Positions 1 through 64,000 of a DNA stretch of 64,000 nucleotides are shown piece by piece. A program made the position numbers and the translations under genes. This DNA is from Eledone cirrhosa (Eukaryota): the NCBI GenBank assembly GCA_964016885.1, contig OZ024740.1, forward strand, positions 399,528,001-399,592,000, given 5' to 3'. The notes beneath the pieces were generated by a model. That model was not told the DNA's origin. It saw only the letters and a program-made list of their open reading frames with translations, and made no database searches. Every line of letters starts with the position of its first letter. Positions within the stretch are counted from its first letter, which is position 1.

Positions 1-144
1 ATCAATTTTTCTAGGCTGACACTCTTGACAGCTGATAAATGGCATATGTCATTCTAAACTATAGAACTATCTGAAAGCATTGAGTGCCATCATTCACCCA
101 TTAACACTTCTTTCTTCTTGTGGCACCAGTACTAGGGAGGCTGT

Positions 145-334
145 CATGCTCTTGACATAATTGAAGAGTCCTCTCAACCCTTCTTAATAACAACCATTTT
201 ACAGAGTGTACAGAGTGAATATAATTGTGACACTAAGGAGATTAACATGTCTTTGACACTGTTGAAGAGTCCTCTCAACCCTTAGTTTGGCTTGGTATCA
301 ATAGTTTGGTGCCCTTCTTAATAGTAACCACTTT
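145..334. repeat. Imperfect local direct duplication (~100-bp period) including decayed SINE-body segments
   Basis: TTGAAGAGTCCTCTCAACCCTT occurs at 161-182 and 262-283, each preceded by a CATG..TTGACA motif. CCCTTCTTAATA.AACCA.TTT occurs at 178-200 and 312-334 and resembles 3651-3675. Confidence 0.65.
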
Positions 335-432
335 CTACTGAGATGGTATAAACTGGAGCCTAGTTTCTATCTCAGTTATTTGAGCCAGCTTTTTACACAT
401 GCTCTTTGTACCTCATTATATTATCATAATTT

Positions 433-672
433 AGGCATGTGGTCTTGTAGTTACAGCGTTTGGCCCCCAATGATGGGTTTAATTAACAGAGCAGGTGACA
501 CATTGTGTACTTGAGCAAAAACCTTTCATTTCATGTGACTACAGTTCACTCAGGTGAAAATCATTACCAGTGGTAGCTGGGGAGTTAGCCCTGTGACAGG
601 CTGAAATCCAATCTGAAGTTAGAGGTGGAAGTCTGTCTGCATCCCCAGTTACTTAATACTCATCAAACCAAA
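433..672 (+). mobile_element. Decayed tRNA-derived SINE with CORE-like central domain
   Basis: A-box-like GTGGTCTTGTAGTTA, then TTGTGTACTTGAGCAAAAACCTTTCATTTCA..CAGTTCACTCAGGTGAAAAT (resembles the CORE-SINE motif TGTGTCCTTGAGCAAGACACTT..CACTCAG), then AGCCCTGTGACAGGCTG..ATCC. Family recognised from memory; boundaries approximate. Confidence 0.55.
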
Positions 673-750
673 ATAATTTCTAGGCTCTGCCCAGCCCATG
701 CAATCATGTATAAACAGATGTAAAAACAATTCTCTTATATCCAAACTATT

Positions 751-852
751 TCATCATCACTACCACCATCATCATTATCAAATTCCTAACATCATTCTTC
801 TTTATACATACAGGCATATATATAGTTATACGCATGCACACACATATACATA
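751..852. repeat. Degenerate (CAT)n and (TA/CA)n low-complexity tract
   Basis: TCATCATCACTACCACCATCATCATTATCA followed by TATACATACA..ATATATATA..CACACACATATACA. Confidence 0.7.
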
Positions 853-1083
853 GATAAAGATATCTCGGTACTATTTCTACATGATTATTATTGAAATTGA
901 AGAATTGTGTATTGGAGGAGATGAAAGAAATTATTCATTCTTAATTGAGAGACCCACTTTCTCCCTGACCACTTTTTGATAAAATACTGGACGATTATAT
1001 TTCAGGAATCAATTCTTTGAAATTGAAAACAAGATGATATATGCTGGAATACGTTTGAATGAAAAATAATCTATACATAGGTA

Positions 1084-1115
1084 ATTTCAAAAGCAATTAA
1101 TTAAATTTTAATAAA
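1084..1115 (+). repeat. 32-bp inverted repeat, left arm (partner 2625-2656)
   Basis: ATTTCAAAAGCAATTAATTAAATTTTAATAAA is the exact reverse complement of 2625-2656. Confidence 0.85.
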
Positions 1116-1234
1116 ATGCTTTCTTCAAACTCATTTTCGATTCTTGAAAAGTGAAAAAATTAAATTTACCCTGTCAAGAAAACACATCTGTTAGTGGCAT
1201 AAAACATTCTAGCTTTTTTCTTAAAATCATTTTG

Positions 1235-1400
1235 TAGGTCTGGGAATCAGATTGGTAGAATCATTTAAATATTGGATAGCATACTTTGTGGTATTCGCTC
1301 ATGATCTCTGTGGTCTGAGTTTAAATCCCACTGAGGTAAACTTTGCCTTTCATCCTTTAGAGGTCGATAAAAGGACAAGTTCAGTACAGGGATAGATCCT
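1235..1400 (+). mobile_element. Decayed SINE with Nin/Deu-domain-like core (Octopus-type SINE)
   Basis: GATTGGTAGAATCATT (A-box-like), TCTGAGTTTAAATCCCACTGAGGT (B-box-like) and ACTTTGCCTTTCATCCTTTAGAGGTCGATAAAA, which matches the recalled Nin-domain core GCCTTTCATCCTTTCGGGGTCGATAAA. Confidence 0.65.
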
Positions 1401-1716
1401 TTATAGCTCTTTCTCACGTCTCTCTATTACTCTCCCTTCTTCTCTGGAAGAAACTGACTGTGTTCAGACTTGGAGAGGAGATGGGCTTCACCATGTTTTA
1501 AATGCCCCAAAATGACCAGATGTCTGTTTGGCACTCCTATGACTCTACCAGAAGTTACAAGTACATATATACATTTAGTAGGTCTGGAAAAAAATGAGAA
1601 TGCTATGGGCTACACTCATGCTCTTGCCTCAGACCAGCGAGTTTGATGCAGTTGATGTTTCATTTACTGTTGCATTAATTTATTTCAGTAAAATTTTAAA
1701 TTTCATAATAAATATT

Positions 1717-1717
<1 letters not shown>

Positions 1718-1750
<33 letters not shown>

Positions 1751-1751
1751 G

Positions 1752-1780
<29 letters not shown>
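1718..1780. repeat. Compound microsatellite (CG)3(CA)~13(TA)~14
   Basis: Read directly from the sequence. Confidence 0.95.
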
Positions 1781-1784
<4 letters not shown>

Positions 1785-1974
1785 TCAGGTTTGAGGTTCA
1801 CCACTGTATAGAGCTGGTCTATTCCGTATGGTCAATCGTAATGCAATAATATAGAGAGTACTCAACGTAAAGCAGTTCAACCGTCTTTGTTTTTGTAGTT
1901 GGTGGTGCTATTACGGAGTTAAATATTATAATGAAATGACAGGAGGCTGGATTTGTGTAAATCCTTGAAAGGTT

Positions 1975-2044
1975 TATTATACTATGATCATTTCAATGAC
2001 CGGGTTCCGTATGAATCCGGTGATATCATCAGGTATTCGAAATA
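1975..2044 (-). ncRNA. Mirror copy of the putative hammerhead ribozyme on the minus strand
   Basis: Exact reverse complement of 2189-2258, within the left palindrome arm (TCATCAG at 2026-2032). Confidence 0.65.
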
Positions 2045-2188
2045 TAATACGTGAATGTAATAGGTAAAATCCATGGGGCTGAAAATCGAGACCCGGGCGA
2101 CCGGCTGAGGTTGAAGGAACAGAATAGCGGTCGCCCTCGGGTCTCGATTTTCAGCCCCATGGATTTTACCTATTACATTCACGTATTA

Positions 2189-2258
2189 TATTTCGAATAC
2201 CTGATGATATCACCGGATTCATACGGAACCCGGTCATTGAAATGATCATAGTATAATA
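2189..2258 (+). ncRNA. Putative minimal type-I hammerhead ribozyme
   Basis: Stem I ATAC(2197-2200)/GTAT(2251-2254), extendable by TATT/AATA. Core CTGATGA at 2201-2207. Stem II TATCACCGGATTC/GAACCCGGTCATT (10 of 13 positions Watson-Crick) with loop ATACG. GAAA at 2239-2242. Stem III T-[GATC]-A with a palindromic loop. NUH triplet AUA, predicted cleavage after 2250. Caveat: U-U mismatch at the base of stem II. Confidence 0.65.
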
Positions 2259-2310
2259 AACCTTTCAAGGATTTACACAAATCCAGCCTCCTGTCATTTC
2301 ATTATAATAT

Positions 2311-2344
2311 TATATATATATATATATATACACATATATATATA
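2311..2344. repeat. (TA)n microsatellite with a CACA interruption
   Basis: Read directly from the sequence. Confidence 0.95.
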
Positions 2345-2368
2345 ATCATCATCATCGTTTAACGTCCA
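2345..2368 (-). mobile_element. Short 3'-tail fragment of the same SINE family as 3520-3700
   Basis: ATCATCATCGTTTAACGTCCA (2348-2368) is identical to 3520-3540. The minus strand reads TGGACGTTAAAC(GAT)n, a retroposon-type tandem tail. Confidence 0.7.
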
Positions 2369-2374
2369 CCCACA

Positions 2375-2500
2375 GAGTTGAACAATAACACAAAAACACA
2401 GGGAGGCAAAAATATAAAGTCTTATTAGGATCACGCTTATGAGGAAGTAGAGGAAAGTTCAGCACTTTGGACAGAAGTCCTTCATCAGGAAATTGAGTTT
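2375..2500 (-). mobile_element. Possible decayed Penelope-like terminal-repeat fragment with a degenerate hammerhead core
   Basis: The minus strand reads CTGATGA-A-GGAC-TTCT-GTCC-AAAG (2488 to 2465): intact CUGAUGA and stem II, but the GAAA box is mutated. Confidence 0.35.
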
Positions 2501-2624
2501 GGATGGGGAGTGAACAAATAGGTACATGAAAGTTTGGAAAAAGTTAAGAAGGCTGGGGGTGGCAGGCAAGTGGTGTGGCATTCAGGAGTGGGGGCCGAAG
2601 TGGAGAGTCCAGGTGTGTAATGGG

Positions 2625-2656
2625 TTTATTAAAATTTAATTAATTGCTTTTGAAAT
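2625..2656 (-). repeat. 32-bp inverted repeat, right arm (partner 1084-1115)
   Basis: TTTATTAAAATTTAATTAATTGCTTTTGAAAT. Confidence 0.85.
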
Positions 2657-2807
2657 AATTCTTCAGTTTCAGCAACTTTTTCTTTCTCATTAACACAGAA
2701 CTTACATGTGATCTCACTCTAGATGCTGTCACAGAGTCTCATCCACCTCCTCCATCCAACATGTCTCCAATATATATATAATGCTGCTATGGTTATTTGT
2801 TTTTTAA

Positions 2808-3028
2808 CCCTTTAGCATTTAAACCGGCCATATCCAACCAGAATTCTCTCACCTCTTTCTGTTCAAACCAGCTATAACTGGCCACTCATACTGATGTTAA
2901 AGTATTGTTCTCAAAATAAATAATATCAAAATCTCATACATTTGATATTATATGTGATAATTATGTGAGGTAAAGCCTTTACTGTGAAAATACAATAGTA
3001 GATATAGAGTAATGTAAAGGCTAAAGGG
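2808..3028. mobile_element. piggyBac-like MITE (non-autonomous DNA transposon), 221 bp
   Basis: TTAA (2804-2807) | CCCTTTAGC ... GCTAAAGGG | TTAA (3029-3032). A TTAA target duplication with CCC/GGG termini is the piggyBac signature. No coding capacity. Confidence 0.8.
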
Positions 3029-3519
3029 TTAAACTATGTTTGATACACTTATACTTTTAGTAATTAATATGGTAGTGTTGGGTAAGTTTAACATGAGATT
3101 CTTTCCATGTCTGAACAAAGCTATCTAACTCTTTTAAAATGTGGGGTAACATTTTTAAGAAGTTAACATTTTTCATCTCAATTTCAACATTAATATTAGG
3201 AGTTGCATTACATATGTGATTGCATTGCAAAAACAAAAATGCTACATTTATAACAAAGTAGAATGTAATTCGGTTTTATAACTACAAGCGAATATGAAGA
3301 TAGAAAATAGCTAGCAAGTATTATGACAATTAATATAGTGAGTAATTATTTACTTACGTTAATGAAACTCTGGTTTTTATAACAGCAAAATGAAAGAAAG
3401 AAGAAAAAATCAGAAAATAAGAGTGTACCAATAGTTTTTTAAACATAACTAGAATGCAACAGAAATTACAATGAAATAAATAATAATAAATGACTGATAA
3501 GTTTCAAAAAGCTGGTACA

Positions 3520-3700
3520 ATCATCATCGTTTAACGTCCATTTACCACGCTAGCATGGGTTAGACGGGTCGTCCTACTTGACGCAATTTGGGTCAGGTGA
3601 CCATGTCTTACTCATATAGGACTTTCTGCCTATGCTTCTATGGCTGGATGCCCTTTCTAATACCAACCACATTTACAGTGTGGGATGGGTGCTTTTTGTT
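3520..3700 (-). mobile_element. 3' part of an Octopus-type SINE with (GAT)n tail, running directly into the satellite
   Basis: ATCATCATCGTTTAACGTCCATTTACCACGCTAGCATGGGTTAGACGG...TTCTATGGCTGGATGCCCTTTCTAATACCAACCACATTTACAGTGTGGGATGGGTGCTTTT. The tail recurs at 2348-2368 and body motifs at 178-210 and 285-334. Family identity is from memory. Confidence 0.7.
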
Positions 3701-4059
3701 TTGACTCCTACATGACCACTTTACAGTGTGGGATGGGTGCTTTTTGTTGTGATTCCTACACGACCACTTTACACTCTGGGCTGCGTGCTTTTTGTTGTGA
3801 CTCCTATATGACCACTTTACAGTGGGCTGGGTGCTTTTTGTTGTGACTCATACATGACCACTTTACAGTGTGGGATGGGTGTTTTTTGTTGTGACTCATA
3901 CACGACCACTTTACAGTGTGGGCTGGGTGCTTTTTGTTGTGACTCCTACACAACCACTTTACAGTGTGGGCTGGGTACTTTTTGTTGTGATTCCTACATG
4001 ACCACTTTACAGTGGGCTGGGTGCTTTTTGTTGTGACTCCTACACGACTACATTACAGT

Positions 4060-7000
4060 GTGGACAGGGTGCTTTTTGTTGTGACTCCTACATGACCACT
4101 TTACAGTGGGATGGGAGCTTTTTGTTGTGACTCCTACACGACCACTTTACAGTGTGAGATGGGTGCTTTTTGTTGTGACTCCTACACGACCACTTTACAG
4201 TGTGGACAGGGTGCTTTTTGTTGTAACTCCTACACGACCACTTTACAGTGTGGACAGGGTGCTTTTTGTTGTAACTCCTACACGACCACTTTACAGTGTG
4301 GACAGGGTGCTTTTTGTTGTGACTCCTACACGGCCACTTTACAGTGTGGGCTGGGTGCTTTTTGTTGTGACTCCTACACGACCACTTTACACTGTGGGCT
4401 CGGTGCTTTTTATTGTGACTCCTACACGACTACATTACAGTGTGGACAGGGTGCTTTTTGTTGGGACTCCTACACGACCACTTTACACTGTGGGGTGGGT
4501 GCTTTTTGTTGTGACTCCTACACGACCACTTTACAGTGTGGGCTGGGTGCTTTTTGTTGGGACTCCTACACGACCACTTTACACTCTGGGCTGGGTGCTT
4601 TTTGTTGTGACTCCTACACAACCACTTTACAGTGTGGGCTGGGTGCTTTTTGTTGTAATTCCTACACGACCACTTTACACTCTGGGCTGGGTGCTTTTTG
4701 TTATGACTTCTACACGACCACTTTACAGTGTGGGCTGGGTGCTTTTTGTTGGGACTCCTACACAACCACTTTACAGTGTGAGCTGTGTGCTTTTTGTTGT
4801 GACTCCTACACGACCAACGACACTCTGGGCTGGGTGCTTTTTGTTGTGACTCCTACATGACCACTTTACACTGTGGGCTGGGTGCTTTTTGTTGTGACTC
4901 CTACACGAACACTTTACAGTGTGGGCTGGGTGCTTTTTGTTGTGACTCCTACACGACCACTTTACAGTGTGGGATGGGTACTTTTTGTTGTGACACCTAC
5001 ACGACCACTTTACACTCTGGGCTGGGTGCTTTTTGTTGTGACTCCTACACGACCACTTTACAGTGTGGGCTGGGTGCTTTTTGTTGTGACTCCTACATGA
5101 CCACTTTACAGTGGGATGGGTGCTTTTTGTTGTGACTCCTACACGACCACTTTACACTGTGGGCTGAGTGCTTTTTGTTGTGACTCCTACACGACCACTT
5201 TACAGTGTGGGCTGGGTGCTTTTTGTTGTGACTCCTACACGACCACTTTACAGTGTGGGATGGGTGCTTTTTGTTCTGACTCCTACACGACCACTTCACA
5301 CTCTGGGCTGGGTGCTTTTTGTTGTGACTCCTACATGACCATTTTAACGTGGGATGGGTGCTTTTTGTTGTGACTCCTACACGACCACTTTACAGTGTGG
5401 GCTGGGTTCTTTTTGTTGTGACTCCTACACGACCACTTTACAGTGTGGGATGGGTGCTTTTTGTTCTGACTCCTACACGACCACTTCACACTCTGGGCTG
5501 GGTGCTTTTTGTTGTGACTCCTACATGACCACTTTACAGTGTGGGCTCGGTGCTTTTTGTTGTGACTCCTACACGACCACTTTACACTCTGGGCTGGGTG
5601 CTTTTTGTTGTGACTCCTACACGACCACTTTACACTGTGGGGTGGGTGCTTTTTGTTGACTTCTACACGACCACTTTACACTCTGGGCTGGGTGCTTTTT
5701 TTTGTGACTCCTACACGACTACTTTACAGTGTGGGATGGGTGCTTTTTGTTGTGACTCCTACACGACCACTTTACAGTGTGGGATGGGTGCTTTTTGTTG
5801 TGACACCTACACGACCACTTTACACTCTGGGCTGGGTGGTTTTTGTTGTGACTCCTACACGACCACTTTACAGTGTGGGCTGGGTTCTTTTTGTTGTGAC
5901 TCCTACACGACCACTTTACAGTGTGGGATGGGTGCTTTTTGTTCTGACTCCTACACGACCACTTTACACTCTGGGCTGGGTGCTTTTTGTTGACTTCTAC
6001 ACGACCACTTTACAGTGTGGGCTGGGTGCTTTTTGTTGTGACTCCTACACGACCACTTTACACTCTGGGCTGGGTGCTTTTTGTTGTGACTCCTACACGA
6101 CCACTTTACACTGTGGGCTGGGTGCTTTTTGTTGGGACTCCTACACGACCACTTTACACTCTGGGCTAGGTGCTTTTTGTTGTGACTCCTACATGAGCAC
6201 TTTACACTGTGGGCAGGGTACTTTTTGTTGTGACTCCTACACAACCACTTTACAGTGTGGGCTGGGTGCTTTTTGTTGTGACTCCTACATGACCAATTTA
6301 CAGTGTGGGCTCGGTGCTTTTTGTTCTGACTCCTACACAATCACTTTACAGTGTGGGATGGGTGCTTTTTGTTATGACTTCTACACGACCACTTTACAGT
6401 GTGGGCTCGGTGCTTTTTGTTGTGACTCCTACACGACCACTTTACACTCTGGGCTGGGTGCTTTTTGTTGTGACTCCTACAGAACCACTTTACAGTGTGG
6501 GCTGGGTGCTTTTTGTTGTGACTCCTAAATGACCACTTTACAGTGGGATGGGTGCTTTTTGTTGTGACTCCTACACGACCAATTTACAGTGTGGGCTGGG
6601 TGCTTTTTGTTTTGACTCCTACATGACCACTTTACAGTGGGATGGTTTCTTTTTGTTGCGACTCCTACACGACCACTTTACAGTGTTGGCTGGGTGCTTT
6701 TTTTTGTGACTCCTACACGACTACTTTACAGTGTGGGATGGGTGCTTTTTGTTGTGACTGCTACACGACCACTTTAAACTTTGGGCTGGGTGCTTTTTGT
6801 TGTGACTCCTACACGACCACTTTACACTGTGGGCTGGGTACTTTTTGTGATGATTTCTACACGACCACTTTACAGTGTGGGCTGTGTGCTTTTTTTTGTG
6901 ACTCCTACACGACTACTTTACAGTGTGGGATGGGTGCTTTTTGTTGTGAGTCCTACACGACCACTTTACACTCTGGGCTGGGTGCTTTTTGTTGGGACTC

Positions 7001-10000
7001 CTACACGACCACTTTACAGTGTGGGCTGGGTTCTTTTTGTTGTGACTCCTACATGACCACTTTACACTGTGGGGTGGGTGCTTTTTGTTGACTTCTACAC
7101 GACCACTTTACACTGTGGGATGGGTGCTTTTTGTTGTGACTCCTACATGACCACTTTACAGTGGGATGGGAGCTTTTTGTTGTGACTCCTACACGACCAC
7201 TTTACAGTGTGAGATGGGTGCTTTTTGTTGTGACTCCTACACGACCACTTTACAGTGTGGACAGGGTGCTTTTTGTTGTAACTCCTACACGACCACTTTA
7301 CAGTGTGGGCAGGGTGCTTTTTGTTGGGACTCCTACACGACCACTTTACACAGTGGACTGGGTGCTTTTTGTTGTGACTCCTACACGACCACTTTACAGT
7401 GTGGGCTGGGTGCTTTTTGTTGGGACTCCTACACGACCACTTTACACTCTGGGCTGGGTGCTTTTTGTTGTGACTCCTACACAACCACTTTACAGTGTGG
7501 GCTGGGTGCTTTTTGTTGTAATTCCTACACGACCACTTTACACTCTGGGCTGGGTGCTTTTTGTTGTGACTCCTACACGGCCACTTTACACTGTGGGCTG
7601 GGTGCTTTTTGTTATGACTTCTACACGACCACTTTACAGTGTGGGCTGGGTGCTTTTTGTTGGGACTCCTACACAACCACTTTACAGTGTGGGCTGGGTG
7701 CTTTTTGTTGTGACTCCTACACAACCACTTTACAGTGTGAGCTGTGTGCTTTTTGTTGTGACTCCTACACGACCAACGACACTCTGGGCTGGGTGCTTTT
7801 TGTTGTGACTCCTACATGACCACTTTACACTGTGGGCTGGGTGCTTTTTGTTGTGACTCCTACACGAACACTTTACAGTGTGGGCTGGGTGCTTTTTGTT
7901 GTGACTCCTACACGACCACTTTACAGTGTGGGATGGGTGCTTTTTGTTGTGACACCTACACGACCACTTTACACTCTGGGCTGGGTGCTTTTTGTTGTGA
8001 CTCCTACACGACCACTTTACAGTGTGGGCTGGGTGCTTTTTATTGTGACTCCTACATGACCACTTTACAGTGGGATGGGTGCTTTTTGTTGTGACTCCTA
8101 CACGACCACTTTACACTCTGGGCTGGGTGCTTTTTGTTGTGACTCCTACACGACCACTTTACAGTGTGGGCTGGGTGCTTTTTGTTGTGACTCCTACACG
8201 ACCACTTTACAGTGTGGGATGGGTGCTTTTTGTTCTGACTCCTACACGACCACTTCACACTCTGGGCTGGGTGCTTTTTGTTGTGACTCCTACATGACCA
8301 CTTTAACGTGGGATGGGTGCTTTTTGTTGTGACTCCTACACGACCACTTTACAGTGTGGGCTGGGTTCTTTTTGTTGTGACTCCTACACGACCACTTTAC
8401 AGTGTGGGATGGGTGCTTTTTGTTCTGACTCCTACACGACCACTTCACACTCTGGGCTGGGTGCTTTTTGTTGTGACTCCTACATGACCACTTTACAGTG
8501 TGGGCTCGGTGCTTTTTGTTGTGACTCCTACACGACCACTTTACACTCTGGGCTGGGTGCTTTTTGTTGTGACTCCTACACGACCACTTTACACTGTGGG
8601 CTGGGTGCTTTTTTTTGTGACTCCTACACGACTACTTTACAGTGTGGGATGGGTGCTTTTTGTTGTGACTCCTACACGACCACTTTACAGTGTGGGATGG
8701 GTGCTTTTTGTTGTGACACCTACACGACCACTTTACACTCTGGGCTGGGTGGTTTTTGTTGTGACTCCTACACGACCACTTTACAGTGTGGGCTGGGTTC
8801 TTTTTGTTGTGACTCCTACACGACCACTTTACAGTGTGGGATGGGTGCTTTTTGTTCTGACTCCTACACGACCACTTTACACTCTGGGCTGGGTGCTTTT
8901 TGTTGTGACTCCTACACGACCACTTTACACTCTGGGCTGGGTGCTTTTTGTTGACTTCTACACGACCACTTTACAGTGTGGGCTGGGTGCTTTTTGTTGT
9001 GACTCCTACACGACCACTTTACACTCTGGGCTGGGTGCTTTTTGCTGTGACTCCTACACGACCACTTTACACTGTGGGCTGGGTGCTTTTTGTTGGGACT
9101 CCTACACGACCACTTTACACTCTGGGCTAGGTGCTTTTTGTTGTGACTCCTACATGAGCACTTTACACTGTGGGCAGGGTACTTTTTGTTGTGACTCCTA
9201 CACAACCACTTTACAGTGTGGGCTGGGTGCTTTTTGTTGTGACTCCTACATGACCAATTTACAGTGTGGGTTCGGTGCTTTTTGTTCTGACTCCTACACA
9301 ATCACTTTACAGTGTGGGCTGGGTGCTTTTTGTTGTGACTCCGAAATGACCACTTTACAGTGGGATGGGTGCTTTTTGTTGTGACTCCTACACGACTAAT
9401 TTACAGTGTGGGCTGGGTGCTTTTTGTTGTGACTCCTACATGACCACTTTACAGTGGGATGGTTTCTTTTTGTTGCGACTCCTACACGACCACTTTACAG
9501 TGTTGGCTGGGTGCTTTTTTTTGTGACTCCTACACGACTACTTTACAGTGTGGGATGGGTGCTTTTTGTTGTGACTGCTACACGACCACTTTAAACTTTG
9601 GGCTGGGTGCTTTTTGTTGTGACTCCTACACGACCACTTTACACTGTGGGCTGGGTACTTTTTGTGATGACTTCTACACGACCACTTTACAGTGTGGGCT
9701 GTGTGCTTTTTTTTGTGACTCCTACACGACTACTTTACAGTGTGGGAAGGGTGCTTTTTGTTGTGAGTCCTACACGACCACTTTACACTCTGGGCTGGGT
9801 GCTTTTTGTTGGGACTCCTACACGACCACTTTACAGTGTGGGCTGGGTTCTTTTTGTTGTGACGCCTACACGACCACTTTACACTGTGGGGTGGGTGCTT
9901 TTTGTTGACTTCTACACGACCACTTTACAGTGTGGGATGGGTGCTTTTTGTTCTGACTCCTACACGACCACTTCACACTCTGGGCAGGGTGCTTTTTGTT

Positions 10001-13000
10001 GTGACTCCTACATGACCACGTTACAGTGTGGGCTCGGTGCTTTTTGTTGTGATTCCTACACGACCACTTTACACTCTGGGCTGGGTGCTTTTTGTTGTGA
10101 CTCCTACACGACCACTTTACACTGTGGGCTGGGTGCTTTTTGTTGACTTCTACACGACCACTTTACACTCTGGGCTGGGTGCTTTTTGTTGTGACTCCTA
10201 CACGACCACTTTACACTGTGGGCTGGGTGCTTTTTTTTGTGACTCCTACACGACTACTTTACAGTGTGGGATGGGTGATTCTTGTTGTGACTGCTACACG
10301 ACCACTTTACACTCTGGGCTGGGTGCTTTTTGTTGTGACTCCTACACGACCACTTTACACTGTGGGCTGGGTACTTTTTGTGATGACTTCTACACGACCA
10401 CTTTACAGTGTGGGCTGGGTGCTTTTTGTTGTGACTCCTACACGACTACTTTACAGTGTGGGATGGGTGCTTTTTGTTGTGACTGCTACACGACCACTTT
10501 ACACTCTGGGCTGGGTGCTTTTTGTTGGGACTCCTACACGACCACTTTACACTGTGGGCTGGGTACTTTTTGTGATGACTTCTACACGACCACTTTACAG
10601 TGTGGGCTGGGTGCTTTTTTTTGTGACTCCTACACAACTACTTTACAGTGTGGGATGGGTGCTTTTTGTTGTGACTGCTACACGACCACTTTACACTCTG
10701 GGCTGGGTGCTTTTTGTTGTGACTCCTACACGACCACTTTACACTGTGGGCTGGGTGTTTTTTTTTGTGACTCCTACACGACTACTTTACAGTGTGGGAT
10801 GGGTGCTTTTTGTTGTGACTCCTACACGACCACTTTACAGTGTGGGATGGGTGCTTTTTGTTGTGACACCTACACAACCACTTTACACTCTGGGCTGGGT
10901 GCTTTTTGTTGTGACTCCTACACGACCACTTTACAGTGTGGGCTGGGTTCTTTTTGTTGTGACTCCTACACGACCACTTTACAGTGGGATGGGTGCTTTT
11001 TGTTCTGACTCCTACACGACCACTTCACACTCTGGGCAGGGTGCTTTTTGTTGTGACTCCTACATGACCACTTTACAGTGTGGGCTCGGTGCTTTCTGTT
11101 GTGACTCCTACACGACCACTTTACACTCTGGGCTGGGTGCTTTTTGTTGTGACTCCTACACGACCACTTTACACTGTGGGCTGGGTGCTTTTTGTTGACT
11201 TCTACACGACCACTTTACAGTGTGGGATGGGTGCTTCTTGTTGTGACTGCTACACGACCACTTTACACTCTGGGCTGGGTGCTTTTTGTTGTGACTCCTA
11301 CACGACCACTTTACACTGTGGGCTGGGTACTTTTTGTTGTGACTCCTACACAACCACTTTACAGTGTGGGCTGGGTGCTTTTTGTTGTGACTCCTACATG
11401 ACCAATTTACAGTGTGGGCTCGGTGCTTTTTGTTCTGACTCCTACACAATCACTTTACAGTGTGGGATGGGTGCTTTTTGTTATGACTTCTACACGACCA
11501 CTTTACAGTGTGGGCTCGGTGCTTTTTGTTGTGACTCCTACACGACCACTTTACACTCTGGGCTGGGTGCTTTTTGTTGTGACTCCTACAGAACCACTTT
11601 ACAGTGTGGGCTGGGTGCTTTTTGTTGTGACTCCTAAATGACCACTTTACAGTGGGATGGGTGCTTTTTGTTGCGACTCCTACACGACCACTTTACAGTG
11701 TTGGCTGGGTGCTTTTTTTTGTGACTCCTACACGACTACTTTACAGTGTGGGATGGGTGCTTTTTGTTGTGACTGCTACACGACCACTTTAAACTTTGGG
11801 CTGGGTGCTTATGTTGGGACTCCTACACGACCACTTTACAGTGTGGGCTGGGTTCTTTTTGTTGTGACTCCTACACGACCACTTTACACTGTGGGGTGGG
11901 TGCTTTTTGTTGACTTCTACACGACCACTTTACACTGTGGGATGGGTGCTTTTTGTTGTGACTCCTACATGACCACTTTACAGTGGGATGGGAGCTTTTT
12001 GTTGTGACTCCTACACGACCACTTTACAGTGTGAGATGGGTGCTTTTTGTTGTGACTCCTACACGACCACTTTACAGTGTGGACAGGGTGCTTTTTGTTG
12101 TAACTCCTACACGACCACTTTACAGTGTGGGCAGGGTGCTTTTTGTTGGGACTCCTACACGACCACTTTACACAGTGGACTGGGTGCTTTTTGTTGTGAC
12201 TCCTACACGACCACTTTACAGTGTGGGCTGGGTGCTTTTTGTTGGGACTCCTACACGACCACTTTACACTCTGGGCTGGGTGCTTTTTGTTGTGACTCCT
12301 ACACAACCACTTTACAGTGTGGGCTGGGTGCTTTTTGTTGTAATTCCTACACGACCACTTTACACTCTGGGCTGGGTGCTTTTTGTTGTGACTCCTACAC
12401 GGCCACTTTACACTGTGGGCTGGGTGCTTTTTGTTATGACTTCTACACGACCACTTTACAGTGTGGGCTGGGTGCTTTTTGTTGGGACTCCTACACAACC
12501 ACTTTACAGTGTGGGCTGGGTGCTTTTTGTTGTGACTCCTACACAACCACTTTACAGTGTGAGCTGTGTGCTTTTTGTTGTGACTCCTACACGACCAACG
12601 ACACTCTGGGCTGGGTGCTTTTTGTTGTGACTCCTACATGACCACTTTACACTGTGGGCTGGGTGCTTTTTGTTGTGACTCCTACACGACCACTTTACAC
12701 TCTGGGCTGGGTGCTTTTTGTTGTGACTCCTACACGACCACTTTACACTGTGGGGTGGGTGCTTTTTGTTGTGACACCTACACGACCACTTTACACTCTG
12801 GGCTGGGTGCTTTTTGTTGTGACTCCTACACGACCACTTTACAGTGTGGGCTGGGTGCTTTTTATTGTGACTCCTACATGACCACTTTACAGTGGGATGG
12901 GTGCTTTTTGTTGTGACTCCTACACGACCACTTTACACTCTGGGCTGGGTGCTTTTTGTTGTGACTCCTACACGACCACTTTACAGTGTGGGCTGGGTGC

Positions 13001-16000
13001 TTTTTGTTGTGACTCCTACACGACCACTTTACAGTGTGGGATGGGTGCTTTTTGTTCTGACTCCTACACGACCACTTCACACTCTGGGCTGGGTGCTTTT
13101 TGTTGTGACTCCTACATGACCACTTTAACGTGGGATGGGTGCTTTTTGTTGTGACTCCTACACGACCACTTTACAGTGTGGGCTGGGTTCTTTTTGTTGT
13201 GACTCCTACACGACCACTTTACAGTGTGGGATGGGTGCTTTTTGTTCTGACTCCTACACGACCACTTCACACTCTGGGCTGGGTGCTTTTTGTTGTGACT
13301 CCTACATGACCACTTTACAGTGTGGGCTCGGTGCTTTTTGTTGTGACTCCTACACGACCACTTTACACTCTGGGCTGGGTGCTTTTTGTTGTGACTCCTA
13401 CACGACCACTTTACACTGTGGGGTGGGTGCTTTTTGTTGACTTCTACACGACCACTTTACACTCTGGGCTGGGTGCTTTTTGTTGTGACTCCTACACGAC
13501 CACTTTACACTGTGGGCTGGGTGCTTTTTTTTGTGACTCCTACACGACTACTTTACAGTGTGGGATGGGTGCTTTTTGTTGTGACTCATACACGACCACT
13601 TTACAGTGTGGGATGGGTGCTTTTTGTTGTGACACCTACACGACCACTTTACACTCTGGGCTGGGTGGTTTTTGTTGTGACTCCTACACGACCACTTTAC
13701 AGTGTGGGCTGGGTTCTTTTTGTTGTGACTCCTACACGACCACTTTACAGTGTGGGATGGGTGCTTTTTGTTCTGACTCCTACACGACCACTTTACACTC
13801 TGGGCTGGGTGCTTTTTGTTGTGACTCCTACACGACCACTTTACACTCTGGGCTGGGTGCTTTTTGTTGACTTCTACACGACCACTTTACAGTGTGGGCT
13901 GGGTGCTTTTTGTTGTGACTCCTACACGACCACTTTACACTCTGGGCTGGGTGCTTTTTGTTGGGACTCCTACACGACCACTTTACACTCTGGGCTAGGT
14001 GCTTTTTGTTGTGACTCCTACATGAGCACTTTACACTGTGGGCAGGGTACTTTTTGTTGTGACTCCTACACAACCACTTTACAGTGTGGGCTGGGTGCTT
14101 TTTGTTGTGACTCCTACATGACCAATTTACAGTGTGGGTTCGGTGCTTTTTGTTCTGACTCCTACACAATCACTTTACAGTGTGGGCTGGGTGCTTTTTG
14201 TTGTGACTCCGAAATGACCACTTTACAGTGGGATGGGTGCTTTTTGTTGTGACTCCTACACGACCAATTTACAGTGTGGGCTGGGTGCTTTTTGTTGTGA
14301 CTCCTACATGACCTCTTTACAGTGGGATGGTTTCTTTTTGTTGCGACTCCTACACGACCACTTTACAGTGTTGGCTGGGTGCTTTTTTTTGTGACTCCTA
14401 CACGACTACTTTACAGTGTGGGATGGGTGCTTTTTGTTGTGACTGCTACACGACCACTTTAAACTTTGGGCTGGGTGCTTTTTGTTGTGACTCCTACACG
14501 ACCACTTTACACTGTGGGCTGGGTACTTTTTGTGATGACTTCTACACGACCACTTTACAGTGTGGGCTGTGTGCTTTTTTTTGTGACTCCTACACGACTA
14601 CTTTACAGTGTGGGATGGGTGCTTTTTGTTGTGAGTCCTACACGACCACTTTACACTCTGGGCTGGGTGCTTTTTGTTGGGACTCCTACACGACCACTTT
14701 ACAGTGTGGGCTGGGTTCTTTTTGTTGTGACTCCTACACGACCACTTTACACTGTGGGGTGGGTGCTTTTTGTTGACTTCTACACGACCACTTTACAGTG
14801 TGGGATGGGTGCTTTTTGTTCTGACTCCTACACGACCACTTCACACTCTGGGCAGGGTGCTTTTTGTTGTGACTCCTACATGACCACGTTACAGTGTGGG
14901 CTCGGTGCTTTTTGTTGTGATTCCTACACGACCACTTTACACTCTGGGCTGGGTGCTTTTTGTTGTGACTCCTACACGACCACTTTACACTGTGGGCTGG
15001 GTGCTTTTTGTTGACTTCTACACGACCACTTTACACTCTGGGCTGGGTGCTTTTTGTTGTGACTCCTACACGACCACTTTACACTGTGGGCTGGGTGCTT
15101 TTTTTTGTGACTCCTACACGACTACTTTACAGTGTGGGATGGGTGATTCTTGTTGTGACTGCTACACGACCACTTTACACTCTGGGCTGGGTGCTTTTTG
15201 TTGTGACTCCTACACGACCACTTTACACTGTGGGCTGGGTACTTTTTGTGATGACTTCTACACGACCACTTTACAGTGTGGGCTGGGTGCTTTTTGTTGT
15301 GACTCCTACACGACTACTTTACAGTGTGGGATGGGTGCTTTTTGTTGTGACTGCTACACGACCACTTTACACTCTGGGCTGGGTGCTTTTTTTTGGGACT
15401 CCTACACGACCACTTTACACTGTGGGCTGGGTACTTTTTGTGATGACTTCTACACGACCACTTTACAGTGTGGGCTGGGTGCATTTTTTTGTGACTCCTA
15501 CACAACTACTTTACAGTGTGGGATGGGTGCTTTTTGTTGTGACTGCTACACGACCACTTTACACTCTGGGCTGGGTGCTTTTTGTTGTGACTCCTACACG
15601 ACCACTTTACACTGTGGGCTGGGTGTTTTTTTTTGTGACTCCTACACGACTACTTTACAGTGTGGGATGGGTGCTTTTTGTTGTGACTCCTACACGACCA
15701 CTTTACAGTGTGGGATGGGTGCTTTTTGTTGTGACACCTACACAACCACTTTACACTCTGGGCTGGGTGCTTTTTGTTGTGACTCCTACACGACCACTTT
15801 ACAGTGTGGGCTGGGTTCTTTTTGTTGTGACTCCTACACGACCACTTTACAGTGGGATGGGTGCTTTTTGTTCTGACTCCTACACGACCACTTCACACTC
15901 TGGGCAGGGTGCTTTTTGTTGTGACTCCTACATGACCACTTTACAGTGTGGGCTCGGTGCTTTTTGTTGTGACTCCTACACGACCACTTTACACTCTGGG

Positions 16001-19000
16001 CTGGGTGCTTTTTGTTGTGACTCCTACACGACCACTTTACACTGTGGGCTGGGTGCTTTTTGTTGACTTCTACACGACCACTTTACACTCGGGGCTGGGT
16101 GCTTTTTGTTGTGACTCCTACACGACCACTTTACACTGTGGGCTGGGTGCTTTTTTTTATGACTCCTACACGACTACTTTACAGTGTGGCATGGGTGCTT
16201 CTTGTTGTGACTGCTACACGACCACTTTACACTCTGGGCTGGGTGCTTTTTGTTGTGACTCCTACACGACCACTTTACACTGTGGGCTGGGTACTTTTTG
16301 TGATGACTTCTACACGACCACTTTACGTGTGGGCTGGGTGCTTTTTTTTGTGACTCCTACACAACTACTTTACAGTGTGGGATGGGTGCTTTTTGTTGTG
16401 ACTGCTACACGACCACTTTACACTCTGGGCTGGGTGCTTTTTGTTGGGACTCCTACACGACCACTTTACACTGTGGGCTGGGTACTTTTTGTGATGACTT
16501 CTACACGACCACTTTACAGTGTGGGCTGGGTGCTTTTTTTTGTGACTCCTACACGACTACTTTACAGTGTGGGCTGGGTACTTTTTGTTGTGATTCCTAC
16601 ATGACCACTTTACAGTGGGCTGGGTGCTTTTTGTTGTGACTCCTACACGACCACTTTACACTGTGGGATGGGAGCTTTTTGTTGTGACTCCTACACGACC
16701 ACTTTACAGTGTGAGATGGGTGCTTTTTGTTGTGACTCCTACACGACCACTTTACAGTGTGGACAGGGTGCTTTTTGTTGTAACTCCTACACGACCACTT
16801 TACAGTGTGGGCAGGGTGCTTTTTGTTGGGACTCCTACACGACCACTTTACACAGTGGACTGGGTGCTTTTTGTTGTGACTCCTACACGACCACTTTACA
16901 GTGTGGGCTGGGTGCTTTTTGTTGGGACTCCTACACGACCACTTTACACTCTGGGCTGGGTGCTTTTTGTTGTGACTCCTACACAACCACTTTACAGTGT
17001 GGGCTGGGTGCTTTTTGTTGTAATTCCTACACGACCACTTTACACTCTGGGCTGGGTGCTTTTTGTTGTGACTCCTACACGGCCACTTTACACTGTGGGC
17101 TGGGTGCTTTTTGTTATGACTTCTACACGACCACTTTACAGTGTGGGCTGGGTGCTTTTTGTTGGGACTACTACACAACCACTTTACAGTGTGGGCTGGG
17201 TGCTTTTTGTTGTGACTCCTACACAACCACTTTACAGTGTGAGCTGTGTGCTTTTTGTGATGACTTCTACACGACCACTTTACAGTGTGGGCTGTGTGCT
17301 TTTTTTTGTGACTCCTACACGACTACTTTACAGTGTGGGATGGGTGCTTTTTGTTGTGAGTCCTACACGACCACTTTACACTCTGGGCTGGGTGCTTTTT
17401 GTTGGGACTCCTACACGACCACTTTACACTCTGGGCTGGGTGCTTTTTGTTGTGACTCCTACACGACCACTTTACACTGTGGGGTGGGTGCTTTTTGTTG
17501 ACTTCTACACGACCACTTTACACTCTGGGCTGGGTGCTTTTTGTTGTGACTCCTACACGACCACTTTACACTGTGGGCTGGGTGCTTTTTTTTGTGACTC
17601 CTACACGACCACTTTACACTGTGGGCTGGGTGCTTTTTGTTGTGACTCCTACACGACCACTTTACACTCTGGGCTGGGTGCTTTTTGTTGGGACTCCTAC
17701 ACGACCACTTTACAGTGTGGGATGGGTGCTTTTTGTTCTGACTCCTACACAATCACTTTACACTGTGGGCCGGGTGCTTTTTGTTGTGACTCCTACACGA
17801 CCACTTTACACTCTGGGCTAGGTGCTTTTTGTTCTGACTCCTACACAATCACTTTACAGTGTGGGATGGGTGCTTTTTGTTGTGACTCCTACACAACCAA
17901 TTTACAGTGTGGGCTCGGTGCTTTTTGTTCTGACTCCTACACAATCACTTTACAGTGTGGGATGGGTGCTTTTTGTTATGACTTCTACAAGACCACTTTA
18001 CAGTGTGGGCTCAGTGCTTTTTGTTGTGACTCCTACACGACCACTTTACACTCTGGGCTGGGTGCTTTTTGTTGTGACTCCTACACAACCACTTTACAGT
18101 GTGGGCTGGGTGCTTTTTGTTGTGACTCCTAAATGACCACTTTACAGTGGGATGGGTGCTTTTTGTTGTGACTCCTACACGACCAATTTACAGTGTGGGC
18201 TGGGTGCTTTTTGTTTTGACTCCTACATGACCACTTTACAGTGGGATGGTTTCTTTTTGTTGCGACTCCTACACGACCACTTTACAGTGTTGGCTGGGTG
18301 CTTTTTTTTTGTGACTCCTACACGACTACTTTACAGTGTGGGATGGGTGCTTTTTGTTGTGACTGCTACACGACCACTTTAAACTTTGGGCTGGGTGCTT
18401 TTTGTTGTGACTCCTACACGACCACTTTACACTGTGAGCTGGGTACTTTTTGTGATGACTTCTACACGACCACTTTACAGTGTGGGCTGTGTGCTTTTTT
18501 TTGTGACTCCTACACGACTACTTTACCGTGTGGGATGGGTGCTTTTTGTTGTGAGTCCTACATGACCACTTTACACTCTGGGCTGGGTGCTTTTTGTTGG
18601 GACTCCTACACGACCACTTTACACTCTGGGCTGGGTGCTTTTTGTTGTGACTCCTACACGACCACTTTACACTGTGGGGTGGGTGCTTTTTGTTGACTTC
18701 TACACGACCACTTTACGCTCTGGGCTGGGTGCTTTTTGTTGTGACTCCTACACGACCACTTTACACTGTGGGCTGGGTGCTTTTTTTTGTGACTCCTACA
18801 CGACTACTTTACAGTGTGGGATGGGTGCTTTTTGTTGTGACTCCTACACGACCACTTTACAGTGTGGGATGGGTGCTTTTTGTTGTGACACCTACACGAC
18901 CACTTTACACTCTGGGCTGGGTGCTTTTTGTTGTGACTCCTACACGACCACTTTACAGTGTGGGCTGGGTTCTTTTTGTTGTGACTCCTACACGACCACT

Positions 19001-22000
19001 TTACAGTGTGGGATGGGTGCTTTTTGTTCTGACTCCTACACGACCACTTCACACTCTGGGCAGGGTGCTTTTTGTTGTGACTCCTACATGACCACTTTAC
19101 AGTGTGGGCTCGGTGCTTTTTGTTGTGACTCCTACACGACCACTTTACACTCTGGGCTGGGTGCTTTTTGTTGTGACTCCTACACGACCACTTTACACTG
19201 TGGGCTGGGTGCTTTTTGTTGTGACTCCTACACGACCACTTTACACTGTGGGCTGCGTGCTTTTTTTTGTGACTCCTACACGACTACTTTACAGTGTGGG
19301 ATGGGTGCTTCTTGTTGTGACTGCTACACGACCACTTTACACTCTGGGCTGGGTGCTTTTTGTTGTGACTCCTACACGACCACTTTACACTGTGGTCTGG
19401 GTGCTTTTTGTTATGACTTCTACACGACCACTTTACAGTGTGGGCTCGGTGCTTTTTGTTGTGACTCCTACACGACCACTTTACACTCTGGGCTGGGTGC
19501 TTTTTGTTGTGACTCCTACACGACCACTTTACACTCTGGGCTGGGTGCTTTTTGTTGACTTCTACACGACCACTTTACAGTGTGGGCTGGGTGCTTTTTG
19601 TTGTGACTCCTACACGACCACTTTACACTCTGGGCTGGGTGCTTTTTGTTGTGACTCCTACACGACCACTTTACACTGTGGGCTGGGTGCTTTTTGTTGG
19701 GACTCCTACACGACCACTTTACACTCTGGGCTAGGTGCTTTTTGTTGTGACTCCTACATGAGCACTTTACACTGTGGGCAGGGTACTTTTTGTTGTGACT
19801 CCTACACAACCACTTTACAGTGTGGGCTGGTTGCTTTTTGTTGTGACTCCTACATGACCAATTTACAGTGTGGGCTCGGTGCTTTTTGTTCTGACTCCTA
19901 CACAATCACTTTACAGTGTGGGATGGGTGATTTTTGTTATGACTTCTACACGACCACTTTACAGTGTGGGCTCGGTGCTTTTTGTTGTGACTCCTACACG
20001 ACCACTTTACACTCTGGGCTGGGTGCTTTTTGTTGTGACTCCTACACAACCACTTTACAGTGTGGGCTGGGTGCTTTTTGTTGTGACTCCTAAATGACCA
20101 CTTTACAGTGGGATGGGTGCTTTTTGTTGTGACTCCTACACGACCAATTTACAGTGTGGGCTGGGTGCTTTTTGTTTTACTTCCTACATGACCACTTTAC
20201 AGTGGGATGGTTTCTTTTTGTTGCGACTCCTACACGACCACTTTACAGTGTTGGCTGGGTGCTTTTTTTTGTGACTCCTACACGACTACTTTACAGTGTG
20301 GGATGGGTGCTTTTTGTTGTGACTGCTACACGACCACTTTAAACTTTGGGCAGGGTGCTTTTTGTTGTGACTCCTACACGACCACTTTACACTGTGGGCT
20401 GGGTACTTTTTGTGATGACTTCTACACGACCACTTTACAGTGTGGGCTGTGTGCTTTTTTTTGTGACTCCTACACGACTACTTTACAGTGTGGGATGGGT
20501 GCTTTTTGTTGTGACTGCTACACGACCACTTTACACTCTGGGCTGGGTGCTTTTTGTTGGGACTCCTACACGACCACTTTACACTGTGGGCTGGGTACTT
20601 TTTGTGATGACTTCTACACGACCACTTTACAGTGTGGGCTGGGTGCTTTTTTTTGTGACTCCTACACAACTACTTTACAGTGTGGGATGGGTGCTTTTTG
20701 TTGTGACTGCTACACGACCACTTTACACTCTGGGCTGGGTGCTTTTTGTTGTGACTCCTACACGACCACTTTACACTGTGGGCTGGGTGCTTTTTTTTGT
20801 GACTCCTACACGACTACTTTACAGTGTGGGATGGGTGCTTTTTGTTGTGACTCCTACACGACCACTTTACAGTGTGGGATGGGTGCTTTTTGTTGTGACA
20901 CCTACACAACCACTTTACACTCTGGGCTGGGTGCTTTTTGTTGTGACTCCTACACGACCACTTTACAGTGTGGGCTGGGTTCTTTTTGTTGTGACTCCTA
21001 CACGACCACTTTACAGTGGGATGGGTGCTTTTTGTTCTGACTCCTACACGACCACTTCACACTCTGGGCAGGGTGCTTTTTGTTGTGACTCCTACATGAC
21101 CGCTTTACAGTGTGGGCTCGGTGCTTTTTGTTGTGACTCCTACACGACCACTTTACTCTCTGGGCTGGGTGCTTTTTGTTGTGACTCCTACACGACCACT
21201 TTACACTGTGGGCTGGGTGCTTTTTTTTGTGACTCCTACACGACTACTTTACAGTGTGGGATGGGTGCTTCTTGTTGTGACTGCTACACGACCACTTTAC
21301 ACTCTGGGCTGGGTGCTTTTTGTTGTGACTCCTACACGACCACTTTACACTGTGGGCTGGGTACTTTTTGTGATGACTTCTACACGACCACTTTACGTGT
21401 GGGCTGGGTGCTTTTTTTTGTGACTCCTACACAACTACTTTACAGTGTGGGATGGGTGCTTTTTGTTGTGACTGCTACACGACCACTTTACACTCTGGGC
21501 TGGGTGCTTTTTGTTGGGACTCCTACACGACCACTTTACACTGTGGGCTGGGTACTTTTTGTGATGACTTCTACACGACCACTTTACAGTGTGGGCTGGG
21601 TGCTTTTTTTGGTGACTCCTACACGACTACTTTACAGTGTGGGCTGGGTACTTTTTGTTGTGATTCCTACATGACCACTTTACAGTGGGCTGGGTGCTTT
21701 TTGTTGTGACTCCTACACGACCACTTTACACTGTGGGATGGGAGCTTTTTGTTGTGACTCCTACACGACCACTTTACAGTGTGAGATGGGTGCTTTTTGT
21801 TGTGACTCCTACACGACCACTTTACAGTGTGGACAGGGTGCTTTTTGTTGTAACTCCTACACGACCACTTTACAGTGTGGGCAGGGTGCTTTTTGTTGGG
21901 ACTCCTACACGACCACTTTACACAGTGGACTGGGTGCTTTTTGTTGTGACTCCTACACGACCACTTTACAGTGTGGGCTGGGTGCTTTTTGTTGGGACTC

Positions 22001-25000
22001 CTACACGACCACTTTACACTCTGGGCTGGGTGCTTTTTGTTGTGACTCCTACACAACCACTTTACAGTGTGGGCTGGGTGCTTTTTGTTGTAATTCCTAC
22101 ACGACCACTTTACACTCTGGGCTGGGTGCTTTTTGTTGTGACTCCTACACGGCCACTTTACACTGTGGGCTGGGTGCTTTTTGTTATGACTTCTACACGA
22201 CCACTTTACAGTGTGGGCTGGGTGCTTTTTGTTGGGACTCCTACACAACCACTTTACAGTGTGGGCTGGGTGCTTTTTGTTGTGACTCCTACACAACCAC
22301 TTTACAGTGTGAGCTGTGTGCTTTTTGTGATGACTTATACACGACCACTTTACAGTGTGGGCTGTGTGCTTTTTTTTGTGACTCCTACACGACTACTTTA
22401 CAGTGTGGGATGGGTGCTTTTTGTTGTGAGTCCTACACGACCACTTTACACTCTGGGCTGGGTGCTTTTTGTTGGGACTCCTACACGACCACTTTACACT
22501 CTGGGCTGGGTGCTTTTTGTTGTGACTCCTACACGACCACTTTACACTGTGGGGTGGGTGCTTTTTGTTGTGACTCCTACACGACCACTTTACACTCTGG
22601 GCTGGGTGCTTTTTGTTGACTTCTACACGACCACTTTACACTGTGGGCTGGGTGCTTTTTGTTGTGACTCCTACACGACCACTTTACACTGTGGGCTGGG
22701 TGCTTTTTGTTGTGACTCCTACACAATCACTTTACACTGTGGGCTGGGTGCTTTTTGTTGTGACTCCTACACGACCACTTTACACTCTGGGCTAGGTGCT
22801 TTTTGTTCTGACTCCTACACAATCACTTTACAGTGTGGGATGGGTGCTTTTTGTTATGACTTCTACACGACCACTTTACAGTGTGGGCTCGGTGCTTTTT
22901 GTTGTGACTCCTACACGACCACTTTACACTGTGGGCTGGGTGCTTTTTGTTGTGACTCCTACACGACCACTTTACACTCTGGGCTCGGTGCTTTTTGTTG
23001 TGACTCCTACACAATCACTTTACACTGTGGGCTGGGTGCTTTTTGTTGTGACTCCTACACGACCACTTTACACTCTGGGCTAGGTGCTTTTTGTTCTGAC
23101 TCCTACACAATCACTTTACAGTGTGGGATGGGTGCTTTTTGTTATGACTTCTACACGACCACTTTACAGTGTGGGCTCGGTGCTTTTTGTTGTGACTCCT
23201 ACACGACCACTTTACATTCTGGGCTGGGTGCTTTTTGTTGTGACTCCTACACGACCACTTTACAGTGTGGGCTGGGTGCTTTTTGTTGTGACTCCTACAT
23301 GAGCACTTTACACTGTGGGCAGGGTACTTTTTGTTGTGACTCCTACACAACCACTTTACAGTGTGAGCTGGGTGCTTTTTGTTGTGACTCCTAAATGACC
23401 ACTTTACAGTGGGATGGGTGCTTTTTGTTGTGACTCCTACACGACCAATTTACAGTGTGGGCTCGGTGCTTTTTGTTCTGACTCCTACACAATCACTTTA
23501 CAGTGTGGGATGGGTGCTTTTTGTTATGACTTCTACAAGACCACTTTACAGTGTGGGCTCAGTGCTTTTTGTTGTGACTCCTACACGACCACTTTACACT
23601 CTGGGCTGGGTGCTTTTTGTTGACTTCTACACGACCACTTTACAGTGTGGGCTGGGTGCTTTTTGTTGTGACTCCTACATGAGCACTTTACACTGTGGGC
23701 AGGGTACTTTTTGTTGTGACTCCTACACGACCACTTTACAGTGTGGGCTGGGTGCTTTTTGTTGTGACTCCTACACGACCACTTTACAGTGTGGGCTGGG
23801 TGCTTTTTGTTGTGACTCCTACACGACCACTTTACAGTGTGGGCTGGGTGCTTTTTGTTGTGACTCCTACACGACCACTTTACAGTGTGGGCTCGGTGCT
23901 TTTTGTTGTGACTCCTACACGACCACTTTACACTCTGGGCTGGGTGCTTTTTGTTGTGACTCCTACACGACCACTTTACAGTGTGGGCTGGGTGCTTTTT
24001 GTTTTGACTCCTACATGACCACTTTACAGTGGGATGGTTTCTTTTTGTTGCGACTCCTACACGACCACTTTACAGTGTTGGCTGGGTGCTTTTTTTTTGT
24101 GACTCCTACACGACTACTTTACAGTGTGGGATGGGTGCTTTTTGTTGTGACTCCTACACGACCACTTTACATTCTGGGCTGGGTGCTTTTTGTTGACTTC
24201 TACACGACCACTTTACAGTGTGGGCTGGGTGCTTTTTGTTGTGACTCCTACATGAGCACTTTACACTGTGGGCAGGGTACTTTTTGTTGTGACTCCTACA
24301 TGACCACTTTACAGTGTGGGCTCGGTGCTTTTTGTTGTGACTCCTACACGACCACTTTACACTCTGGGCTGGGTGCTTTTTGTTGTGACTCCTACACGAC
24401 CACTTTACAGTGTGGGCTGGGTGCTTTTTGTTTTGACTCCTACATGACCACTTTACAGTGGGATGGTTTCTTTTTGTTGCGACTCCTACACGACCACTTT
24501 ACAGTGTTGGCTGGGTGCTTTTTTTTTGTGACTCCTACACGACTACTTTACAGTGTGGGATGGGTGCTTTTTGTTGTGACTGCTACACGACCACTTTAAA
24601 CTTTGGGCTGGGTGCTTTTTGTTGTGACTCCTACACGACCACTTTACACTGTGGGCTGGGTACTTTTTGTGATGACTTCTACACGACCACTTTACAGTGT
24701 GGGCTGTGTGCTTTTTTTTGTGACTCCTACACGACTACTTTACAGTGTGGGATGGGTGCTTTTTGTTGTGAGTCCTACACGACCACTTTACACTCTGGGC
24801 TGGGTGCTTTTTGTTGGGACTCCTACACGACCACTTTACACTCTGGGCTGGGTGCTTTTTGTTGTGACTCCTACACGACCACTTTACACTGTGGGGTGGG
24901 TGCTTTTTGTTGACTTCTACACGACCACTTTACACTCTGGGCTGGGTGCTTTTTGTTGTGACTCCTACACGACCACTTTACACTGTGGGATGGGTGCTTT

Positions 25001-27200
25001 TTTTTGTGACTCCTACACGACTACTTTACAGTGTGGGATGGGTGCTTTTTGTTGTGACTCCTACACGACCACTTTACAGTGTGGGATGGGTGCTTTTTGT
25101 TGTGACACCTACACGACCACTTTACACTCTGGGCTGGGTGCTTTTTGTTGTGACTCCTACACGACCACTTTACAGTGTGGGCTGGGTTCTTTTTGTTGTG
25201 ACTCCTACATGACCACTTTACAGTGTGGGATGGGTGCTTTTTGTTCTGACTCCTACACGACCACTTCACACTCTGGGCAGGGTGCTTTTTGTTGTGACTC
25301 CTACATGACCACTTTACAGTGTGGGCTCGGTGCTTTTTGTTGTGACTCCTACACGACCACTTTACACTCTGGGCTGGGTGCTTTTTGTTGTGACTCCTAC
25401 ACGACCACTTTACACTGTGGGCTGGGTGCTTTTTGTTGACTTCTACACGACCACTTTACACTCTGGGCTGGGTGCTTTTTGTTGTGACTCCTACACGACC
25501 ACTTTACACTGTGGGCTGGGTGCTTTTTTTTGTGACTCCTACACGACTACTTTACAGTGTGGGATGGGTGCTTCTTGTTGTGACTGCTACACGACCACTT
25601 TACACTCTGGGCTGGGTGCTTTTTGTTGTGACTCCTACACGACCACTTTACACTGTGGTCTAGGTGCTTTTTGTTATGACTTCTACACGACCACTTTACA
25701 GTGTGGGCTCGGTGCTTTTTGTTGTGACTCCTACACGACCACTTTACACTCTGGGCTGGGTGCTTTTTGTTGTGACTCCTACACGACCACTTTACACTCT
25801 GGGCGGGGTGCTTTTTGTTGACTTCTACACGACCACTTTACAGTGTGGGCTGGGTGCTTTTTGTTGTGACTCCTACACGACCACTTTACACTCTGGGCTG
25901 GGTGCCTTTTGTTGTGACTCCAACACGACCACTTTACACTGTGGGCTGGGTGCTTTTTGTTGGGACTCCTACACGACCACTTTACACTGTGGGCTGGGTG
26001 CTTTTTGTTGGGACTCCTACACGACCACTTTACACTCTGGGCTAGGTGCTTTTTGTTGTGACTCCTACATGAGCACTTTACACTGTGGGCAGGGTACTTT
26101 TTGTTGTGACTCCTACACAACCACTTTACAGTGTGGGCTGGGTGCTTTTTGTTGTGACTCCTACATGACCAATTTACAGTGTGGGCTCGGTGCTTTTTGT
26201 TCTGACTCCTACACAATCACTTTACAGTGTGGGATGGGTGCTTTTTGTTATGACTTCTACACGACCACTTTACAGTGTGGGCTCGGTGCTTTTTGTTGTG
26301 ACTCCTACACGACCACTTTACACTCTGGGCTGGGTGCTTTTTGTTGTGACTCCTACACAACCACTTTACAGTGTGGGCTGGGTGCTTTTTGTTGTGACTC
26401 CTAAATGACCACTTTACAGTGGGATGGGTGCTTTTTGTTGTGACTCCTACACGACCAATTTACAGTGTGGGCTGGGTGCTTTTTGTTTTGACTCCTACAT
26501 GACCACTTTACAGTGGGATGGTTTCTTTTTGTTGCGACTCCTACACGACCACTTTACAGTGTTGGCTGGGTGCTTTTTTTTGTGACTCCTACACGACTAC
26601 TTTACAGTGTGGGATGGGTGCTTTTTGTTGTGACTGCTACACGACCACTTTAAACTTTGGGCTGGGTGCTTTTTGTTGTGACTCCTACACGACCACTTTA
26701 CACTGTGGGCTGGGTACTTTTTGTGATGACTTCTACACGACCACTTTACAGTGTGGGATGTGTGCTTTTTTTTGTGACTCCTACACGACTACTTTACAGT
26801 GTGGGATGGGTGCTTTTTGTTGTGAGTCCTACACGACCACTTTACACTCTGGGCTGGGTGCTTTTTGTTGTGACTCCTACACGACCACTTTACACTCTGG
26901 GCTGGGTGCTTTTTGTTGTGACTCCTACACGACCACTTTACACTGTGGTCTGGGTGCTTTTTGTTATGACTTCTACACGACCACTTTACAGTGTGGGCTC
27001 GGTGCTTTTTGTTGTGACTCCTACACGACCACCTTACACTCTGGGCTGGGTGCTTTTTGTTGTGACACCTACACGACCACTTTACACTCTGGGCTGGGTG
27101 CTTTTTGTTGACTTCTACACGACCACTTTACAGTGTGGGCTGGGTGCTTTTTGTTGTGACTCCTACACGACCACTTTACACTCTGGGCTGGGTGCTTTTT
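4060..27200 (+). repeat. Proximal satellite domain with irregular 3-6.3 kb block duplications
   Basis: Near-identical ORF-track blocks recur at offsets 2959 (4857/7816, 5354/8313), 4822 (7161/11983), 4868 (9459/14327, 10140/15008), 5070 (16615/21685) and 6217-6311 (18241/24458, 20207/26518). Confidence 0.85.
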
Positions 27201-30059
27201 GTTGTGACTCCTACATGACCACTTTACACTGTGGGCAGGGTACTTTTTGTTGCGACTCCTACGCAACCACTTTACAGTGTGGGCTGGGTGCTTTTTGTTG
27301 TGATTCCTACATGACCAATTTACAGTGTGGGCTCGATGCTTTTTGTTGTGACTCCTACACAATAACTTTACAGTGTGGGATGGGCGCTTTTTGTTGTGAC
27401 TCCTACATGACCACTTTACACTGTGGGCTGGGTGCTTTTTGTTATGACTTCTACACGACCACTTTACAGTGTGGGCTCGGTGCTTTTTGTTGTGACTCCT
27501 ACACGACCACTTTACAGTGTGGGCTGGGTGCTTTTTGTTGTGACTTCTAAATGACCACTTTACAGTAGGATGGGTGCTTTTTGTTGTGACTCCTACATGA
27601 CCAATTTACAGTGTGGGCTGGGTGCTTTTTGTTTTGACTCCTACATGACCACTTTACAGTGGGATGGGTGCTTTTTGTTGCGACTCCTACACGACCACTT
27701 TACAGTGTGGGCTGGGTGCTTTTTTTTGTGACTCCTACACGACTACTTTACAGTGTGGGATGGGTGCTTTTTGTTGTGACTGCTACACGACCACTTTACA
27801 CTCTGGGCTGGGTGCTTTTTGTTGTGACTCCTACACGACCACTTTACACTGTGGGTTGGGTGCTTTTTCTTATGACTTCTACACGACCACTTTACAGTGT
27901 GGGCTTGGTGCTTTTTGTTGTGACTCATACACGACCACTTTACACTCTGGGCTGGGTGCTTTTTGTTGTGACTCCTACACGACCACTTTACACTGTGGGC
28001 TGGGTACTTTTTGTGATGACTTCTACACGACCACTTTACAGTGTGGGCTGGGTGCTTTTTGTCGGGACTCCTACACGACCACTTTACAGTGTGGGCTGGG
28101 TGCTTTTTGTTTTGACTCCTACATGACCACTTTACAGTGGGCTGGGTGCTTTTTGTTGTGACTCTTACACGACCACTTTACACTGTGGGCTGGGTGCTTT
28201 TTGTTGTGACTCCTACACGACCACTTTACAGTGTGGGCTGGGTGCTTTTTGTTGTGACTCCTAAATGACCACTTTACAGTGGGATGGGTGCTTTTTGTTG
28301 TGACTCTTACACGACCAATTTACAGTGTGGGCTGGGTGCTTTTTGTTTTGATTCCTACATGACCACTTTACAGTGGGATGGGTGCTTTTTGTTGCGACTC
28401 CTACACGACCACCTTACAGTGTGGGCGGGGCGCTTTTTTTTGTGACTCCTACACGACCACTTTACAGTGTGGGCTGGGTGCTTTTTGTTGTGACTCCTAC
28501 ACGACCACTTTACAGTGTGGGCTCGGTGCTTTTTGTTGTGACTCCTACACGACCACTTTACACTCTGGGCTGGGTGCTTTTTGTTGTGACTCCTACACGA
28601 CCACTTTACACTGTGGGCTGGGTATTTTTGTGATGACTTCTACACGACCACTTTACAGTGTGGGCTGGGTGCTTTTTGTCGGGACTCCTACACGACCACT
28701 TTACAGTGTGGGCTGGGTGCTTTTTGTTGTGACTCCTACACGACCACTTTACAGTGGGCTGGGTGCTTTTTGTTGTTACTCCTACACGACCACTTTACAC
28801 TGTGGGCGGGGTGCTTTTTGTTGTGACTCCTACACGACCACTTTACACTCTGGGCTGGGTGCTTTTTGTTGTGACTCCTACACGACCACTTTACAGTGTT
28901 GGCTGGGTGCTTTTTTTTGTGACTCCTACACGACTACTTTACAGTGTGGGATGGGTGCTTTTTGTTGTGACTGCTACACGACCACTTTAAACTTTGGGCT
29001 GGGTGCTTTTTGTTGTGACTCCTACACGACCACTTTACACTGTGGGCTGGGTACTTTTTGTGATGACTTCTACACGACCACTTTACAGTGTGGGCTGGGT
29101 GCTTTTTTTTGTGACTCCTCTACGACTACTTTACAGTGTGGGATGGGTGCTTTTTGTTGTGACTCCTACACGACCACTTTACACTCTGGGCTGGGTGCTT
29201 TTTGTTGTGACTCCTACACGACCATTTTACACTGTGGGCTGGGTACTTTTTGTGATGACTTCTACACGACCACTTTACAGTGTGGGCTGGGTGCTTTTTG
29301 TCGGGACTCCTACACGACCACTTTACAGTGTGGGCTGGGTGCTTTTTGTTGTGACTCCTACACGACGACTTTAGACTCTGGGCTGGGTGCTTTTTGTTGG
29401 GACTCCTACATGACCACTTTACACTCTGGGCTGGGTGCTTTTTGTTGTGACTCCTACACGACCACTTTACACTGTGGGCTGGGTGCTTTTTGTTATGACT
29501 TCTACACGACCACTTTACGGTGTGGGCTTGGTGCTTTTTGTTGTGACGCCTACACGACCACTTTACACTCTGGGCTGGGTGCTTTTTGTTGTGACTCCTA
29601 CACGACCACTTTACACTCTGGGCTGGGTGCTTTTTGTTGTGACTCCTAGATGACCACTTTACACTGTGGGCTGCGTGCTTTTTGTTATGACTTCTACACG
29701 ACCACTTTACAATGTGGGCTCGGTGCTTTTTATTGTGACTCCTACACGACTACTTTAAAGTGTGGGATGGGTGCTTTTTGTTGTGACTCCTACTAGACCC
29801 CTTTACACTGTGGGCTGGGTGCTTTTTGTTGTGACTCCTACACGACCACTTTACACTCTGGGCTGGGTGCTTTTTGTTGGGACTCCTACACGACCACTTT
29901 ACACTCTGGGCTGGGTGCTTTTTGTTGGGACTCCTACACGACCACTTTACACTGTGGGATGGGTGCTTTTTGTTGTGACTCCTACACGACCACTTTACAC
30001 TGTGGGCTGGGTGTTTTTCTTATGACTTCTACACGACCACTTTACAGTGTGGGCTCGGA

Positions 30060-33000
30060 GCTTTTTGTTGACTCCTACACGACCACTTTACACTCTGGGC
30101 TGGGTGCTTTTTTTTGTGACTCCTACATGACCACTTTACACTGTGCGCTGGGTACTTTTTGTTGGGACTCCTACACGACCACTTTACACTCTGGGCTGGG
30201 TGCTTTTTGTTATGACTTCTACATGACGACTTTACAGTGTGGGCTCGGTGCTTTTTGTTGTGACTCCTACACAACCACTTTACAGTGTGGGCTGGGTGCT
30301 TTTTTTTGTGACACCTACATGACTACTTTACAGTTTGGGATGGGTGCTTTTTGTTGTGACTCCTACATGACCACTTTACACTCTGGGCTTGGTGCTTTTT
30401 GTTGGGACTCCTACACGACCACTTTACACTGTGGGCTGGGTGCTTTTTGTTATGACTTTTACACGACCACTTTACAGTGTGGGCTCGGTGCTTTTTTTTG
30501 TGACTCCTACACGACTACTTTACAGTGTGGGCTGGGTGCTTTTTGTTGTGACTCCTACACGACCACTTTACACTGTGGGCTGGGTGCTTTTTGTTGTGAC
30601 TCCTAAATTACCACTTTACAGTGGGATGGGTGCTTTTTGTTGTGACTCTGTACACAACCAATTTACAGTGTGGGCTGGGTGCTTTTTGTTTTGACTCCTA
30701 CATGACCACTTTACAGTGGGATGGGTGCTTTTTGTTGCGACTCCTACACGACCACTTTACAGTGTGGGCTGGGTGCTTTTTTTTGTGACTCCTACACGAC
30801 CACTTTACAGTGTGGGATGGGTGCTTTTTGTTGTGACTCCTACACGACCACTTTACACTCTGGGCTGGGTGCTTTTTGTTGGGACTCCTACACGACCACT
30901 TTAAACTCTGGGCTGGGTGCTTTTTGTTGTGACTCGTACACGACCACTTTACACTGTGGGCTGGGTGCTTTTTGTTATGACTTCTACACGACCACTTTAC
31001 AGTGTGGGCTCGGTGCTTTTTGTTGTGACTCCTACACAACCACTTTACAGTGTGGGCTGGGTGCTTTTTGTTGTGAATCCTACACGACCACTTTACACTC
31101 TGGGCTGGGTGCTTTTTGTTATGACTTCTATACGACCACTTTACAGTGTGGGATGGGTGCTTTTTGTTGTGATTCCTAAATGACCACTTTACACTGTGGG
31201 TTGGGTGCTTTTTGTTATGACTTCCACACGACCACTTTACACTGTGGGCTCTGTGCTTTTTATTGTGACTCCTACACGACTACTTTACAGTGTGGGATGG
31301 GTGCTTTTTGTTGTGACTCCTACACGACTACTTTACAGTGTGGGATGGGTGCTTTTTCTTGTGACTCCTACACGACCACTTTACACTCTGGGCTGGGTGC
31401 TTTTTGTTGTGACTCCTACACGACCACTTTACACTGTGGGCTGGGTACTTTTTGTGATGACTTCTACACGACCACTTTACAGTGTGGGCTGGGTGCTTTT
31501 TGTCGGGACTCCTACACGACCACTTTACAGTGTGGGCTGGGTGCTTTTTGTTTTGACTCCTACATGACCACTTTACAGTGGGCTGGGTGCTTTTTGTTGT
31601 GACTCTTACACGACCACTTTACACTGTGGGCTGGGTGCTTTTTGTTGTGACTCTTACACGACCAATTTACAGTGTGGGCTGGGTGCTTTTTGTTTTGACT
31701 CCTACATGACCACTTTACAGTGGGATGGGTGCTTTTTGTTGCGACTCCTACACGACCACTTTACAGTGTGGGCTGGGTACTTTTTGTGATGACTTCTACA
31801 CGACCACTTTACAGTGTGGGCTGGGTGCTTTTTGTCGGGACTCCTACACGACCACTTTACAGTGTGGGCTGGGTGCTTTTTGTTGTGACTCCTACACGAC
31901 CACTTTACACTCTGGGCTGGGTGCTTTTTGTTGTGACTCCTACATGACCACTTTACACTGTGGGCTGGGTGCTTTTTCTTATGACTTCTACACGACCACT
32001 TTACAGTGGGCTCGGTGCTTTTTGTTGTGACTCCTACACGACCACTTTACAGTGTGGGATGGGTGCTTTTTGTTCTGACTCCTACACGACTACTTCACAC
32101 TCTGGGCTGGGTGCTTTTTGTTGTGACTCCTACATGACCACTTTACACTCTGGGCTGGGTGCGTTTTGTTGTGACTCCTACACGACCACTTTACACTCTG
32201 AGCTGGGTGCTTTTTGTTGACTTCTGTACGAACACTTTACAGTGTGGGCTGGGTGCTTTTTGTTGTGACTCCTACACGACCACTTTACACTCTGGGCTGG
32301 GTGCTTTTTGTTGTGACTCCTACACGACCACTTTACACTGTGGGCTGGGTGCTTTTTCTTACGACTTCTACACGACCACTTTACAGTGTGGGCTCGGTGC
32401 TTTTTGTTGTGACTCCTACACGACCACTTTACACTCTGGGCTGGGTGCTTTTTGTTGTGACTCCTACACGACCACTTTACACTCTGGGCTGGGTGCTTTT
32501 TGTTGTGACTCCTACATGACCACTTTACAGTGGGATGGGTGCTTTTTGTTGTGACTCCTCCACGACCACTTTACACTCTGGGCTGGGTGCTTTTTGTTGT
32601 GACTCCTACACGACCACTTTACACTGTGGGCTGGGTGCTTTTTCTTATGACTTCTACACGACCACTTTACACTCTGGGCTGGGTGCTTTTTGTTGTGACT
32701 CCTACACGACCACTTTACACTGTGGGCTGGGTGCTTTTTCTTATGACTCCTATACGACCACTTTACAATGTGGGATGGGTGCTTTTTGTTGTGACTCCTA
32801 AATGACCACTTTACACTGTGGGCTGGGTGCTTTTTGTTGTGACTCCTACACGACCACTTTACACTGTGGGCTGGGTGCTTTTTGTTATGACTTCTACACG
32901 ACCACTTTACACTGTGGGCTGGGTGCTTTTTATTGTGACTCCTACACGACTACTTTACAGTGTGGGATGGGTGCTTTTTGTTGTGACTCCTACACGACCA

Positions 33001-36000
33001 CTTTACACTCTGGGCTGGGTGCTTTTTGTTGGGACTCCTACACGACCACTTTACACTCTGGGCTGGGTGCTTTTTGTTATGACTTCTACACGACGACTTT
33101 ACAATGTGGGCTCGGTGCTTTTTGTTGTGACTCCTACACGACCACTTTACACTCTGGGCTGGGTGCTTTTTGTTGTGACTCCTACACGACCACTTTACAC
33201 TGTGGGCTGGGTACTCTTTGTGATGACTTCTACACGACCACTTTACAGTGTGGGCTGGGTGCTTTTTGTTGGGACTCCTACACGACCACTTTACAGTGTG
33301 GGCTGGTTGCTTTTTGTTTTGACTCCTACATGACCACTTTACAGTGGGCTGGGTGCTTTTTGTTGTGATTCTTACACGACCACTTTACACTGTGGGCTGG
33401 GTGCTTTTTGTTGTGACTCTTACACGACCAATTTACAGTGTGGGCTGGGTGCTTTTTGTTTTGACTCCTACATGACCACTTTACAGTGGGATGGGTGCTT
33501 TTTGTTGCGACTCCTATACGACCACTTTACAGTGTGGGCCGGGCGCTTTTTTTTGTGACTCCTACACGACCACTTTACATTGTGGGCTGGGTGCTTTTTG
33601 TTCTGACTCCTACATGACCACTTTACAGTGTGGGCTCGGTGCTTTTTGTTGTGACTCCTACAGGACCACTTTACACTCTGGGCTGGGTGCTTTTTGTTGT
33701 GACTCCTACACGACCACTTTACACTGTGGGCTGGGTACTTTTTGTGATGACTTCTACACGACCACTTTACAGTGTGGGCTGGGTGCTTTTTGTCGGGACT
33801 CCTACACGACCACTTTACAGCGTGGGCTGGGTGCTTTTTGTTGTGACTCCTACACGACCACTTTACAGTGTGGGACGGGTGCTTTTTGTTGTGACTCCTA
33901 CACGACCACTTTACACTCTGGGCTGGGTGCTTTTTGTTGTGACTCCTACACGACCACTTTACACTGTGGGCTGGGTGCTTTTTGTTATGACTTCTACACG
34001 ACCACTTTACACTGTGGGCTCGGTGCTTTTTATTGTGACTCCTACACGACTACTTTACAGTGTGGGATGGGTGCTTTTTGTTGTGACTCCTACACGACCA
34101 CTTTACACTGTGGGACGGGTGCTTTTTGTTGTGACTCCTACATGACCACTTTACACTCTGGGCTGGGTGCTTTTTGTTGGGACTCCTACACGACCCCTTT
34201 ACACTCTGGGCTGGGTGCTTTTTCTTATGACTTCTACACGACCACTTTACAGTGTGGGCTCGGTGCTTTTTGTTGTGACTCCTACACGACCACTTTACAC
34301 TGTGGGCTGGGTGCTTTTTGTTGACTTCTATACGAACACTTTACAGTGTGGGCTGGGTGCTTTTTATTGTGACTCCTACACGACCACTTTACACTCTGGG
34401 CTGGGTGCTTTTTGTTGTGACTTCTACACGACCACTTTACACTGTGGGCTGGGTGCTTTTTCTTATGACTTCTACACGACCACTTTACAGTGTGGGCTCG
34501 GTGCTTTTTGTTGTGACTCCTACACGACCACTTTACACTTTGGGCTGGGTGCTTTTTGTTGTGACTCCTACACGACCACTTTACACTGTGGGCTGGGTGC
34601 TTTTTCTTATGACTTCTACATGACCACTTTACACTCTGGGCTGGGTGCTTTTTGTTGTGACTCCTACACGACCACTTTACAGTGTGGGCTGGGTGCTTTT
34701 TGTTGTGCCTCCTACATGACCACTTTACAGTGGGATGGGTGCTTTTTGTTGTGACTCCTCCACGACCACTTTACACTCTGGGCTGGGTGCTTTTTGTTGT
34801 GACACCTACACGACCACTTTACAGTGTGGGCTGGGTGCTTTTTGTTGTGACTCCTACACGACCACTTTACAGTGTGGGATGGGTGCTTTTTGTTGTGACA
34901 CCTACACGATCACTTTACAGTGTGGGATGGGTGCTTTTTGTTCTGACTCCTACACGACCACTTCACACTCTGGGCTGGGTGCTTTTTGTTGTGACGCCTA
35001 CATGACCACTTTACACTGTGGGCGGGTGCTTTTTGTTTACTTCTACACGACCACTTTACAGTGTGGGCTGGATGCTTTTTCTTGTGACTCCTACACGACC
35101 ACTCAACACTCTGGGCTGGGTGCTTTTTGTTGTGACTCCTACACGACCACTTTACACTGTGGGCTGGGTGCTTTTTGTTGGGACTCCTACACGACCACTT
35201 TACACTCTGGGCTGGGTGCTTTTTGTTGTGACTCCTACATGACCACTTTACACTGTGGGCAGGGTACTTTTTGTTGTGACTCCTACACAACCACTTTACA
35301 GTGTGGGCTGGGTGCTTTTTGTTGTAATTTCTACATGACCAATTTACAGTGTGGGCTCGGTGCTTTTTGTTGTGACTCCTACACAATCACTTTACAGTGT
35401 GGGATGGGTGCTTTTTGTTGTGACTCCTACACGACCACTTTGCACTCTGGGCTGGGTGCTTTTTGTTGGGACTCCTACAAAACCACTTTACAATATGGGC
35501 TGGGTGCTTTTTGTTATGACTTCTACAAGACCACTTTACAATGTGGGCTCGGTGCTTTTTGTTGTGACTCCTACACGACCACTTTACACTCTGGGCTGGG
35601 TGCTTTTTGTTGTGACTCCCACACAACCACTTTACAGTGTGGGCTGGGTGCTTTTTGTTGTGACTCCTAAATGACAACCTTACAGTGGGATGGGTGCTTT
35701 TTGTTGTGTCTCCTACACGACCAATTTACAGTGTGGGCTGGGTGCTTTTTTTTGTGACTCCTACACGACTACTTTACAGTGTGGGATGGGTGCTTTTTGT
35801 TGTGACTCCTACACGACCACTTTACACTCTGGGCTGGGTGCTTTTTGTTGGGACTCCTACACGACCACTTTACACTCTGGGCTGGGTGCTTTTTGTTGTG
35901 ACTCCTACACGACCACTTTACACTGTGGGCTGGGTACTTTTTGTGATGACTTCTACACGACCACTTTACAGTGTGGGCTGGGTGCTTTTTGTCGGGACTC

Positions 36001-39000
36001 CTACACGACCACTTTACAGTGTGGGCTGGGTGCTTTTTGTTGTGACTCCTACACGACCACTTTACACTGTGGGATGGGTGCTTTTTGTTGTGACTCCTAC
36101 ACGACCACTTTACACTCTGGGCTGGGTGCTTTTTGTTGTGACTCCTACACGACCACTTTACACTGTGGGCTGGGTGCTTTTTCTTATGACTTCTACACGA
36201 CCACTTTACTGTGTGGGCTTGGTGCTTTTTGTTGTGACTCCTACACGACCACTTTACACTGTGGGCTGGGTGCTTTTTGTTGTGACTCCTACACGACCAC
36301 TTTACACTCTGGGCTGGGTGCTTTTTATTGTGACTCCTACACGACTACTTTAAAGTGTGGGATGGGTGCTTTTTGTTGCGACTCCTACACGACCCCTTTA
36401 CACTGTGGGCTGGGTGCTTTTTGTTGTGACTCCTACACGACCACTTTACACTCTGGGCTGGGTGCTTTTTGTTATGACCTCTATACGACCACTTTACAGT
36501 GTGGGATGGGTGCTTTTTGTTGTGACTCCTAAATGAGCACTTTACACTGTGGGCTGGGTGCTTTTTGTTGTGACTCCTAAATGACCACTTTACGGTGGGA
36601 TGGGTGCTTTTTGTTGTGACTCCTACACGACCAATTTACAGGGTGGGCTGGGTGCTTTTTGTTTTGACTCCTACATGACCACTTTACACTCTGGGCTGGG
36701 TGCTCTTTGTTGGGACTCCTACACGACCACTTTACACTCTGGGCTGGGTGCTTTTTTTTGTGACTCCTACACGACTACTTTACAGTGTGGGATGGGTGCT
36801 TTTTGTTGTGACTCCTACACGACCACTTTACACTCTGGGCTGGGTGCTTTTTGTTGGGACTCCTACACGACCACTTTACACTCTGGGCTGGGTGCTTTTT
36901 GTTGTGACTGCTACACGACCACTTTACACTGTGGGCTGGGTACTTTTTGTGATGACTTCTACACGACCACTTTACAGTGTGGGCTGGGTGCTTTTTGTCG
37001 GGACTCCTACACGACCACTTTACAGTGTGGGCTGGGTGCTTTTTGTTTTGACTCCTACATGACCACTTTACAGTGGGATGGGTGCTTTTTGTTGTGACTC
37101 CTACATGACCACTTTACACTGTGGGCTGGGTGCTTTTTGTTGTGACTCCTACATGACCACTTTACAGTGTGGGCTGGGTGCTTTTTGTTGTGACTCCTAC
37201 ACGACCACTTTACACTCTGGGCTGGGTGCTTTTTGTTGTGACTCCTAGACGACCACTTTACACTGTGGGCTGGGTGCTTTTTGTTATGACTTCTACACGA
37301 CCACATAACACTGTGTGCTCGGTGCTTTTTATTGTGACTCCTACACGACTAATTTACAGTGTGGGATGGGTGCTTTTTGTTGTGACTCCTACACGACCAC
37401 TTTACACTCTGGGCTGGGTGCTTTTTGTTGGGACTCCTACACGACCACTTTACACTCTGGGCTGCGTGCTTTTTGTTGGGACTCCTACACGACCACTTTA
37501 CACTGTGGGCTGGGTGCTTTTTGTTGTGACTCCTACACGACCACTTTACACTGTGGGCTGGGTGCTTTTTGTTGGGACTCCTACACGACCACTTTACACT
37601 CTGGGTTGGGTGCTTTTTGTTGGGACTCCTACACGACCACTTTACACTGTGGGCTGGGTGCTTTCTGTTGGGACTCCTACACGACCACTTTACACTCTGG
37701 GCTGGGTGCTTTTTGTTGGGACTCCTTGACGACCACTTTACACTGTGGGCTGGGTGCTTTTTGTTATGACTCCTACACGACCACTTTACACTCTGGGCTG
37801 GGTGCTTTTTGTTGACTTCTACATGACCACTTTACAGTGAGGGCTGGGTGCTTTTAGTCGTGACTCCTACACAACCACTTTACAGTGTGGGCTGGGTGCT
37901 TTTTGTTGTGACTCCTAAATGAGCACTTTACACTGTGGGCTGGGTGCTTTTTGTTGTGACTCCTAAATGACCACTTTACGGTGGGATGGGTGCTTTTTGT
38001 TGTGACTCCTACACGACCAATTTACAGAGTGGGCTGGGTGCTTTTTGTTTTGACTCCTACATGACCACTTTACAGTGGGATGGGTGCTTTTTGTTGTGAC
38101 TCCTACACGACCACTTTACACTGTGGGCTGGGTGCTTTTTGTTGGGACTCCTACACGACCACTTTACACTCTGGGCTGGGTGCTTTTTGCTGTGACTCCT
38201 ACACGACCACTTTACACTGTGGGCTGGGTGCTTTTTGTTGGGACTCCTACACGACCACTTTACACTCTGGGTTGGGTGCTTTTTGTTGGGACTCCTACAC
38301 GACCACTTTACACTGTGGGCTGGGTGCTTTCTGTTGGGACTCCTACACGACCACTTTACACTGTGGGCTGGGTGCTTTTTGTTGGGACTCCTACACGACC
38401 ACTTTACACTCTGGGCTGGGTGCTTTTTGTTGGGACTCCTACACGACCACTTTACACTCTGGGCTGGGTGCTTTTTGTTGACTTCTACATGACCACTTTA
38501 CAGTGAGGGCTGGGTGCTTTTAGTCGTGACTCCTACACAACCACTTTACAGTGTGGGCTGGGTGCTTTTTGTTGTGACTCCCTAATGACCACTTTACAGT
38601 GGGATGGGTGCTTTTTGTTGTGACTCCTACACGACCACTTTACACTCTGGGCTGGGTGCTTTTTGTTGTGACTCCTACACAACGACTTTACAGTGTGGGC
38701 TGGGTGCTTTTTGTTGGGACTCCTACACGACCACTTTACACTCTGGGCTGGGTGCTTTTTGTTATAACTTCTATACGACCACTTTACAGTGTGGGAAGGG
38801 TGCTTTTTGTTGTGACTCCTAAATGACCACTTTACACTGTGGGCTGGGTGCTTTTTGTTGTGACTCCTAAATGACCACTTTACGGTGGGATGGGTGCTTT
38901 TTGTTGTGACTCCTACACGACCAATTTACAGGGTGGGCTGGGTGCTTTTTGTTGACTCCTACACGACCACTTTACACTCTGGGCTGGGTGCTTTTTTTTG

Positions 39001-42000
39001 TGACTCCTACATGACCACTTTACACTGTGCGCTGGGTGCTTTTTGTTGGGACTCCTACACGACCACTTTACACTCTGGGCTGGGTGCTTTTTGTTATGAC
39101 TTCTACATGACGACTTTACAGTGTGGGCTCGGTGCTTTTTGTTGTGACTCCTACACAACCACTTTACAGTGTGGGCTGGGTGCTTTTTTTTGTGACACCT
39201 ACATGACTACTTTACAGTTTGGGATGGGTGCTTTTTGTTGTGACTCCTACATGACCACTTTACACTCTGGGCTTGGTGCTTTTATTTGGGACTCCTACAC
39301 GACCACTTTACACTGTGGGCTGGGTGCTTTTTGTTATGACTTTTACACGACCACTTTACAGTGTGGGCTCGGTGCTTTTTGTTGTGACTCCTACACGACC
39401 ACTTTACACTCTGGGCTGGGTGCTTTTTGTTGTGACTCCTACACGACCACTTTACACTGTGGGCTGGGTGCTTTTTGTTGTGACTCCTAAATTACCACTT
39501 TACAGTGGGATGGGTGCTTTTTGTTGTGACTCTGTACACGACCAATTTACAGTGTGGGCTGGGTGCTTTTTGTTTTGACTCCTACATGACCACTTTACAG
39601 TGGGATGGGTGCTTTTTGTTGCGACTCCTACACGACCACTTTACAGTGTGGGCTGGGTGCTTTTTTTTGTGACTCCTACACGACCACTTTACAGTGTGGG
39701 ATGGGTGCTTTTTGTTGTGACTCCTACACGACCACTTTACACTCTGGGCTGGGTGCTTTTTGTTGGGACTCCTACACGACCACTTTAAACTCTGGGCTGG
39801 GTGCTTTTTGTTGTGACTCGTACACGACCACTTTACACTGTGGGCTGGGTGCTTTTTGTTATGACTTCTACACGACCACTTTACAGTGTGGGCTCGGTGC
39901 TTTTTGTTGTGACTCCTACACAACCACTTTACAGTGTGGGCTGGGTGCTTTTTGTTGTGAATCCTACACGACCACTTTACACTCTGGGCTGGGTGCTTTT
40001 TGTTATGACTTCTATACGACCACTTTACAGTGTGGGATGGGTGCTTTTTGTTGTGATTCCTAAATGACCACTTTACACTGTGGGTTGGGTGCTTTTTGTT
40101 ATGACTTCCACACGACCACTTTACACTGTGGGCTCGGTGCTTTTTATTGTGACTCCTACACGACTACTTTACAGTGTGGGATGGGTGCTTTTTGTTGTGA
40201 CTCCTACACGACTACTTTACAGTGTGGGATGGGTGCTTTTTCTTGTGACTCCTACACGACCACTTTACACTCTGGGCTGGGTGCTTTTTGTTGTGACTCC
40301 TACACGACCACTTTACACTGTGGGCTGGGTACTTTTTGTGATGACTTCTACACGACCACTTTACAGTGTGGGCTGGGTGCTTTTTGTCGGGACTCCTACA
40401 CGACCACTTTACAGTGTGGGCTGGGTGCTTTTTGTTTTGACTCCTACATGACCACTTTACAGTGGGCTGGGTGCTTTTTGTTGTGACTCTTACACGACCA
40501 CTTTACACTGTGGGCTGGGTGCTTTTTGTTGTGACTCTTACACGACCAATTTACAGTGTGGGCTGGGTGCTTTTTGTTTTGACTCCTACATGACCACTTT
40601 ACAGTGGGATGGGTGCTTTTTGTTGCGACTCCTACACGACCACTTTACAGTGTGGGCTGGGTACTTTTTGTGATGACTTCTACACGACCACTTTACAGTG
40701 TGGGCTGGGTGCTTTTTGTCGGGACTCCTACACGACCACTTTACAGTGTGGGCTGGGTGCTTTTTGTTGTGACTCCTACACGACCACTTTACACTCTGGG
40801 CTGGGTGCTTTTTGTTGTGACTCCTACATGACCACTTTACACTGTGGGCTGGGTGCTTTTTCTTATGACTTCTACACGACCACTTTACAGTGGGCTCGGT
40901 GCTTTTTGTTGTGACTCCTACACGACCACTTTACAGTGTGGGATGGGTGCTTTTTGTTCTGACTCCTACACGACTACTTCACACTCTGGGCTGGGTGCTT
41001 TTTGTTGTGACTCCTACATGACCACTTTACACTCTGGGCTGGGTGCGTTTTGTTGTGACTCCTACACGACCACTTTACACTGTGAGCTGGGTGCTTTTTG
41101 TTGACTTCTGTACGAACACTTTACAGTGTGGGCTGGGTGCTTTTTGTTGTGACTCCTACACGACCACTTTACACTCTGGGCTGGGTGCTTTTTGTTGTGA
41201 CTCCTACACGACCACTTTACACTGTGGGCTGGGTGCTTTTTCTTACGACTTCTACACGACCACTTTACAGTGTGGGCTCGGTGCTTTTTGTTGTGACTCC
41301 TACACGACCACTTTACAGTGTGGGCTGGGTGCTTTTTGTTGTGACTCCTACACGACCACTTTACACTCTGGGCTGGGTGCTTTTTGTTGTGACTCCTACA
41401 TGACCACTTTACAGTGGGATGGGTGCTTTTTGTTGTGACTCCTCCACGACCACTTTACACTCTGGGCTGGGTGCTTTTTGTTGTGACTCCTACACGACCA
41501 CTTTACACTGTGGGCTGGGTGCTTTTTCTTATGACTTCTACACGACCACTTTACACTCTGGGCTGGGTGCTTTTTGTTGTGACTCCTACACGACCACTTT
41601 ACACTGTGGGCTGGGTGCTTTTTCTTATGACTCCTATACGACCACTTTACAATGTGGGATGGGTGCTTTTTGTTGTGACTCCTAAATGACCACTTTACAC
41701 TGTGGGCTGGGTGCTTTTTGTTGTGACTCCTACACGACCACTTTACACTGTGGGCTGGGTGCTTTTTGTTATGACTTCTACACGACCACTTTACACTGTG
41801 GGCTGGGTGCTTTTTATTGTGACTCCTACACGACTACTTTACAGTGTGGGATGGGTGCTTTTTGTTGTGACTCCTACACGACCACTTTACACTCTGGGCT
41901 GGGTGCTTTTTGTTGGGACTCCTACACGACCACTTTACACTCTGGGCTGGGTGCTTTTTGTTATGACTTCTACACGACGACTTTACAATGTGGGCTCGGT

Positions 42001-45000
42001 GCTTTTTGTTGTGACTCCTACACGACCACTTTACACTCTGGGCTGGGTGCTTTTTGTTGTGACTCCTACACGACCACTTTACACTGTGGGCTGGGTACTC
42101 TTTGTGATGACTTCTACACGACCACTTTACAGTGTGGGCTGGGTGCTTTTTGTTGGGACTCCTACACGACCACTTTACAGTGTGGGCTGGTTGCTTTTTG
42201 TTTTGACTCCTACATGACCACTTTACAGTGGGCTGGGTGCTTTTTGTTGTGATTCTTACACGACCACTTTACACTGTGGGCTGGGTGCTTTTTGTTGTGA
42301 CTCTTACACGACCAATTTACAGTGTGGGCTGGGTGCTTTTTGTTTTGACTCCTACATGACCACTTTACAGTGGGATGGGTGCTTTTTGTTGCGACTCCTA
42401 TACGACCACTTTACAGTGTGGGCCGGGCGCTTTTTTTTGTGACTCCTACACGACCACTTTACATTGTGGGCTGGGTGCTTTTTGTTCTGACTCCTACATG
42501 ACCACTTTACAGTGTGGGCTCGGTGCTTTTTGTTGTGACTCCTACAGGACCACTTTACACTCTGGGCTGGGTGCTTTTTGTTGTGACTCCTACACGACCA
42601 CTTTACACTGTGGGCTGGGTACTTTTTGTGATGACTTCTACACGACCACTTTACAGTGTGGGCTGGGTGCTTTTTGTCGGGACTCCTACACGACCACTTT
42701 ACAGCGTGGGCTGGGTGCTTTTTGTTGTGACTCCTACACGACCACTTTACAGTGTGGGACGGGTGCTTTTTGTTGTGACTCCTACACGACCACTTTACAC
42801 TCTGGGCTGGGTGCTTTTTGTTGTGACTCCTACACGACCACTTTACACTGTGGGCTGGGTGCTTTTTGTTATGACTTCTACACGACCACTTTACACTGTG
42901 GGCTCGGTGCTTTTTATTGTGACTCCTACACGACTACTTTACAGTGTGGGATGGGTGCTTTTTGTTGTGACTCCTACACGACCACTTTACACTGTGGGAC
43001 GGGTGCTTTTTGTTGTGACTCCTACATGACCACTTTACACTCTGGGCTGGGTGCTTTTTGTTGGGACTCCTACACGACCCCTTTACACTCTGGGCTGGGT
43101 GCTTTTTCTTATGACTTCTACACGACCACTTTACAGTGTGGGCTCGGTGCTTTTTGTTGTGACTCCTACACGACCACTTTACACTGTGGGCTGGGTGCTT
43201 TTTGTTGACTTCTATACGAACACTTTACAGTGTGGGCTGGGTGCTTTTTATTGTGACTCCTACACGACCACTTTACACTCTGGGCTGGGTGCTTTTTGTT
43301 GTGACTCCTACACGACCACTTTACACTGTGGGCTGGGTGCTTTTTCTTATGACTTTTACACGACCACTTTACAGTGTGGGCTCGGTGCTTTTTGTTGTGA
43401 CTCCTACACGACCACTTTACACTTTGGGCTGGGTGCTTTTTGTTGTGACTCCTACACGACCACTTTACACTGTGGGCTGGGTGCTTTTTCTTATGACTTC
43501 TACATGACCACTTTACACTCTGGGCTGGGTGCTTTTTGTTGTGACTCCTACACGACCACTTTACAGTGTGGGCTGGGTGCTTTTTGTTGTGCCTCCTACA
43601 TGACCACTTTACAGTGGGATGGGTGCTTTTTGTTGTGACTCCTCCACGACCACTTTACACTCTGGGCTGGGTGCTTTTTGTTGTGACACCTACACGACCA
43701 CTTTACAGTGTGGGCTGGGTGCTTTTTGTTGTGACTCCTACACGACCACTTTACAGTGTGGGATGGGTGCTTTTTGTTGTGACACCTACACGATCACTTT
43801 ACAGTGTGGGATGGGTGCTTTTTGTTCTGACTCCTACACGACCACTTCACACTCTGGGCTGGGTGCTTTTTGTTGTGACGCCTACATGACCACTTTACAC
43901 TGTGGGCGGGTGCTTTTTGTTTACTTCTACACGACCACTTTACAGTGTGGGCTGGATGCTTTTTCTTGTGACTCCTACACGACCACTTAACACTCTGGGC
44001 TGGGTGCTTTTTGTTGTGACTCCTACACGACCACTTTACACTGTGGGCTGGGTGCTTTTTGTTGGGACTCCTACACGACCACTTTACACTCTGGGCTGGG
44101 TGCTTTTTGTTGTGACTCCTACATGACCACTTTACACTGTGGGCAGGGTACTTTTTGTTGTGACTCCTACACAACCACTTTACAGTGTGGGCTGGGTGCT
44201 TTTTGTTGTAACTTCTACATGACCAATTTACAGTGTGGGCTCGGTGCTTTTTGTTGTGACTCCTACACAATCACTTTACAGTGTGGGATGGGTGCTTTTT
44301 GTTGTGACTCCTACACGACCACTTTGCACTCTGGGCTGGGTGCTTTTTGTTGGGACTCCTACAAAACCACTTTACAATATGGGCTGGGTGCTTTTTGTTA
44401 TGACTTCTACAAGACCACTTTACAATGTGGGCTCGGTGCTTTTTGTTGTGACTCCTACACGACCACTTTACACTCTGGGCTGGGTGCTTTTTGTTGTGAC
44501 TCCCACACAACCACTTTACAGTGTGGGCTGGGTGCTTTTTGTTGTGACTCCTAAATGACAACCTTACAGTGGGATGGGTGCTTTTTGTTGTGTCTCCTAC
44601 ACGACCAATTTACAGTGTGGGCTGGGTGCTTTTTTTTGTGACTCCTACACGACTACTTTACAGTGTGGGATGGGTGCTTTTTGTTGTGACTCCTACACGA
44701 CCACTTTACACTCTGGGCTGGGTGCTTTTTGTTGGGACTCCTACACGACCACTTTACACTCTGGGCTGGGTGCTTTTTGTTGTGACTCCTACACGACCAC
44801 TTTACACTGTGGGCTGGGTACTTTTTGTGATGACTTCTACACGACCACTTTACAGTGTGGGCTGGGTGCTTTTTGTCGGGACTCCTACACGACCACTTTA
44901 CAGTGTGGGCTGGGTGCTTTTTGTTGTGACTCCTACACGACCACTTTACACTGTGGGATGGGTGCTTTTTGTTGTGACTCCTACACGACCACTTTACACT

Positions 45001-47790
45001 CTGGGCTGGGTGCTTTTTGTTGTGACTCCTACACGACCACTTTACACTGTGGGCTGGGTGCTTTTTCTTATGACTTCTACACGACCACTTTACTGTGTGG
45101 GCTTGGTGCTTTTTGTTGCGACTCCTACACGACCACTTTACACTGTGGGCTGGGTGCTTTTTGTTGTGACTCCTACACGACCACTTTACACTCTGGGCTG
45201 GGTGCTTTTTATTGTGACTCCTACACGACTACTTTAAAGTGTGGGATGGGTGCTTTTTGTTGCGACTCCTACACGACCCCTTTACACTGTGGGCTGGGTG
45301 CTTTTTGTTGTGACTCCTACACGACCACTTTACACTCTGGGCTGGGTGCTTTTTGTTATGACCTCTATACGACCACTTTACAGTGTGGGATGGGTGCTTT
45401 TTGTTGTGACTCCTAAATGAGCACTTTACACTGTGGGCTGGGTGCTTTTTGTTGTGACTCCTAAATGACCACTTTACGGTGTGGGCTGCATGCTTTTTGT
45501 TGTGACTCCTACACGACCAATTTACAGGGTGGGCTGGGTGCTTTTTGTTTTGACTCCTACATGACCACTTTACACTCTGGGCTGGGTGCTCTTTGTTGGG
45601 ACTCCTACACGACCACTTTACACTCTGGGCTGGGTGCTTTTTTTTGTGACTCCTACACGACTACTTTACAGTGTGGGATGGGTGCTTTTTGTTGTGACTC
45701 CTACACGACCACTTTACACTCTGGGCTGGGTGCTTTTTGTTGGGACTCCTACACGACCACTTTACACTCTGGGCTGGGTGCTTTTTGTTGTGACTCCTAC
45801 ACGACCACTTTACACTGTGGGCTGGGTACTTTTTGTGATGACTTCTACACGACCACTTTACAGTGTGGGCTGGGTGCTTTTTGTCGGGACTCCTACACGA
45901 CCACTTTACAGTGTGGGCTGGGTGCTTTTTGTTTTGACTCCTACATGACCACTTTACAGTGGGATGGGTGCTTTTTGTTGTGACTCCTACATGACCACTT
46001 TACACTGTGGGCTGGGTGCTTTTTGTTGTGACTCCTACATGACCACTTTACAGTGTGGGCTGGGTGCTTTTTGTTGTGACTCCTACACGACCACTTTACA
46101 CTCTGGGCTGGGTGCTTTTTGTTGTGACTCCTAGACGACCACTTTACACTGTGGGCTGGGTGCTTTTTGTTATGACTTCTACACGACCACATAACACTGT
46201 GTGCTCGGTGCTTTTTATTGTGACTCCTACACGACTAATTTACAGTGTGGGATGGGTGCTTTTTGTTGTGACTCCTACACGACCACTTTACACTCTGGGC
46301 TGGGTGCTTTTTGTTGGGACTCCTACACGACCACTTTACACTCTGGGCTGCGTGCTTTTTGTTGGGACTCCTACACGACCACTTTACACTGTGGGCTGGG
46401 TGCTTTTTGTTGTGACTCCTACACGACCACTTTACACTGTGGGCTGGGTGCTTTTTGTTGGGACTCCTACACGACCACTTTACCCTCTGGGTTGGGTGCT
46501 TTTTGTTGGGACTCCTACACGACCACTTTACACTGTGGGCTGGGTGCTTTCTGTTGGGACTCCTACACGACCACTTTACACTCTGGGCTGGGTGCTTTTT
46601 GTTGGGACTCCTTGACGACCACTTTACACTGTGGGCTGGGTGCTTTTTGTTATGACTCCTACACGACCACTTTACACTCTGGGCTGGGTGCTTTTTGTTG
46701 ACTTCTACATGACCACTTTACAGTGAGGGCTGGGTGCTTTTAGTCGTGACTCCTACACAACCACTTTACAGTGTGGGCTGGGTGCTTTTTGTTGTGACTC
46801 CTAAATGAGCACTTTACACTGTGGGCTGGGTGCTTTTTGTTGTGACTCCTAAATGACCACTTTACGGTGGGATGGGTGCTTTTTGTTGTGACTCCTACAC
46901 GACCAATTTACAGAGTGGGCTGGGTGCTTTTTGTTTTGACTCCTACATGACCACTTTACAGTGGGATGGGTGCTTTTTGTTGTGACTCCTACACGACCAC
47001 TTTACACTGTGGGCTGGGTGCTTTTTGCTGTGACTCCTACACGACCACTTTACACTGTGGGCTGGGTGCTTTTTGTTGGGACTCCTACACGACCACTTTA
47101 CACTCTGGGTTGGGTGCTTTTTGTTGGGACTCCTACACGACCACTTTACACTGTGGGCTGGGTGCTTTCTGTTGGGACTCCTACACGACCACTTTACACT
47201 GTGGGCTGGGTGCTTTTTGTTGGGACTCCTACACGACCACTTTACACTCTGGGCTGGGTGCTTTTTGTTGGGACTCCTACACGACCACTTTACACTCTGG
47301 GCTGGGTGCTTTTTGTTGACTTCTACATGACCACTTTACAGTGAGGGCTGGGTGCTTTTAGTCGTGACTCCTACACAACCACTTTACAGTGTGGGCTGGG
47401 TGCTTTTTGTTGTGACTCCCTAATGACCACTTTACAGTGGGATGGGTGCTTTTTGTTGTGACTCCTACACGACCACTTTACACTCTGGGCTGGGTGCTTT
47501 TTGTTGTGACTCCTACACAACGACTTTACAGTGTGGGCTGGGTGCTTTTTGTTGGGACTCCTACACGACCACTTTACACTCTGGGCTGGGTGCTTTTTGT
47601 TATGACTTCTATACGACCACTTTACAGTGTGGGAAGGGTGCTTTTTGTGGTGACTCCTAAATGACCACTTTACACTGTGGGCTGGGTGCTTTTTGTTGTG
47701 ACTCCTAAATGACCACTTTACGGTGGGATGGGTGCTTTTTGTTGTGACTCCTACACGACCAATTTACAGGGTGGGCTGGGTGCTTTTTGT
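30060..47790 (+). repeat. Tandem duplication of an ~8.88-kb satellite block (~30060-38945 and ~38945-47790)
   Basis: Constant offset 8884 (30389/39273, 32802/41686, 35685/44569), then 8886 (36700/45586, 38075/46961), then 8838 (38599/47437). Confidence 0.92.
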
Positions 47791-50700
47791 TTTGACTCCT
47801 ACATGACCACTTTACAGTGGGATGGGTGCTTTTTGATGAGACTCCTACACGACCACTTTACACTCTGGGCTGGGTGCTTTTTGTTGTGACTCCTACACGA
47901 CCACTTTACACTGTGGGCTGGGTGCTTTTTCTTACGACTTCTACACGACCACTTTACAGTGTGGGCTCGGTGCTTTTTGTTGTGACTCCTACACGACCAC
48001 TTTACACTCTGGGCTGGGTGCTTTTTGTTGTGACTCCTACACGACCACTTTACACTCTGGGCTGGGTGCTTTTTGTTGTGACTCCTACATGACCACTTTA
48101 CAGTGGGATGGGTGCTTTTTGTTGTGACTCCTCCACGACCACTTTACACTCTGGGCTGGGTGCTTTTTGTTGTGACTCCTACACGACCACTTTACACTGT
48201 GGGCTGGGTGCTTTTTCTTATGACTTCTACACGACCACTTTACACTCTGGGCTGGGTGCTTTTTGTTGTGACTCCTACACGACCACTTTACACTGTGGGC
48301 TGGGTGCTTTTTCTTATGACTCCTATACGACCACTTTACAATGTGGGATGGGTGCTTTTTGTTGTGACTCCTAAATGACCACTTTACACTGTGGGCTGGG
48401 TGCTTTTTGTTGTGACTCCTACACGACCACTTTACACTGTGGGCTGGGTGCTTTTTGTTATGACTTCTACACGACCACTTTACACTGTGGGCTGGGTGCT
48501 TTTTATTGTGACTCCTACACGACTACTTTACAGTGTGGGATGGGTGCTTTTTGTTGTGACTCCTACACGACCACTTTACACTCTGGGCTGGGTGCTTTTT
48601 GTTGGGACTCCTACACGACCACTTTACACTCTGGGCTGGGTGCTTTTTGTTATGACTTCTACACGACGACTTTACAATGTGGGCTCGGTGCTTTTTGTTG
48701 TGACTCCTACACGACCACTTTACACTCTGGGCTGGGTGCTTTTTGTTGTGACTCCTACACGACCACTTTACACTGTGGGCTGGGTACTCTTTGTGATGAC
48801 TTCTACACGACCACTTTACAGTGTGGGCTGGGTGCTTTTTGTTGGGACTCCTACACGACCACTTTACAGTGTGGGCTGGTTGCTTTTTGTTTTGACTCCT
48901 ACATGACCACTTTACAGTGGGCTGGGTGCTTTTTGTTGTGATTCTTACACGACCACTTTACACTGTGGGCTGGGTGCTTTTTGTTGTGACTCTTACACGA
49001 CCAATTTACAGTGTGGGCTGGGTGCTTTTTGTTTTGACTCCTACATGACCACTTTACAGTGGGATGGGTGCTTTTTGTTGCGACTCCTATACGACCACTT
49101 TACAGTGTGGGCCGGGCGCTTTTTTTTGTGACTCCTACACGACCACTTTACATTGTGGGCTGGGTGCTTTTTGTTCTGACTCCTACATGACCACTTTACA
49201 GTGTGGGCTCGGTGCTTTTTGTTGTGACTCCTACAGGACCACTTTACACTCTGGGCTGGGTGCTTTTTGTTGTGACTCCTACACGACCACTTTACACTGT
49301 GGGCTGGGTACTTTTTGTGATGACTTCTACACGACCACTTTACAGTGTGGGCTGGGTGCTTTTTGTCGGGACTCCTACACGACCACTTTACAGCGTGGGC
49401 TGGGTGCTTTTTGTTGTGACTCCTACACGACCACTTTACAGTGTGGGACGGGTGCTTTTTGTTGTGACTCCTACACGACCACTTTACACTCTGGGCTGGG
49501 TGCTTTTTGTTGTGACTCCTACACGACCACTTTACACTGTGGGCTGGGTGCTTTTTGTTATGACTTCTACACGACCACTTTACACTGTGGGCTCGGTGCT
49601 TTTTATTGTGACTCCTACACGACTACTTTACAGTGTGGGATGGGTGCTTTTTGTTGTGACTCCTACACGACCACTTTACACTGTGGGACGGGTGCTTTTT
49701 GTTGTGACTCCTACATGACCACTTTACACTCTGGGCTGGGTGCTTTTTGTTGGGACTCCTACACGACCCCTTTACACTCTGGGCTGGGTGCTTTTTCTTA
49801 TGACTTCTACACGACCACTTTACAGTGTGGGCTCGGTGCTTTTTGTTGTGACTCCTACACGACCACTTTACACTGTGGGCTGGGTGCTTTTTGTTGACTT
49901 CTATACGAACACTTTACAGTGTGGGCTGGGTGCTTTTTATTGTGACTCCTACACGACCACTTTACACTCTGGGCTGGGTGCTTTTTGTTGTGACTCCTAC
50001 ACGACCACTTTACACTGTGGGCTGGGTGCTTTTTCTTATGACTTTTACACGACCACTTTACAGTGTGGGCTCGGTGCTTTTTGTTGTGACTCCTACACGA
50101 CCACTTTACACTTTGGGCTGGGTGCTTTTTGTTGTGACTCCTACACGACCACTTTACACTGTGGGCTGGGTGCTTTTTCTTATGACTTCTACATGACCAC
50201 TTTACACTCTGGGCTGGGTGCTTTTTGTTGTGACTCCTACACGACCACTTTACAGTGTGGGCTGGGTGCTTTTTGTTGTGCCTCCTACATGACCACTTTA
50301 CAGTGGGATGGGTGCTTTTTGTTGTGACTCCTCCACGACCACTTTACACTCTGGGCTGGGTGCTTTTTGTTGTGACACCTACACGACCACTTTACAGTGT
50401 GGGCTGGGTGCTTTTTGTTGTGACTCCTACACGACCACTTTACAGTGTGGGATGGGTGCTTTTTGTTGTGACACCTACACGATCACTTTACAGTGTGGGA
50501 TGGGTGCTTTTTGTTCTGACTCCTACACGACCACTTCACACTCTGGGCTGGGTGCTTTTTGTTGTGACGCCTACATGACCACTTTACACTGTGGGCGGGT
50601 GCTTTTTGTTTACTTCTACACGACCACTTTACAGTGTGGGCTGGATGCTTTTTCTTGTGACTCCTACACGACCACTTAACACTCTGGGCTGGGTGCTTTT

Positions 50701-53700
50701 TGTTGTGACTCCTACACGACCACTTTACACTGTGGGCTGGGTGCTTTTTGTTGGGACTCCTACACGACCACTTTACACTCTGGGCTGGGTGCTTTTTGTT
50801 GTGACTCCTACATGACCACTTTACACTGTGGGCAGGGTACTTTTTGTTGTGACTCCTACACAACCACTTTACAGTGTGGGCTGGGTGCTTTTTGTTGTAA
50901 CTTCTACATGACCAATTTACAGTGTGGGCTCGGTGCTTTTTGTTGTGACTCCTACACAATCACTTTACAGTGTGGGATGGGTGCTTTTTGTTGTGACTCC
51001 TACACGACCACTTTGCACTCTGGGCTGGGTGCTTTTTGTTGGGACTCCTACAAAACCACTTTACAATATGGGCTGGGTGCTTTTTGTTATGACTTCTACA
51101 AGACCACTTTACAATGTGGGCTCGGTGCTTTTTGTTGTGACTCCTACACGACCACTTTACACTCTGGGCTGGGTGCTTTTTGTTGTGACTCCCACACAAC
51201 CACTTTACAGTGTGGGCTGGGTGCTTTTTGTTGTGACTCCTAAATGACAACCTTACAGTGGGATGGGTGCTTTTTGTTGTGTCTCCTACACGACCAATTT
51301 ACAGTGTGGGCTGGGTGCTTTTTTTTGTGACTCCTACACGACTACTTTACAGTGTGGGATGGGTGCTTTTTGTTGTGACTCCTACACGACCACTTTACAC
51401 TCTGGGCTGGGTGCTTTTTGTTGGGACTCCTACACGACCACTTTACACTCTGGGCTGGGTGCTTTTTGTTGTGACTCCTACACGACCACTTTACACTGTG
51501 GGCTGGGTACTTTTTGTGATGACTTCTACACGACCACTTTACAGTGTGGGCTGGGTGCTTTTTGTCGGGACTCCTACACGACCACTTTACAGTGTGGGCT
51601 GGGTGCTTTTTGTTGTGACTCCTACACGACCACTTTACACTGTGGGATGGGTGCTTTTTGTTGTGACTCCTACACGACCACTTTACACTCTGGGCTGGGT
51701 GCTTTTTGTTGTGACTCCTACACGACCACTTTACACTGTGGGCTGGGTGCTTTTTCTTATGACTTCTACACGACCACTTTACTGTGTGGGCTTGGTGCTT
51801 TTTGTTGCGACTCCTACACGACCACTTTACACTGTGGGCTGGGTGCTTTTTGTTGTGACTCCTACACGACCACTTTACACTCTGGGCTGGGTGCTTTTTA
51901 TTGTGACTCCTACACGACTACTTTAAAGTGTGGGATGGGTGCTTTTTGTTGCGACTCCTACACGACCCCTTTACACTGTGGGCTGGGTGCTTTTTGTTGT
52001 GACTCCTACACGACCACTTTACACTCTGGGCTGGGTGCTTTTTGTTATGACCTCTATACGACCACTTTACAGTGTGGGATGGGTGCTTTTTGTTGTGACT
52101 CCTAAATGAGCACTTTACACTGTGGGCTGGGTGCTTTTTGTTGTGACTCCTAAATGACCACTTTACGGTGGGATGGGTGCTTTTTGTTGTGACTCCTACA
52201 CGACCAATTTACAGGGTGGGCTGGGTGCTTTTTGTTTTGACTCCTACATGACCACTTTACACTCTGGGCTGGGTGCTCTTTGTTGGGACTCCTACACGAC
52301 CACTTTACACTCTGGGCTGGGTGCTTTTTTTTGTGACTCCTACACGACTACTTTACAGTGTGGGATGGGTGCTTTTTGTTGTGACTCCTACACGACCACT
52401 TTACACTCTGGGCTGGGTGCTTTTTGTTGGGACTCCTACACGACCACTTTACACTCTGGGCTGGGTGCTTTTTGTTGTGACTCCTACACGACCACTTTAC
52501 ACTGTGGGCTGGGTACTTTTTGTGATGACTTCTACACGACCACTTTACAGTGTGGGCTGGGTGCTTTTTGTCGGGACTCCTACACGACCACTTTACAGTG
52601 TGGGCTGGGTGCTTTTTGTTTTGACTCCTACATGACCACTTTACAGTGGGATGGGTGCTTTTTGTTGTGACTCCTACATGACCACTTTACACTGTGGGCT
52701 GGGTGCTTTTTGTTGTGACTCCTACATGACCACTTTACAGTGTGGGCTGGGTGCTTTTTGTTGTGACTCCTACACGACCACTTTACACTCTGGGCTGGGT
52801 GCTTTTTGTTGTGACTCCTAGACGACCACTTTACACTGTGGGCTGGGTGCTTTTTGTTATGACTTCTACACGACCACATAACACTGTGTGCTCGGTGCTT
52901 TTTATTGTGACTCCTACACGACTAATTTACAGTGTGGGATGGGTGCTTTTTGTTGTGACTCCTACACGACCACTTTACACTCTGGGCTGGGTGCTTTTTG
53001 TTGGGACTCCTACACGACCACTTTACACTCTGGGCTGCGTGCTTTTTGTTGGGACTCCTACACGACCACTTTACACTGTGGGCTGGGTGCTTTTTGTTGT
53101 GACTCCTACACGACCACTTTACACTGTGGGCTGGGTGCTTTTTGTTGGGACTCCTACACGACCACTTTACCCTCTGGGTTGGGTGCTTTTTGTTGGGACT
53201 CCTACACGACCACTTTACACTGTGGGCTGGGTGCTTTCTGTTGGGACTCCTACACGACCACTTTACACTCTGGGCTGGGTGCTTTTTGTTGGGACTCCTT
53301 GACGACCACTTTACACTGTGGGCTGGGTGCTTTTTGTTATGACTCCTACACGACCACTTTACACTCTGGGCTGGGTGCTTTTTGTTGACTTCTACATGAC
53401 CACTTTACAGTGAGGGCTGGGTGCTTTTAGTCGTGACTCCTACACAACCACTTTACAGTGTGGGCTGGGTGCTTTTTGTTGTGACTCCTAAATGAGCACT
53501 TTACACTGTGGGCTGGGTGCTTTTTGTTGTGACTCCTAAATGACCACTTTACGGTGGGATGGGTGCTTTTTGTTGTGACTCCTACACGACCAATTTACAG
53601 AGTGGGCTGGGTGCTTTTTGTTTTGACTCCTACATGACCACTTTACAGTGGGATGGGTGCTTTTTGTTGTGACTCCTACACGACCACTTTACACTGTGGG

Positions 53701-54530
53701 CTGGGTGCTTTTTGCTGTGACTCCTACACGACCACTTTACACTGTGGGCTGGGTGCTTTTTGTTGGGACTCCTACACGACCACTTTACACTCTGGGTTGG
53801 GTGCTTTTTGTTGGGACTCCTACACGACCACTTTACACTGTGGGCTGGGTGCTTTCTGTTGGGACTCCTACACGACCACTTTACACTGTGGGCTGGGTGC
53901 TTTTTGTTGGGACTCCTACACGACCACTTTACACTCTGGGCTGGGTGCTTTTTGTTGGGACTCCTACACGACCACTTTACACTCTGGGCTGGGTGCTTTT
54001 TGTTGACTTCTACATGACCACTTTACAGTGAGGGCTGGGTGCTTTTAGTCGTGACTCCTACACAACCACTTTACAGTGTGGGCTGGGTGCTTTTTGTTGT
54101 GACTCCCTAATGACCACTTTACAGTGGGATGGGTGCTTTTTGTTGTGACTCCTACACGACCACTTTACACTCTGGGCTGGGTGCTTTTTGTTGTGACTCC
54201 TACACAACGACTTTACAGTGTGGGCTGGGTGCTTTTTGTTGGGACTCCTACACGACCACTTTACACTCTGGGCTGGGTGCTTTTTGTTATGACTTCTATA
54301 CGACCACTTTACAGTGTGGGAAGGGTGCTTTTTGTGGTGACTCCTAAATGACCACTTTACACTGTGGGCTGGGTGCTTTTTGTTGTGACTCCTAAATGAC
54401 CACTTTACGGTGGGATGGGTGCTTTTTGTTGTGACTCCTACACGACCAATTTACAGGGTGGGCTGGGTGCTTTTTGTTTTGACTCCTACATGACCACTTT
54501 ACAGTGGGATGGGTGCTTTTTGATGAGACT
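41150..54530 (+). repeat. Tandem duplication of an ~6.69-kb satellite block (third partial copy at ~47840-54530)
   Basis: Offsets 6689 (41414/48103, 44569/51258) and 6687 (45586/52273, 47817/54504). Confidence 0.92.
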
Positions 54531-54589
54531 CCTACACGACCACTTTACAGTGTGGGCTGGGTGCTTTTTTTTGTGACTCCTACACGACT

Positions 54590-57500
54590 ACTTTACAGTG
54601 TGGGATGGGTGCTTTTTGTTGTGACTCCTACACGACCACTTTACACTCTGGGCTGGGTGCTTTTTGTTGGGACTCCTACACGACCACTTTACACTCTGGG
54701 CTGGGTGCTTTTTGTTGTGACTCCTACACGACCACTTTACACTCTGGGCTGGGTGCTTTTTGTTATGACTTCTACACGACCACTTTACACTGTGGGCTCG
54801 GTGCTTTTTGTTGTGACTCCTACACAACCACTTTACAGTGTGGGCTGCATGCTTTTTGTTGTGAATCCTACACGACCACTTTACACTCTGGGCTGGGTGC
54901 TTTTTGTTATGACTTCTATAAGACCACTTTACACTGTGGGCTGGGTGCTTTTTGTTGTGACTCCTACACAACCACTTTACACTGTGGGCTGGGTGCTTTT
55001 TGTTATGATTTCTACACGACCACTTTACAGTGTGGGCTGGGTGCTTTTTGTTGTGACTCCTACATGACCACTTTACAGTGTGGGATGGGTACTTTTTGTT
55101 GTGACTCCTACACGACCACTTTACAGTGTGGGCTGGGTCCTTTTTGTTGCGACTCCTACACGACCACTTTACACTCTGGGCTGGGTGCTTTTTGTTGGGA
55201 CTCCTACACGACCACTTTACACTCTGGGCTGGGTGCTTTTTGTTGGGACTCCTACACGACCACTTTACACTCTGGGCTAGGTGCTTTTTGTTGTGACTCC
55301 TACACGACCACTTTACACTGTGGGCTGGGTACTTTTTGTGATGACTTCTACACGACCACTTTACAGTGTGGGCTGGGTGCTTTTTGTCGGGACTCCTACA
55401 CGACCACTTTACAGTGTGGGCTGGGTGCTTTTTGTTTTGACTCCTACATGACCACTTTACAGTGGGATGGGTGCTTTTTGTTGTGACTCCTACATGACCA
55501 CTTTACACTGTGGGCTGGGTGCTTTTTGTTGTGACTCCTACATGACCACTTTACAGTGTGGGCTGGGTGCTTTTTGTTGTGACTCCTACACGACCACTTT
55601 ACACTCTGGGCTGGGTGCTTTTTGTTGTGACTCCTAGACGACCACTTTACACTGTGGGCTGGGTGCTTTTTGTTATGACTTCTACACGACCACATAACAC
55701 TGTGTGCTCGGTGCTTTTTATTGTGACTCCTACACGACTAATTTACAGTGTGGGATGGGTGCTTTTTGTTGTGACTCCTACACGACCACTTTACACTCTG
55801 GGCTGGGTGCTTTTTGTTGGGACTCCTACACGACCACTTTACACTCTGGGCTGGGTGCTTTTTGTTGTGACTCCTACACGACCACTTTACACTCTGGGCT
55901 GGGTGCTTTTTGTTATGACTTCTACACGACCACTTTACACTGTGGGCTCGGTGCTTTTTGTTGTGACTCCTACACAACCACTTTACAGTGTGGGCTGCAT
56001 GCTTTTTGTTGTGAATCCTACACGACCACTTTACACTCTGGGCTGGGTGCTTTTTGTTATGACTTCTATAAGACCACTTTACACTGTGGGCTGGGTGCTT
56101 TTTGTTGTGACTCCTACACAACCACTTTACACTGTGGGCTGGGTGCTTTTTGTTATGATTTCTACACGACCACTTTACAGTGTGGGCTGGGTGCTTTTTG
56201 TTGTGACTCCTACATGACCACTTTACAGTGTGGGATGGGTACTTTTTGTTGTGACTCCTACACGACCACTTTACAGTGTGGGCTGGGTCCTTTTTGTTGC
56301 GACTCCTACACGACCACTTTACACTCTGGGCTGGGTGCTTTTTGTTGGGACTCCTACACGACCACTTTACACTCTGGGCTGGGTGCTTTTTGTTGGGACT
56401 CCTACACGACCACTTTACACTCTGGGCTAGGTGCTTTTTGTTGTGACTCCTACACGACCACTTTACACTGTGGGCTGGGTACTTTTTGTGATGACTTCTA
56501 CACGACCACTTTACAGTGTGGGCTGGGTGCTTTTTGTCGGGACTCCTACACGACCACTTTACAGTGTGGGCTGGGTGCTTTTTGTTTTGACTCCTACATG
56601 ACCACTTTACAGTGGGATGGGTGCTTTTTGTTGTGACTCCTACATGACCACTTTACACTGTGGGCTGGGTGCTTTTTGTTGTGACTCCTACATGACCACT
56701 TTACAGTGTGGGCTGGGTGCTTTTTGTTGTGACTCCTACACGACCACTTTACACTCTGGGCTGGGTGCTTTTTGTTGTGACTCCCTAATGACCACTTTAC
56801 AGTGGGATGGGTGCTTTTTGTTGTGACTCCTACACGACCACTTTACACTCTGGGCTGGGTGCTTTTTGTTGTGACTCCTACACAACGACTTTACAGTGTG
56901 GGCTGGGTGCTTTTTGTTGGGACTCCTACACGACCACTTTACACTCTGGGCTGGGTGCTTTTTGTTATGACTTCTATACGACCACTTTACAGTGTGGGAA
57001 GGGTGCTTTTTGTTGTGACTCCTAAATGACCACTTTACACTGTGGGCTGGGTGCTTTTTGTTGTGACTCCTAAATGACCACTTTACGGTGGGATGGGTGC
57101 TTTTTGTTGTGACTCCTACACGACCAATTTACAGGGTGGGCTGGGTGCTTTTTGTTTTGACTCCTACATGACCACTTTACAGTGGGATGGGTGCTTTTTG
57201 ATGAGACTCCTACACGACCACTTTACAGTGTGGGCTGGGTGCTTTTTTTTGTGACTCCTACACGACTACTTTACAGTGTGGGATGGGTGCTTTTTGTTGT
57301 GACTCCTACACGACCACTTTACACTCTGGGCTGGGTGCTTTTTGTTGGGACTCCTACACGACCACTTTACACTCTGGGCTGGGTGCTTTTTGTTGTGACT
57401 CCTACACGACCACTTTACACTCTGGGCTGGGTGCTTTTTGTTATGACTTCTACACGACCACTTTACACTGTGGGCTCGGTGCTTTTTGTTGTGACTCCTA

Positions 57501-60500
57501 CACAACCACTTTACAGTGTGGGCTGCATGCTTTTTGTTGTGAATCCTACACGACCACTTTACACTCTGGGCTGGGTGCTTTTTGTTATGACTTCTATAAG
57601 ACCACTTTACACTGTGGGCTGGGTGCTTTTTGTTGTGACTCCTACACAACCACTTTACACTGTGGGCTGGGTGCTTTTTGTTATGATTTCTACACGACCA
57701 CTTTACAGTGTGGGCTGGGTGCTTTTTGTTGTGACTCCTACATGACCACTTTACAGTGTGGGATGGGTACTTTTTGTTGTGACTCCTACACGACCACTTT
57801 ACAGTGTGGGCTGGGTCCTTTTTGTTGCGACTCCTACACGACCACTTTACACTCTGGGCTGGGTGCTTTTTGTTGGGACTCCTACACGACCACTTTACAC
57901 TCTGGGCTGGGTGCTTTTTGTTGGGACTCCTACACGACCACTTTACACTCTGGGCTAGGTGCTTTTTGTTGTGACTCCTACACGACCACTTTACACTGTG
58001 GGCTGGGTACTTTTTGTGATGACTTCTACACGACCACTTTACAGTGTGGGCTGGGTGCTTTTTGTCGGGACTCCTACACGACCACTTTACAGTGTGGGCT
58101 GGGTGCTTTTTGTTTTGACTCCTACATGACCACTTTACAGTGGGATGGGTGCTTTTTGTTGTGACTCCTACATAACCACTTTACACTGTGGGCTGGGTGC
58201 TTTTTGTTGTGACTCCTACATGACCACTTTACAGTGTGGGCTGGGTGCTTTTTGTTGTGACTCCTACACGACCACTTTACACTCTGGGCTGGGTGCTTTT
58301 TGTTGTGACTCCTAGACGACCACTTTACACTGTGGGCTGGGTGCTTTTTGTTATGACTTCTACACGACCACATAACACTGTGTGCTCGGTGCTTTTTATT
58401 GTGACTCCTACACGACTAATTTACAGTGTGGGATGGGTGCTTTTTGTTGTGACTCCTACACGACCACTTTACACTCTGGGCTGGGTGCTTTTTGTTGGGA
58501 CTCCTACACGACCACTTTACACTCTGGGCTGGGTGCTTTTTGTTGTGACTCCTACACGACCACTTTACACTCTGGGCTGGGTGCTTTTTGTTATGACTTC
58601 TACACGACCACTTTACACTGTGGGCTCGGTGCTTTTTGTTGTGACTCCTACACAACCACTTTACAGTGTGGGCTGCATGCTTTTTGTTGTGAATCCTACA
58701 CGACCACTTTACACTCTGGGCTGGGTGCTTTTTGTTATGACTTCTATAAGACCACTTTACACTGTGGGCTGGGTGCTTTTTGTTGTGACTCCTACACAAC
58801 CACTTTACACTGTGGGCTGGGTGCTTTTTGTTATGATTTCTACACGACCACTTTACAGTGTGGGCTGGGTGCTTTTTGTTGTGACTCCTACATGACCACT
58901 TTACAGTGTGGGATGGGTACTTTTTGTTGTGACTCCTACACGACCACTTTACAGTGTGGGCTGGGTCCTTTTTGTTGCGACTCCTACACGACCACTTTAC
59001 ACTCTGGGCTGGGTGCTTTTTGTTGGGACTCCTACACGACCACTTTACACTCTGGGCTGGGTGCTTTTTGTTGGGACTCCTACACGACCACTTTACACTC
59101 TGGGCTAGGTGCTTTTTGTTGTGACTCCTACACGACCACTTTACACTGTGGGCTGGGTACTTTTTGTGATGACTTCTACACGACCACTTTACAGTGTGGG
59201 CTGGGTGCTTTTTGTCGGGACTCCTACACGACCACTTTACAGTGTGGGCTGGGTGCTTTTTGTTTTGACTCCTACATGACCACTTTACAGTGGGATGGGT
59301 GCTTTTTGTTGTGACTCCTACATGACCACTTTACACTGTGGGCTGGGTGCTTTTTGTTGTGACTCCTACATGACCACTTTACAGTGTGGGCTGGGTGCTT
59401 TTTGTTGTGACTCCTACACGACCACTTTACACTCTGGGCTGGGTGCTTTTTGTTGTGACTCCTAGACGACCACTTTACACTGTGGGCTGGGTGCTTTTTG
59501 TTATGACTTCTACACGACCACATAACACTGTGTGCTCGGTGCTTTTTATTGTGACTCCTACACGACTAATTTACAGTGTGGGATGGGTGCTTTTTGTTGT
59601 GACTCCTACACGACCACTTTACACTCTGGGCTGGGTGCTTTTTGTTGGGACTCCTACACGACCACTTTACACTCTGGGCTGGGTGCTTTTTGTTGTGACT
59701 CCTACACGACCACTTTACACTCTGGGCTGGGTGCTTTTTGTTATGACTTCTACACGACCACTTTACACTGTGGGCTCGGTGCTTTTTGTTGTGACTCCTA
59801 CACAACCACTTTACAGTGTGGGCTGCATGCTTTTTGTTGTGAATCCTACACGACCACTTTACACTCTGGGCTGGGTGCTTTTTGTTATGACTTCTATAAG
59901 ACCACTTTACACTGTGGGCTGGGTGCTTTTTGTTGTGACTCCTACACAACCACTTTACACTGTGGGCTGGGTGCTTTTTGTTATGATTTCTACACGACCA
60001 CTTTACAGTGTGGGCTGGGTGCTTTTTGTTGTGACTCCTACATGACCACTTTACAGTGTGGGATGGGTACTTTTTGTTGTGACTCCTACACGACCACTTT
60101 ACAGTGTGGGCTGGGTCCTTTTTGTTGCGACTCCTACACGACCACTTTACACTCTGGGCTGGGTGCTTTTTGTTGGGACTCCTACACGACCACTTTACAC
60201 TCTGGGCTGGGTGCTTTTTGTTGGGACTCCTACACGACCACTTTACACTCTGGGCTAGGTGCTTTTTGTTGTGACTCCTACACGACCACTTTACACTGTG
60301 GGCTGGGTACTTTTTGTGATGACTTCTACACGACCACTTTACAGTGTGGGCTGGGTGCTTTTTGTCGGGACTCCTACACGACCACTTTACAGTGTGGGCT
60401 GGGTGCTTTTTGTTTTGACTCCTACATGACCACTTTACAGTGGGATGGGTGCTTTTTGTTGTGACTCCTACATGACCACTTTACACTGTGGGCTGGGTGC

Positions 60501-63500
60501 TTTTTGTTGTGACTCCTACATGACCACTTTACAGTGTGGGCTGGGTGCTTTTTGTTGTGACTCCTACACGACCACTTTACACTCTGGGCTGGGTGCTTTT
60601 TGTTGTGACTCCTAGACGACCACTTTACACTGTGGGCTGGGTGCTTTTTGTTATGACTTCTACACGACCACATAACACTGTGTGCTCGGTGCTTTTTATT
60701 GTGACTCCTACACGACTAATTTACAGTGTGGGATGGGTGCTTTTTGTTGTGACTCCTACACGACCACTTTACACTCTGGGCTGGGTGCTTTTTGTTGGGA
60801 CTCCTACACGACCACTTTACACTCTGGGCTGGGTGCTTTTTGTTGTGACTCCTACACGACCACTTTACACTCTGGGCTGGGTGCTTTTTGTTATGACTTC
60901 TACACGACCACTTTACACTGTGGGCTCGGTGCTTTTTGTTGTGACTCCTACACAACCACTTTACAGTGTGGGCTGCATGCTTTTTGTTGTGAATCCTACA
61001 CGACCACTTTACACTCTGGGCTGGGTGCTTTTTGTTATGACTTCTATAAGACCACTTTACACTGTGGGCTGGGTGCTTTTTGTTGTGACTCCTACACAAC
61101 CACTTTACACTGTGGGCTGGGTGCTTTTTGTTATGATTTCTACACGACCACTTTACAGTGTGGGCTGGGTGCTTTTTGTTGTGACTCCTACATGACCACT
61201 TTACAGTGTGGGATGGGTACTTTTTGTTGTGACTCCTACACGACCACTTTACAGTGTGGGCTGGGTCCTTTTTGTTGCGACTCCTACACGACCACTTTAC
61301 ACTCTGGGCTGGGTGCTTTTTGTTGGGACTCCTACACGACCACTTTACACTCTGGGCTGGGTGCTTTTTGTTGGGACTCCTACACGACCACTTTACACTC
61401 TGGGCTAGGTGCTTTTTGTTGTGACTCCTACACGACCACTTTACACTGTGGGCTGGGTACTTTTTGTGATGACTTCTACACGACCACTTTACAGTGTGGG
61501 CTGGGTGCTTTTTGTCGGGACTCCTACACGACCACTTTACAGTGTGGGCTGGGTGCTTTTTGTTTTGACTCCTACATGACCACTTTACAGTGGGATGGGT
61601 GCTTTTTGTTGTGACTCCTACATGACCACTTTACACTGTGGGCTGGGTGCTTTTTGTTGTGACTCCTACATGACCACTTTACAGTGTGGGCTGGGTGCTT
61701 TTTGTTGTGACTCCTACACGACCACTTTACACTCTGGGCTGGGTGCTTTTTGTTGTGACTCCCTAATGACCACTTTACAGTGGGATGGGTGCTTTTTGTT
61801 GTGACTCCTACACGACCACTTTACACTCTGGGCTGGGTGCTTTTTGTTGTGACTCCTACACAACGACTTTACAGTGTGGGCTGGGTGCTTTTTGTTGGGA
61901 CTCCTACACGACCACTTTACACTCTGGGCTGGGTGCTTTTTGTTATGACTTCTATACGACCACTTTACAGTGTGGGAAGGGTGCTTTTTGTTGTGACTCC
62001 TAAATGACCACTTTACACTGTGGGCTGGGTGCTTTTTGTTGTGACTCCTAAATGACCACTTTACGGTGGGATGGGTGCTTTTTGTTGTGACTCCTACACG
62101 ACCAATTTACAGGGTGGGCTGGGTGCTTTTTGTTTTGACTCCTACATGACCACTTTACAGTGGGATGGGTGCTTTTTGATGAGACTCCTACACGACCACT
62201 TTACAGTGTGGGCTGGGTGCTTTTTTTTGTGACTCCTACACGACTACTTTACAGTGTGGGATGGGTGCTTTTTGTTGTGACTCCTACACGACCACTTTAC
62301 ACTCTGGGCTGGGTGCTTTTTGTTGGGACTCCTACACGACCACTTTACACTCTGGGCTGGGTGCTTTTTGTTGTGACTCCTACACGACCACTTTACACTC
62401 TGGGCTGGGTGCTTTTTGTTATGACTTCTACACGACCACTTTACACTGTGGGCTCGGTGCTTTTTGTTGTGACTCCTACACAACCACTTTACAGTGTGGG
62501 CTGCATGCTTTTTGTTGTGAATCCTACACGACCACTTTACACTCTGGGCTGGGTGCTTTTTGTTATGACTTCTATAAGACCACTTTACACTGTGGGCTGG
62601 GTGCTTTTTGTTGTGACTCCTACACAACCACTTTACACTGTGGGCTGGGTGCTTTTTGTTATGATTTCTACACGACCACTTTACAGTGTGGGCTGGGTGC
62701 TTTTTGTTGTGACTCCTACATGACCACTTTACAGTGTGGGATGGGTACTTTTTGTTGTGACTCCTACACGACCACTTTACAGTGTGGGCTGGGTCCTTTT
62801 TGTTGCGACTCCTACACGACCACTTTACACTCTGGGCTGGGTGCTTTTTGTTGGGACTCCTACACGACCACTTTACACTCTGGGCTGGGTGCTTTTTGTT
62901 GGGACTCCTACACGACCACTTTACACTCTGGGCTAGGTGCTTTTTGTTGTGACTCCTACACGACCACTTTACACTGTGGGCTGGGTACTTTTTGTGATGA
63001 CTTCTACACGACCACTTTACAGTGTGGGCTGGGTGCTTTTTGTCGGGACTCCTACACGACCACTTTACAGTGTGGGCTGGGTGCTTTTTGTTTTGACTCC
63101 TACATGACCACTTTACAGTGGGATGGGTGCTTTTTGTTGTGACTCCTACATGACCACTTTACACTGTGGGCTGGGTGCTTTTTGTTGTGACTCCTACATG
63201 ACCACTTTACAGTGTGGGCTGGGTGCTTTTTGTTGTGACTCCTACACGACCACTTTACACTCTGGGCTGGGTGCTTTTTGTTGTGACTCCTAGACGACCA
63301 CTTTACACTGTGGGCTGGGTGCTTTTTGTTATGACTTCTACACGACCACATAACACTGTGTGCTCGGTGCTTTTTATTGTGACTCCTACACGACTAATTT
63401 ACAGTGTGGGATGGGTGCTTTTTGTTGTGACTCCTACACGACCACTTTACACTCTGGGCTGGGTGCTTTTTGTTGGGACTCCTACACGACCACTTTACAC

Positions 63501-64000
63501 TCTGGGCTGGGTGCTTTTTGTTGTGACTCCTACACGACCACTTTACACTCTGGGCTGGGTGCTTTTTGTTATGACTTCTACACGACCACTTTACACTGTG
63601 GGCTCGGTGCTTTTTGTTGTGACTCCTACACAACCACTTTACAGTGTGGGCTGCATGCTTTTTGTTGTGAATCCTACACGACCACTTTACACTCTGGGCT
63701 GGGTGCTTTTTGTTATGACTTCTATAAGACCACTTTACACTGTGAGCTGGGTGCTTTTTGTTGTGACTCCTACACAACCACTTTACACTGTGGGCTGGGT
63801 GCTTTTTGTTATGATTTCTACACGACCACTTTACAGTGTGGGCTGGGTGCTTTTTGTTGTGACTCCTACATGACCACTTTACAGTGTGGGATGGGTACTT
63901 TTTGTTGTGACTCCTACACGACCACTTTACAGTGTGGGCTGGGTCCTTTTTGTTGCGACTCCTACACGACCACTTTACACTCTGGGCTGGGTGCTTTTTG
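54590..64000 (+). repeat. 1150-bp higher-order repeat (24 monomers: 23x48 + 1x46), punctuated by a recurring ~378-bp insert
   Basis: Identical ORFs at a 1150 spacing (55080/56230; 58236/59386/60536; 58382/59532/60682). The marker GATGAGACTCC monomer recurs at ORF starts 54504, 57182 and 62160 (spacings 2678 = 2x1150+378 and 4978 = 4x1150+378). Confidence 0.93.

Follow-up and report, generated by a model that had tools for sequence, protein, structure and literature searches.

The window analysed here is a stretch of 64,000 nucleotides from Eledone cirrhosa, and the feature of interest lies near its left end, where two segments of 174 nt (1922-2095 and 2138-2311) are 100% complementary to each other and stand 42 nt apart. 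The original prediction, made from the letters of the DNA, described this perfect 174-bp foldback correctly and set its limits at 1922..2311. The arms are indeed exact, but the insertion to which they belong is larger and asymmetric: it occupies 1778-2311, with the minus-strand arm extending 144 nt beyond 1922, to 1778, and the flanks have no mirror symmetry beyond the 174-nt arms. What looks like a 42-nt "loop" (2096-2137) is ordinary element sequence and part of the plus arm. On both strands the order of reading is the same: (TA)n, then antisense cDNA, then sense. The features of the locus are:

1724..1777, no strand: (CA)n followed by (TA)n, the left portion of the target site
1778..2311, no strand: two-armed, head-to-head, 5'-truncated insertion of a non-coding element of ~2.8 kb
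1778..2095, minus (element sense): arm that ends at site B, its 3' end at 1778
1778..1921, minus: 144-nt "tail", from site A to site B, on the site-B arm only
1857..1919, minus: bulged hairpin predicted immediately behind site A (outer stem of 4 bp, bulge of 2 nt on the 3' side, inner stem)
1979..2036, minus: mirror copy of the type I hammerhead motif, with the cut predicted 3' of 1983
2095..2096, no strand: arm junction at the element's own 10-bp inverted repeat, with short microhomology
2096..2311, plus: arm that ends at site A, its 3' end at 2311, including the 42 unduplicated bases 2096-2137
2197..2254, plus: type I hammerhead motif, predicted cut after 2250, with stems that covary between subfamilies
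2312..2344, no strand: right part of the target site, (TA)n

The foldback is enclosed by a perfect 32-bp AT-rich inverted repeat (1084-1115 and 2625-2656, 1.5 kb apart), possibly the ends of another element. Two copies of a short motif starting with CAT repeats follow, at 2346-2368 and 3521-3540, which we take to resemble the head of a common short repeat. The window from 3666 to 64000 is filled by a 48-bp minisatellite (~1,263 copies), which continues past the window's end.

The insertion belongs to a large family. A search of the 3.0-Gb genome gives 5,356 exact matches to the hammerhead core (0 for a control with the reversed pattern). Copy number of the arm, a check suggested at the outset, is high: the 174-nt arm returns 727 first-look candidates, with more than 40 exact full-length matches among those scored. 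At 11 loci partial tandems form pseudo-LTRs and give a ribozyme-to-ribozyme period of 2,797-3,102 bp, hence a unit of ~2.8 kb, inside which lie repeats of ~510 bp; every tandem copy examined holds fewer than two full units. The unit contains no ATG ORF longer than 86 aa and no single ORF with both a reverse transcriptase (RT) and a GIY-YIG domain, it gives no match by tblastn to the proteins of Penelope-like elements (PLEs), and it has no Rfam match and no tRNA. It is a non-autonomous element, not a coding PLE. Older subfamilies stand at ~83% and ~73% identity. The expectation that the foldback's element would be young, non-coding, ribozyme-bearing, Penelope-related and inserted in (TA)n was right throughout. 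Another short tandem hammerhead family of this genome, with a period of ~540 bp (L038:3430-4448; L117:1036 and 1577), is retrozyme-like and often found beside PLE insertions.

Copies of the element end at two fixed places, both followed by (TA)n. Site A lies 55-63 nt and site B 201-207 nt beyond the predicted ribozyme cut, the two being 144 nt apart. Among 99 copies 35 end at A and 44 at B, while 4 end slightly later, 14 run on or have no TA run and 2 are unreadable. We score the pairing of these ends in the first 100 core matches in genome order, which form 77 loci; 74 are examined, and of the three left out two were already known to be A+B. Two divergent arms with readable ends are present in 34 of the 74 loci, and 33 of these pairs are A+B, one is A+A and none is B+B (P=2e-9 against independent choice of ends); the 144-nt tail is thus on one end only in 33 of the 34. 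The other 40 loci hold no complete pair (B only in 23, A only in 15, unclear in 2), and several young copies are truly single-armed. Two-armed products make up about half of the loci seen. A statement that nearly every copy is two-armed, which came from loci chosen by perfect match, is rejected on this ordered sample. The ends A and B are kept in the oldest subfamily, and the pairing recurs outside the family: all 8 pairs of a related non-coding family are A+B, as are 5/5 of an intact coding PLE family (among the three with Hydra-clade motifs described below), for which the second end of two further insertions was unrecovered.

The same counts bear on whether the foldback might be an artefact of assembly, which we consider the least probable reading of the locus. 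Its arms are 100% identical and no spanning read or contig is found among the 4 runs examined, as such an artefact would have it; yet the flanks are not mirrored, the ends obey the genome-wide A/B rule, older insertions have the same layout with diverged arms, and the family is present in sequencing runs of several organisms (the runs listed as carrying it include no RNA run). As a separate observation, related families with a GCGC helix III loop (L239-L258) share the two-end layout, their tail being shorter (~90 nt), and near-identical foldbacks recur there at 175-210 kb spacing on one contig.

The places where the two arms meet bear on how foldbacks arise. At 35 junctions of young copies the arms overlap by 1-12 nt in 26 (upper bounds, since the overlaps come from BLAST), meet bluntly in 2 and are separated by extra bases in 7. 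Almost all of these junctions differ from one another, which argues that each foldback forms anew; several, the window's included, lie at the element's own 10-bp inverted repeat. This matters for a reading that takes the 390-bp palindrome as the mobile or functional unit in its own right, be it a foldback or MITE-like element or a gene for a hairpin RNA. The perfect arms and the predicted fold of a read-through RNA (-336 kcal/mol) are what such a reading would lead one to look for, but we hold it to be highly improbable because the window's junction is found in no other examined copy, arms range from <100 bp to >2 kb and the ends are asymmetric. The palindrome is a truncated by-product of inserting the ~2.8-kb element, other copies of which fold elsewhere, and its arms are not terminal inverted repeats.

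Comparison of the two arms within each insertion raises the question of whether one was copied from the other. In the 13,651 bases over which the arms of 32 insertions overlap, 119 variants are common to both arms, and 26 of these occur in no other sampled insertion. Differences between the arms number 80, of which 11 recur, mostly within a microsatellite or internal repeat. A-to-I editing of the template was considered and rejected (14 A>G against 13 T>C). The shared variants would fit copying from one RNA, copying from two RNAs of one source locus, or gene conversion between the arms. They are also accounted for, together with the identity of the arms, by self-priming or snap-back, in which a single strand, either an antisense template or one cDNA, folds and copies itself and the endonuclease trims the product to A and B. 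Self-priming was proposed for rotifer Penelope elements in PMC3846280 and PMC8557442 ascribes the tail to resolution by the endonuclease; self-priming and endonuclease trimming are the explanations of inverted and tailed PLE insertions in print. The junctions at the 10-bp inverted repeat, in the window and elsewhere, would suit snap-back too. We nonetheless find it unlikely. The unduplicated centre can lie on either arm (the A arm is longer in 15 loci, the B arm in 16, and the two are about equal in 3; n=34, hand tally), and in the window it lies on the A arm. Four of the 33 A+B loci have a B arm that ends short of site A, so neither arm can be a copy of the other; the presence of A-arm sequence that is absent from the B arm, together with these arms that do not overlap at all, rules out a single snap-back. 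The model would further need a cut staggered by 144 nt, and the putative positioning motif described below is found on the sense strand only.

A type I hammerhead layout is present on each strand, as predicted: at 2197-2254 on the plus strand, with its CUGAUGA core at 2201, a stem II of 13 positions and GAAA, and mirrored at 1979-2036 on the minus strand. Stem II has U-U, C-C and A-C mismatches, and helix III is the palindrome AU-GAUC-AU. A loose core pattern matches at two places only within the 64-kb window, both in the foldback arms. A search of the window with Rfam, named in the original prediction as a check, gives no hammerhead match at the gathering score, nor at E<=10. The claim that a palindromic helix III suits the motif to dimers agrees with the loop being self-complementary in each of three families (GAUC, GUAC and GCGC), and non-palindromic loops are rare (137 matches, GCGC included). 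Stem covariation, the other check, came out in favour of the motif: across 42 aligned copies 88.5% of stem cells are paired, against 26-36% when the partners are slid, and subfamilies differ by double changes in helix I (one pair), helix II (two common pairs) and the helix III palindrome. These double changes are a few inherited events and not 42 independent ones, the number of stem pairs showing them has no excess over shuffles, and the core letters are fixed by the search pattern itself. A U-U sits at the base of helix II in 42/42 aligned rows, where the G10.1-C11.1 pair next to the core is absent, and a covarying G-C/A-U pair lies one step out. The covarying stems and the palindrome kept in three forms argue for some ribozyme function being under selection, and the hammerhead fold is likely to be what is selected. 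In the monomer the active fold is predicted at -3.0 kcal/mol against -13.9 for the best fold, that is 11 kcal/mol above it, in agreement with the dimer-dependent, weak cleavage reported for PLE hammerheads (PMC4209133).

Whether this ribozyme cuts the RNA that is copied into DNA is a different matter, and cleavage of that RNA does not appear to be required by the copy ends. Arms cross the predicted cut site intact, and some exceed one unit and cross it twice. Sequence changes immediately ahead of the predicted cut are seen in 111 copies, compared with 14 at a control position searched with a narrower pattern, but only 2 of the 30 read at the cut site are true arm starts, against 3 of 14 at the control, and most of the others are point changes; there is no excess of arm starts at the predicted cut site. 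By established hammerhead rules a G at the cleavage position blocks cleavage, and three insertions (L374/L375, L377/L378 and L386/L387) carry a G there in both arms, which suggests that source copies with a non-cleavable ribozyme may still be mobilised. These data weigh on a retrozyme route, in which dimeric self-cleavage and ligation would give a ~2.8-kb circular RNA that is then primed at two sites; it differs from the explanation we favour in its template only. Circles are known for short animal retrozymes (PMC7229834), arms longer than one unit that cross the cut site twice are what a circle could yield, and the covarying stems and three palindromic forms of helix III would have a ready use. 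Set against this are the three insertions copied despite a G in both arms, the tandem copies examined, none of which reaches two full units, and the size of reported retrozyme units, 51-972 bp (bioRxiv 2026.07.22.740005). We judge the route improbable, about as much so as snap-back.

What the two ends have in common lies just behind them. Directly 3' of site A is a motif made up of an outer 4-bp stem, a bulge of 2 nt on the 3' side, an inner stem and a tail of the form purine-C-pyrimidine, and in copies that run on the same bulged hairpin appears again 3' of site B (this second copy is absent from the insertion at 1778-2311). The two start 63 and 207 nt after the predicted cut, and in several families copies end 0-8 nt before the motif. 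Within the ~2.8-kb unit and a 4.25-kb coding unit it occurs at A and B only and on the sense strand only, and shuffled sequences give it in 1-8 of 300 cases for these units (1/300 for the ~2.8-kb unit). It stands at both A and B in the young family, the 710-aa coding family and a second coding family, and at A in the related non-coding family and a third coding family, which is without it behind site B; it is absent from the 5 examined 3' ends of a non-Hydra PLE family of the same genome. As a background, 405 kb contain 17 strict matches, of which 11 lie behind a hammerhead-like core. The outer stems vary in a paired fashion between families; since pairing is built into the motif search, position is the real test. 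The motif was defined by eye from the same families, and a relaxed bulge was needed in two older subfamilies. The stem at A is within the predicted best fold, and the tail region as a whole folds no better than shuffles (z=-0.8). We regard the bulged hairpin as a candidate RNA signal that may position the start sites. The non-Hydra family (L037, L193, L218, L256) also inserts in (TA)n, seemingly with two 3' ends and no hairpin.

An element that encodes nothing would need an enzyme from elsewhere. Three coding families in this genome have the motifs of the Hydra clade (RWK, DKT, CxCx5C, CxxC, CxH, plus GIY-YIG at the C terminus, with RWR in two) and match that clade, as PMC8557442 describes it, in motifs, hammerheads and (TA)n targets; the assignment is one by motifs and not by an RT tree. 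All three carry the hairpin motif at A and two of them also at B, so that they share the A/B layout and the hairpin with the ~2.8-kb element. Among their sequence-atlas neighbours part of the members have GIY-YIG and RVT_1; Pfam gives no match on the candidate helper proteins, and solved structures none to the 710-aa protein. The linkage to a PLE RT/GIY-YIG ORF that the original prediction proposed to look for is not seen, as BLAST finds no DNA link between the ~2.8-kb element and the coding families checked. A weak likeness to coding families exists at site A, equalled by 3/200 and 6/200 shuffles in a set of 19 comparisons without correction. Searches with protein sequences from three PLE fragments, and from regions followed up, lead to coding families with different hammerheads, and copies that run past site B continue into more non-coding units, with no coding helper among them. 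The genome holds 84,652 first-look PLE candidates and thus many more PLE families, so the helper may simply be unsampled; we would place it at the level of the clade only, the Hydra clade. Among the coding families, the intact 710-aa Hydra-like PLE at L112:2166-4298 forms partial tandems of ~4.25 kb, has many near-identical copies and carries two hammerhead-like motifs per unit, the first ahead of the ORF and the second within the 3' region. Another Hydra-like coding family (L255:5200-9000 and L296) has a hammerhead that is apparently a U3-A8 core variant (cf. PMC4209133).

Drawing these results together, one-of-each ends, differing junctions and shared variants are most simply explained by two cDNAs, one per strand of the target. 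We therefore propose, with a probability of roughly 70%, twin target-priming in which a Hydra-clade enzyme, supplied in trans, starts at two internal sites of a single uncleaved RNA. This enzyme would cleave a (TA)n tract on both strands, and each cut strand would prime at one site, A or B, its position given by the bulged hairpin immediately 3'. The two cDNAs would copy the same RNA, or RNAs of the same source, running toward the RNA 5' end across the intact ribozyme and stopping independently; their ends would then anneal by a few bases and each would be filled in on the other. The duplicated stretch would be what both cDNAs had copied, and the 144-nt tail the spacing of the start sites. As for the ribozyme, it probably works in dimeric form at some other step, or only seldom, with the copied RNA left uncleaved or re-joined. 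Twin priming is familiar from L1, where a single RNA is primed from both strands of the target and the resulting cDNAs are joined through microhomology; there the two cDNAs copy different parts of the RNA and the second site is opportunistic, whereas in the ~2.8-kb element the two sites have fixed positions and the cDNAs would usually overlap to form a foldback. A more specific version of the proposal, programmed twin priming as the integration route of Hydra-clade PLEs, has a dimeric RT-endonuclease seated on one RNA with two hairpins, one per subunit, and one fixed start per strand; this we offer tentatively, at a little under even odds.

The closest parallels are insertions of endonuclease-bearing PLEs, which are described as having an inverted, 5'-truncated head-to-head copy, partial tandems and a (TA)n target (PMC8557442, PMC3846280), with a tail of 30-40 bp at one end only (PMC8557442). 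The ~2.8-kb element resembles them in its partial tandems, inverted truncated copy, one-end tail, hammerhead near the 3' end and (TA)n, and departs from them in having no ORF and a tail of 144 nt rather than 30-40. PLE hammerheads are reported in pairs on opposite strands, 100-700 bp apart, and the minimal dimer hammerheads of the same paper (PMC4209133) have a long helix II, a short helix I and a palindromic helix III, as here; their usual G-C next to the core is replaced here by the U-U at the base of helix II, and there is no Rfam match. Non-LTR retrozymes (PMC7229834; bioRxiv 2026.07.22.740005) are likewise non-coding, with one type I hammerhead per unit, and PLE-derived or PLE-dependent, but they measure 51-972 bp against ~2.8 kb, and our element occurs as dispersed, truncated inverted pairs, with no long arrays seen. 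In vitro, the Poseidon PLE of Anolis cuts and extends both strands from two internal starts, with no need for ribozyme cleavage (PMC11167929). The likeness is that its two starts, 3' of the hammerhead, define a tail; they are adjacent, in an AC-rich stem-loop, and in the account given in PMC11167929 without a strand difference, whereas the starts of the ~2.8-kb element are 144 nt apart, AU-rich, placed before a repeated bulged hairpin and used one per strand. Both strands use the same starts in that assay (PMC11167929), so the strict A+B pairing is not reproduced there.

Head-to-head PLE insertions with hammerheads on opposite strands are already in print, and the single foldback locus of the window is an ordinary dead-end copy of a known element class. 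The origin of inverted, tailed PLE insertions is named as an open question in PMC8557442 (section 15). The literature searched, largely the main texts of open-access papers, yielded no statement of the one-of-each A+B pairing and no report of the repeated hairpin or of twin priming for PLEs. The value of the present finding is in the family-wide A/B rule and the candidate signal rather than in the single locus: the family supplies natural products in their thousands, with ends that follow a simple rule, and the signal is short enough to mutate, which makes the question testable with an existing type of in vitro assay. If true, programmed twin priming would account at once for the inverted copy of PLE insertions and for their one-sided tail, and it would mean that long non-coding parasites hijack a Hydra-clade enzyme with two hairpins alone. 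PLE reverse transcriptases are the closest relatives of telomerase, and for this reason an RNA element that fixes where copying starts may be of wider interest.
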